This document shows positions 1 through 47,453 of a stretch of 47,453 nucleotides of DNA, in pieces. Origin of the DNA: an uncultured Campylobacter sp. (GTDB lineage: Bacteria; Campylobacterota; Campylobacteria; Campylobacterales; Campylobacteraceae); assembly GCF_938045465.1 (NCBI RefSeq), contig NZ_CALIBF010000034.1, positions 1 to 47,453 on the forward strand. The letters are read 5' to 3'. How positions within the stretch are numbered: position 1 is the first letter of the stretch; each line of letters opens with the position of its first letter. The translations under genes were made by a program, and so were the position numbers. The notes below the pieces were generated by a model. That model saw only the letters and a program-made list of their open reading frames with translations, was not told the origin of the DNA and ran no database searches.

Positions 1-908
1 AGATAGGCGCCGCAAAACGCGTAGACGACGTCATCGGCAGATATATCGTGCATATTAAAAATTCCTTCCCTAAACAAAAGACGCTGCACGGGCTTCGCGT
101 CGTGCTTGATTGCGCAAACGGAGCAAGCTACAAGGTCGCACCTACCGTATTTAACGAGCTAGGGGCCGAAACTATCGTCATCGGCGACGAACCTAATGGC
201 AAAAATATTAATGATGCTTGCGGCGCACTAAGCCCGCAAAATTTAGCCTCGGAGGTCAAAAGATTACGCGCCGACGTCGGGTTTGCCTTCGACGGGGATG
301 CCGATAGGCTCGTAGTCGTGGACGAAAACGGCGAGATCATCCATGGCGACGCGCTGCTTGGAATTTTAGCAGTCTATTTGAAAGGAAAAAATCGCTTAGC
401 AGGCAATAAAATGGTAGCCACAGTGATGAGTAATTCTGCGCTGGAGGATTTTTTAGCTAAACACGATATCGCGCTTCATCGCTGCAACGTCGGCGATAAA
501 TTTGTACTTGAGACGATGCACGAACTAGGCGCAAATTTCGGCGGCGAGCAGAGCGGGCACGTGATCTTTGGCGATTACGCCAAAACGGGCGACGGCATCG
601 CAAGCGCGCTGCAATTCGCCGCCTGCATGCTGGATATGAAAAAGAAGGCAAGCGAACTTTCGGCTATGCTTAAGCCGTATCCTCAAATTTTACGAAATTT
701 AAAGATCGCGGATAAAAAGCCGCTTGAAAAATTAAAAGGGCTAAAGGAGTTTGAAGCAAGCCTCAAAGCGGACAAAATCCGCTCGCTCTTTCGCTACTCC
801 GGCACCGAGAACGTTATCCGCCTCTTAATCGAGGGCAAAAACGAAAAACTGCTGCAAAAGCGCATGGACGAGGTCGAGAAATTTTTTACCAAAGCCCTAA
901 ATGAATAG
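1..908 (+). CDS. glmM: phosphoglucosamine mutase, 5'-truncated by window edge
   Basis: Frame is open upstream of 48 ([19 protein letters not shown]); DCANGA, metal-binding FDGDADR, GGEQSGH and RYSGTE motifs. Confidence 0.97.
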
Positions 909-1006
909 CGATTTTATAAAATTTTACGGCGCGGCAAACTGCCAGCTCCACACGAAAAGCACAGGCAAAAAAGGCAGGCTTTACATATTCAAATTTGGAT
1001 TGCAAG

Positions 1007-1468
1007 ATGGCTAAGACCTGTATTAAATTTGTCCTGCTTTTCGCGGTTATTTTTGCAATCGATCAAGCGATCAAAATTCTGTTTTTAAACGGCTTTTCAT
1101 GGCAGGGGGAGTTTTTTTCGCTAGAGCTTACGCTTAATCGCGGCGTTGCGTTTTCGATGTTTGCGTTTTTGGGCGAAAATTTAAAATTTATCCAGATCGC
1201 GCTGATCTCAGCGCTTGCAGCGTATGTATTTTGTCATAAAAAACTCTTTTGCGAGCACTGGATGCCATTTGCGCTGATGCTCGCAGGAGGCTGCTCGAAC
1301 CTGCTCGATCGCTTCATTCGCGGTGGCGTCGTGGATTACGTCGCGTGGCATAAATGGTTTGAGTTTGCAGTGTTTAATTTCGCCGATGTGATGATAGATC
1401 TAGCCGTCGTGATTTTTATTTTTCAGGGCTTACGCACCGCAAAAAAGGAGAAAAATGAAGAGAAATAA
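1007..1468 (+). CDS. lspA: lipoprotein signal peptidase II
   Basis: IDQAIK, NRGVAFS, GGCSNLLDR, GVVDY, FNFADV motifs; ATG 1007 preferred over TTG 995. Confidence 0.95.
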   Translation: MAKTCIKFVLLFAVIFAIDQAIKILFLNGFSWQGEFFSLELTLNRGVAFSMFAFLGENLKFIQIALISALAAYVFCHKKLFCEHWMPFALMLAGGCSNLLDRFIRGGVVDYVAWHKWFEFAVFNFADVMIDLAVVIFIFQGLRTAKKEKNEEK

Positions 1469-1847
1469 TTACATCGCTTACGCGCTTTGGTTTTTAGGTG
1501 CGTTTTCGTGGATCGCAGCTATGCCGATCGGCGGCGGACTGCATAGAATTTATTGCGGTAAATTTATCAGCGGATTTGCTCAAATCGCGCTATTTTGGCT
1601 AGGGAGCTTCACACTATGGTTTTTAGTGGGCTTTTTATTTTGGGCAATTTGGGGAATTTGGATTTTGCTAGATATATTTTTCGTAGGAATTTGGGTGGAA
1701 GATTTAAATGCTTTTGCAAGCGAGACCGAGGAAGACGACTACGAGGGGCGTCTAAAAAAAGTCGATGCGCTCTTTGAGCTGTATCAAAAAGGCGCGATTT
1801 CTAAAGAAGAATTCGAAGCGAGAAAAGAAATTTTAATGAGAAATTAA
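1455..1847 (+). CDS. TM2-domain membrane protein with C-terminal SHOCT
   Basis: AYALWFL...GGLHRIYCGK TM2 motif; C-terminal GAISKEEFEARKEIL. Confidence 0.8.
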   Translation: MKRNNYIAYALWFLGAFSWIAAMPIGGGLHRIYCGKFISGFAQIALFWLGSFTLWFLVGFLFWAIWGIWILLDIFFVGIWVEDLNAFASETEEDDYEGRLKKVDALFELYQKGAISKEEFEARKEILMRN

Positions 1848-1856
1848 GGAGAAAAA

Positions 1857-2297
1857 ATGAGTTACTATTGGTTTAAATTTGTCCATTTTGCGGGCTTTAT
1901 TTCATGGATGGCGATGCTATTTTATATGCCGCGTCTGTATGTTTATCACGCTGAAAATTTAGACAAGCCGGATTTCGTAAAGGTCGTTAAAAAGATGGAG
2001 CGGATGCTGTATCACGCGATCGGCTGGATAGCAATGGCAGTGACGGTTTTTAGCGGCGTGATGCTTATCATTTTAAATCAGGGGCTTATGAAAATGGGAT
2101 ATTTTCATATAAAATTACTAGCCGGAGTTTTGCTAATCTGTTATCATTTGTGGCTGTATTATTATATGTATAAATTTGAAAAAAACGAGTGCCACAGGAG
2201 CGGAAAATACTTCCGTGCGATCAACGAAGGCCCTACGATCATAATGTTTATAATACTTTATGCGATGCTAATAATGCCGAATTTACCGAGCAACTAG
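1857..2297 (+). CDS. hemJ: protoporphyrinogen IX oxidase HemJ
   Basis: WFKFVH...SWMAMLFYMPRLYVYH, HIKL, FRAINEGPT; AAGGAG RBS. Confidence 0.9.
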   Translation: MSYYWFKFVHFAGFISWMAMLFYMPRLYVYHAENLDKPDFVKVVKKMERMLYHAIGWIAMAVTVFSGVMLIILNQGLMKMGYFHIKLLAGVLLICYHLWLYYYMYKFEKNECHRSGKYFRAINEGPTIIMFIILYAMLIMPNLPSN

Positions 2298-2361
2298 CCC
2301 GTTTTGATAAAAATTTAATTAAAATTTGCATAAAATTAGAGCAAAATTTTAAAGGAAGCAT

Positions 2362-3525
2362 GTGCAACATATCATTAAGAAAATTTTATCAAGTGAAAGT
2401 AGCGCCGGCGTTATATTACTTCTATCCGCGGTTTTTGCGATCATAGCTCAAAACATAGAATTTTTATCAAAGTATTACGAAGCGTTTTTGCATTTGAGTT
2501 TTACCATAGGCGTGGGTTCTGCGAAGCTCGACGAATCGATGCATTTTTTAGTAAACGACGTGCTTATGGCGATATTTTTCTTTGCCATTGGACTTGAGCT
2601 TAAGCGCGAAAAAATCGAAGGGCAGCTGCGCCATTTCTCTCAAATTTTACTTCCTAGCTTCGCGGCTCTGGGCGGAGTAATGATGCCTGCGATCATATTT
2701 TCGATCATCAACTGGGGCGATGCCGTCGCGATGAAGGGCTGGGCGATCCCAACGGCGACCGACATAGCCTTTGCCGTGGGCGTGATGGCACTTTTAGGCA
2801 AAAAAATCCCGGCTAGCCTTAAAATTTTTGTTTTGACGCTTGCGATAATGGACGATCTGTGTGCAATTTTAATCATCGCTTTGTTTTATTCCTCTACCAT
2901 AAACGCAATCTATCTAGGCGGCGCAGCTGCCTGTGTCGCAATAATGTTAGCGATGAGCAGACTTGGCGTTGATAAAAAGCTTCCGTTTATCATCGTAGCC
3001 GTCGTACTGTGGGTGATGGTACTAAACTCCGGTATCCACGCGACCATCGCAGGAGTGCTTGCGGGCTTTTGTATCCCGCTTAAGACCCGCTCGGGCTCTA
3101 TGCTAAAGGATATGGAGCACGGACTAGCCTACCCAGTAAATTTTTTCATCTTGCCGATCTTTGCCTTTACAAACGCAGGCGTTTCGCTAGCGGGCATTAG
3201 TCCTAGCTTCCTTTTCGGCCCGGTACCGATGGGCATTATGCTCGGACTATTTTTCGGTAAACAGATAGGAATTTTTGCCTTCAGCTGGATCTTAATCAAA
3301 GCTAAAATTGCTTACATGCCCGAAAACGCGGGCTGGCCGCAGCTTTACGCAGTAGCAATTATCTGTGGTATCGGCTTTACGATGGCGCTTTTCGTCGATG
3401 GCCTCGCATACGGCGGTAGCGATATGTATCATTACACGGACAAGCTTGCGGTATTTTTAGGCTCAATAATTTCCGGTGTAATTGGATTTTTCGTCGCAAA
3501 AGCAGTCGCGGTAAAACAAAGCTAA
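2362..3525 (+). CDS. nhaA: Na+/H+ antiporter NhaA
   Basis: NDVLMAIFFF, GLELKRE, GWAIPTATDIAF, LAIMDD, GIGFTMALF. Confidence 0.97.
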   Translation: MQHIIKKILSSESSAGVILLLSAVFAIIAQNIEFLSKYYEAFLHLSFTIGVGSAKLDESMHFLVNDVLMAIFFFAIGLELKREKIEGQLRHFSQILLPSFAALGGVMMPAIIFSIINWGDAVAMKGWAIPTATDIAFAVGVMALLGKKIPASLKIFVLTLAIMDDLCAILIIALFYSSTINAIYLGGAAACVAIMLAMSRLGVDKKLPFIIVAVVLWVMVLNSGIHATIAGVLAGFCIPLKTRSGSMLKDMEHGLAYPVNFFILPIFAFTNAGVSLAGISPSFLFGPVPMGIMLGLFFGKQIGIFAFSWILIKAKIAYMPENAGWPQLYAVAIICGIGFTMALFVDGLAYGGSDMYHYTDKLAVFLGSIISGVIGFFVAKAVAVKQS

Positions 3526-3682
3526 AATCCGTAAAGGGTTAGAGTCTTAAAATTCTACGAGTAACACAAAATTTCAAAATTCTACCGCTCAAAAAATTCC
3601 AAAAATTTTAAGAGCGGCTCTAAATTTTAAAATTTATAAGCTAGAAATTTTGGCTTGAAATTATGTTTAATCTAAGTACAGC

Positions 3683-4210
3683 TTAAATCACTAAAATTCC
3701 CGCATTTTGCATTAAGTTTAGCGCGCATTCGTCGTAGTAGCCGCGCTCATGATTCGGCGCATCGTAGGTAGCTACCGCACCTCGCGGAACGATGACGTCC
3801 TTATCGGCGTCAGTTTCGTTGAGATAGGTGCGCAGGCTAAGCGCAAACTGCATCACGCAGATGTCGGTGCAACAGCCCGTAATCACAAATCGATCGAAGC
3901 CGCCCAAAATTTTCTTATCCAAATTATGAAAGCCGTTCGTGCTGCGTTTAAAAGTGACGTTTTGCTCGCTTACGTAGGGTGCGAGCTCCTCGATCACCTC
4001 CGCTTCGGGCGAGCCAACTAGACAATGGACCGGGTAGCGCTTCATCTCCAAATCCCGCTCGGCGTGAGCGTCGCAGATGAAATGCACGTTTTTCGTCGCC
4101 TCAATCTGTTTAAGCACCGCAGGAGCGATCTTTGCTATGCTAGGATCGGCCATCGCGCCGAATTTTACGAAGCCGTTTAGCATATCGATCACAAATACCA
4201 AAGTTTTCAT
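3683..4210 (-). CDS. isochorismatase/nicotinamidase-family cysteine hydrolase
   Basis: VIDMLNGF, CDAH, YPVHC, GCCTDICV (D-K-C triad and metal ligands). Confidence 0.88.
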   Translation of the reverse strand: MKTLVFVIDMLNGFVKFGAMADPSIAKIAPAVLKQIEATKNVHFICDAHAERDLEMKRYPVHCLVGSPEAEVIEELAPYVSEQNVTFKRSTNGFHNLDKKILGGFDRFVITGCCTDICVMQFALSLRTYLNETDADKDVIVPRGAVATYDAPNHERGYYDECALNLMQNAGILVI

Positions 4211-5016
4211 CAAAACTCCTTATAAATTTCAGGTTTCATATCTTTTAAAAGATCCATTTTAGCGCGAAATTTTAAAATTTCATCTAAATCCGCTCGAGCA
4301 ATCTTCACGGCCTCTTTTTTGCCTAGGCGCGCGACGATCTCACCGCCCGGACCGATCAGCATGGAATTTCCGCCGAAACTCTCGCCCTGCCCCGTATCGC
4401 CGCAGCCGTTTACCGCGCAGATAAAAATTTGATTTTCGATTGCGCGGGCCTTAGCGAGCGTGATAAAATGCTCTATGCGGCTCTGCGCAAACTGCGCGAT
4501 CACAAAAACTATCTGCGCGCCGCGAAGCGCTAAAGCGCGAAAAATTTCACAAAAGCGCAGATCGTAGCAGACCGCGACGCCGATTTTGACCGCGCGATTT
4601 TTAAATTTAATCTCGCAAATGCCTAGCTTATCACCGCCGCTTACGATCTCATTTTCGCGAGCGAACGAGAAGGCGTGGATCTTGTCGTAGCGTAAAATTT
4701 CGGCTCCGTTTTGATAGATGAAAGCGGAATTGTAAATTTTATCTTGCTTAGAATTTATCGCTCCGCCAATCAAAACAGCGCCACAGTTTTGCGAAATTTC
4801 GCTTAAAAATCCCTTCGTTCGCGCAGATCCCGCGTCGGCTAAGCGCTTGAAATTTTGTACGCAAAAGCCCGTGTTAAAGGCCTCTGGCAGCACTACTACG
4901 TCCGCGCCGCGTTTTAACGCGCGATCGATCAGCCCGCGCGCTCGGATAAAATTTTGCTCGCAATCTACGGAATTTTGAGCCATTTTCACGTCCATTTGCA
5001 AAATAGCAATTTTCAT
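4210..5016 (-). CDS. carbon-nitrogen hydrolase (nitrilase/amidase family)
   Basis: E-K-C triad: VLPE, YDKIH, VCYDLRF; ARAIENQ. Confidence 0.92.
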   Translation of the reverse strand: MKIAILQMDVKMAQNSVDCEQNFIRARGLIDRALKRGADVVVLPEAFNTGFCVQNFKRLADAGSARTKGFLSEISQNCGAVLIGGAINSKQDKIYNSAFIYQNGAEILRYDKIHAFSFARENEIVSGGDKLGICEIKFKNRAVKIGVAVCYDLRFCEIFRALALRGAQIVFVIAQFAQSRIEHFITLAKARAIENQIFICAVNGCGDTGQGESFGGNSMLIGPGGEIVARLGKKEAVKIARADLDEILKFRAKMDLLKDMKPEIYKEF

Positions 5017-5024
5017 AAAACCTC

Positions 5025-5504
5025 CTATTTAGGCGCTAAGCGCATAACATTTGCATGCGTAAGCGCGATAGCTATGGCATCCGTAATATCAAGCGGCTTA
5101 ATCTCCTTATTAATCCCCAAAATCCGCTTCACCATAAACGCAACTTGCTCTTTCGCAGCCTTTGCCTTTCCTGTGACAGATTTTTTTACCTGAAGCGGCG
5201 TATATTCGGCAAAATTTCCAAAAATTTGTAAAATTTTAAGGGCCAGCGCGCCGCGAAACTGAGCGAGCTTTAAAACAGACTGCGGATTATAGGCGTAAAA
5301 CATCGATTCTATCGCGACCTCATCGATTTTATGAGCGCTAAAAATTTGATCAATTGCCTCGCTCATCTGCGTCATTTGAAATTGAACGTTTTCGGCCTTC
5401 ATTTTCACAAGTCCCGCCTCTATGAGAGTAATTTTATTCACATCTTTTTCCAAAATCGCATAGCCTAAATTTCTAGTTCCCGGATCAATTCCTAAAATTT
5501 TCAT
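5025..5504 (-). CDS. ruvC: Holliday junction resolvase RuvC
   Basis: [34 protein letters not shown]. Confidence 0.96.
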
Positions 5505-5519
5505 AACCACCTTTCGCAC

Positions 5520-5590
5520 TTATTCACAGTTTAATCACCGGTGAATAAACTGAAATTTACCGCAAATTTAGTGAAATTTAGCTAAAATAG
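5520..5590. promoter_or_regulatory. oriC1 DnaA-box cluster and dnaA promoter
   Basis: TTATTCACA 5520-5528, TTAATCACC 5531-5539, GGTGAATAA 5540-5548 (reverse box); -10 TAAAAT 5583-5588; ruvC-dnaA intergenic as in epsilonproteobacterial bipartite origins. Confidence 0.75.
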
Positions 5591-5614
5591 CGGCTTAATT
5601 TATAAGGGAATTCA

Positions 5615-6943
5615 ATGGCGACGTCGCAAGCACAAGAAATTTTATCGAATTTAGAGAAGGAAATTTTACCTACCGAATACTCTAGATACATTAAAAATTT
5701 GAAATTTAACGATAAAAACTCGACCCCGGAATTTTTCATTTATAACGCAACTAACGAGTTTATAGCCAAATATGCCCAGACAAAATACGGCACTAAGATA
5801 AAAGAGCTTATCAAAAAACAGTTCGGGCTTAACGACGTAATCGTCAAAATCACCTCAAAAGCTAAAATTTCGCCGAAAGAAAAGGTAAAAATCATCTCGG
5901 AAAAGCCAAAGAGCACGATTCTAAGCGAAAATTATAATTTTGAAAATTTTATCATCGGCGATTCAAATAAATTTGCCTTCGAGTGTTCGGTATCCGTCGC
6001 GAAAGAGCCCGGAATTCGCTTTAATCCGCTCTTTATCTACGGACCTAGCGGGCTTGGAAAAACTCACTTGCTTCAATCGATCGGAAATTACTGCATTAAA
6101 AAAGGCAAAACCGTCATTTGCGTCACCAGCGAGCAGTTTGCTAATGATTTTGTTTTTAATCTCAAAAACAACTCAATCGATAAATTTAAACAAAAATACC
6201 GCAACTGCGACGTTTTGCTCATCGACGATATTCAATTTTTGATCGGGCGCGACAAAGCTCAAGAGGAGCTTTTTTATACATTCAACGAGCTAAAAGACAA
6301 AAACTGCCAAATCGTGCTAACCAACGACCTGCCGCCGAAATTTTTAAAAGGTTTTGAAAATCGCCTCACGACGCGTTTTGAAAGCGGCATCATAGCAAAT
6401 ATCACTCCGCCGGATCTAGAAACTAAAATCGCCATCATCAATAAAAAAAGTGAGGAAAATCGCGTTAGAATTCCACACGATGTCGTAGAATATATTGCTG
6501 CAAATATGGGTGATAATATCCGCGAGATCGAAGGCGCAATAAACAAACTAAATGCCTATTCCTCGATACTTCGCACAAAGATCACGCTGGAATTTACCAA
6601 AAGTACGCTGCAAGATCAAATTCACCAAAAATATTCAAGCGTGAGCCTTGAACACGTCATAGAGGTGATTTCGAAAGAACTAAACGTAAAACCTAGCGAA
6701 CTAAAGAGCAAAACGCGAGCTAAAAACGTCGTCAAAGCACGCCAAATTTGCATATATCTAACCAAACAGTTAACTCAAAACTCAATGCCTAAAATCGCCG
6801 CATTTTTTAATCTAAAAGATCACAGCGCCATCAGCAAAAATATCAAAAAAATCAACGAGCTCATTCAAACCGACGAGATGTTAAAGATAAAGATCGAAGA
6901 ACTAAAAAACAAAATAACCAAAAAGGATAAGAATGAAATTTAG
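5615..6943 (+). CDS. dnaA: chromosomal replication initiator DnaA
   Basis: FNPLFIYGPSGLGKTHLL Walker A, LLIDDIQF, NIREIEGA, domain IV KDHSAI. Confidence 0.99.
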   Translation: MATSQAQEILSNLEKEILPTEYSRYIKNLKFNDKNSTPEFFIYNATNEFIAKYAQTKYGTKIKELIKKQFGLNDVIVKITSKAKISPKEKVKIISEKPKSTILSENYNFENFIIGDSNKFAFECSVSVAKEPGIRFNPLFIYGPSGLGKTHLLQSIGNYCIKKGKTVICVTSEQFANDFVFNLKNNSIDKFKQKYRNCDVLLIDDIQFLIGRDKAQEELFYTFNELKDKNCQIVLTNDLPPKFLKGFENRLTTRFESGIIANITPPDLETKIAIINKKSEENRVRIPHDVVEYIAANMGDNIREIEGAINKLNAYSSILRTKITLEFTKSTLQDQIHQKYSSVSLEHVIEVISKELNVKPSELKSKTRAKNVVKARQICIYLTKQLTQNSMPKIAAFFNLKDHSAISKNIKKINELIQTDEMLKIKIEELKNKITKKDKNEI

Positions 6944-7099
6944 ACTTTATGAAAATAAAGCAAAAAAGGTGAATGAAAGTGAATAAAACAAAGCTACTTA
7001 CTCACTGGATAAACTACCTAAAGACAAGCTTTAGGATAAGTTTTTCACAAAAACCTCTTACCAACTATTACAACGATAAAAATTTAAAAGGATAAAAAT
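6944..7099. promoter_or_regulatory. oriC2: DnaA boxes, DnaA-trio-like run and AT-rich unwinding element
   Basis: Reverse boxes GGTGAATGA 6968-6976 and AGTGAATAA 6978-6986; TTACTCACT 6998-7006; TTTTTCACA 7041-7049 followed by CC and TTACCAACTATTACAAC. Confidence 0.75.
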
Positions 7100-8179
7100 A
7101 TGAAAGTGTTAATCACTAAAAAACTTTTAGAAGAGATAGTTTCCAATACCAGCTCCTATCTCGATAAGAAAGATCTAAGCTCGATAACTTCGCATCTTTT
7201 GATGAGCGCTAAAGATGGAATTTTTAGTATAAAAGCTACCGATCATGAAATTGGTTTGAGCTACAATCTACAAAATGTCTCGATAGAAACAGAGGGAGAA
7301 GCTACAGCAAACGGAGGCAAACTTCTTAGCGTTATTAAAGGCTTAAGCGACGATAACGTTACTTTAGAAACTGTCAACGGAGCACTATTTGTAAAGCAAA
7401 AAAAATCCAAGTACAAGCTTCCGATGTTTGAGACGAGGGATTTTCCGAGCTTTCCTACAATAGATGGTAAAAACAGCTTTGACATAAATGCTGGAATTTT
7501 AGGCAGAAGCCTTAAAAAGATCTATCCGTCGATCGATACGAACAATCCAAAATATGAGCTGAACGGCGCTTTAATCGACGTAAAAGAGGGCTTTTTAAAT
7601 TTAGTCGGAACCGATACAAAGCGACTTAGCGTTTATAAACTAATCACTCAGTCAAAAGCGGGCGAGCTAGATACTAAAATTTTAATCCCTAAAAAGGCAA
7701 TAGGCGAAATTCAAAAGCTATTTTCAGACAAGATTAAAATTTACTACGACGAAAACGTGCTGCTAGCTGTGAGCGAGAATTTTGAGTTTTTTACGAAGCT
7801 TATAAACGGCAAATTTCCAAACTACGAGCGTGTGATCCCAAACGATACGGCATATAAAATTTTAATTCCGCGCGATAAGATGGTAAGCGGCGTGCGAGCG
7901 ATAAACGCGATGTGCGAGGAGATGAAGGTTACCATTAAGAAGGACGTAATGGTTTTTGAGAGCATCAACGAGGACAATTCCGAGGCAAAAACCGAAATTG
8001 AAGCAGCGATCGAGATAAACGGCGAGATAGTTTTCGGCGTGAAAAATCGCTTTTTGCTCGATTTTTTAAGTAGCATCGAGAGCGAAATTTTTGAGCTTGA
8101 TTTTAACAGCTCCGATACGGCGTTTGTGCTTAGCGCGGATGGTTTAAAAACGGTCGTCATGCCGATAAATAATATTTAA
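7100..8179 (+). CDS. dnaN: DNA polymerase III beta clamp
   Basis: ATDHEIG, VGTDTKRL, KLINGKFPNYERVIP, VVMP; position after dnaA. Confidence 0.97.
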   Translation: MKVLITKKLLEEIVSNTSSYLDKKDLSSITSHLLMSAKDGIFSIKATDHEIGLSYNLQNVSIETEGEATANGGKLLSVIKGLSDDNVTLETVNGALFVKQKKSKYKLPMFETRDFPSFPTIDGKNSFDINAGILGRSLKKIYPSIDTNNPKYELNGALIDVKEGFLNLVGTDTKRLSVYKLITQSKAGELDTKILIPKKAIGEIQKLFSDKIKIYYDENVLLAVSENFEFFTKLINGKFPNYERVIPNDTAYKILIPRDKMVSGVRAINAMCEEMKVTIKKDVMVFESINEDNSEAKTEIEAAIEINGEIVFGVKNRFLLDFLSSIESEIFELDFNSSDTAFVLSADGLKTVVMPINNI

Positions 8180-10500
<2,321 letters not shown>

Positions 10501-10501
<1 letters not shown>

Positions 10502-11931
10502 TGTCTGTTCTATTTAGTGAGACCAAAGAGCGCGAAAACCGCTTCATAACGGCACTTAAAATTTCGGTACCGTTTACCTGCGTTTTGATTGTTTTCGGAA
10601 TTATTTTATTCCGAAACGGCGAGTTTAAATTTGACGACGTAATTTTGTTTTTGATACTTTTGATCTGCTATGTTTATTATGTCATCTATCAAATTTACTT
10701 TGGCTTTCAAAAGACGCTGATCGATCCCGTTACTCACGTATTCGTGCGCGAGGAGATCGAGAAAATTTTAAGTAATGATCTAGCCAAAAATCGTCAAATA
10801 AATATCGTTCTTTTGCGAATTAAAAATATCATCGACATAAACGATCGATACGGTTATAAAAACGGCGATGAAATTTTATACGAGTATTGTAAGGAACTTT
10901 CAAATTTTATGGCGGAGCAGGGTTTTAAGGACCTTCCGATCGGGCGCTTTATAAACGGCTACTTTGTATTCGGCGTAGAATCAAAAGCTACAAATTTAAG
11001 TCATATTTTGCGAATGTTTGAGCATAAAATTTCAAGTCAAACGATTAAAAATGTAGAGATAAAAAGCGAATTTGCAATGCTTCCAAGTTCATATGATCGC
11101 AATCTAAATAATATTGTAAATGCGCTATTTTATAAGATAAATCACCTGGACGACGAAGAGCACGGCGAGAAGGCTATTGACGTAGAGAAAGTATTAATAG
11201 ACGTATTTTCTGCCGACGTTATGGAAGCGATCGATAGTGAAAATTTCAGCTTTAAATATCAGCACGTCGCGGATAAAAACGGGGTAAAATCTCATATAAA
11301 TTTAATTCCGAAGCTTGATCTAAGAAGCGGCGAAAAGATCACAAAAAGTAGAATTTTAGATATTTTGCTTCTAAATCATTACGATATTAAATACGATATT
11401 TCGATGATGAGGCAGATTTCTAGGATCATCTATTTTAAGGATATCGACGCTAAAATTTTCATCGAGGTCATGCCTCAGACTCTGCGAAATAACGAGTTTC
11501 GCAATGAAATTTTAAAGCTCATCGACAATAATCTGATAGATCCGAAAAAGATCGTGTTCGAGTTTAACGAAAAGCTCATCTACCCGGAGATCAAGCGGTT
11601 TGAAGAAATTTTGATAAAATTTCACGAGCTCGGCTTCGGTTTTGCGCTGTCGCAGTTCGGCGGCTCAAACGCTAGCTTTGAGTATTTAAAGTTTCTAAAC
11701 GTCGATTTTATCGTTTATGATATAGAATTTAACAAAAATTTAGACGATGAAAAGATTAAAAATATATTTATAGGCATCAACGAAGCCTGCGCAAAATCGA
11801 GCATCAAAACCGTAATGCGCTTTGTAGATAAGCAGGAATTTCAAATGCAGCTTTATAAAATGGGTATCGATTATATTCAGGGATTTTGCGTCGAAAAGCC
11901 GAACGATATATCGAATTTAAGGAGATCATAG
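10501..11931 (+). CDS. membrane-anchored degenerate GGDEF-EAL domain protein
   Basis: Two N-terminal TM segments; INDRYGYKNGDEIL (GGDEF N-part) but RFINGYF in place of GGDEF; EAL-like IVFEF, FALSQFGG, YIQGF. Confidence 0.8.
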
Positions 11932-12311
11932 TGAGATATGGCGAAGAGGAAATTGAGAAATTTGACATAGAAAAGATGGAAGTTTGGCCCAATAAACAAA
12001 AGCGCGATTATCTTATAAAAATAACCCTACCTGAGTTTTGCTGCCGCTGTCCGCGCTCGGGCTATCCGGACTTTGCGACGATCTATTTGGAATATATCCC
12101 CGATAAGCTCGTAGTTGAACTTAAAGCGATTAAAATTTACATAAATTCCTTTATGGATCGCTACATCAGCCACGAAGATAGCATAAATGAAATTTACGGC
12201 GCGCTGCAAAGCAAGCTAAAGCCTAAATTTATGAAAATCAGGGGCGATTTTAATCCGCGCGGCAACGTCCACACGGTAATCGAAATAAATTCGGATCAAA
12301 TTTACCGATGA
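11931..12311 (+). CDS. queF: preQ0 (7-cyano-7-deazaguanine) reductase QueF
   Basis: PEFCCRCPRSGYPDFA, VELKAIK, SHE, FNPRG; GTG start after AAGGAG. Confidence 0.95.
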   Translation: MRYGEEEIEKFDIEKMEVWPNKQKRDYLIKITLPEFCCRCPRSGYPDFATIYLEYIPDKLVVELKAIKIYINSFMDRYISHEDSINEIYGALQSKLKPKFMKIRGDFNPRGNVHTVIEINSDQIYR

Positions 12312-13543
12312 TAAGCTCAAATTTAGTCGAACAAATTTTTAAATCCGCAAGCATTAGTCGCTGGAATGATTACCCAAAGATGGTGAGTTTAGTCGAGCTC
12401 GACAAGCAGGCGCATAAATTTATTATCGCTTATTTTATCGCTAGCTTTGAGCGCGACGTGGATATCAACTACGTCATCGAAGCGGGGATTTTCGAGTTTT
12501 TAGCGCGTATCGTAGTAACCGACATCCGTCCGGACGTCTTTCATCAGATCCAAAAAACCAAGAAAAAAAAGATCAACGAATGGGTTCTAAGTGTCCTGGA
12601 AAGCGATCTTTTGCCTATTCAAAATGGCGAGTTTTTAGATCGATTTAAAAAATATCTAAATTCCAAAGATCATAAGAAAGAAGCCGTAATCTTAAAGGCG
12701 GCAAGTTACCTTTCTACGCGATGGGAATTTAACATCGTCTATCAAACGAGCCAGTTTTTAAATGACATCGAGGAGTTAAAAGCCAAGGTCGAGGAGGAGC
12801 TCGAGGATTATTACGAACTCATCGGCGTGCGAAAGATCGTGATGAATAAAAAGCTCGCCCGTATAGTCGATCTTAGCGGCAGACTTCGTTTTCAAAGACG
12901 CTGGGCGCAGACGCCGCGCATCCCTGAGACATCGGTGCTAGGGCACATGCTGGTAGTTGCAATTTTAAGTTACTTTTTCTCACTTGAAGTTGGTGCGTGC
13001 CGCTCGCGCACGGCGTATAATTTTTTCTGCGCGTTATTTCACGATCTACCAGAAAGTCTAACTCGCGACATTATTAGCCCCGTAAAATACGGCGTCAAGG
13101 GCCTTAGCGACATCATCGGCGAATATGAGATGCGGCTAATAGACGATAAAATTTTACCCTTCGTGCCGGAACATATGCGAGATGATTTTAGCTATATTTT
13201 AGGCATCCGCAAAGAGGGTGGTAAATTTATAAAAGATGAGTTTGAAAACCGCACCTTCGAGCTAGGCAAGGAGCCTAAATTTGCAGAAGGTAGCCTAAAG
13301 ATGTTTAACGAAGATAAATTTCGCGCAATCGACGGCAAGGCGCTTAAGTATTGCGACAAACTGGCGGCGTTTTTTGAGGCGGGGATTTCGATTAGCTACG
13401 GCGTAAAGAGCAAGGAGTTGCTTAGCGGGTATAATTCGATGCTAGAGTTTTTCAAAGCCAAGCCAAAAATCGAAGGCGTCGATTTTCAGAGTGTTTGCGA
13501 GGATTTCAAAGAGCATTTCGGGCTTAATAGGATCGATTTGTAA
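12308..13543 (+). CDS. HD-domain protein
   Basis: RWAQ, ETSVLGH, LFHDLPE, CDKL. Confidence 0.85.
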   Translation: MISSNLVEQIFKSASISRWNDYPKMVSLVELDKQAHKFIIAYFIASFERDVDINYVIEAGIFEFLARIVVTDIRPDVFHQIQKTKKKKINEWVLSVLESDLLPIQNGEFLDRFKKYLNSKDHKKEAVILKAASYLSTRWEFNIVYQTSQFLNDIEELKAKVEEELEDYYELIGVRKIVMNKKLARIVDLSGRLRFQRRWAQTPRIPETSVLGHMLVVAILSYFFSLEVGACRSRTAYNFFCALFHDLPESLTRDIISPVKYGVKGLSDIIGEYEMRLIDDKILPFVPEHMRDDFSYILGIRKEGGKFIKDEFENRTFELGKEPKFAEGSLKMFNEDKFRAIDGKALKYCDKLAAFFEAGISISYGVKSKELLSGYNSMLEFFKAKPKIEGVDFQSVCEDFKEHFGLNRIDL

Positions 13544-13546
13544 AAC

Positions 13547-13648
13547 CCCTTCCCAGATGGCTGCGGCACATGCGAGATCTAAGTGCTCTGCTGTATTCCT
13601 ACCCTGAAGCGGTGCCTAAAAAAAGCATTGCACAGGTCTAAGAAAGGG
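13547..13648 (-). ncRNA. ffs: signal recognition particle RNA (4.5S)
   Basis: Minus strand carries the helix-8-like core TCAGGGTAGGAATACAGCAG; ends pair (CCCTTTCTTAGA/TCTGGGAAGGG); TATAAT -10 at 13662-13657. Confidence 0.9.
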
Positions 13649-13691
13649 CAAACGGGATTATATGGAAATGTTTCTTAAAGTAAGGTTATAA

Positions 13692-14111
13692 ATGAATTTC
13701 AAAAATCATCTTTTATCCGTATTTCGCGAGGTCTTTATCCCTCATCATCGCTCTATCGAGTTTAGAGCTAAAATTTTTGCCGCGATGCTACTTGCTAAAA
13801 AAAAGCAGACCGACGAGGATTATGATGCGATCAAAGATATAGCTGGCGAAATTTACGTAGGCGACGAGCAGCGCATCGGCGTGCTGGTCTCCATCGTAAA
13901 AGAGTATATCTTAAAGGCAAAGACCTATAAAAGCCTAAATTTAGACTCGCTTCTAAAAGAGATCGACAGAGATATCAAAAATAACAAAAAATATATCAAA
14001 AAGATTGATTTTTCACATCTTCGCCGTCTGATTAGCGACGATGACGAGGACGCGTTGATCCAACAGCGCGTGTATGAGTTTTTTGTCTGCGAAGTCAAAG
14101 AGTACTCGTAA
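13692..14111 (+). CDS. hypothetical protein
   Basis: 139-aa ORF with host-like codon use; AAGG RBS. Confidence 0.75.
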   Translation: MNFKNHLLSVFREVFIPHHRSIEFRAKIFAAMLLAKKKQTDEDYDAIKDIAGEIYVGDEQRIGVLVSIVKEYILKAKTYKSLNLDSLLKEIDRDIKNNKKYIKKIDFSHLRRLISDDDEDALIQQRVYEFFVCEVKEYS

Positions 14112-14175
14112 ATTTTTATCTTAAGAATTTTTTTAGTATAATCATCAGTTTTTGAAATTATAAACGGAGAGAAAT

Positions 14176-15978
14176 TTGGAAAATATCAGAAATATCGCGG
14201 TTATCGCGCACGTTGATCACGGCAAGACCACTATCGTAGATGAGCTTTTAAAACAGTCCGGCACCTTTGGTAATCACCAAGAAGTCGGCGAGCGCGTGAT
14301 GGACAGCAACGACATAGAGCGCGAGCGAGGTATTACGATCCTATCCAAAAACACCGCCATCCACTACGGCGGCGTTAAAATCAACATTATCGACACTCCG
14401 GGCCACGCCGATTTCGGCGGCGAGGTCGAGCGCGTGCTAAAGATGGTCGACGGCGTGCTTTTGCTCGTCGATGCGCAAGAAGGCGTTATGCCGCAGACAA
14501 AATTTGTCGTGAAAAAGGCGCTATCTTTGGGGCTCAGGCCGATCGTAGTCGTAAATAAAATCGATAAGCCCGCAGCCGATCCGGACCGCGTAGTAAATGA
14601 AATTTTCGATCTTTTCGTAGCGCTTGACGCAAACGACGAGCAGCTTGAGTTCCCCGTCATCTATGCCGCGGCTAAAAACGGCTATGCAAAATACGATTTA
14701 AGCGATGAGAGCACCGATATGAAGCCGCTTTTTGAGACGATTATCTCTCACGTCCCTACTCCGAGTGGTAGCGACGATAATCCTTTGCAGCTGCAGGTTT
14801 TCACGCTTGATTACGACAACTACGTCGGTAAGATCGGCATCGCTAGAATTTTTAACGGCACGATAAACAAAAACCAAAGCGTTATGCTAGCCAAAGCCGA
14901 CGGTACGCACATCAACGGCAGAATTTCAAAACTCATCGGCTTTAACGGGCTTGAGCGCGCCGACATTGACGCGGCGGGCACCGGCGACATCGTGGCGATC
15001 GCGGGCTTTGACGCGCTTGACGTAGGCGATAGCATCGTCGATCCCAATAACCCGATCCCGCTTGATGCGCTGCATATCGAAGAGCCGACCCTTAGCGTAA
15101 TTTTTAGTGTAAATGACGGACCGCTAGCCGGCACGGAGGGCAAATTCGTAACCTCAAATAAGATCGACGAGCGCTTAGAAGCGGAGATGAAAACTAACAT
15201 CGCGATGCGCTATGAAAACGCGGGCGAGGGCAAATTTAAAGTAAGCGGTCGCGGCGAGCTGCAGATCACGATTTTGGCCGAGAATATGCGCCGCGAGGGC
15301 TTTGAGTTTTGCCTCGGGCGCCCGGAAGTTATCATCAAAGAGATCGACGGCATCAAATGCGAGCCTTTCGAGCATCTAGTTATCGACGCGCCCGATGATT
15401 GCACCGGCACCGTCATCGAAAAGCTCGGTCGCAAAAAGGCCGAGATGAAGGTGATGAACCCTACCGGCGACGGACAGACGCGTATGGAGTTTGAGATCCC
15501 GGCGCGCGGTCTTATCGGCTTTCGCTCGCAGTTTTTGACCGATACTCGAGGCGAAGGCGTGATGAACCATAGCTTTTTGGAATTCCGCCCTTTCATCGGC
15601 GCGGTCGAGAAGCGACAAAACGGCGCGCTCGTGAGTATGGAAAACGGAGTGGCGCTAGGATACAGCCTGTGGAACCTGCAAGATCGCGGCGTGCTTTTTA
15701 TCGCTCCGCAGGCAAAGGTCTATCTAGGCATGATCATCGGCGAGCACAGCCGCCCGAACGATCTGGACGTTAATCCGATCAAGGGCAAAAATTTAACCAA
15801 CGTCCGCGCGAGCGGCAGCGACGATGCGATCAAGCTCGTGCCGCCGCGTGCGCTAAATTTAGAGCGCGCGCTGGAGTGGATCGAAGAGGACGAGCTTGTG
15901 GAGGTTACGCCCGTAAATATCCGCGTGCGTAAGCGATACCTGGACCCTACGACGCGCAGACGAATGGCTAAAAAATAG
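14176..15978 (+). CDS. typA: translational GTPase TypA/BipA
   Basis: [39 protein letters not shown] start with GGAG RBS; TATAAT 14137-14142. Confidence 0.99.
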
Positions 15979-16016
15979 AATTTCAAAATGAAATTTTAAA
16001 ATTCGGCGTGAAATTT

Positions 16017-16110
16017 TGTAAAACCGCTTTTCAAATCAAAGTGAATTTACGCTTAAAATCAAAGTGGAGTAAATTCGGCGGTTTTCCACTTTGATTTGAA
16101 ACGTAAATTT
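16017..16110. repeat. prophage end: three transposase-binding sites (two direct, one inverted)
   Basis: AAATCAAAGTG at 16033-16043 and 16056-16066, inverted at 16087-16097; terminal TG at 16017. Confidence 0.85.
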
Positions 16111-16174
16111 TTATTTTAAAACGGCTTTTTAAATACCCTTTAAAAGTTTAATATATTTGAGTTTAAAAAAGAAT

Positions 16175-17047
16175 TTAGTAGAGATTTATCGAGCGATCGA
16201 TTTTCATATGTTCGTTTTGTAGAAACCGGGCATACACCTTGATCGTCATATCCAAATTTGCGTGACCGAGGATTTGAGATACCCATTTCAGTGGGATTTC
16301 GCCCCTTACCGCGCGCTCTACCATATGGGTTGCGAATGTGTGGCGGGTGTGTCTGGCGCTTCGGTATGGGATACCGCATTCAGCTAGAAATTTACGCCAC
16401 CTGCCGTTGCCGAAAAGCGACGTAGAGCCGAAAAGATGATCTCCCCTTTCCGAAAAGACCCACTCGCAATCCCGATCCTCTTTAAGCCGGGCGATGTATG
16501 GCAGCAGCGGCGTAAATATAGGCACGATCCTATCCTCTCCGGTTTTGGTGCGAGGTTTAACAAGCCCGTCCGTGAGGCTCTTGCTGATCGATATACTCAT
16601 AGCCTCCATATCTATATCATCCCAGCGCAGAGCCAAAATTTCGCAGCATCGCGCGCCCGTATAGAACGCAAAAGCAAGAAAACTCTCAAGCCGCCCGCTA
16701 GCCTTTGAAAGCATCAGATCTACTTCCTCCGCCGAGAACGGATCTGTTTTGCTGCGCGGGATCTTCGGATATTTTGCGCCCACAAATGGGTTTTTTACAA
16801 GTTTTCCAGCCTCTACTGCTTGCTCGCAGGCTCTACGCCAGCACAGCACGACGCGCTTGATAGTGCTCGGGGCTAGACCTTCCTCAAGCCCCGCCAGCCA
16901 CTTTTGAATATCCACTTTCTTGATGCAGGCGGCATCTTTCGGCAGATATTTCGTATGTGAGAACGCGAACTTTTGCTTGCGGCCCTGTTCAAAATTTATC
17001 TGCCCGAGATCTTCGAGATAGTCTCGGGCTATAGTTGTGAGGGTCAT
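16175..17047 (-). CDS. tyrosine recombinase/integrase (core-binding and catalytic domains)
   Basis: YTGARCCE (R), KTG (K), RHTRHTFAT, ILGH, KVYA (Y). Confidence 0.93.
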   Translation of the reverse strand: MTLTTIARDYLEDLGQINFEQGRKQKFAFSHTKYLPKDAACIKKVDIQKWLAGLEEGLAPSTIKRVVLCWRRACEQAVEAGKLVKNPFVGAKYPKIPRSKTDPFSAEEVDLMLSKASGRLESFLAFAFYTGARCCEILALRWDDIDMEAMSISISKSLTDGLVKPRTKTGEDRIVPIFTPLLPYIARLKEDRDCEWVFSERGDHLFGSTSLFGNGRWRKFLAECGIPYRSARHTRHTFATHMVERAVRGEIPLKWVSQILGHANLDMTIKVYARFLQNEHMKIDRSINLY

Positions 17048-17048
17048 A

Positions 17049-17453
17049 TCACGCCTCTTGCACTGCCTTGAGCGACCCGAAACGTTTCAGCTCCAACTCG
17101 CCGCTCTCATTTTTGACGACCATATACCAAACCTTGCTATCGCTTTTCCAGCTGCCGTCATCAAGCCTAGCCTCAAATTTGTCGCCTTCTTTTGCTCTGA
17201 AGGTAAAAGAGGTGTCATAATACTTGTGTTTGCTATCCCAGTTCTTGCCGTTGCAATCGATAAACTCTCTTTGAACTTTGCCGTCCGTAAAGCTGAGGCG
17301 AGCCATATATGCGTGACCGTTTTTTCTAGGGTCTATACTCTCAAACGTCTCGACAATAAACTGTTTGTCCGCTTTGCGGCTCTCTATGATAGCCTTTGCT
17401 TGGGTGATGAGCTCAAGCAATTCTGCGTCCGATAATAAAGCTAGATTTTCCAT
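17049..17453 (-). CDS. hypothetical protein
   Basis: 134-aa ORF translationally coupled to its neighbours. Confidence 0.8.
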   Translation of the reverse strand: MENLALLSDAELLELITQAKAIIESRKADKQFIVETFESIDPRKNGHAYMARLSFTDGKVQREFIDCNGKNWDSKHKYYDTSFTFRAKEGDKFEARLDDGSWKSDSKVWYMVVKNESGELELKRFGSLKAVQEA

Positions 17454-17770
17454 TATTTACCCCTTATTACACGCTCAAGCGCATTGATATCGACATCCAT
17501 ATCGAGCGCGCGTTGATACTCCGCCCGCTTTTCAGCGCTCTTTAGGTTGTGCACGAACCATGAAAAAACCTTTTTGTCGGTATCGTTTAGTCTTATAGCC
17601 TCTCTGTCCTCTGCGGAGAGGATAGTATTGATGAATACTTCGATCCTCTCTAGCGTAGTGTTTGACGGGAAAGTTCCAGTGGTGTCTATGGCACCGTGTA
17701 CGCCGTTTCGCCATCTTGCGATGCCGGAGAGGATCGCGTTTGCTTCGCCTTTGTTGTAGTAGCTTTTCAT
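17453..17770 (-). CDS. hypothetical protein
   Basis: 105-aa ORF with AAGGA RBS. Confidence 0.8.
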   Translation of the reverse strand: MKSYYNKGEANAILSGIARWRNGVHGAIDTTGTFPSNTTLERIEVFINTILSAEDREAIRLNDTDKKVFSWFVHNLKSAEKRAEYQRALDMDVDINALERVIRGK

Positions 17771-17795
17771 TTTTTATCCTTTATGGTATAATAAA

Positions 17796-17885
17796 GGCTC
17801 CTTTGGGAGCAACTTGCGGCGAGATTGTTTTTTTTCATTGGGTCTCGCCGCATCTCTTGAGATTGTATCGTTTCAATCTCTTTTT
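17796..17885 (+). ncRNA. putative antisense small RNA
   Basis: Extended -10 TGGTATAAT 17784-17792 followed by three hairpins and a T5 run. Confidence 0.45.
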
Positions 17886-17909
17886 ATGGCATCATTGTAT
17901 CGTATCAAT
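17862..17909. promoter_or_regulatory. two 16-bp operator-like repeats, one overlapping a leftward -10
   Basis: ATTGTATCGTTTCAAT 17862-17877 and ATTGTATCGTATCAAT 17894-17909; TACAAT on minus strand 17899-17894. Confidence 0.6.
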
Positions 17910-18009
17910 ACTTAAAAACTTCTTAATGATGTATCTTAAAAATACAAAACCTTGATTTTCTTGTATTTTTTTGCTACAATTCCGAAAAATATAATATAGG
18001 TAATGCAAA

Positions 18010-18228
18010 ATGGATAAAGAAAAATTTCAAAAAATGCTGGATGCTGCGGGGCTCAACAAAAAAGAGTTCGCCGAAATTTCTAAAATCCCATACCCGACGG
18101 TGCGCGGCTGGGGATCCACTACGTCGTTTCCTCCATACCTTGAGTTTTTGATCGAAAGCTACGTCAAAAGCCGCAAATTTGACAAAATCAAAGAGATCAT
18201 CAAAGACGAAATAGCCGCGGAGCTTTAG
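18010..18228 (+). CDS. small XRE-like HTH regulator
   Basis: GLNKKEFAEISKIPYPTVRGWG helix-turn-helix; TGCTACAAT promoter 17972-17980. Confidence 0.85.
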   Translation: MDKEKFQKMLDAAGLNKKEFAEISKIPYPTVRGWGSTTSFPPYLEFLIESYVKSRKFDKIKEIIKDEIAAEL

Positions 18229-18302
18229 AATATGGCGTATAGACGGTTAAAGACCGTTTAAAGGGCCTTTAACTGCTTCAACAATACGCAAAAAACCTAC
18301 TG

Positions 18303-18719
18303 CTATTCTTCTATATGATTCACAATTCTCACTGCAAATTCTTGCTCTTTTACGGCAGCAAGTAGCGCGCTCAAAGCCGCACGGGAGTCTTTTACTCCGT
18401 GCGCGCCCAAAGATGAACCCAGTAGCACGCAGCCCTCGGTATTGCGTCCGTTATTGCCCGAATGGATCAATATGCAGCGACTTTTCGGTACTTGATCGTT
18501 CCATAAAAGCGGCAAGCGGGCGCGAAATTTCGGGCTGTCGTGCCAGGCTATTTGATACCTTCCTTGCGGTATGCGTCTATCCATACCACTTTGCGTCGTG
18601 TCGGGGCCCGCAGGCTCGCAGGTATATCCTTTTAGTACCTCTCTTTCACCGTCGCGCAATATGAAGCGTCCTAGTGTCATATCATCAATCTCCTTAAATC
18701 TAACGATTTCTAAGACCAT
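18303..18719 (-). CDS. DUF5675-like (L,D-transpeptidase-like) putative lysin
   Basis: RIPQGRY, ILIHSGN...TEGCVLLG His/Cys motif; AAGGAGG RBS. Confidence 0.75.
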   Translation of the reverse strand: MVLEIVRFKEIDDMTLGRFILRDGEREVLKGYTCEPAGPDTTQSGMDRRIPQGRYQIAWHDSPKFRARLPLLWNDQVPKSRCILIHSGNNGRNTEGCVLLGSSLGAHGVKDSRAALSALLAAVKEQEFAVRIVNHIEE

Positions 18720-18740
18720 AAATCCTCCTTAAATTTTGAT

Positions 18741-18884
18741 TTAAAAGCTAAATTTGTTTATAAATTTGACTTTGTTTACCGCCTCGCCAGTTTTGCGCAC
18801 TAGCACCTTATATCCGCTACCTTGCTTCGGCGTATCGCTTTTTATTTGCGCGCGTATCATATTTTTTATCGTCTGCTTTAGCAT
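18741..18884 (-). CDS. small hypothetical protein (47 aa), not in ORF track
   Basis: MLKQTIKNMIRAQIK...FSF; TAATG overlap with the upstream stop. Confidence 0.6.
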   Translation of the reverse strand: MLKQTIKNMIRAQIKSDTPKQGSGYKVLVRKTGEAVNKVKFINKFSF

Positions 18885-19237
18885 TAAAAATCCCACCTTT
18901 TTGCCGTTATATTTATGAATGCGCCGCTAGCCGTGACGCGAGTCTCTACCGCCGTGACGATAAATCTATCCTCTCCGGGTGCTGCAGGCACGCTATAACG
19001 GGGCATATCTATCTTTATGATATCGCCTATGCGCACACTTTGAAGCGGAGCGCGCAGGCTAACCTCGCTTACGCGCGCGCCGTGGTCCAAAAAATACCTG
19101 CGGGCATAAGCCTCTATGACGCGCTCGTCCTGATCCAAATCGAGCTTTATTTGCCCGTGCAGCTCATCACTTCGGTCAAATATAAACTTCACTGCTCCCC
19201 TGGCGCTTTTTTTCTCACTCCCTTTGATCTGCGTCAT
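18884..19237 (-). CDS. putative tail protein
   Basis: ATG 19237 with GGAGGAG RBS and ATGA overlap; APLQSVRIGDIIKI...FIVTAVE resembles tail-tip hub C-termini. Confidence 0.6.
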   Translation of the reverse strand: MTQIKGSEKKSARGAVKFIFDRSDELHGQIKLDLDQDERVIEAYARRYFLDHGARVSEVSLRAPLQSVRIGDIIKIDMPRYSVPAAPGEDRFIVTAVETRVTASGAFINITAKRWDF

Positions 19238-20394
19238 TTCTCCTCCTCCCAAGAATACCAATACCACTTTTTCAATGCTTCTAAATCGCCTTCTTGCGGA
19301 TGTTCGCCGGTCATATTATAGACATATGCCAGGGCGTTAAATTCGTTTAAAAAGATGTCCGCATAGAGCTTTTCGCGGATCTTTTTATACTGACCGGGGG
19401 CTTGCAACCTAGCAAAGTGCCAATACTCGGGCGGCTTTATAGCCTTCCTTTTAGGGGTTCTGCTTTGCGAAAAAATCCCTATACCCCACCATCTTTCGTA
19501 ATAATTTATGGCTCTATCATCCGCCCATAATACTATCTCGGTCAATTCGTCTTTAAGGGAGATCTCCTCCTTATAGGTATATTCACGGACCCGACGACTA
19601 TCTGGGTAATATTCCGTGTCTAATCCAATATAATATACCTCCATTTTTAGTCTATTTCCCTCTTTGATAAATAGGCTAAGCGCGGTCGTATACCCGGGCA
19701 GTGCAGGACCTTTGAATACATCCTCCCCCTTCCAAACCGAGTGCAGAGAAACTGCGGCTAAAAATTTCTTTTTTAACGCGCGCTTAGCTCTTTCAAAGCC
19801 GAAGGCGTTTTTGATATATTTTTCACTTTTGCCTTGTGGATTTTGGCAGAAAAATAATCTATATTCGTTCAGCATGTTTTTTACGGTTTTGAAGTAATCG
19901 CTTTTTCCTCTTTTGTTTGCAAAATCCAAAAAGGGCGTAGTTTTTGTTTTGCTTCCATCGCTATTAGGAACTGCAAAATATAACTCTCTGCTTAAAGCGA
20001 AGCGAAACATCTCCTTTACGCGGATCTTTTTGCCGTCGTCGCAGAATATCAAAAGCTCATCGTCTCTTACATCATAGGTATCGTGATATTGTTGCTTTCG
20101 GTCAGGATACGCCTGAATCGACACAAAATCTATGATTGAATTATCATTATAAAACGGTACAAATTTTTGATCGTCGAGATAGATGCGATAATCGCCAAGG
20201 GCATAAGTATCATAGCTCTGCCCCACAGGTTTTCTATTGTGTCCGGGCTTTTTACCGCTTAGGGGCACCAGATACGAGCCTTCAAGCGCCTTATAGTATT
20301 TCCTGCTAACCGCGCCATTAATAAGTTCAAGCTTGATCCACTCTTTGGTCTGTCCCCTATATCCGCCATTGCTTTCGTCTGCTATAAACTCCAT
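19234..20394 (-). CDS. hypothetical tail-region protein
   Basis: 386-aa ORF in the tail operon, AT-rich. Confidence 0.7.
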   Translation of the reverse strand: MEFIADESNGGYRGQTKEWIKLELINGAVSRKYYKALEGSYLVPLSGKKPGHNRKPVGQSYDTYALGDYRIYLDDQKFVPFYNDNSIIDFVSIQAYPDRKQQYHDTYDVRDDELLIFCDDGKKIRVKEMFRFALSRELYFAVPNSDGSKTKTTPFLDFANKRGKSDYFKTVKNMLNEYRLFFCQNPQGKSEKYIKNAFGFERAKRALKKKFLAAVSLHSVWKGEDVFKGPALPGYTTALSLFIKEGNRLKMEVYYIGLDTEYYPDSRRVREYTYKEEISLKDELTEIVLWADDRAINYYERWWGIGIFSQSRTPKRKAIKPPEYWHFARLQAPGQYKKIREKLYADIFLNEFNALAYVYNMTGEHPQEGDLEALKKWYWYSWEEEK

Positions 20395-20395
20395 C

Positions 20396-20995
20396 TTAGC
20401 CCCACATTAGTAAAATTCCCATTTGTGCGTAAATCCCGCCGCTATCATCCGTAAGCTCCATATTTATGGGCGTAGGTCTGGAGCAATCTCCTATATCTTT
20501 TAGATGGTATATGCTACTTTTTTCATCGGGTTTCTCGCTGGACCAGCTAGGATTGCCCGCACTATCTACCGCCTCAAGGCGATATGCCTTACCTCTATCA
20601 TTCACAAAAAATAGCGGGGTTTTGAAGCTATGAAGCGTTTTTGTGGGATCGGTAGTATCCGGGGCGCTTGAATACTTTATTAGCTTCAATATCGCTTCGA
20701 TATCTTGCCCGCCCAGCTTCCCGCCCTCGGGTATATAAAGCTTGCCCTGCCATGCGTCTTCGTCGAAGCTCAGTATGGTCGAAAATCTATCTGCTACTAT
20801 GGCACAATAAACCCTAGCGACGGGGTTTGTTGCCTTAGCCCATACCGTAAAGCGACCCCTAGGGCTTGAAGTACCGTTGCTGCGTTTGCGACTAAAAATA
20901 CTAGAGCTTAGGCTAAAGTCTGAATTCATATCTCCTGAATCCATTTTTAGCGCCTTTTCGCAGGCGGCATCTTTGTATAATACTACGTCAGCCAT
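20396..20995 (-). CDS. hypothetical tail-region protein
   Basis: ATG 20995 after AAGGA; N-terminus resembles that of the 22708-23289 product. Confidence 0.7.
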   Translation of the reverse strand: MADVVLYKDAACEKALKMDSGDMNSDFSLSSSIFSRKRSNGTSSPRGRFTVWAKATNPVARVYCAIVADRFSTILSFDEDAWQGKLYIPEGGKLGGQDIEAILKLIKYSSAPDTTDPTKTLHSFKTPLFFVNDRGKAYRLEAVDSAGNPSWSSEKPDEKSSIYHLKDIGDCSRPTPINMELTDDSGGIYAQMGILLMWG

Positions 20996-20997
20996 CT

Positions 20998-22374
20998 TCA
21001 ATCCTTCTTTTGAATTTCATTAAAATCGCAGCTAAATTCGTTTGCGAAATAGCCGATATTCATCGTTTTTTCTAGCTTTTCGTCTAAATATAGCTCTAGT
21101 TTATAAGCTCCGTAATCGCTAAATTTAATCTCCACTTCCCCGAAAGGATCGGCACTAAAGCTTTGCGTGCCGAGCTTAAAGCCGGCATGCGCGATAAGCG
21201 CACTATCTACGTCAAAATCACGCATCAGGCTAAAGGTATGGGTATAGCCTTTAGGATAAAACTTCGTAATCTCGTATTTATGCAAATGATCTATTTGCAA
21301 ATTTTTATACTCCGCTTTGATGCTTAATGCAGAGGGTAGGTCGCGAGCAGGGCATACGAAAAGATAGATATTGCTTTCATAAGCTACCTTTAGCGTTCCA
21401 CTTAGAGGGCTTTCGAAACAAAGCACATTATCTTTATAGATATTGCCCCTCTGCTCTTGCGCTGTTTGGGCGCTAAAGTATATCGGCGTACCGTCAAGGC
21501 TCACGGCGATTAGCTTTTTTATAAAGCCTGTAAGCCTAATGCAGATGTCATCGCTTAGCTCAAACTCCTCCACCGCGCGATAATCCGCGAAAAAAGAGGC
21601 GTTAGGTGCGTTTAGGCTAATATCTTTCGCCTCCCAAGCGGGGGTTGCGAAAATTTTACCTACCGCGCGAAGTGGAGAGATTACGTAAACATCGCCGTTT
21701 TCATCGTCTTTATATCTTAAAACCTCCCTCGGGGTTACCGGATGGGGATCGGGATCGATTACCGCAGTAAGCCCAGCTTCGGAATAGATATCCTCGTTTT
21801 TATCGTTAAAAATTATCGTATCGATATTTTGCGGTGCGCCAAGGCTAAGATTAAAATCTATTACGTTATCCTCGTTAAACTCCATTATGGGCGCAGCCTC
21901 ACGAGTGATATAAAATCTATCGCTTATAAAAATCCCGCGATCGTTCGCCCAAAAACTAAGCCCTATGCTCTCTAGCGCCGAGGCTAGCGACGATACATCC
22001 GAATACGAAAGCCCCGTTAGAGGCGTATCTTGCGGAGCATCGCAAAGAAAGCTTACTTTGCTTTCTAGGGAGGTAAGATCCTTTAGGCTAGATATATTTT
22101 GCGGCAAATGAAGCGGGGTTTTGGCGATTAACTTTTTAAAATTTACGTCTATGCTTAAAACCTCGCTCACCTCAAAGAGACGATCTTCAAAATGCGAGCA
22201 GCTTATTAAAATTTCATCTATTGGGGCGGATAGAGAGGATGAGGCGATTTTCAAAGATGCCGTCGCTTGCAGCTCGCCTTCCTCGCTACAAATGCTAAGC
22301 TCGCTAATGCCCTCAAGCTCGCTTTTTGCGCCATCCCTGAAAGCAAAGACCTTAAAACCGTATTCTACTACCAT
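20998..22374 (-). CDS. putative tail-tip protein
   Basis: 458-aa ORF downstream of tape measure; function from position only. Confidence 0.6.
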   Translation of the reverse strand: MVVEYGFKVFAFRDGAKSELEGISELSICSEEGELQATASLKIASSSLSAPIDEILISCSHFEDRLFEVSEVLSIDVNFKKLIAKTPLHLPQNISSLKDLTSLESKVSFLCDAPQDTPLTGLSYSDVSSLASALESIGLSFWANDRGIFISDRFYITREAAPIMEFNEDNVIDFNLSLGAPQNIDTIIFNDKNEDIYSEAGLTAVIDPDPHPVTPREVLRYKDDENGDVYVISPLRAVGKIFATPAWEAKDISLNAPNASFFADYRAVEEFELSDDICIRLTGFIKKLIAVSLDGTPIYFSAQTAQEQRGNIYKDNVLCFESPLSGTLKVAYESNIYLFVCPARDLPSALSIKAEYKNLQIDHLHKYEITKFYPKGYTHTFSLMRDFDVDSALIAHAGFKLGTQSFSADPFGEVEIKFSDYGAYKLELYLDEKLEKTMNIGYFANEFSCDFNEIQKKD

Positions 22375-22715
22375 TGCTCCACCCTTTTATAAATCAAAGA
22401 AGTGGGGCGGTAAGCTCTATTTCTCCAGCAAAAAGCAAGCGTTTTTGAGTGAATATCGGACTTCAAAATGGAGCTCTCCTCGATTTTAAAGCTATAAATT
22501 TTTGCTTTAAGTATGGCTAGAGCAAAATCACATCTCGCACTTCCTTTAGCGTTGCCGTTGGTAGCTAGATAAAAATTCGCGGCAACACTATCTTGGCGAA
22601 TGACCCCTTTTGGTATATATATCTCAGGCCTTAAATCCGTATATCTTTTAATATAGCTCGTATATACGCGGTCTTGCGAGATTTCTACCTTATAGTTTAG
22701 ATCCAACTTATGCAT
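22368..22715 (-). CDS. hypothetical tail-region protein
   Basis: 115-aa ORF overlapping both neighbours. Confidence 0.65.
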   Translation of the reverse strand: MHKLDLNYKVEISQDRVYTSYIKRYTDLRPEIYIPKGVIRQDSVAANFYLATNGNAKGSARCDFALAILKAKIYSFKIEESSILKSDIHSKTLAFCWRNRAYRPTSLIYKRVEQW

Positions 22716-23289
22716 TACCGCTCCAATATGCCGCTATATAGTATCTAAAGCTAACGCCCTTTGAGACATCGGCAAAACTGACTCGCCTAACGAGCTTAAC
22801 GGCATGTACCGCTTCGCTCGCCGTAGCTTTGTCCGCAACCAAAGGAAGTAGCTTAAAAGCGAACTCCCCCTTTTTGATATATGAGAGATCTTCCGCATCG
22901 GTAAATTTTACTTTGTTTCCCTCTATCCTATCTACCCGAAGGGGATTTTGCGAGCCGGAAAAAGCATAGCACTCACCAACGACAAGCGGCGCAGAGCCGC
23001 TTAGCGGGCTAAGCTCGAGCGCATCCTTGCCTTCGCCCGTAACCTCAAATATTTTCATATCGACGCCCCCGGCGTTTAAGCCTAGATATTCGATATCGCG
23101 CTTATCATAAAGTAGCGTTACGTGCGGATAAAAGGTAGCGGCAAGATCCGTAATCTTTGCATAAATCGTCATTTCGTCGGTTTTAGTCGAGGGGGTAAAG
23201 ATCGAAATTCTAGGACTTGGAAGTAATTTATCCCCTGTTCCCACTCTTTGCGTGCACTCTTTGTCCTTATAAAATTCAATTCCCGCCAT
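22708..23289 (-). CDS. hypothetical tail-region protein
   Basis: ATG 23289 (MAGIEFYKD) after AAGGAG. Confidence 0.7.
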   Translation of the reverse strand: MAGIEFYKDKECTQRVGTGDKLLPSPRISIFTPSTKTDEMTIYAKITDLAATFYPHVTLLYDKRDIEYLGLNAGGVDMKIFEVTGEGKDALELSPLSGSAPLVVGECYAFSGSQNPLRVDRIEGNKVKFTDAEDLSYIKKGEFAFKLLPLVADKATASEAVHAVKLVRRVSFADVSKGVSFRYYIAAYWSGNA

Positions 23290-23370
23290 TTTTGACTCCT
23301 TTATATTTTGATTTCTCGGGCTGGCTAGGAAGTGCCCCACCACTTTTGAAAATTTCACTTCTCAAAATTT

Positions 23371-23739
23371 TTAAACCTCTCTGAATTTAAGCGTCAGATA
23401 AAAGAGCGGTTCTGCGCTTTTAAAGAGCGGTTCGGCGCTCACCGCAGCGTCCGTATAATCAAATCTTGCTCTGATTTGCCCTGTATCAGTTAGCAACACA
23501 AGCTCGCTATCGGCAGAGCTTTCGGCTAGAGTGATCAGGGCGTCTATGCAGGCTTTGCTTTGCCATGCGATCTCATCACTGGAAAATACGAGGGCTCTAT
23601 TTTTACGCTCCCTTAAAAATACTATCTCCGCTCCGCTTATAGCGGCCTCACTTGCCGCGGTTAGCGAATAATTTCTAAACTCGTCTTGTAAAAACAAAGG
23701 CTCGTCGAGTTTTACGTTTTCTACGGCTTTTAATCTCAT
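23371..23739 (-). CDS. putative distal tail protein
   Basis: 122-aa ORF with ATGA overlap immediately after tape measure. Confidence 0.55.
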   Translation of the reverse strand: MRLKAVENVKLDEPLFLQDEFRNYSLTAASEAAISGAEIVFLRERKNRALVFSSDEIAWQSKACIDALITLAESSADSELVLLTDTGQIRARFDYTDAAVSAEPLFKSAEPLFYLTLKFREV

Positions 23740-26700
23740 ACTCCGGCTCCTTTTAGATACCTTTGAAGCGCTGCTGCGGTATCTTCGTCGGTTTGAGCTT
23801 TGTAGCTCGCCCCGCCTAGATTGAAGTTTAAATTTACGTTTTTAGCAGCAGCGGCATTCGGCTTTATAAACTCGGCGGCATAACCCTCTATGTTTAGACC
23901 CTGCTTCGCTCTGGATAATAGATCCTCGGCAAGAGCGCGGAAGTTTGTAAAATAATCGTTTCCCTTAATCCTAAAAAATCCCGGATATTGCTTATTCCAT
24001 GACCTAACGGCGTCAAGCCCGTTTCTAAAAAGCTTTTTGTCGATCATCTCATAAAATTTATCGGAGAGCCTATTGGCTAGCCTCCTAACGTCTGCGGAGC
24101 TTACGCTCATATCTATTCTTTGCATAAACTCGCTGTTTTGGCGAGCTAATACAAGTCCGCCGCTAGCGAAGCGGGCTAACTTCTCTTTTGGGATCGCTCT
24201 AGCGTTTAGCCGTGCAAAAAATTTAGCGCCGTAGTAGTCCACGGCTCTGACGTTTTGAATAAACTCACCCCTGCTTAGTAGCGCAGGCACATCATCCCTG
24301 CCTGCGGTATCATGTCCGGCGATCTTGCCGCTATATCGCCTAAAAAGTTCCACCGCTCCGCCGCTAGCGAAAGCTGCGGCATTCGTGCCTTTTATCTTGC
24401 CTCCGCCTATGGTTTTGACGTGGATCGTATGAACCGATGATGTGGGCCTTTTAAGCGCCTCGATCGTCTTTTGCGCCGCCTTGGCGTCCGGATCGATCGT
24501 ATGGATGCTTGAGCTTGGAGCTTGCAGGCTCTTTTTCGCTTCCTGCGCCGCCGCGTCGTCCGCGGTTATTTTGATGCTTGCGCCTCCGTTCATTGCGTCT
24601 TTAAGCTCGGCGATTTTGGTTTTTACATCCTCAAATCCCTCGGCACTAAAATCTATCTTACCCTCTGCAGCCCTCTGTTTTAGTGCAATCAGCTCGTTGT
24701 AGAGTGCCTTTTCGCTCTGCAAGCTAGACTCTACCGCTGCTTTTTCGGCGGCGATATTCGCCATCTTGGCGTCATGAGCGGCAAGATCGGCATTTTTTTG
24801 CATCTCATTGGCGCTCAAGTTTAGCGCCAAAATTTCATTTACGGTATTTTTATAATCTGCCGCCCTATTGATAGTTTGCGCGTTTTTGCCGCTTCCTAAG
24901 CTCTTTTGTGCGCCCAAGCTATCGTTGATTTTAGAGGCTTGATCGGCGTAGCGCTTGAAACTCTCCAAGTCTTTATTATTCAGCGCCTCTTTTGCTGCGC
25001 TAAGCGAGCGGGATAGGGCTAGGCGATCGTCGTTAAATTTCGCTTCCTCGCTCATCCCGGCTTGATTGGCTAGGCGGATTTTTTCTGCAGCGCTAAATTC
25101 CAAGCTCTCACGGCTGCGGGCGTATTTCTCCTCTATACCCACCCGTTGCTGCGCCATCTTTTCTAGCTGCGAGTTGTAACTTTGCTCCTTTGCAAGCAGC
25201 GTTGCGATCGTGCGGTCATGGCTTTTTATACGCGCATCGGCATCCTTTAAAAACTCGTTTAAAACCCTTTTATTATCGTTTATAATCGCGTTATTTGCAG
25301 CCTCGCGCGCATCCACCATAGAGGTAAGACCCTGCTTAAGTCTCTCTATTTGATTAATCTGCAGTTCAATCTGATTTTTTGCGTCCGCTTCTACAACCTT
25401 ATCAAGCCTTACCTCTTTTAACCCCTCAAGGCTTGCTCTAAGTCCTCTAAGCGCTTCATCTGCGGCGGCTATCCCTTTTGCGGCAGCTTCCGTGCTTAAA
25501 TTTTCATTTTTGCCTAGGTTCCATACGTTGCCCGTCTTTTCTAATTCTACGCCTAAATTTGCTAAGCTGTTGCGAAAATCATTGGTATTTTGCGTCGCTT
25601 TAAGCATATATGAAGGCAGGTCAAATTTAAGATTTGCGGGGATATAAAATATGTTGTTAAGCGCCTCGGCAAGCTCTCCTAATCCTCGCGCCGCGGTAGA
25701 GAAAACTCCCGCATCTTTTTCTCCAGCGAGCCAGTCGGGCATAGCTATATCGCTTAGCGCAGATGCCGCCTTAACGAGCGAGCCTATAGAGTTTGCAAGC
25801 AGCGCCGCAGCATTAGCGGCAGCCTCGAAGGTATCTTTGTTGAAAATACCGCTTGCGATCTCATTTATGCCCTCGCCGAAGTTCGCTAAAGCCTGCCTAA
25901 GCGTCGTATCGTTTGAGAGATACTCGTTTATTTCGGCAAAGGAATTTTTAAGCCCCTCAAATAGCGGCTTCGTAGCCTCTCCTTGCAGCTCCGCCATAGC
26001 CGCCTTGTACGAGCGTACCAAAGCTTCAAATTTCGGAGCGCTAAAGGAGGCTTGTTCGCCGAAAATTTTAAGCTTTTCGTTCATCACATCGAAAAACGAT
26101 CCGTTTTCTATCGCACTTTTTAGGCTTTCGGTCTGCAACCCCAAGGACTTCAAAAATCGCCCAAAGTCCGTATTTGTTTGAATTATGCCTGCGCCCACGC
26201 TATCTAGCGTCGCTTTTAGCGAGCTTACGTCCGCGCCCGAACTTTGAGCCGCGTATGAGATATTGCGAAATAGCGCAAGAGCCTTTTCTAGACTCATATT
26301 TGAGCTAGCCGTAGAATAAAAGCTGGCAAACATCTCAGCTAAATCGCTAGAGCTGAAATCCAGCTCGCTATCAAGCTTTTTCAGCTCTGCAAGCGTCGCG
26401 CTTGCCTTTTGTCCGCTTAGCTTCCATTTCTCGAAAGGATCTAGCTTGCCGCTTTTTTCCGCGACATTTATCAGGCTTCTTAGCCGAGCATTTAAATTCT
26501 CTATAGTGGTGTTGTTTTCTAGCCCGGCGGCGATAAACTCTCTAACGCCCTGAGTAGCGCTAGATATAACCGAGCTGAGTCCTCGCAGCGAGATTGTCAA
26601 ATTCGCAAACGCGTCGGATTTAATCCCATCTAGCGCGCTTTTCAGCACGCCCGTGCTTTTGCTTGCCTTTTGTGCAGCAGCCTCTACGTCCGATAGCCCT

Positions 26701-26765
26701 TTTTTGACCTTTTCGGCGCCGCTGGCGTCCGCTTCGACGCCTATTTTTATTTTTAAATCAGCCAT
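23736..26765 (-). CDS. tail tape measure protein
   Basis: 1009 aa, Ala-rich helical; C-terminal FASGG...DDVPALLSRGEF motif; follows chaperone genes. Confidence 0.92.
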   Translation of the reverse strand: MADLKIKIGVEADASGAEKVKKGLSDVEAAAQKASKSTGVLKSALDGIKSDAFANLTISLRGLSSVISSATQGVREFIAAGLENNTTIENLNARLRSLINVAEKSGKLDPFEKWKLSGQKASATLAELKKLDSELDFSSSDLAEMFASFYSTASSNMSLEKALALFRNISYAAQSSGADVSSLKATLDSVGAGIIQTNTDFGRFLKSLGLQTESLKSAIENGSFFDVMNEKLKIFGEQASFSAPKFEALVRSYKAAMAELQGEATKPLFEGLKNSFAEINEYLSNDTTLRQALANFGEGINEIASGIFNKDTFEAAANAAALLANSIGSLVKAASALSDIAMPDWLAGEKDAGVFSTAARGLGELAEALNNIFYIPANLKFDLPSYMLKATQNTNDFRNSLANLGVELEKTGNVWNLGKNENLSTEAAAKGIAAADEALRGLRASLEGLKEVRLDKVVEADAKNQIELQINQIERLKQGLTSMVDAREAANNAIINDNKRVLNEFLKDADARIKSHDRTIATLLAKEQSYNSQLEKMAQQRVGIEEKYARSRESLEFSAAEKIRLANQAGMSEEAKFNDDRLALSRSLSAAKEALNNKDLESFKRYADQASKINDSLGAQKSLGSGKNAQTINRAADYKNTVNEILALNLSANEMQKNADLAAHDAKMANIAAEKAAVESSLQSEKALYNELIALKQRAAEGKIDFSAEGFEDVKTKIAELKDAMNGGASIKITADDAAAQEAKKSLQAPSSSIHTIDPDAKAAQKTIEALKRPTSSVHTIHVKTIGGGKIKGTNAAAFASGGAVELFRRYSGKIAGHDTAGRDDVPALLSRGEFIQNVRAVDYYGAKFFARLNARAIPKEKLARFASGGLVLARQNSEFMQRIDMSVSSADVRRLANRLSDKFYEMIDKKLFRNGLDAVRSWNKQYPGFFRIKGNDYFTNFRALAEDLLSRAKQGLNIEGYAAEFIKPNAAAAKNVNLNFNLGGASYKAQTDEDTAAALQRYLKGAGV

Positions 26766-27038
26766 TCTTTAATCCTATATTTTACTTCTCGCGCGCAGCG
26801 CATTAACGCGAGCCACAGGCTCGCCACTTTGAGCGTGCCGGGGCTAATTGGGGGTTTGGGGGATAAGAAGGGGGCGCCTCGCAAGTAGCTCCCTTCTTGT
26901 CCCCCGAGAATTGCAGCAGAATTCGATTCTGCGCAGAGGAATTTAAAATTTTCAGCAGTCTTTTTAAATTCATTAGCTTCGTTTGCTTTATCATCCTTGC
27001 TTAATTTTTGATATAATATGCTTTCAGGAGACGAGCAA

Positions 27039-27332
27039 ATGGATCTATTCGGTTTTACAGATAAAAACGGCGAAGGCTTGTTTGGCTTTTTAATGTGCCT
27101 TACGATAGCGGCACAGATAAAAGAGTATTTTGCGCGCAAAAAGGCGCAAAGGATTGCCGCAAAAATCGAAGCACAAAAGCGCCTAAGCCGCTCGGAGATA
27201 GATTTTATATTTAAAAATTTAGATAAATTTAGCCGCGAGCAGCGAGCCGAAATTAGGATTTCGCCTAAAGACGAGCCTTTTGTGCGTGAGCTTGCTCGAA
27301 AAAGCGGAATAAGCTTTGCTCGCGCCTCATAA
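27039..27332 (+). CDS. moron-like small membrane protein, antisense to the tail operon
   Basis: Own TGATATAAT 27009-27017, AGGAG RBS, one hydrophobic segment. Confidence 0.7.
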   Translation: MDLFGFTDKNGEGLFGFLMCLTIAAQIKEYFARKKAQRIAAKIEAQKRLSRSEIDFIFKNLDKFSREQRAEIRISPKDEPFVRELARKSGISFARAS

Positions 27333-27335
27333 AAA

Positions 27336-27829
27336 TCAAGCTTTAGCAAATTCTTTAAGCCTTTCGATACCGCTTCTTTCATCCCTTCCCTCGCTCATAA
27401 ATTTTTTAAACGCCCGGTCATCCGCGAAGCGCGCAATTCTAACCGCTGCAGAAATTTCCTTAAGCCTTTGGCCCTCTATCTGCGAAAAGCCCTCTATCGC
27501 TTCTTTTGCAAAACTAAGAGGAAACTCCCACGCCCTAGCTAAGCCGTGTTCTAGTAGGTAGCAGATCCAAAAGGCTATTTTTTTTTACCGCCTTCGCCGC
27601 TTGCGGTAAGATCACCGTAGGTTAGGCGCAAAATCTCCTCATAAAGCTCATTTGCGGCGCTAAAGCCTAGGTTTTCGATCTCATCCGCGCTAAGATCGCA
27701 GCACTGCTTTAAAATTTCGGCTACGTCCTCATTTTTGATGATGCCGGATTGAATTTTATAAATCAGCCCTATGGATAATTCTCTAATCGTAATGCCGTTT
27801 TTTAAGACCTTTTTCTTAAACAGATCCAT
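27336..27829 (-). CDS. tail assembly chaperone G and -1 frameshift product GT
   Basis: ORF 27829-27575 ends GGT AAA AAA AAA TAG; the -1 frame stays open for 80 aa (IAFWICYLLEHG...EFAKA) to TGA 27338-27336. Confidence 0.85.
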
Positions 27830-27837
27830 TTTCACTC

Positions 27838-28179
27838 CTATCTAACTCGCCTTGAGGGATAATTTAACTCAAATATGTAAGCATATAAGCTCTCGCTTAT
27901 AAAACGCGTTTCGGCACTTTTTAAAATGACGGCGCGGCTTGCGGCCTCATCTTTTAAAAGCTTGTCGCTAAGCGCCATGATCTCATCTAAAATTCCGTAA
28001 ATTTCGCAATCTAAAGTGTTGCGCGCTAAAATGATTTGAAATTTTAGGCTAGTTTCGTTCGCGCTGATCCTTTCAAAGCCGCTAAAAATCAGATAATCGC
28101 CGTTTTGATCTATAAGCGCCGTATTCGCTACCGCCGTAAGATTTAGCTTAGATTTTAAATACTCTAGTGTCTCTTTCAT
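27838..28179 (-). CDS. hypothetical protein, possible tail terminator
   Basis: 113-aa ORF; function from size and position. Confidence 0.55.
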   Translation of the reverse strand: MKETLEYLKSKLNLTAVANTALIDQNGDYLIFSGFERISANETSLKFQIILARNTLDCEIYGILDEIMALSDKLLKDEAASRAVILKSAETRFISESLYAYIFELNYPSRRVR

Positions 28180-28478
28180 TTCGGCTCCTCATCGTCTCTT
28201 AGCGAAAATTTCTCTTTAAAAAAACCGACCGCTAAATCCAAAATCCCGCTTCCCTTAAACGCTCCTATCCCGCAGATTGCGAGGCTAAGGCGCATATCCT
28301 TGGCATAAAAAAATGCGATCTCATAAATGATATAGGCGCTAAAACATCCATCGCAAAGCCTTGTAAAAAACGAACGTAGCGCTACCGCCAGCGATTTTTC
28401 GGTTGCGGAAGGCTGCCTAAACCATGCTACTATACTGCCTGCGACGCCGACGGCACAAACATAAGCAAGATACTCCAT
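28176..28478 (-). CDS. putative holin
   Basis: 100 aa, 2-3 hydrophobic segments, charged C-terminus, next to spanins. Confidence 0.65.
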   Translation of the reverse strand: MEYLAYVCAVGVAGSIVAWFRQPSATEKSLAVALRSFFTRLCDGCFSAYIIYEIAFFYAKDMRLSLAICGIGAFKGSGILDLAVGFFKEKFSLRDDEEPK

Positions 28479-28481
28479 TTC

Positions 28482-28670
28482 TCATACTTTGCCATGCGGG
28501 CTCAAGTGCCTAGGGGACGCCGTAAGCGCCCCGCTAATGCCTATGCAGCACGACCACGCCAAAAATAGCGCATTCGTATTGCGGATAAAAAGCTCAAGTA
28601 GCGTAAAAAGCTCTAAATTAAAAATTACCAAAAGCACCGCGCGCAGTAGATAGAGCAAAAAAGGCTTCAT
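28482..28670 (-). CDS. small membrane protein
   Basis: MKPFLLYLLRAVLLVIF..., two hydrophobic segments, ATGA overlap. Confidence 0.55.
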   Translation of the reverse strand: MKPFLLYLLRAVLLVIFNLELFTLLELFIRNTNALFLAWSCCIGISGALTASPRHLSPHGKV

Positions 28671-28909
28671 TCGTTCGCCCCTTGCGTGCAATCTTTTGCG
28701 ATCTGCTCGCACTTTAGAAAATATGCCATTAGCGCCTTGTGCGCTTCAAAGTCCGAACTCTCAGCAGGGCGCAGAGGCATTTTTAGGTTGCATTTTACAG
28801 GGATGAATACCTGCTTTATCTGCGGCTCTTTTGCCCCGCAGCCGTCAAGAGCAAAGACGCTAAAAAGCGCTATCAAAAAGCATTTTATATGCCCGCAGTT
28901 CACTCTCAC
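28667..28909 (-). CDS. putative o-spanin (Rz1-like lipoprotein)
   Basis: Hydrophobic signal, lipobox-like ALDGC, Pro/Cys-rich mature part; overlaps the i-spanin 3' end. Confidence 0.75.
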   Translation of the reverse strand: MRVNCGHIKCFLIALFSVFALDGCGAKEPQIKQVFIPVKCNLKMPLRPAESSDFEAHKALMAYFLKCEQIAKDCTQGANE

Positions 28910-29168
28910 AGCTCTTGTCCTTAATGTAAATTTTTGAAACGCTCTTAATTTTATCCTCGTTTAGCCCGCTTGCCCTGATTTGCAGCGACTTTATCGCTGC
29001 ATTTTGTAAGCTTAGGCTTGCCGCGCAGCTTTGAGCCTCCGCCTGCTTTGAAGCATAGGCGCTATTAAGAGACGAAATTTCAAATTTCAGCTTCGTAATC
29101 CACGCTGCGCTTAGCATGCAGACTGCGATTAGAGCGTAACCCAAAGCCCGCGCGTTCAAAAAAGGCAT
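28860..29168 (-). CDS. putative i-spanin (Rz-like)
   Basis: ATG 29168 after AAGGAG; N-terminal TM, coiled coil with QNAAI, C-terminal Cys. Confidence 0.7.
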   Translation of the reverse strand: MPFLNARALGYALIAVCMLSAAWITKLKFEISSLNSAYASKQAEAQSCAASLSLQNAAIKSLQIRASGLNEDKIKSVSKIYIKDKSCESELRAYKMLFDSAF

Positions 29169-29178
29169 AACCCTCTCC

Positions 29179-29904
29179 TTAAAGAGCGCAAATTTCAAAG
29201 AATTGATTCCCTGCTGCACGGGTTTCGTCTTTTAGGATATCGACGCTGAAACTGATAGAGAGCCAATCATCGCCCTTGAGTGCAAAATCTCCGTCCGCTC
29301 TTAAGGAGCATTTATAAAAAGTCGCTTTCATTGCGCTTCCCGTCGCCGCCTCGCCGATAAACATAAGCGCGCACTCCAGTTTGCTGTTTTTAAAGGCGCT
29401 CATCTTCTCCTTTTGGATACCGGCGCTCAGCGCCAAAGTAACCTCTCCGGAAATATCTTTTAGAAATTCGACTATACCGCTATTTGCGTGATACTTATAG
29501 TCCTCATCCTTTTTTGGAGCGGTGCCGCCTCCGCCTACGGTGGCGCTCAGATTGCCACCTACCGCTCCTAGATCGACGATTTCGCCCGCTTTGGCGTCGG
29601 TAATTTTAACGTTAGCCGTTTTTTCGCTTTGCGACGTTTCGCCAAAATACGCCCGGGCTAAATTCTTTATCGAAATTTCATCACTTTTAAAGCTCATACT
29701 CGCACTTTGGCTTTTTACGATAGTCTTATCTATCGCCTGCGTTGCCCCCTCAGTGTTGGTGTGCTCTAGCTTCTCAAGCTCGGTCTTTATGCTTACGTCG
29801 GAACTTAGTCCGAAATATTCAAATCTACCCGTAGGCTTACCCTCTTTATAGACGTCGATATAGAGCTTACCGCCGCCTAGGGTGACATAATCGCTGCTAG
29901 CCAT
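29179..29904 (-). CDS. major tail tube protein (non-contractile type)
   Basis: YVTLGGGKLY...YFG...DGDFALKGDDW pattern of siphophage tail tubes; position before chaperone and tape measure. Confidence 0.75.
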   Translation of the reverse strand: MASSDYVTLGGGKLYIDVYKEGKPTGRFEYFGLSSDVSIKTELEKLEHTNTEGATQAIDKTIVKSQSASMSFKSDEISIKNLARAYFGETSQSEKTANVKITDAKAGEIVDLGAVGGNLSATVGGGGTAPKKDEDYKYHANSGIVEFLKDISGEVTLALSAGIQKEKMSAFKNSKLECALMFIGEAATGSAMKATFYKCSLRADGDFALKGDDWLSISFSVDILKDETRAAGNQFFEICAL

Positions 29905-29984
29905 CTCTTTCTCCTTTATATTTTGATTTCTCGGGCGAGCGAAGCCCGCCCTGCGAGCGTAAGCTTGGCGTTGCGAGGGAATCT

Positions 29985-30290
29985 TTAGATTTGACTAAGC
30001 TCGCTTTTGCGCTGCCCGCTCTTGATTATCCCGCCGCTGCCGTCGTCATTTTTTATCGCTGCCGCTTCTCTTAGAGCTTCGTTTGCCAGTATCTGATCCA
30101 GCTGCGTCGGCTCTATTTTCAGTAGTAGCTTGAGTCGAAACATCGCCAGATCCATTAGCGAGGGTTTCGGAATCGGCTTTTTCTTGCTCAGTGCTCTGGC
30201 TTCCTCCATCGCTTGCTTCGCTAGAGCCTCGCTCACTTCCGCCTTGTTGAATAGACTCTGTCTCGCTCTGCTTAGAAATTCCTCGTCCAT
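29985..30290 (-). CDS. putative head-tail adaptor (Mu gp36 position)
   Basis: 101-aa helical ORF after major head gene; GGAGG upstream. Confidence 0.6.
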   Translation of the reverse strand: MDEEFLSRARQSLFNKAEVSEALAKQAMEEARALSKKKPIPKPSLMDLAMFRLKLLLKIEPTQLDQILANEALREAAAIKNDDGSGGIIKSGQRKSELSQI

Positions 30291-30321
30291 TTTCTAAAAA
30301 ATCCTCCGCACAATAATGCAT
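30046..30321 (-). CDS. low-complexity protein overlapping the 29985-30290 ORF in another frame
   Basis: Strong AAGGAG RBS directly after the capsid stop; frame open for 91 aa. Confidence 0.45.
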   Translation of the reverse strand: MHYCAEDFLENGRGISKQSETESIQQGGSERGSSEASDGGSQSTEQEKADSETLANGSGDVSTQATTENRADAAGSDTGKRSSKRSGSDKK

Positions 30322-30330
30322 CTTATCTCC

Positions 30331-31194
30331 TTATTTTCCCGTAGACATATAGGCAAGCTGCCACAATGCGTATCCTGCGTTCATAAAGCTTTTGCAGCCA
30401 AATAGTGCAGCGTCTTTCATAAATTTATGGTCGTCGCTGCTCTCAAAGACGCCATCTTTCGCAACTTGAAGCACAAAAGGGCGCACCGGTTTGCCTAGAT
30501 CCATCAAATACCACTCAGTGCCCGCGATCTCCGGCAAAACGAGCAAGCTATAACGCTTAAAAGTAGGGTTTGTTTCGCCTGCGGTTAAATGCTCCTTATT
30601 TACCGCAGTAATTGCTGCGGCAAGGTTTTTAGGACCGCAGATTAGATGTGTCGGACTTACGCCCAGGGCTTGCCCGGTGTCGCCTTTGATGCTGATCATA
30701 TAGGCTTCCGCAGCTAAAAGATGTGCCGTATCCAGCGCGCCGGTGCCGCTATTTGCATAGGTATCACTACCAGATGCATGGTCGGCGGCAAAAAACGCCT
30801 TGCCGTCGTAGCATTTGCCCTTTGTGGAGTCGGCCGCATTGGCTAGAATTTTCGCCACTAGCGCGCCGCCAAATTTTTTCGCATTGAACGCCATCTGTTC
30901 GATCGCAGGTTTATAGAGCCCGACTTTGTCATATTCAAGATGAGTATTTGGCACCGTAACGCTAGCTTCGAAAGGCTGATTTTCTAGCGCATAGCCATAA
31001 TCCTTGAACTTTTTGATATCTCTATCGCCGACCCACTCTTTCATCATCGGAAAGTTACCCAGCCAAACATATTTCTCGCTTAGATCGTTGCTGTCTATGC
31101 GCATAGCAAGAACATCCGCCTCGCTTTTGGTATCGTTGAAGGTCTTTTGAAAGACCGCCTTAAAGCCGATCGATGTCTCTTCAAAATTTGCCAT
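30331..31194 (-). CDS. Mu-like major head subunit gpT
   Basis: EKYVWLGNFPMMKEWVGDR, CYDGKAFF..DH, WYLMD, AGYALWQLAY. Confidence 0.95.
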   Translation of the reverse strand: MANFEETSIGFKAVFQKTFNDTKSEADVLAMRIDSNDLSEKYVWLGNFPMMKEWVGDRDIKKFKDYGYALENQPFEASVTVPNTHLEYDKVGLYKPAIEQMAFNAKKFGGALVAKILANAADSTKGKCYDGKAFFAADHASGSDTYANSGTGALDTAHLLAAEAYMISIKGDTGQALGVSPTHLICGPKNLAAAITAVNKEHLTAGETNPTFKRYSLLVLPEIAGTEWYLMDLGKPVRPFVLQVAKDGVFESSDDHKFMKDAALFGCKSFMNAGYALWQLAYMSTGK

Positions 31195-31568
31195 TATTTA
31201 ATCCCCTTTGCATATTCCTCTTCGCTAAGCCCTAAAAGAGAGGCCACCTTTTTCTGCTCGTCGCTCAAGGAGGACGCGCTATTTTTTTGAAGCTCCTTTT
31301 TGCCGAAAAACGCGCCCAAAAGGGAGCTAAGCTTTTGCACCTGTCCGTCTAGTGCCGCAATCTTTTCGACTATTGCGTTACTCTCTTTGGCGCTTGCGTC
31401 CTCTTTTTTATCCGGCGCACCATCTTTTTTAGCGTTTGCATCGGGCGCCCCTTCCTCTTTTTTCACTTCATCCGCCTTCTTGCGCTCGGCAAAATTTGCG
31501 CTAAGCTCCTCTATTTGCTTGCCTAGGGCGTCTATTTTTGCCGAAAGCTCCGAAATTTCTTTATCCAT
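31194..31568 (-). CDS. scaffold protein gpZ from an internal in-frame start of gpI
   Basis: AAGGAG-8nt-ATG (MDKEISEL) at the protease/coiled-coil boundary; same arrangement as Mu I/Z. Confidence 0.7.
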   Translation of the reverse strand: MDKEISELSAKIDALGKQIEELSANFAERKKADEVKKEEGAPDANAKKDGAPDKKEDASAKESNAIVEKIAALDGQVQKLSSLLGAFFGKKELQKNSASSLSDEQKKVASLLGLSEEEYAKGIK

Positions 31569-31988
31569 CTCTTCCTCTCCTTTTGAGTTGATTGCATTAT
31601 TTAGCAAATTTGGGCGATTTACGAGCCCTACGCTATCAAGCCCGATCACCCGTCTATTCTCTCCCATATCAAAAACGGGGCTTAGGTATCGATACGCCCG
31701 CGAGCCGATAAGCTCCTCACCCGTTTTATTTAGGCTTAGGCTAGCGTAAATCCCGCCATCTCTAAGCTCGAAACTATCCTTATCAAACCACCCTAAAGCC
31801 GCGCCAAAGCTGTGGTTTTCATCAAGGGCGATATCAAGGGCGTTTTTTTCTATGGAGGCTATCAGTGCGGCGCCGTCAATCCGAAACGCGCGCCCGTCAA
31901 GACCTATCACTTCGCCGACCGGCGAAACCTTTACCTTTTCGTCCTGCTTAAAATTTAGCTCTAAAACGCTATTTATGCCTTGTCTCAT
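31194..31988 (-). CDS. Mu-like head maturation protease gpI
   Basis: LDENH, ALGW, YRYLSPVF, GLVNRPNL; C-terminal VASLLGLSEEEY. Confidence 0.93.
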   Translation of the reverse strand: MRQGINSVLELNFKQDEKVKVSPVGEVIGLDGRAFRIDGAALIASIEKNALDIALDENHSFGAALGWFDKDSFELRDGGIYASLSLNKTGEELIGSRAYRYLSPVFDMGENRRVIGLDSVGLVNRPNLLNNAINSKGEEEMDKEISELSAKIDALGKQIEELSANFAERKKADEVKKEEGAPDANAKKDGAPDKKEDASAKESNAIVEKIAALDGQVQKLSSLLGAFFGKKELQKNSASSLSDEQKKVASLLGLSEEEYAKGIK

Positions 31989-32015
31989 ACTGCCTCCGTC
32001 TCGAAATTTGGCGGT

Positions 32016-32094
32016 ATTATACGGACAAACGCCGTTAAAATCACTCTATTTAGGGGCTATCAAGAGTGAAACGGAAAAAAATTCGGGCTAAAAT
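32016..32094. promoter_or_regulatory. divergent late promoters with a central dyad
   Basis: TATAAT (minus) 32021-32016; TAAAAT 32089-32094; TCACTCT 32041-32047 / AGAGTGA 32063-32069. Confidence 0.7.
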
Positions 32095-32161
32095 GCGAGA
32101 TAAAAATAAAATCGTCGCGCATAGCAAAGTGAGACGACGCGCAAATTTAAGGAGGTAAGCC

Positions 32162-32629
32162 TTGGACGTTAAAACCGCACGCGATATGTTTATCAAAGGC
32201 TACTCAATCACCGACATCGCTACTGCTTGCGGCGTAAGTCGCCAAAGTATCTATGCCGCCAAGGCTAGAGCAAAAGCCGCGGGCGAGGACTGGGATGAGC
32301 TAGCGCTTGCAAAAAACAGAGAGCAAAGTAATACCATCAAAAGCGAGCAAGGTTTTATCCTTGCGCTGATAGAAAGCTTCGAGCGGGCGTTTTCACAGAT
32401 GCAGGAGCTGCCGCCTCAAGAGAGACTAGAAATTTTAAAAGATTATACGCAAACCTATTATAGCCTTAAAGCCCCATTAAAAACGGATTTGAAGGCTCAA
32501 ATGCTAGACGCCGCAAGCCGCGCGATAAATGAGATCGCCGATCTTGCCACGAAGAAAAAATGCGATGCCGTGACGGAGTTTTTAGCTGCGAATGCGGATG
32601 AAATTTTACGCCGGGTGCTTAAGCAATGA
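32162..32629 (+). CDS. putative terminase small subunit (DUF1804-like HTH)
   Basis: N-terminal HTH SITDIATACGVSRQSIY, GEDWD; TTG start with AAGGAGG RBS. Confidence 0.8.
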   Translation: MDVKTARDMFIKGYSITDIATACGVSRQSIYAAKARAKAAGEDWDELALAKNREQSNTIKSEQGFILALIESFERAFSQMQELPPQERLEILKDYTQTYYSLKAPLKTDLKAQMLDAASRAINEIADLATKKKCDAVTEFLAANADEILRRVLKQ

Positions 32630-34143
32630 TCGCAAATGAAGATATCGAAGCATTGCGCGTCAAGCTCAAATCCCTAAGGCGCGCCATCGATCCGCAAAGA
32701 GACGCTAGGATAAAGGCTGCGCGCGCAAGCTTTAAAGAGTGCGTGCGGATCTATTTTAGCGCTCACGTACGCCTGCCCGAAACCTCAAAATTTCGAGCGG
32801 ATTTTTATAAAAATGAGGCGAAGCTAAGCACGAAAAATAGGCATCTGCTTTTTAAGGCTTACAGAGGAGCTGCCAAAACTACCCTGATTTCAAGGCTTTG
32901 GGTACTCTTTAACACCGCTGTAACCGCACGAAAACGCAACTGCGTAATCATTAGCGCTACGATAAATCTATCCAAAAAGACGATCGAATTTATAAAAAAC
33001 GAGCTTGAGGAAAACGAGCTTTTGATTAGGGACTTCGGTATCAGCAAGGGCGATAAATGGACGGAGGAGGAGATCGTATTTTATAGCGGTAAGCAGGCGT
33101 TTAAAATTTCCGCTTACGGCGCAGGCAAAAAGATCCGCGGCGAAAACTGGCGCGGCTTCCGTCCAGATCTTATTATTTGCGACGATCTCGAAAACGACGA
33201 AAACGTCAAAACGAAAGCGCAGCGCGACAAACTTTATGAGTGGTTTGAAAAGGCCATTATGAAGCTGCCTGCCCGCGGCGATAACGCTTATAATATCGTA
33301 GTAGTCGGCACGACGCTGCATTATGATAGCCTGCTCTTTCGCATCGAAGCAAGAGCGGATTTCAAAACTCTATCCTATCCGCTAGTGCGCGCTTTTCCCG
33401 CAAACGTAGATGAGCAAAAGTGGGATATGAAAGAGCTGCTGCTAGATGATAGCAGGCTGGATAAAGAGCGCATAAAACAGGAGTTTCTAAGCTCCAAAGG
33501 CGCCTTTATGAGCGAATATCAAAACGAGCCGCTAAGTAAAGAGGAGGCAAGCTTTAGCGGATATCAAACTTTCGAGCAGATGCCTCTTTGCGACGCCTAT
33601 TATATGGGGATTGACCCCGCATTAGGAAAAAGCAAGGGCGATTATTTCGCCGTAGCTACGCTTGGGGCTTATGAGGGCAAATTTTATGCAAGCGTTAAGA
33701 TGGCAAAAGTAAAGCCCGAGCTTATGATGGATCGTATCATAGCAGCGGCGCTTGAAATTTTACGACTTAACCGCCCGCTTAAAATCGCGATCGAAACTAT
33801 TCAGTTTCAGGAGTTTTTTAAGGATATGCTCGACAAAAAAGCCCGCGAATTAGGGCTTTATCTGCCTATCATAGAGCTTAAAAATAGCGTGCCTAAGCAG
33901 CTTCGTATCGATAGCCTAACCCCGCCTATAAATAACGGCGTGATCCTAAGCGATAAAAACTCGCTCGTTTTCATAGACGAGCTTGATACCTACCCTAAAA
34001 GTGCGCATGATGACGGGCTGGATGCGCTAGAGATGGCATGGCGCATCGCAAAAGTACCGGCGTTTGATTATGCAAGGGCTAGGCAGATAATAAAAGAGCG
34101 GAAACGCAAACGCGATATGATAAAAGATATGTTACAAAGCTGA
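32626..34143 (+). CDS. terminase large subunit
   Basis: YRGAAKTT, RPDLIICDDLE, GIDPA, HDDGLDALEMA. Confidence 0.95.
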   Translation: MIANEDIEALRVKLKSLRRAIDPQRDARIKAARASFKECVRIYFSAHVRLPETSKFRADFYKNEAKLSTKNRHLLFKAYRGAAKTTLISRLWVLFNTAVTARKRNCVIISATINLSKKTIEFIKNELEENELLIRDFGISKGDKWTEEEIVFYSGKQAFKISAYGAGKKIRGENWRGFRPDLIICDDLENDENVKTKAQRDKLYEWFEKAIMKLPARGDNAYNIVVVGTTLHYDSLLFRIEARADFKTLSYPLVRAFPANVDEQKWDMKELLLDDSRLDKERIKQEFLSSKGAFMSEYQNEPLSKEEASFSGYQTFEQMPLCDAYYMGIDPALGKSKGDYFAVATLGAYEGKFYASVKMAKVKPELMMDRIIAAALEILRLNRPLKIAIETIQFQEFFKDMLDKKARELGLYLPIIELKNSVPKQLRIDSLTPPINNGVILSDKNSLVFIDELDTYPKSAHDDGLDALEMAWRIAKVPAFDYARARQIIKERKRKRDMIKDMLQS

Positions 34144-34154
34144 TAAGAACAATG

Positions 34155-34255
34155 CCGTTTAAACGCTTTTAAAAGCCGTTTAAAAGCGTTTAAATATTTT
34201 TGGACGTGTGATTTACCGCCCAAGAGGCTAAAAGCGCTTAAAACGCACGCAAATG
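34155..34255. other. candidate strong gyrase site
   Basis: Phased TTTAAA/GC arms flanking G-TGAT-TT (34209-34212). Confidence 0.55.
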
Positions 34256-34272
34256 AAATTTAAGGATGATGG

Positions 34273-35625
34273 ATGAAAAAACAAGATTTAAGATCGCTCA
34301 TTAAGTTTTTAAGACCCAAGGGGGCTTATTCCAAGACCGACGTAGCGGGATATGTAGAGCTAAGCCCCTCTAAGATCCGCGCCGCACTGCTTACCAAGCA
34401 GCAGAATTATTTATTCCCTGCATTTTCGCTCATAATGGATAAGGATAGCGCCGTAGGGGCTGAAATAGAAAAGCGTTTAAGCTCGGTAGAGAATAAATTT
34501 TTTACCCACGATCTGGGCGAGGATCAAAACGAAAATATCGAGCAAATCATAAAGGCTGCGGTGAACGCTAGGATTTTCGGTCTTAGCGTTTTAGAAGTGT
34601 ATGCGGACGAGGACGCAAATATAAAATTTGACGTAGTAGATAGAATATATATTAATATCGTAGAAAACAAGCCCTATCTGCGGATAGGCTCACGCGATAT
34701 TGAAGCCAAAGAGCCGTTTTTTATAGTAGTGAGGCAGGAAGATCCGGCGCTACTTAAAATTTTGTGGCTGGTGTTTGCTAAACATTTCGTGCTTAGCCAT
34801 TATCTTAAATTTGTGGAATTCTTAGGCGTGCCGCCGCTTATCGGCAATAGCTCAAGCGGAGACGAAAACGTCATCACACAAATGGCTGAAGCGCTTGAGG
34901 GTATCAAAAGCGGCAGTTACGCGGTGCTAGGTCCGAACGACATTATCAAAGTGCTTGAGGGTAGAGGAAGCCAAGCCGACTTTATGGAGTTTGTGCGCTA
35001 TTGCGACGCCGAGATAGCCAAAGTAATAAACGGCTCAGTGCTTAGTTCCAACGCAAACACCGCACAAAGCGGCAGCTACGCAATGAGCAAAACCCACGAG
35101 CAAAACCGCGCCGAGATAGTCGCTGCGGACGTGAAATTCGCAAGCCGCTTAGTCGAGCGAATATATGCGCGTCTTGGCAAAAGGGCAAATCTAAACATTC
35201 AAATCGAAAAGGATGTGGATCTGCTCCAGCGCGCACAGATGCTTCAAATTTTGCACGATATGGGATACCGAATGAGCCCTGAAGATATGGCAAAGGAATT
35301 TGACCTGCCGCCAAGCGCAAAAGCTACGGACGCGAAAGAGGGCGACGGATCAAACGGGCGCATAGGCGCAGAGAAAAACTCTGCCGGTGCAGCTAAATAT
35401 CTCACCGAGATAGAGAGGCAAACCGCGCAGCACGATTTTAGCGCCGCAAGCTCGCAAATTTCATCATACGTAAGAAGCGTGGTGGATAAAGCCCAAACCT
35501 ACGAGCAGGCTTATGAGATACTTGCAAAAAATCCGCTAGGTTTTAAACTCGATGCCCTGGAGGAGGAGCTATTTCGGGTCATAGCAAACGCTGAAATTTT
35601 AGGCGCGGACGATCATGAATATTAG
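34273..35625 (+). CDS. Mu gp29-like portal protein
   Basis: FVEFLGVP, YCDAEIAKVINGSVL, GSYAMSKTH. Confidence 0.92.
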   Translation: MKKQDLRSLIKFLRPKGAYSKTDVAGYVELSPSKIRAALLTKQQNYLFPAFSLIMDKDSAVGAEIEKRLSSVENKFFTHDLGEDQNENIEQIIKAAVNARIFGLSVLEVYADEDANIKFDVVDRIYINIVENKPYLRIGSRDIEAKEPFFIVVRQEDPALLKILWLVFAKHFVLSHYLKFVEFLGVPPLIGNSSSGDENVITQMAEALEGIKSGSYAVLGPNDIIKVLEGRGSQADFMEFVRYCDAEIAKVINGSVLSSNANTAQSGSYAMSKTHEQNRAEIVAADVKFASRLVERIYARLGKRANLNIQIEKDVDLLQRAQMLQILHDMGYRMSPEDMAKEFDLPPSAKATDAKEGDGSNGRIGAEKNSAGAAKYLTEIERQTAQHDFSAASSQISSYVRSVVDKAQTYEQAYEILAKNPLGFKLDALEEELFRVIANAEILGADDHEY

Positions 35626-36850
35626 CTTTTTTGCTCCGCCGCAGCAGGTTGTAAAGTATATCAAAGACAAACGGCCGCAGCTTCATTTCGACTATGACGA
35701 GATTATGCACGAGGCTCATCATCGCGTCTTTACAGTCGCAAAGATCACGCGGCTCGATCTACTGAAAGACATTCAAGATAGCCTAGCCCTTGCCGCACAA
35801 AAGGGGCAAGGATTTGATGAATGGAAGCGCGGCATTAAAGATACCCTAGCGCGCAAAGGCTGGCTAGGGGACGTAGCGGTAACTGACCCTAAAACGGGCG
35901 AGCAAAAGCAAATTTACGTGGGCGATCGCAGGCTGCGAAATATCTATAACACCAATATGCGAGTAGCCTATGCCGCTGCGCGCTACCAAAGCCAGATGAA
36001 CTCGGATCTGCCGTATTTTCGTTATGTCGCGGTGCTGGATGATCGCACCAGGGCGAGCCACCGCGCGCTGCATGGGCTGATACTGCCGAAAAACCATCCG
36101 TTTTGGGATAAGGGCTATCCACCTAACGGCTGGAATTGCCGCTGCAAGGTGCAGGTGGTAGATGACGATGATCTGCGGCGAGAGGGCTGGAGCATAGCTA
36201 AGCAAATTCCGCCCACTAAAATCCATCCTGACTGGGCTTATAACGTCGGCAAGACGGACAATTTAGATAAAATTTTAACGGAGAAGTTAGCTAAGCTTAA
36301 CAAAAGTCGTGCGGTTTCAAAAAGCGTTAAAAAGGCGGTTAAAGATGATTTAAAGGACTTTTCGCATAAGCGCGATCTTTACGTTTGGCAGGCCTCGTTA
36401 CTTGAAGCCGTAAGCGAACTATTGATAAAGAAAAATATAAAGAGCCCTATAAATACCTTTCAAGTGGGAACCCTAAAACCGAATATAGTGAAATTTTATA
36501 ACGAAACGATGCAAACCGAGCTAGCAGATATAGGTATAGTCTTAAATAAAGAGAAAATTTTGCACTTTTCGCCCGAACGCAAGAGCAAATACGATCAGGC
36601 ACTTCGCATAGATGAAATTAAAGAGTTGGTTAAAATTTTAGATAAGACTAAAAGATATTTTTTTGATAAAAAGAGCAAAAAAGATATTTTGATTTTTTGG
36701 GATGACGAGCAGGATAAAAGCAAGATTAATAAGGCGGTTATAACGCTAGATTACACGATAAAGAAATTTGGAATATCTAATTTAATCGTTACTCTAGGTA
36801 AGATAGACAAAAAAGATTTAGGAACGTATGATTTAGAGGAGATAAAATAA
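35615..36850 (+). CDS. MuF minor head protein with C-terminal putative ribonuclease-toxin (PBECR-like) domain
   Basis: FTVAK, RRLRNIYNTN, DDRTRASH, YPPNGWNCRC; extra AT-rich C-terminal region of about 170 aa. Confidence 0.9.
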   Translation: MNISFFAPPQQVVKYIKDKRPQLHFDYDEIMHEAHHRVFTVAKITRLDLLKDIQDSLALAAQKGQGFDEWKRGIKDTLARKGWLGDVAVTDPKTGEQKQIYVGDRRLRNIYNTNMRVAYAAARYQSQMNSDLPYFRYVAVLDDRTRASHRALHGLILPKNHPFWDKGYPPNGWNCRCKVQVVDDDDLRREGWSIAKQIPPTKIHPDWAYNVGKTDNLDKILTEKLAKLNKSRAVSKSVKKAVKDDLKDFSHKRDLYVWQASLLEAVSELLIKKNIKSPINTFQVGTLKPNIVKFYNETMQTELADIGIVLNKEKILHFSPERKSKYDQALRIDEIKELVKILDKTKRYFFDKKSKKDILIFWDDEQDKSKINKAVITLDYTIKKFGISNLIVTLGKIDKKDLGTYDLEEIK

Positions 36851-36924
36851 AGCCGCTTGCGGGAGTCGAACCCGCCATCCGCTAATAAATTAGCCAAGTT
36901 ACCAACGTTACTTGCATAAGCGGC
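36851..36924 (-). ncRNA. tRNA-like RNA lacking a canonical anticodon loop
   Basis: Acceptor GCCGCTT/AAGCGGC, D-arm CAAGT/ACTTG with GG, GCTAA-TTTA-TTAGC, T-arm GCGGG-TTCGACT-CCCGC; TGGTATAAT at 36945-36937. Confidence 0.75.
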
Positions 36925-36958
36925 TTTATTAAGGCGATTATACCACCAAGGCGGAAAA

Positions 36959-37510
36959 ATGTCAATAAAAATCACGGGGATGGAGGAGATAGAGGCGAAG
37001 CTCACGGCGCTGCAAAATAGCTTAAGCGGAGCGCAGATGAAAAGCAAGCTATCAAGTATCGGCGAAAAGGTAAGGTTGCGAATAGAGCTAAGCTTCGAGC
37101 GAGAGCGCAGCCCATTCGGGCAGGCGTGGGCACCTCTTAGCGCAAACACCGCCATAGCATATATGAGAAAAAGCGGCTTGCCTAAAAGTGCAAGGGCGCG
37201 GAACCGCGTGTTTTTAGCAAAATTCGGCGCCGGCGGTAGCAAGAAAATTTTGCGATTAACCGGACATTTGGCAGAGAATTGGAGTGTGGATCCGAGCGAA
37301 ACTAGCGTTACGATAAGCAATAATAGCTCGCGCGATGGATTTCCTTACGGGCTAACGCATCAATTCGGCTCACATAACGGCTGGGGTCGGGGCATCTATA
37401 TCCCTGCTCGTCCGTTTCTGCCGATAGATAAAAGCGGAGCGCTGCTGCCCTCGTTGCAAAACGATATAGAAAGCTATCTAATCCGTGAAATAGAAAAGGC
37501 GGTAAAGTAG
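36959..37510 (+). CDS. Mu gpG-like virion morphogenesis protein
   Basis: FERERSPFGQAWAPLS, ILRLTGHL, THQFG, IPARPFLP. Confidence 0.93.
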   Translation: MSIKITGMEEIEAKLTALQNSLSGAQMKSKLSSIGEKVRLRIELSFERERSPFGQAWAPLSANTAIAYMRKSGLPKSARARNRVFLAKFGAGGSKKILRLTGHLAENWSVDPSETSVTISNNSSRDGFPYGLTHQFGSHNGWGRGIYIPARPFLPIDKSGALLPSLQNDIESYLIREIEKAVK

Positions 37511-37531
37511 AGTTTTTGTGATTTTATGGGA

Positions 37532-37723
37532 TTATTCGGGGCGGTCTAATTTTTCTTTCAGAGCCTCTTTTGCATATCTGTTTAGCTCTTCATCGGTTTT
37601 TAAAATTTCTATCGTGCAGAAGCTGGTGCCGCATTTCGGACATTTGCGCCAACGCTGCACCGTAGTGCTTTTGATCGTGGCTATGACGCAGGTTTTTTCG
37701 TAGGCACACTTCGGGCAGATCAT
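37532..37723 (-). CDS. C4 zinc-ribbon protein (Ogr/Delta- or NrdR-N-like), candidate late activator
   Basis: MICPKC...RWRKCPKCGTSFCTIE; last gene of the early operon. Confidence 0.75.
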   Translation of the reverse strand: MICPKCAYEKTCVIATIKSTTVQRWRKCPKCGTSFCTIEILKTDEELNRYAKEALKEKLDRPE

Positions 37724-38214
37724 ACTTGCCCTTTGCTGGCACGAAATTGTGCGATCTTGCTTAGCCCGGTGATTAGCTTGCTTGCGTTTGCTGCGCTTAA
37801 TTTTGCCAGCTGCTCTTTTTTGCCAAGCAAAATTTTACATTGTCGCATCGTAAAGCCCAAAAGCCCTCGCTCATCCATACCAAGGCAAGCGGCAAGCGCG
37901 CTTATGCGAGCAAACTGCGACGGGCTTATCCTTTTGACGACGGGCTTCGCCTTGCCGAGCTTACCGCTTGCATTGTAGATCAAATTTCGCCCCAATATGT
38001 CGGGCTTGAAGTCCGTCCCATCCTGCGCACGTCCGCATAAAATATCAAGTGCGCGCTCAAGCTCGCTTATGCTTAGCTCCTTGCAGCTATAGACGCCGAA
38101 GCGGAAGCCGAGCCAATCCTCCCACGCATCCGCCGCCTTTATTTGTCTATATAACGCGGTAGTGTGAATGCGGGTTAGAAGCTGCTTGCGATAAATTTCT
38201 TGAGACTTAGTCAT
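37720..38214 (-). CDS. GemA/gp16-like protein
   Basis: RKQLLTRIH...SCKELSISEL...ASKLITGL. Confidence 0.8.
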   Translation of the reverse strand: MTKSQEIYRKQLLTRIHTTALYRQIKAADAWEDWLGFRFGVYSCKELSISELERALDILCGRAQDGTDFKPDILGRNLIYNASGKLGKAKPVVKRISPSQFARISALAACLGMDERGLLGFTMRQCKILLGKKEQLAKLSAANASKLITGLSKIAQFRASKGQV

Positions 38215-38224
38215 CGCTTGTCCT

Positions 38225-38620
38225 TCATTTTAAATCCCAATTTATATTTTTTAAATAATTTTCAGCTTTTTGAGCTTCTTTTTTACCGGCTTTTGAAGAA
38301 TAAAAGAATTTAATGTATATGCCTTCATCATTACGTGGCATACGTAAAACTCCCCAAAAACCTATGCATCCGCCTCGTTTTCTTTCTTTTTCAAAAACTT
38401 TTGATGTAGAAAATAAGATATTAATATTGTAGTTTCCATTATTTTTGCGAAATTTAAAGATTGGGAATTTTTCTTGAATATCTTTAGAGATTTCATTAAT
38501 AAAACGTGTATAGGCATCCTCTTTTTTTCTATATAATTCGCTTATATCTTTATCTAGTTTGCGAAATTCTTTTAAGCTTTCATAAAGCGTTTCTGCGTTT
38601 TGTATTATTTGTTTTTCCAT
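38225..38620 (-). CDS. hypothetical protein (AT-rich insert)
   Basis: 131-aa ORF with AAGGA RBS. Confidence 0.7.
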   Translation of the reverse strand: MEKQIIQNAETLYESLKEFRKLDKDISELYRKKEDAYTRFINEISKDIQEKFPIFKFRKNNGNYNINILFSTSKVFEKERKRGGCIGFWGVLRMPRNDEGIYIKFFYSSKAGKKEAQKAENYLKNINWDLK

Positions 38621-38636
38621 TTTTTATCCTTTCTTT

Positions 38637-39428
38637 TTAAATTTTACAAAAACAATCTTTTAGCGGCTCGTCGTCAAACGCTAAAGAGCCTTGCCTGTCT
38701 ATGCGGCTAAATTCTGCCTCCATATCCGCGCAGGTCAAATTACCTGCAAACCACGACGTATTAAGCACAGCCTCGCCACTATCTCGCATGGCCAAAAGCT
38801 CGGCTTCGATCCGCTTCATATACTCCCATTCAGGCTTGAAATTTTTCCATATCTGATAGAAAGCGCGCTTTGACTGCGCGGGGCAAAAGTAGCAGCCCAT
38901 GCGGCTGAAAAACCTATATAGTGGATTTTCCATCTCGCGCTCTTTCAGATATATCGTGCAGTCTACTTCGCTCATATCGTAGTCGTCGATGAGCGGATAA
39001 AGAAACTCATTGCCGTCCATTCTGCGATGGGTTTCGTCTGTGGTGTAGCCGATATAGATCTTATACTCGTCAAAGCTCTGGGCCTTGAGCCAACGCTCGA
39101 ATGGCGCAACTTTCGCCTCTCTCCGCCACGCACAAAAGCCCTGCGTCTGCGGAGCGGGGAGGCCCCGAATGGCACCTTTGTTTTCGCCTCTGCTTATGCG
39201 CCCGAAAATGCACTCCTCAAAACTCATTGCAGGTCTTAACTTTGTGATCTCCTTGCCGTATCGCGCCTTGAAATACTCGCCGAGCTTGGCGATGTATGAA
39301 TACATAGTTGCAAATTCGTGCAAAGTATCGTAAAAAACGATATGATCGAGCGGCTTTTTGTCGCGCAGTAGCAAATCTAGCATCGCCGTGCTATCCTTAC
39401 CGCCCGAAAGGGTTGCGATATAGGTCAT
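38637..39428 (-). CDS. PAPS-reductase-family PP-loop protein
   Basis: LSGGKDS, YDTLHE, YPL, NPLY...RMGCYFCP. Confidence 0.88.
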   Translation of the reverse strand: MTYIATLSGGKDSTAMLDLLLRDKKPLDHIVFYDTLHEFATMYSYIAKLGEYFKARYGKEITKLRPAMSFEECIFGRISRGENKGAIRGLPAPQTQGFCAWRREAKVAPFERWLKAQSFDEYKIYIGYTTDETHRRMDGNEFLYPLIDDYDMSEVDCTIYLKEREMENPLYRFFSRMGCYFCPAQSKRAFYQIWKNFKPEWEYMKRIEAELLAMRDSGEAVLNTSWFAGNLTCADMEAEFSRIDRQGSLAFDDEPLKDCFCKI

Positions 39429-39510
39429 CTCTTTCCTTTAAATTTAAACTCTTTAACAAGCCTTTTAATCGCTTTAAAGGCTTGTTAAAGGGCTTAACGC
39501 CCTTTTAACT

Positions 39511-39876
39511 TTAATCGAACCATAGCCTAAGCGTGCCGTCGTCATCTATGTCCAGTTCATCGGGGATGGCCCCACCGAACAAAGAGTGAGTGCCCTTAAA
39601 ATTTTGATCCAGCATGGTTAAATTGACGATATCGATATAAAAAGTATCGATATGCGAATACTTGCCTCTTTCTAAATCGTCTACCATTTCTTGCGATAAA
39701 AGAAGCAAATCATATCCGATTAGCTCGCAAGTAGCTTTTATGCTGCCGTAGGTTATATCGTGGTTGCCTTCCACTATAAAGCTATCGCCTAGTTCTTCGT
39801 TATCAAGCTCAGCGGCTCTTTTAAAAATTCTCTCAAAATCGGCTTTATCTTTTATCCTATATTTTGGCTCTATCAT
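39511..39876 (-). CDS. hypothetical protein
   Basis: 121-aa acidic ORF, GGAGG RBS, ATGA overlap. Confidence 0.75.
   Translation of the reverse strand: MIEPKYRIKDKADFERIFKRAAELDNEELGDSFIVEGNHDITYGSIKATCELIGYDLLLLSQEMVDDLERGKYSHIDTFYIDIVNLTMLDQNFKGTHSLFGGAIPDELDIDDDGTLRLWFD

Positions 39877-47453: not shown

Follow-up and report, generated by a model that had tools for sequence, protein, structure and literature searches.

A convergent tRNA-like RNA gene paired with a MuF-borne PBECR-type domain in Campylobacter prophages: a candidate RNA antidote

The window analysed here, a stretch of 47,453 nucleotides from an uncultured Campylobacter, poses a question: What could restrain a predicted RNase that is fused to a phage head protein, when no immunity protein is encoded beside it? 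The gene in question (35615..36850, plus strand) codes for MuF, a minor head protein of 411 aa resembling gp30/SPP1 gp7, which carries a PBECR-type domain at its C-terminus. Pfam Phage_Mu_F covers only aa 51-179 (E 2.8e-24), and phrog_220, 'minor head protein and DNA pilot', matches aa 5-381 (E 2e-82). After a gap of 108 bp follows a gene G-like virion morphogenesis or Neck1 gene (36959..37510, plus strand; Pfam Phage_tail_S, E 3.2e-11; phrog_26, E 7.5e-23). An earlier note on this DNA had remarked that the gap holds no ORF for an immunity protein, and the ORF listing agrees: only mechanical frames of 20-29 aa occur there, all within the RNA gene or the promoter described below. Besides these frames, there is one of 189 aa antisense to gene G, and PADLOC gave no meaningful match.

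The C-terminal extension of MuF (aa ~256-411; 36380..36847, plus strand) had been likened in the earlier note to PBECR-type ribonucleases, and its homologue profiles point to the same clade. On its own the window's MuF C-terminus has no Pfam match, the cut-offs of PF18812 (PBECR3) and PF18819 (MuF_C) not being reached; of the 68 representative homologues that we collected, some are solo proteins and others giant polyvalent proteins, and PBECR3 matched 8 and MuF_C 4 of 39 homologues, below the cut-off in those inspected. The profile of the window domain's homologues (A1), however, finds two solo proteins that do exceed a cut-off, L059 (E 3.4e-21) that of PBECR3 (42.8 vs 30) and L057 (E 2.8e-27) that of MuF_C (29.3 vs 27.6). 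Three residues, His317 (36563-36565), Lys323 (36581-36583) and Thr393 (36791-36793), are invariant in alignment A10, which takes in PBECR3 proteins passing the cut-off, and H117 is at least 90% conserved in alignment A1; His317 and Thr393 would supply the catalytic-type His and Thr expected of the PBECR3/MuF_C group. An hhalign comparison of A1 with a narrow PBECR3 alignment (10 sequences, 72% mean identity) was not significant (probability 0.2), and a PDB sequence search with the A1 profile returned nothing below E 0.6. The MuF C-terminus thus appears from its sequence to be a divergent PBECR3/MuF-C domain and a predicted RNase, its link with the family being by transitivity only; the BECR fold expected of such a domain is a helix with a sheet of 4-5 strands after it. 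In the passages of Iyer et al. 2017 (PMC5512222) that deal with these domains, the MuF-C of phage Mu is called inactive, and PBECR domains are considered to target possibly mRNA or crRNA rather than tRNA.

What fills the gap is an RNA gene on the minus strand. The earlier note had drawn it as a 73-nt cloverleaf (36852..36924), and both sequence and RNAfold return the same structure: a 7-bp acceptor stem (GCCGCTT/AAGCGGC) that extends to a 13-bp closing stem over the whole predicted transcript body (36846..36930, minus strand), a D-like arm (CAAGT-AACGTTGGTA-ACTTG), a T-arm (GCGGG-TTCGACT-CCCGC) agreeing with the consensus of the Rfam model, and, in the place of the anticodon arm, a hairpin with the 4-nt loop TTTA (GCTAA-TTTA-TTAGC). 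CCA is not encoded, since TTTATT comes after the acceptor 3' strand, where TTTATTTTAT stands; all eight host tRNAs listed, unlike the RNA, end in an encoded CCA. The cloverleaf is the minimum free energy structure (-35.8 kcal/mol, z = -5.6), equalled by none of 200 shuffles. The complement strand folds almost equally well (z = -5.3), so that energy alone carries no strand information, and the strand was assigned because of the T-loop consensus and the promoter.

Is this RNA then a tRNA? It has the cloverleaf of tRNAs, including the 7-bp acceptor, the D-arm and a T-arm whose loop fits the consensus, and lacks the 7-nt anticodon loop. ARAGORN reports no tRNA gene in the window, Rfam RF00005 has no match in the RNA region at E up to 10, and the only Rfam correspondence of the tRNA kind is a 17-nt match of the T-arm to tmRNA. 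With R2 the RNA scores 56 bits (E 8e-8) and is the sole match in its own genome. Its distant relatives L065 (41.2 bits) and L066 (35.9 bits) pass the Rfam tRNA cut-off of 29, both with 4-nt loops, and descent from a tRNA is plausible because these two still score as tRNA. Two other identities were considered and rejected. A copy of a host tRNA or an att remnant has no second copy in the genome and no close counterpart among the 35 host tRNAs found, a comparison in which specific mimicry of any host tRNA was not seen either. A bacterial Y RNA (YrlA) would lack its partner, the Ro60/Rsr TROVE protein (PF05731), in a genome that is 99.8% complete, and the Rfam YrlA match reaches 14.4 bits vs a cut-off of 69.

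The RNA has what looks like a promoter of its own (36937..36965, minus strand). The element TGGTATAAT (36945-36937, minus strand), which had already been spotted upstream of the cloverleaf, turns out to be part of a full sigma-70 promoter matching the consensus at 12/12 positions, with TTGACA (36965-36960), a spacer of 17 nt and a TG extension (TGgTATAAT). Its -35 hexamer lies within codons 1-2 of gene G, and the RNA 5' end is predicted at the position 7 nt past the -10 box. A -10 box precedes 40 of the 44 family members, the four exceptions being downstream units of arrays. Such a near-consensus promoter would drive constitutive synthesis of an RNA of about 85 nt, as we infer from sequence. 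The U-rich tract TTTATTTTAT (36842..36851, minus strand), which follows the closing stem and lies antisense to the end of the MuF coding sequence (EEIK and stop), is likely the terminator of the RNA, read as such from the sequence and not listed by a simple terminator scan.

The 85-nt RNA body is 100% identical in the genomes of five other species, with no variable column among the 85 vs 11.9% overall. Among 24 divergent copies, pairing amounts to 94.9%, compared with 61.6% in shuffles. Both partners have changed in 20 of the 21 pairs, and these compensatory changes are spread over three helices; the covariation score is 0.836, a value reached by 0/500 shuffles, vs 0.224, and slid controls attain 0.124 at most. 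The counts were made on an alignment fitted to the model, and thus leaning towards structure, because the MAFFT alignment of all variants is structurally wrong at the 5' end. The RNA is a member of a covarying family absent from Rfam, syntenic and covarying in many genomes far beyond chance; it is not a remnant, nor does it serve just as a terminator. A second class of partner RNAs, class 2, is less tRNA-like and has no canonical T-loop. A DNA search of the region vs 50,697 phage records gave no match, and a protein search of the phage records gave three records. The RNA region carries the annotation of a 31-aa protein in one or more deposited phage genomes.

How closely is the RNA tied to the domain? 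Co-occurrence downstream of other MuF-PBECR genes, proposed in the earlier note as a check, is nearly complete. Within the genus, the RNA follows the MuF stop in 24 of the 25 loci with a MuF ORF; in the remaining one, L023, the MuF gene is interrupted and the RNA element lies farther on. A domain-profile search across Campylobacterales found the domain in 21 of 401 genomes, and among the 20 other loci of the order there are 18 in which a structured RNA with a promoter, in convergent orientation, lies at the stop, and two fragments of 69 and 72 aa that lack it; no intact-looking domain ORF without the RNA was seen among the loci surveyed. The spacing is equally constrained: in all 29 pairs measured, across 17 genera, the RNA 3' end falls between -23 and +4 nt from the stop codon, with overlap in 25, and in the window it overlaps the MuF stop codon by 2 nt. 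This adjacency is common to MuF fusions and to solo genes outside phages, for solo PBECR3 genes have the RNA and no second ORF in non-phage neighbourhoods. In turn, 213-aa MuF-only paralogues have no RNA of their own, and in phage Mu the genes F and G overlap by 4 nt, leaving no room for one. The RNA therefore tracks the domain, not MuF or gene G. A search with P0072, a solo PBECR3 protein from elsewhere, gave nothing in viral contigs; in metagenome contigs it gave a single type of locus, where a promoter-like site in convergent orientation is accompanied by GC-rich hairpins and no tRNA-like fold, a case too thin to generalise.

Domain and RNA also seem to move together. Compared with the loci L021 and L026, the segment formed by the coding part of the PBECR domain and the RNA gene (36391..36928) has an identity of 27-62%, whereas its flanks, gene G being the conserved one on the right, keep ~87-100% in most 60-nt windows, with a few short dips down to 48%. 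Identity is back at 95% from 36929, the predicted RNA start, so that the limits of the segment coincide with the domain start (~aa 259) and the first base of the RNA. The G+C content changes as well, from 49% in the MuF N-terminal part to 32% in the PBECR coding part. These comparisons indicate that domain and RNA have been swapped as one cassette between near-identical prophages, and the protein has the layout of a MuF polymorphic toxin, namely a MuF N-terminus with a variable C-terminal domain exchanged by recombination.

Displaced pieces of such cassettes are found too. Behind all three displaced C-terminal tails (in L036, L033 and L043) lies an RNA of the type paired with that type of tail elsewhere, and RNA-only copies and arrays of 2-4 units occur in G008, G011, G098 and G133, the RNA-only arrays combining several RNA types under one promoter. 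That RNA-only arrays exist, and that intact domain genes without an RNA were not seen, fits the logic of toxin and antidote; an orphan RNA might just as well serve a function unrelated to the domain. The RNA type is not dictated by the catalytic core, because L034 and L043 share MuF genes that are ~98-100% identical until ~60 nt before the stop, yet differ in their RNAs. Overall, tail identity and RNA identity correlate weakly (Spearman 0.26), and some correlation of this kind would be expected from linkage alone.

The reading that we favour, to which we give an even chance, is that the PBECR3/MuF-C-type domain of MuF belongs with the convergent tRNA-like RNA in a module of two parts, in which the RNA is the cognate neutralising antidote, perhaps acting as a decoy. 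The near-consensus constitutive promoter would yield an RNA of ~85 nt folding into a tRNA-shaped L, with an acceptor/T-arm minihelix, a D/T elbow and a tetraloop instead of the anticodon loop. The RNase domain, in recognising the tRNA shape, would bind this pseudo-substrate without a productive cut, so that the enzyme would be kept inactive, both in the lysogen and in the cell that makes the phage, up to the incorporation of MuF into heads. Since proteins of the MuF family accompany the DNA, a fresh host lacking the RNA would then receive an active enzyme, and cells or prophages possessing the RNA or RNA arrays would be protected. The earlier note had already read the pair as an RNA-antitoxin system with a tRNA decoy, and this reading has come through in part. 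The genetic coupling speaks for it, by way of the obligatory adjacency, the cassette swap, the orphan tails with their RNA and the RNA-only arrays. A decoy of tRNA in the strict sense fits less well with the lesser resemblance of class-2 RNAs to tRNA, with the lack of any mimicked host tRNA and with near-identical domains that have different RNAs.

Could the RNA act on the message instead of the protein? In a cis-antisense control like that of type I systems, which we judge unlikely, the RNA would pair with late or read-through ORF mRNA, to which it would be complementary over its full length, cleavage by RNase III would set the expression of MuF/PBECR and perhaps of G, and the tRNA shape would be there for stability or kissing alone. 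The tail-to-tail overlap in 25/29 pairs is as this idea requires, resembling the geometry of the 3'-overlapping type I pairs bsrG/SR4 and txpA/RatA; moreover, the complement strand folds nearly as well and the promoter faces the late operon with its -35 on the G start codon. Yet the overlap with coding sequence is just 1-23 nt, and antisense pairing needs no T-loop, D/T loop pairing or tetraloop arm, all of which are kept despite sequence divergence. RNA-only arrays located at a distance from all ORFs have no antisense target, and the protein is not the small membrane peptide of type I toxins: it is a soluble enzyme domain of ~150 aa, or a MuF fusion of 411 aa.

It is similarly improbable that the RNA, rather than inhibiting the domain, serves it as substrate, cofactor or cargo, either bound or processed into a ribonucleoprotein that is packaged with MuF, like a packaging or pilot RNA, or needed for activity or targeting. 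Adjacency, cassette and position fit this alternative equally, the module sits among head genes, polycistronic arrays imply processing, and the relevant passages of Iyer et al. 2017 (PMC5512222) predict RNA binding for the MuF-C of Mu. Against it are the solo modules outside phages, the RNA-only arrays of mixed type under one promoter, not easily accounted for if the RNA is a cofactor and its enzyme is missing, and the fact that phage Mu assembles heads with no comparable RNA gene at that site. Still less probable is a phage counter-defence decoy unrelated to MuF-C, a tRNA mimic soaking up host tRNA-directed nucleases or tRNA-binding sensors and lying next to the domain by linkage. Phage tRNAs that evade anticodon nucleases are known, prophages carry the RNA, and its tRNA-like shape lacks a cleavable anticodon loop; linkage, however, leaves unexplained the placement at the stop codon in 29/29 pairs from 17 genera, the solo non-phage modules, the co-exchange with the domain and the matching orphan units of tail and RNA. 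The absence of any RNA function, with the gap between F and G holding just an intrinsic terminator or the decayed remains of a tRNA or att site (alternatives that the earlier note had allowed for), is very improbable: a stem followed by a T-rich tract at the gene end and the scores of L065 and L066 above the Rfam tRNA cut-off are what it can invoke, and it is at odds with the compensatory changes in three helices of 24 divergent copies, the consensus promoters of the copies themselves (40/44), the lack of variation in 85 nt vs 11.9% of columns overall, the tandem and orphan copies, and the habit of Mu-type phages, which transpose and use no tRNA att site.

If the antidote reading of the module is extended beyond this locus, a new protein-RNA conflict module would emerge, in which MuF-borne and solo PBECR3 RNases are each checked by a tail-to-tail tRNA-mimic 'immunity RNA', tips and RNAs diversify and are swapped as cassettes, and promoter-driven RNA arrays, accumulated by bacteria and prophages, shield against incoming phage RNases; this wider proposal we put forward tentatively, leaning somewhat to the side of doubt. 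In the literature searched, neither a tRNA-like RNA next to MuF/PBECR genes nor an antitoxin resembling a tRNA is described; many TSS have been mapped in the RM1221 prophages by Dugar 2013 (PMC3656092), whose supplementary TSS tables may already list the transcript. If true, the proposal would add a principle of RNA immunity to the biology of polymorphic toxins and toxin-antitoxin systems, namely RNA-based immunity to a virion-delivered effector, in what would be the first polymorphic-toxin-like system with an RNA immunity gene, and the RNA-only arrays suggest that hosts or resident prophages might exclude related phages in a simple way. Few predicted effectors of phage polyvalent proteins are as common as the PBECR/MuF-C domains, and the cassette-linked RNA partner offers a direct experimental handle on them, through toxicity and rescue, a binding partner and a likely class of substrate. 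Apart from this, a plausibly tRNA-derived RNA family absent from Rfam has been defined.

How does the module compare with known systems? Several RNAs imitate tRNA, for instance the tRNA-like domain of tmRNA, the bacterial Y RNA YrlA, viral TLS and mascRNA. The present RNA shares with tRNAs and tRNA-like RNAs the acceptor/T-arm minihelix, the T-loop consensus, the GG of the D-loop and polycistronic arrays implying tRNA-type processing, and differs from tRNAs in having no anticodon loop, no encoded CCA and no ARAGORN call. In type III toxin-antitoxin systems (ToxIN, CptIN, TenpIN), an endoRNase is neutralised by an excess of structured RNA, and the modules are mobile on phages, plasmids and chromosomes; the antitoxin consists of tandem repeats upstream on the same strand, processed by the toxin, and the toxins are not known to have the BECR fold. 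By analogy, a predicted RNase and a putative neutralising structured RNA form mobile modules here as well, but the RNA is a single tRNA-shaped unit, downstream, convergent and overlapping the stop, and tandem units occur only in orphan arrays. In the orphan CT-immunity modules of CDI/Rhs systems, of which Zhang and colleagues reportedly gave a general account in 2012, C-terminal tips that have been displaced persist downstream alongside the protective gene cognate to them, and arrays of protective genes without toxin exist. The displaced tails of L036, L033 and L043 with their RNA and the RNA-only arrays are alike, except that the protective element would be, by analogy, an RNA and that the carrier is a phage head protein.

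Closer in architecture are the MuF polymorphic toxins of temperate phages (Jamet et al. 2017, PMC5576092), with their MuF N-terminus, variable and toxic C-terminal domain, protective gene directly downstream and prophage context; immunity is there a protein, whereas here an RNA gene in opposite orientation takes its position and no ORF is present. Closest of all as to the domain is the account of MuF-C/PBECR in Iyer et al. 2017 (PMC5512222), whose sections on these proteins describe BECR-fold RNase domains of phage polyvalent proteins, predicted to be packaged and injected. The domain of the window resembles them in its fusion to the C-terminus of MuF, in its occurrence also alone or within giant polyvalent proteins and in its His and Thr/Ser; unlike in those sections, which name no inhibitor, immunity gene or RNA partner, it is always paired, and exchanged, with a convergent structured RNA.

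The RNA sits among the head genes of a Mu-like prophage, which run in the order terminase (32626-34143), Portal_Mu (34273-35625), MuF (35615-36850) and a G-like morphogenesis gene (36959-37510). Pfam recognizes Phage_Mu_F at residues 51-179 of MuF and nothing in the ~230 remaining residues. MuF and gene G are 108 bp apart, and the only reading frames in between are mechanical ones of 20-29 aa, none of them credible as an ORF. Phage Mu has an overlap of 4 nt between F and G, and the genes that come after G on its strand encode the capsid maturation protease (I) and major capsid protein (T). The gene order of the window is different, for past gene G its genes switch to the minus strand (37532-40361), namely a 63-aa Cys-rich ORF, phrog_286, an unmatched 131-aa ORF, a PAPS-reductase-like gene (phrog_424; 38637-39428) and a Mu Gam-like gene (39873-40361).

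On the minus strand, a promoter of the form TTGACA-17 nt-TGgTATAAT (36965-36937) fits the sigma-70 consensus in 12 of 12 positions and has an extended -10 box, 7 nt past which starts a predicted RNA body of 85 nt (36930-36846) that folds into a cloverleaf on a 13-bp closing stem. Its acceptor measures 7 bp, its D-like arm carries GG in the loop, its T-arm reads GCGGG-TTCGACT-CCCGC, and the anticodon arm is replaced by the hairpin GCTAA-TTTA-TTAGC; CCA is lacking, and TTTATTTTAT follows the stem. Its fold energy is -35.8 kcal/mol (z = -5.6). Folding hardly separates the two strands, with z = -5.3 for the complement, so that the choice of strand rests on the T-loop consensus and the promoter. 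ARAGORN called no tRNA here, and Rfam matched the T-arm alone. These checks thus bear out everything that the earlier note had read from the sequence. Some of this sequence is used twice: the A-rich last codons of MuF (36836-36850), encoding …EEIK before the stop where relatives have …IKIK or …IRLK, complement the U-tract of the RNA, and the -35 hexamer TTGACA complements the ATG TCA of gene G (36959-36965).

Five further species-level genomes of the genus share the 85 nt at 100% identity and the flanks at 91.7-96.2%; in an alignment of five such loci, from which L008 was omitted for its interrupted gene, 253 of 2119 columns vary overall versus 0 of 85 in the RNA. Variation-free windows begin only between 36474 and 36891, and fixed 85-nt bins place them in the domain core and at the RNA. 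With the MuF N-terminus as query, MuF was detected in 22 of 78 genus genomes. Of 25 loci retrieved that have a MuF ORF, some being duplicates of one place, 24 carry a -10 box and an opposite-strand, T-arm-bearing element within 230 nt past the stop. At the 25th, L023, the MuF gene is interrupted and the RNA element lies further on. On this contig (G030:C178; L008 984-1107), ~122 nt replace ~79 nt of the domain-coding region (window 36465-36543), producing a premature stop and an open frame of 329 aa; the downstream RNA is intact and identical.

The genus loci comprise 16 distinct RNA sequences of about ten very different types, all with a long closing stem, a D-like arm, a short hairpin and a T-arm. 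In a model-fitted alignment of 24 copies, paired cells amount to 94.9% (61.6% in shuffles), changes on both sides occur in 20 of 21 pairs, and the covariation score of 0.836 exceeds that of shuffles (0.224; 0 of 500 reach it) and of slid controls (at most 0.124), with the caveat that fitting to the model favours the structure. A -10 box stands 3-20 nt upstream in 40 of 44 copies, 26 of them with TG; the other four are downstream units of arrays. Judged by these sequence comparisons, the RNA is a conserved family and not a remnant. The family is absent from Rfam 15, and two of its tRNA-like (class 1) members still pass the Rfam cut-off for tRNA.

A full-library search with the C-terminal domain of MuF returned 68 representative homologues, among them giant polyvalent proteins as well as MuF fusions of ~410 aa and solo proteins 130-280 aa long, and the homologue profile picks up solo proteins throughout Campylobacterales. 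Pfam PBECR3 matched 8 of 39 homologues and MuF_C 4 of 39, those inspected lying below cut-off; the solo protein of L059 exceeds the PBECR3 cut-off (42.8 vs 30 bits) and L057 that of MuF_C (29.3 vs 27.6). Comparison by hhalign with a narrow PBECR3 alignment was not significant. His317, Lys323 and Thr393 are invariant in the joint alignment, and His plus Thr/Ser is the active PBECR configuration in the relevant passages of Iyer et al. (PMC5512222), where MuF-C is already counted among the PBECR domains, is called inactive in Mu itself and is given no partner. By transitive homology and motif, the domain is placed in the PBECR3/MuF-C clade as a divergent representative. Several prophages (L046-L048, L039) have a second, 213-aa paralogue with the MuF domain only, ~1.5 kb from the MuF-PBECR gene and with no RNA of its own.

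How closely is the RNA tied to this domain? Protein-first, the domain occurs in 21 of 401 genomes and 17 of 96 genera of the order Campylobacterales, and a convergent, promoter-driven structured RNA stands at the ORF end in 18 of 20 loci, the window's own excluded; the other two are fragments of 69 and 72 aa. Measured in 29 pairs, the distance of the RNA 3' end from the stop is in every case between -23 and +4 nt, and in 25 pairs the two overlap. Several partners are solo genes of ~150 aa among ordinary chromosomal neighbours, with no further small ORF. Twelve of the 18 RNAs are of class 1, and six are less tRNA-like (class 2), keeping the four-way plan, a tetraloop-capped arm and a G/A-TATG motif before the last hairpin; in all six, 5-6 covarying Watson-Crick pairs (GACGG/CCGTC, AACGG/CCGTT, TACCGG/CCGGTA) replace the D/T loop contact. 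The RNA of the isolated phage CAM-P21 scores 53.2 bits with the family model and that of a Helicobacter apodemus prophage record 48.8 bits; the 31-aa 'hypothetical protein' annotated opposite the former (MW462221; L094 2982-3093) is probably a mis-annotated RNA gene. On a metagenome contig (L099 690-800), a solo PBECR3 gene from another lineage faces an opposite-strand TTGACA-N16-TAGACT site, after which GC-rich hairpins, not tRNA-like, reach the stop codon; partners beyond Campylobacterales may thus exist.

RNA-first, the model found 31 places in 22 of 78 genus genomes and matched no true tRNA there. No domain ORF lies within 1.5 kb of three places (G008, G011), and two others (G075) adjoin decayed ORF pieces. 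With filters off, G008 has four different tRNA-like units in tandem, spaced 4-14 nt (L086 1197-1588, G008:C49), and G011 two (L082 1501-1838, G011:C1), each array with a single promoter and ordinary chromosomal surroundings. Single orphans occur in G098 (L102 1373-1470, G098:C55) and G133 (L105 1501-1581, G133:C8), the latter beginning ~15 nt past the 3' end of an apparent tRNA gene, with T-arm and CCA in the flank. No PBECR ORF or phage gene lies near the RNA-only copies of these four genomes. Among 151 order genomes seven have matches, four adjoining a domain gene and three orphan, one directly past an apparent tRNA gene. In these searches an intact domain was never seen without an RNA, while the RNA is sometimes alone.

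The earlier note had proposed a MuF C-terminal RNase toxin with an uncleavable tRNA decoy as its RNA antitoxin. A toxin/antidote relation would indeed fit best, given the obligatory adjacency, the exchange as one cassette, the orphan units of tail plus RNA, the antidote-only arrays, the very strong promoter and the lack of an immunity ORF. A tRNA-shaped RNA with a tetraloop for its anticodon loop would be a plausible pseudo-substrate of a BECR-type RNase, and tRNA cleavage is established for relatives such as colicins D and E5 and certain CdiA-CT toxins. A 2026 preprint (10.64898/2026.08.28.747851) groups PBECR3 with colicin D-like enzymes. Rival readings are that the RNA, overlapping the stop codon as it does, exerts antisense control; that it serves the domain as cofactor or cargo; or that it is an anti-defence decoy unrelated to the domain. 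A terminator or remnant is disfavoured by the present evidence. Literature searches turned up neither such an RNA nor a tRNA-like antitoxin, and dRNA-seq supplements for C. jejuni may list the transcript.

The exchange itself can be followed by comparison with L021 and L026. Up to ~36390 most alignment windows match at ~87-100%, apart from a few short dips, lying further upstream, that reach 48%. Identity then drops to 27-62% over 36391-36928 and is back at 95% from 36929, where the RNA begins; the promoter belongs to the common flank. The coding part of this cassette has 32% G+C versus 49% in the rest of MuF. Strict specificity between RNA and domain appears contradicted by L034 and L043, whose MuF genes are ~98-100% identical until ~60 nt before the stop and yet have different RNAs. 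Two tandem RNA genes, each with its own promoter, lie between MuF and G at L036 (512-854), L033 (519-841) and L043 (2534-2840), the second behind what is left of a different, displaced MuF C-terminal tail, which sits between the RNAs; in all three, displaced tail and RNA are of types that co-occur elsewhere. Such units of tail plus RNA resemble the CT/immunity orphans of CDI and Rhs loci.
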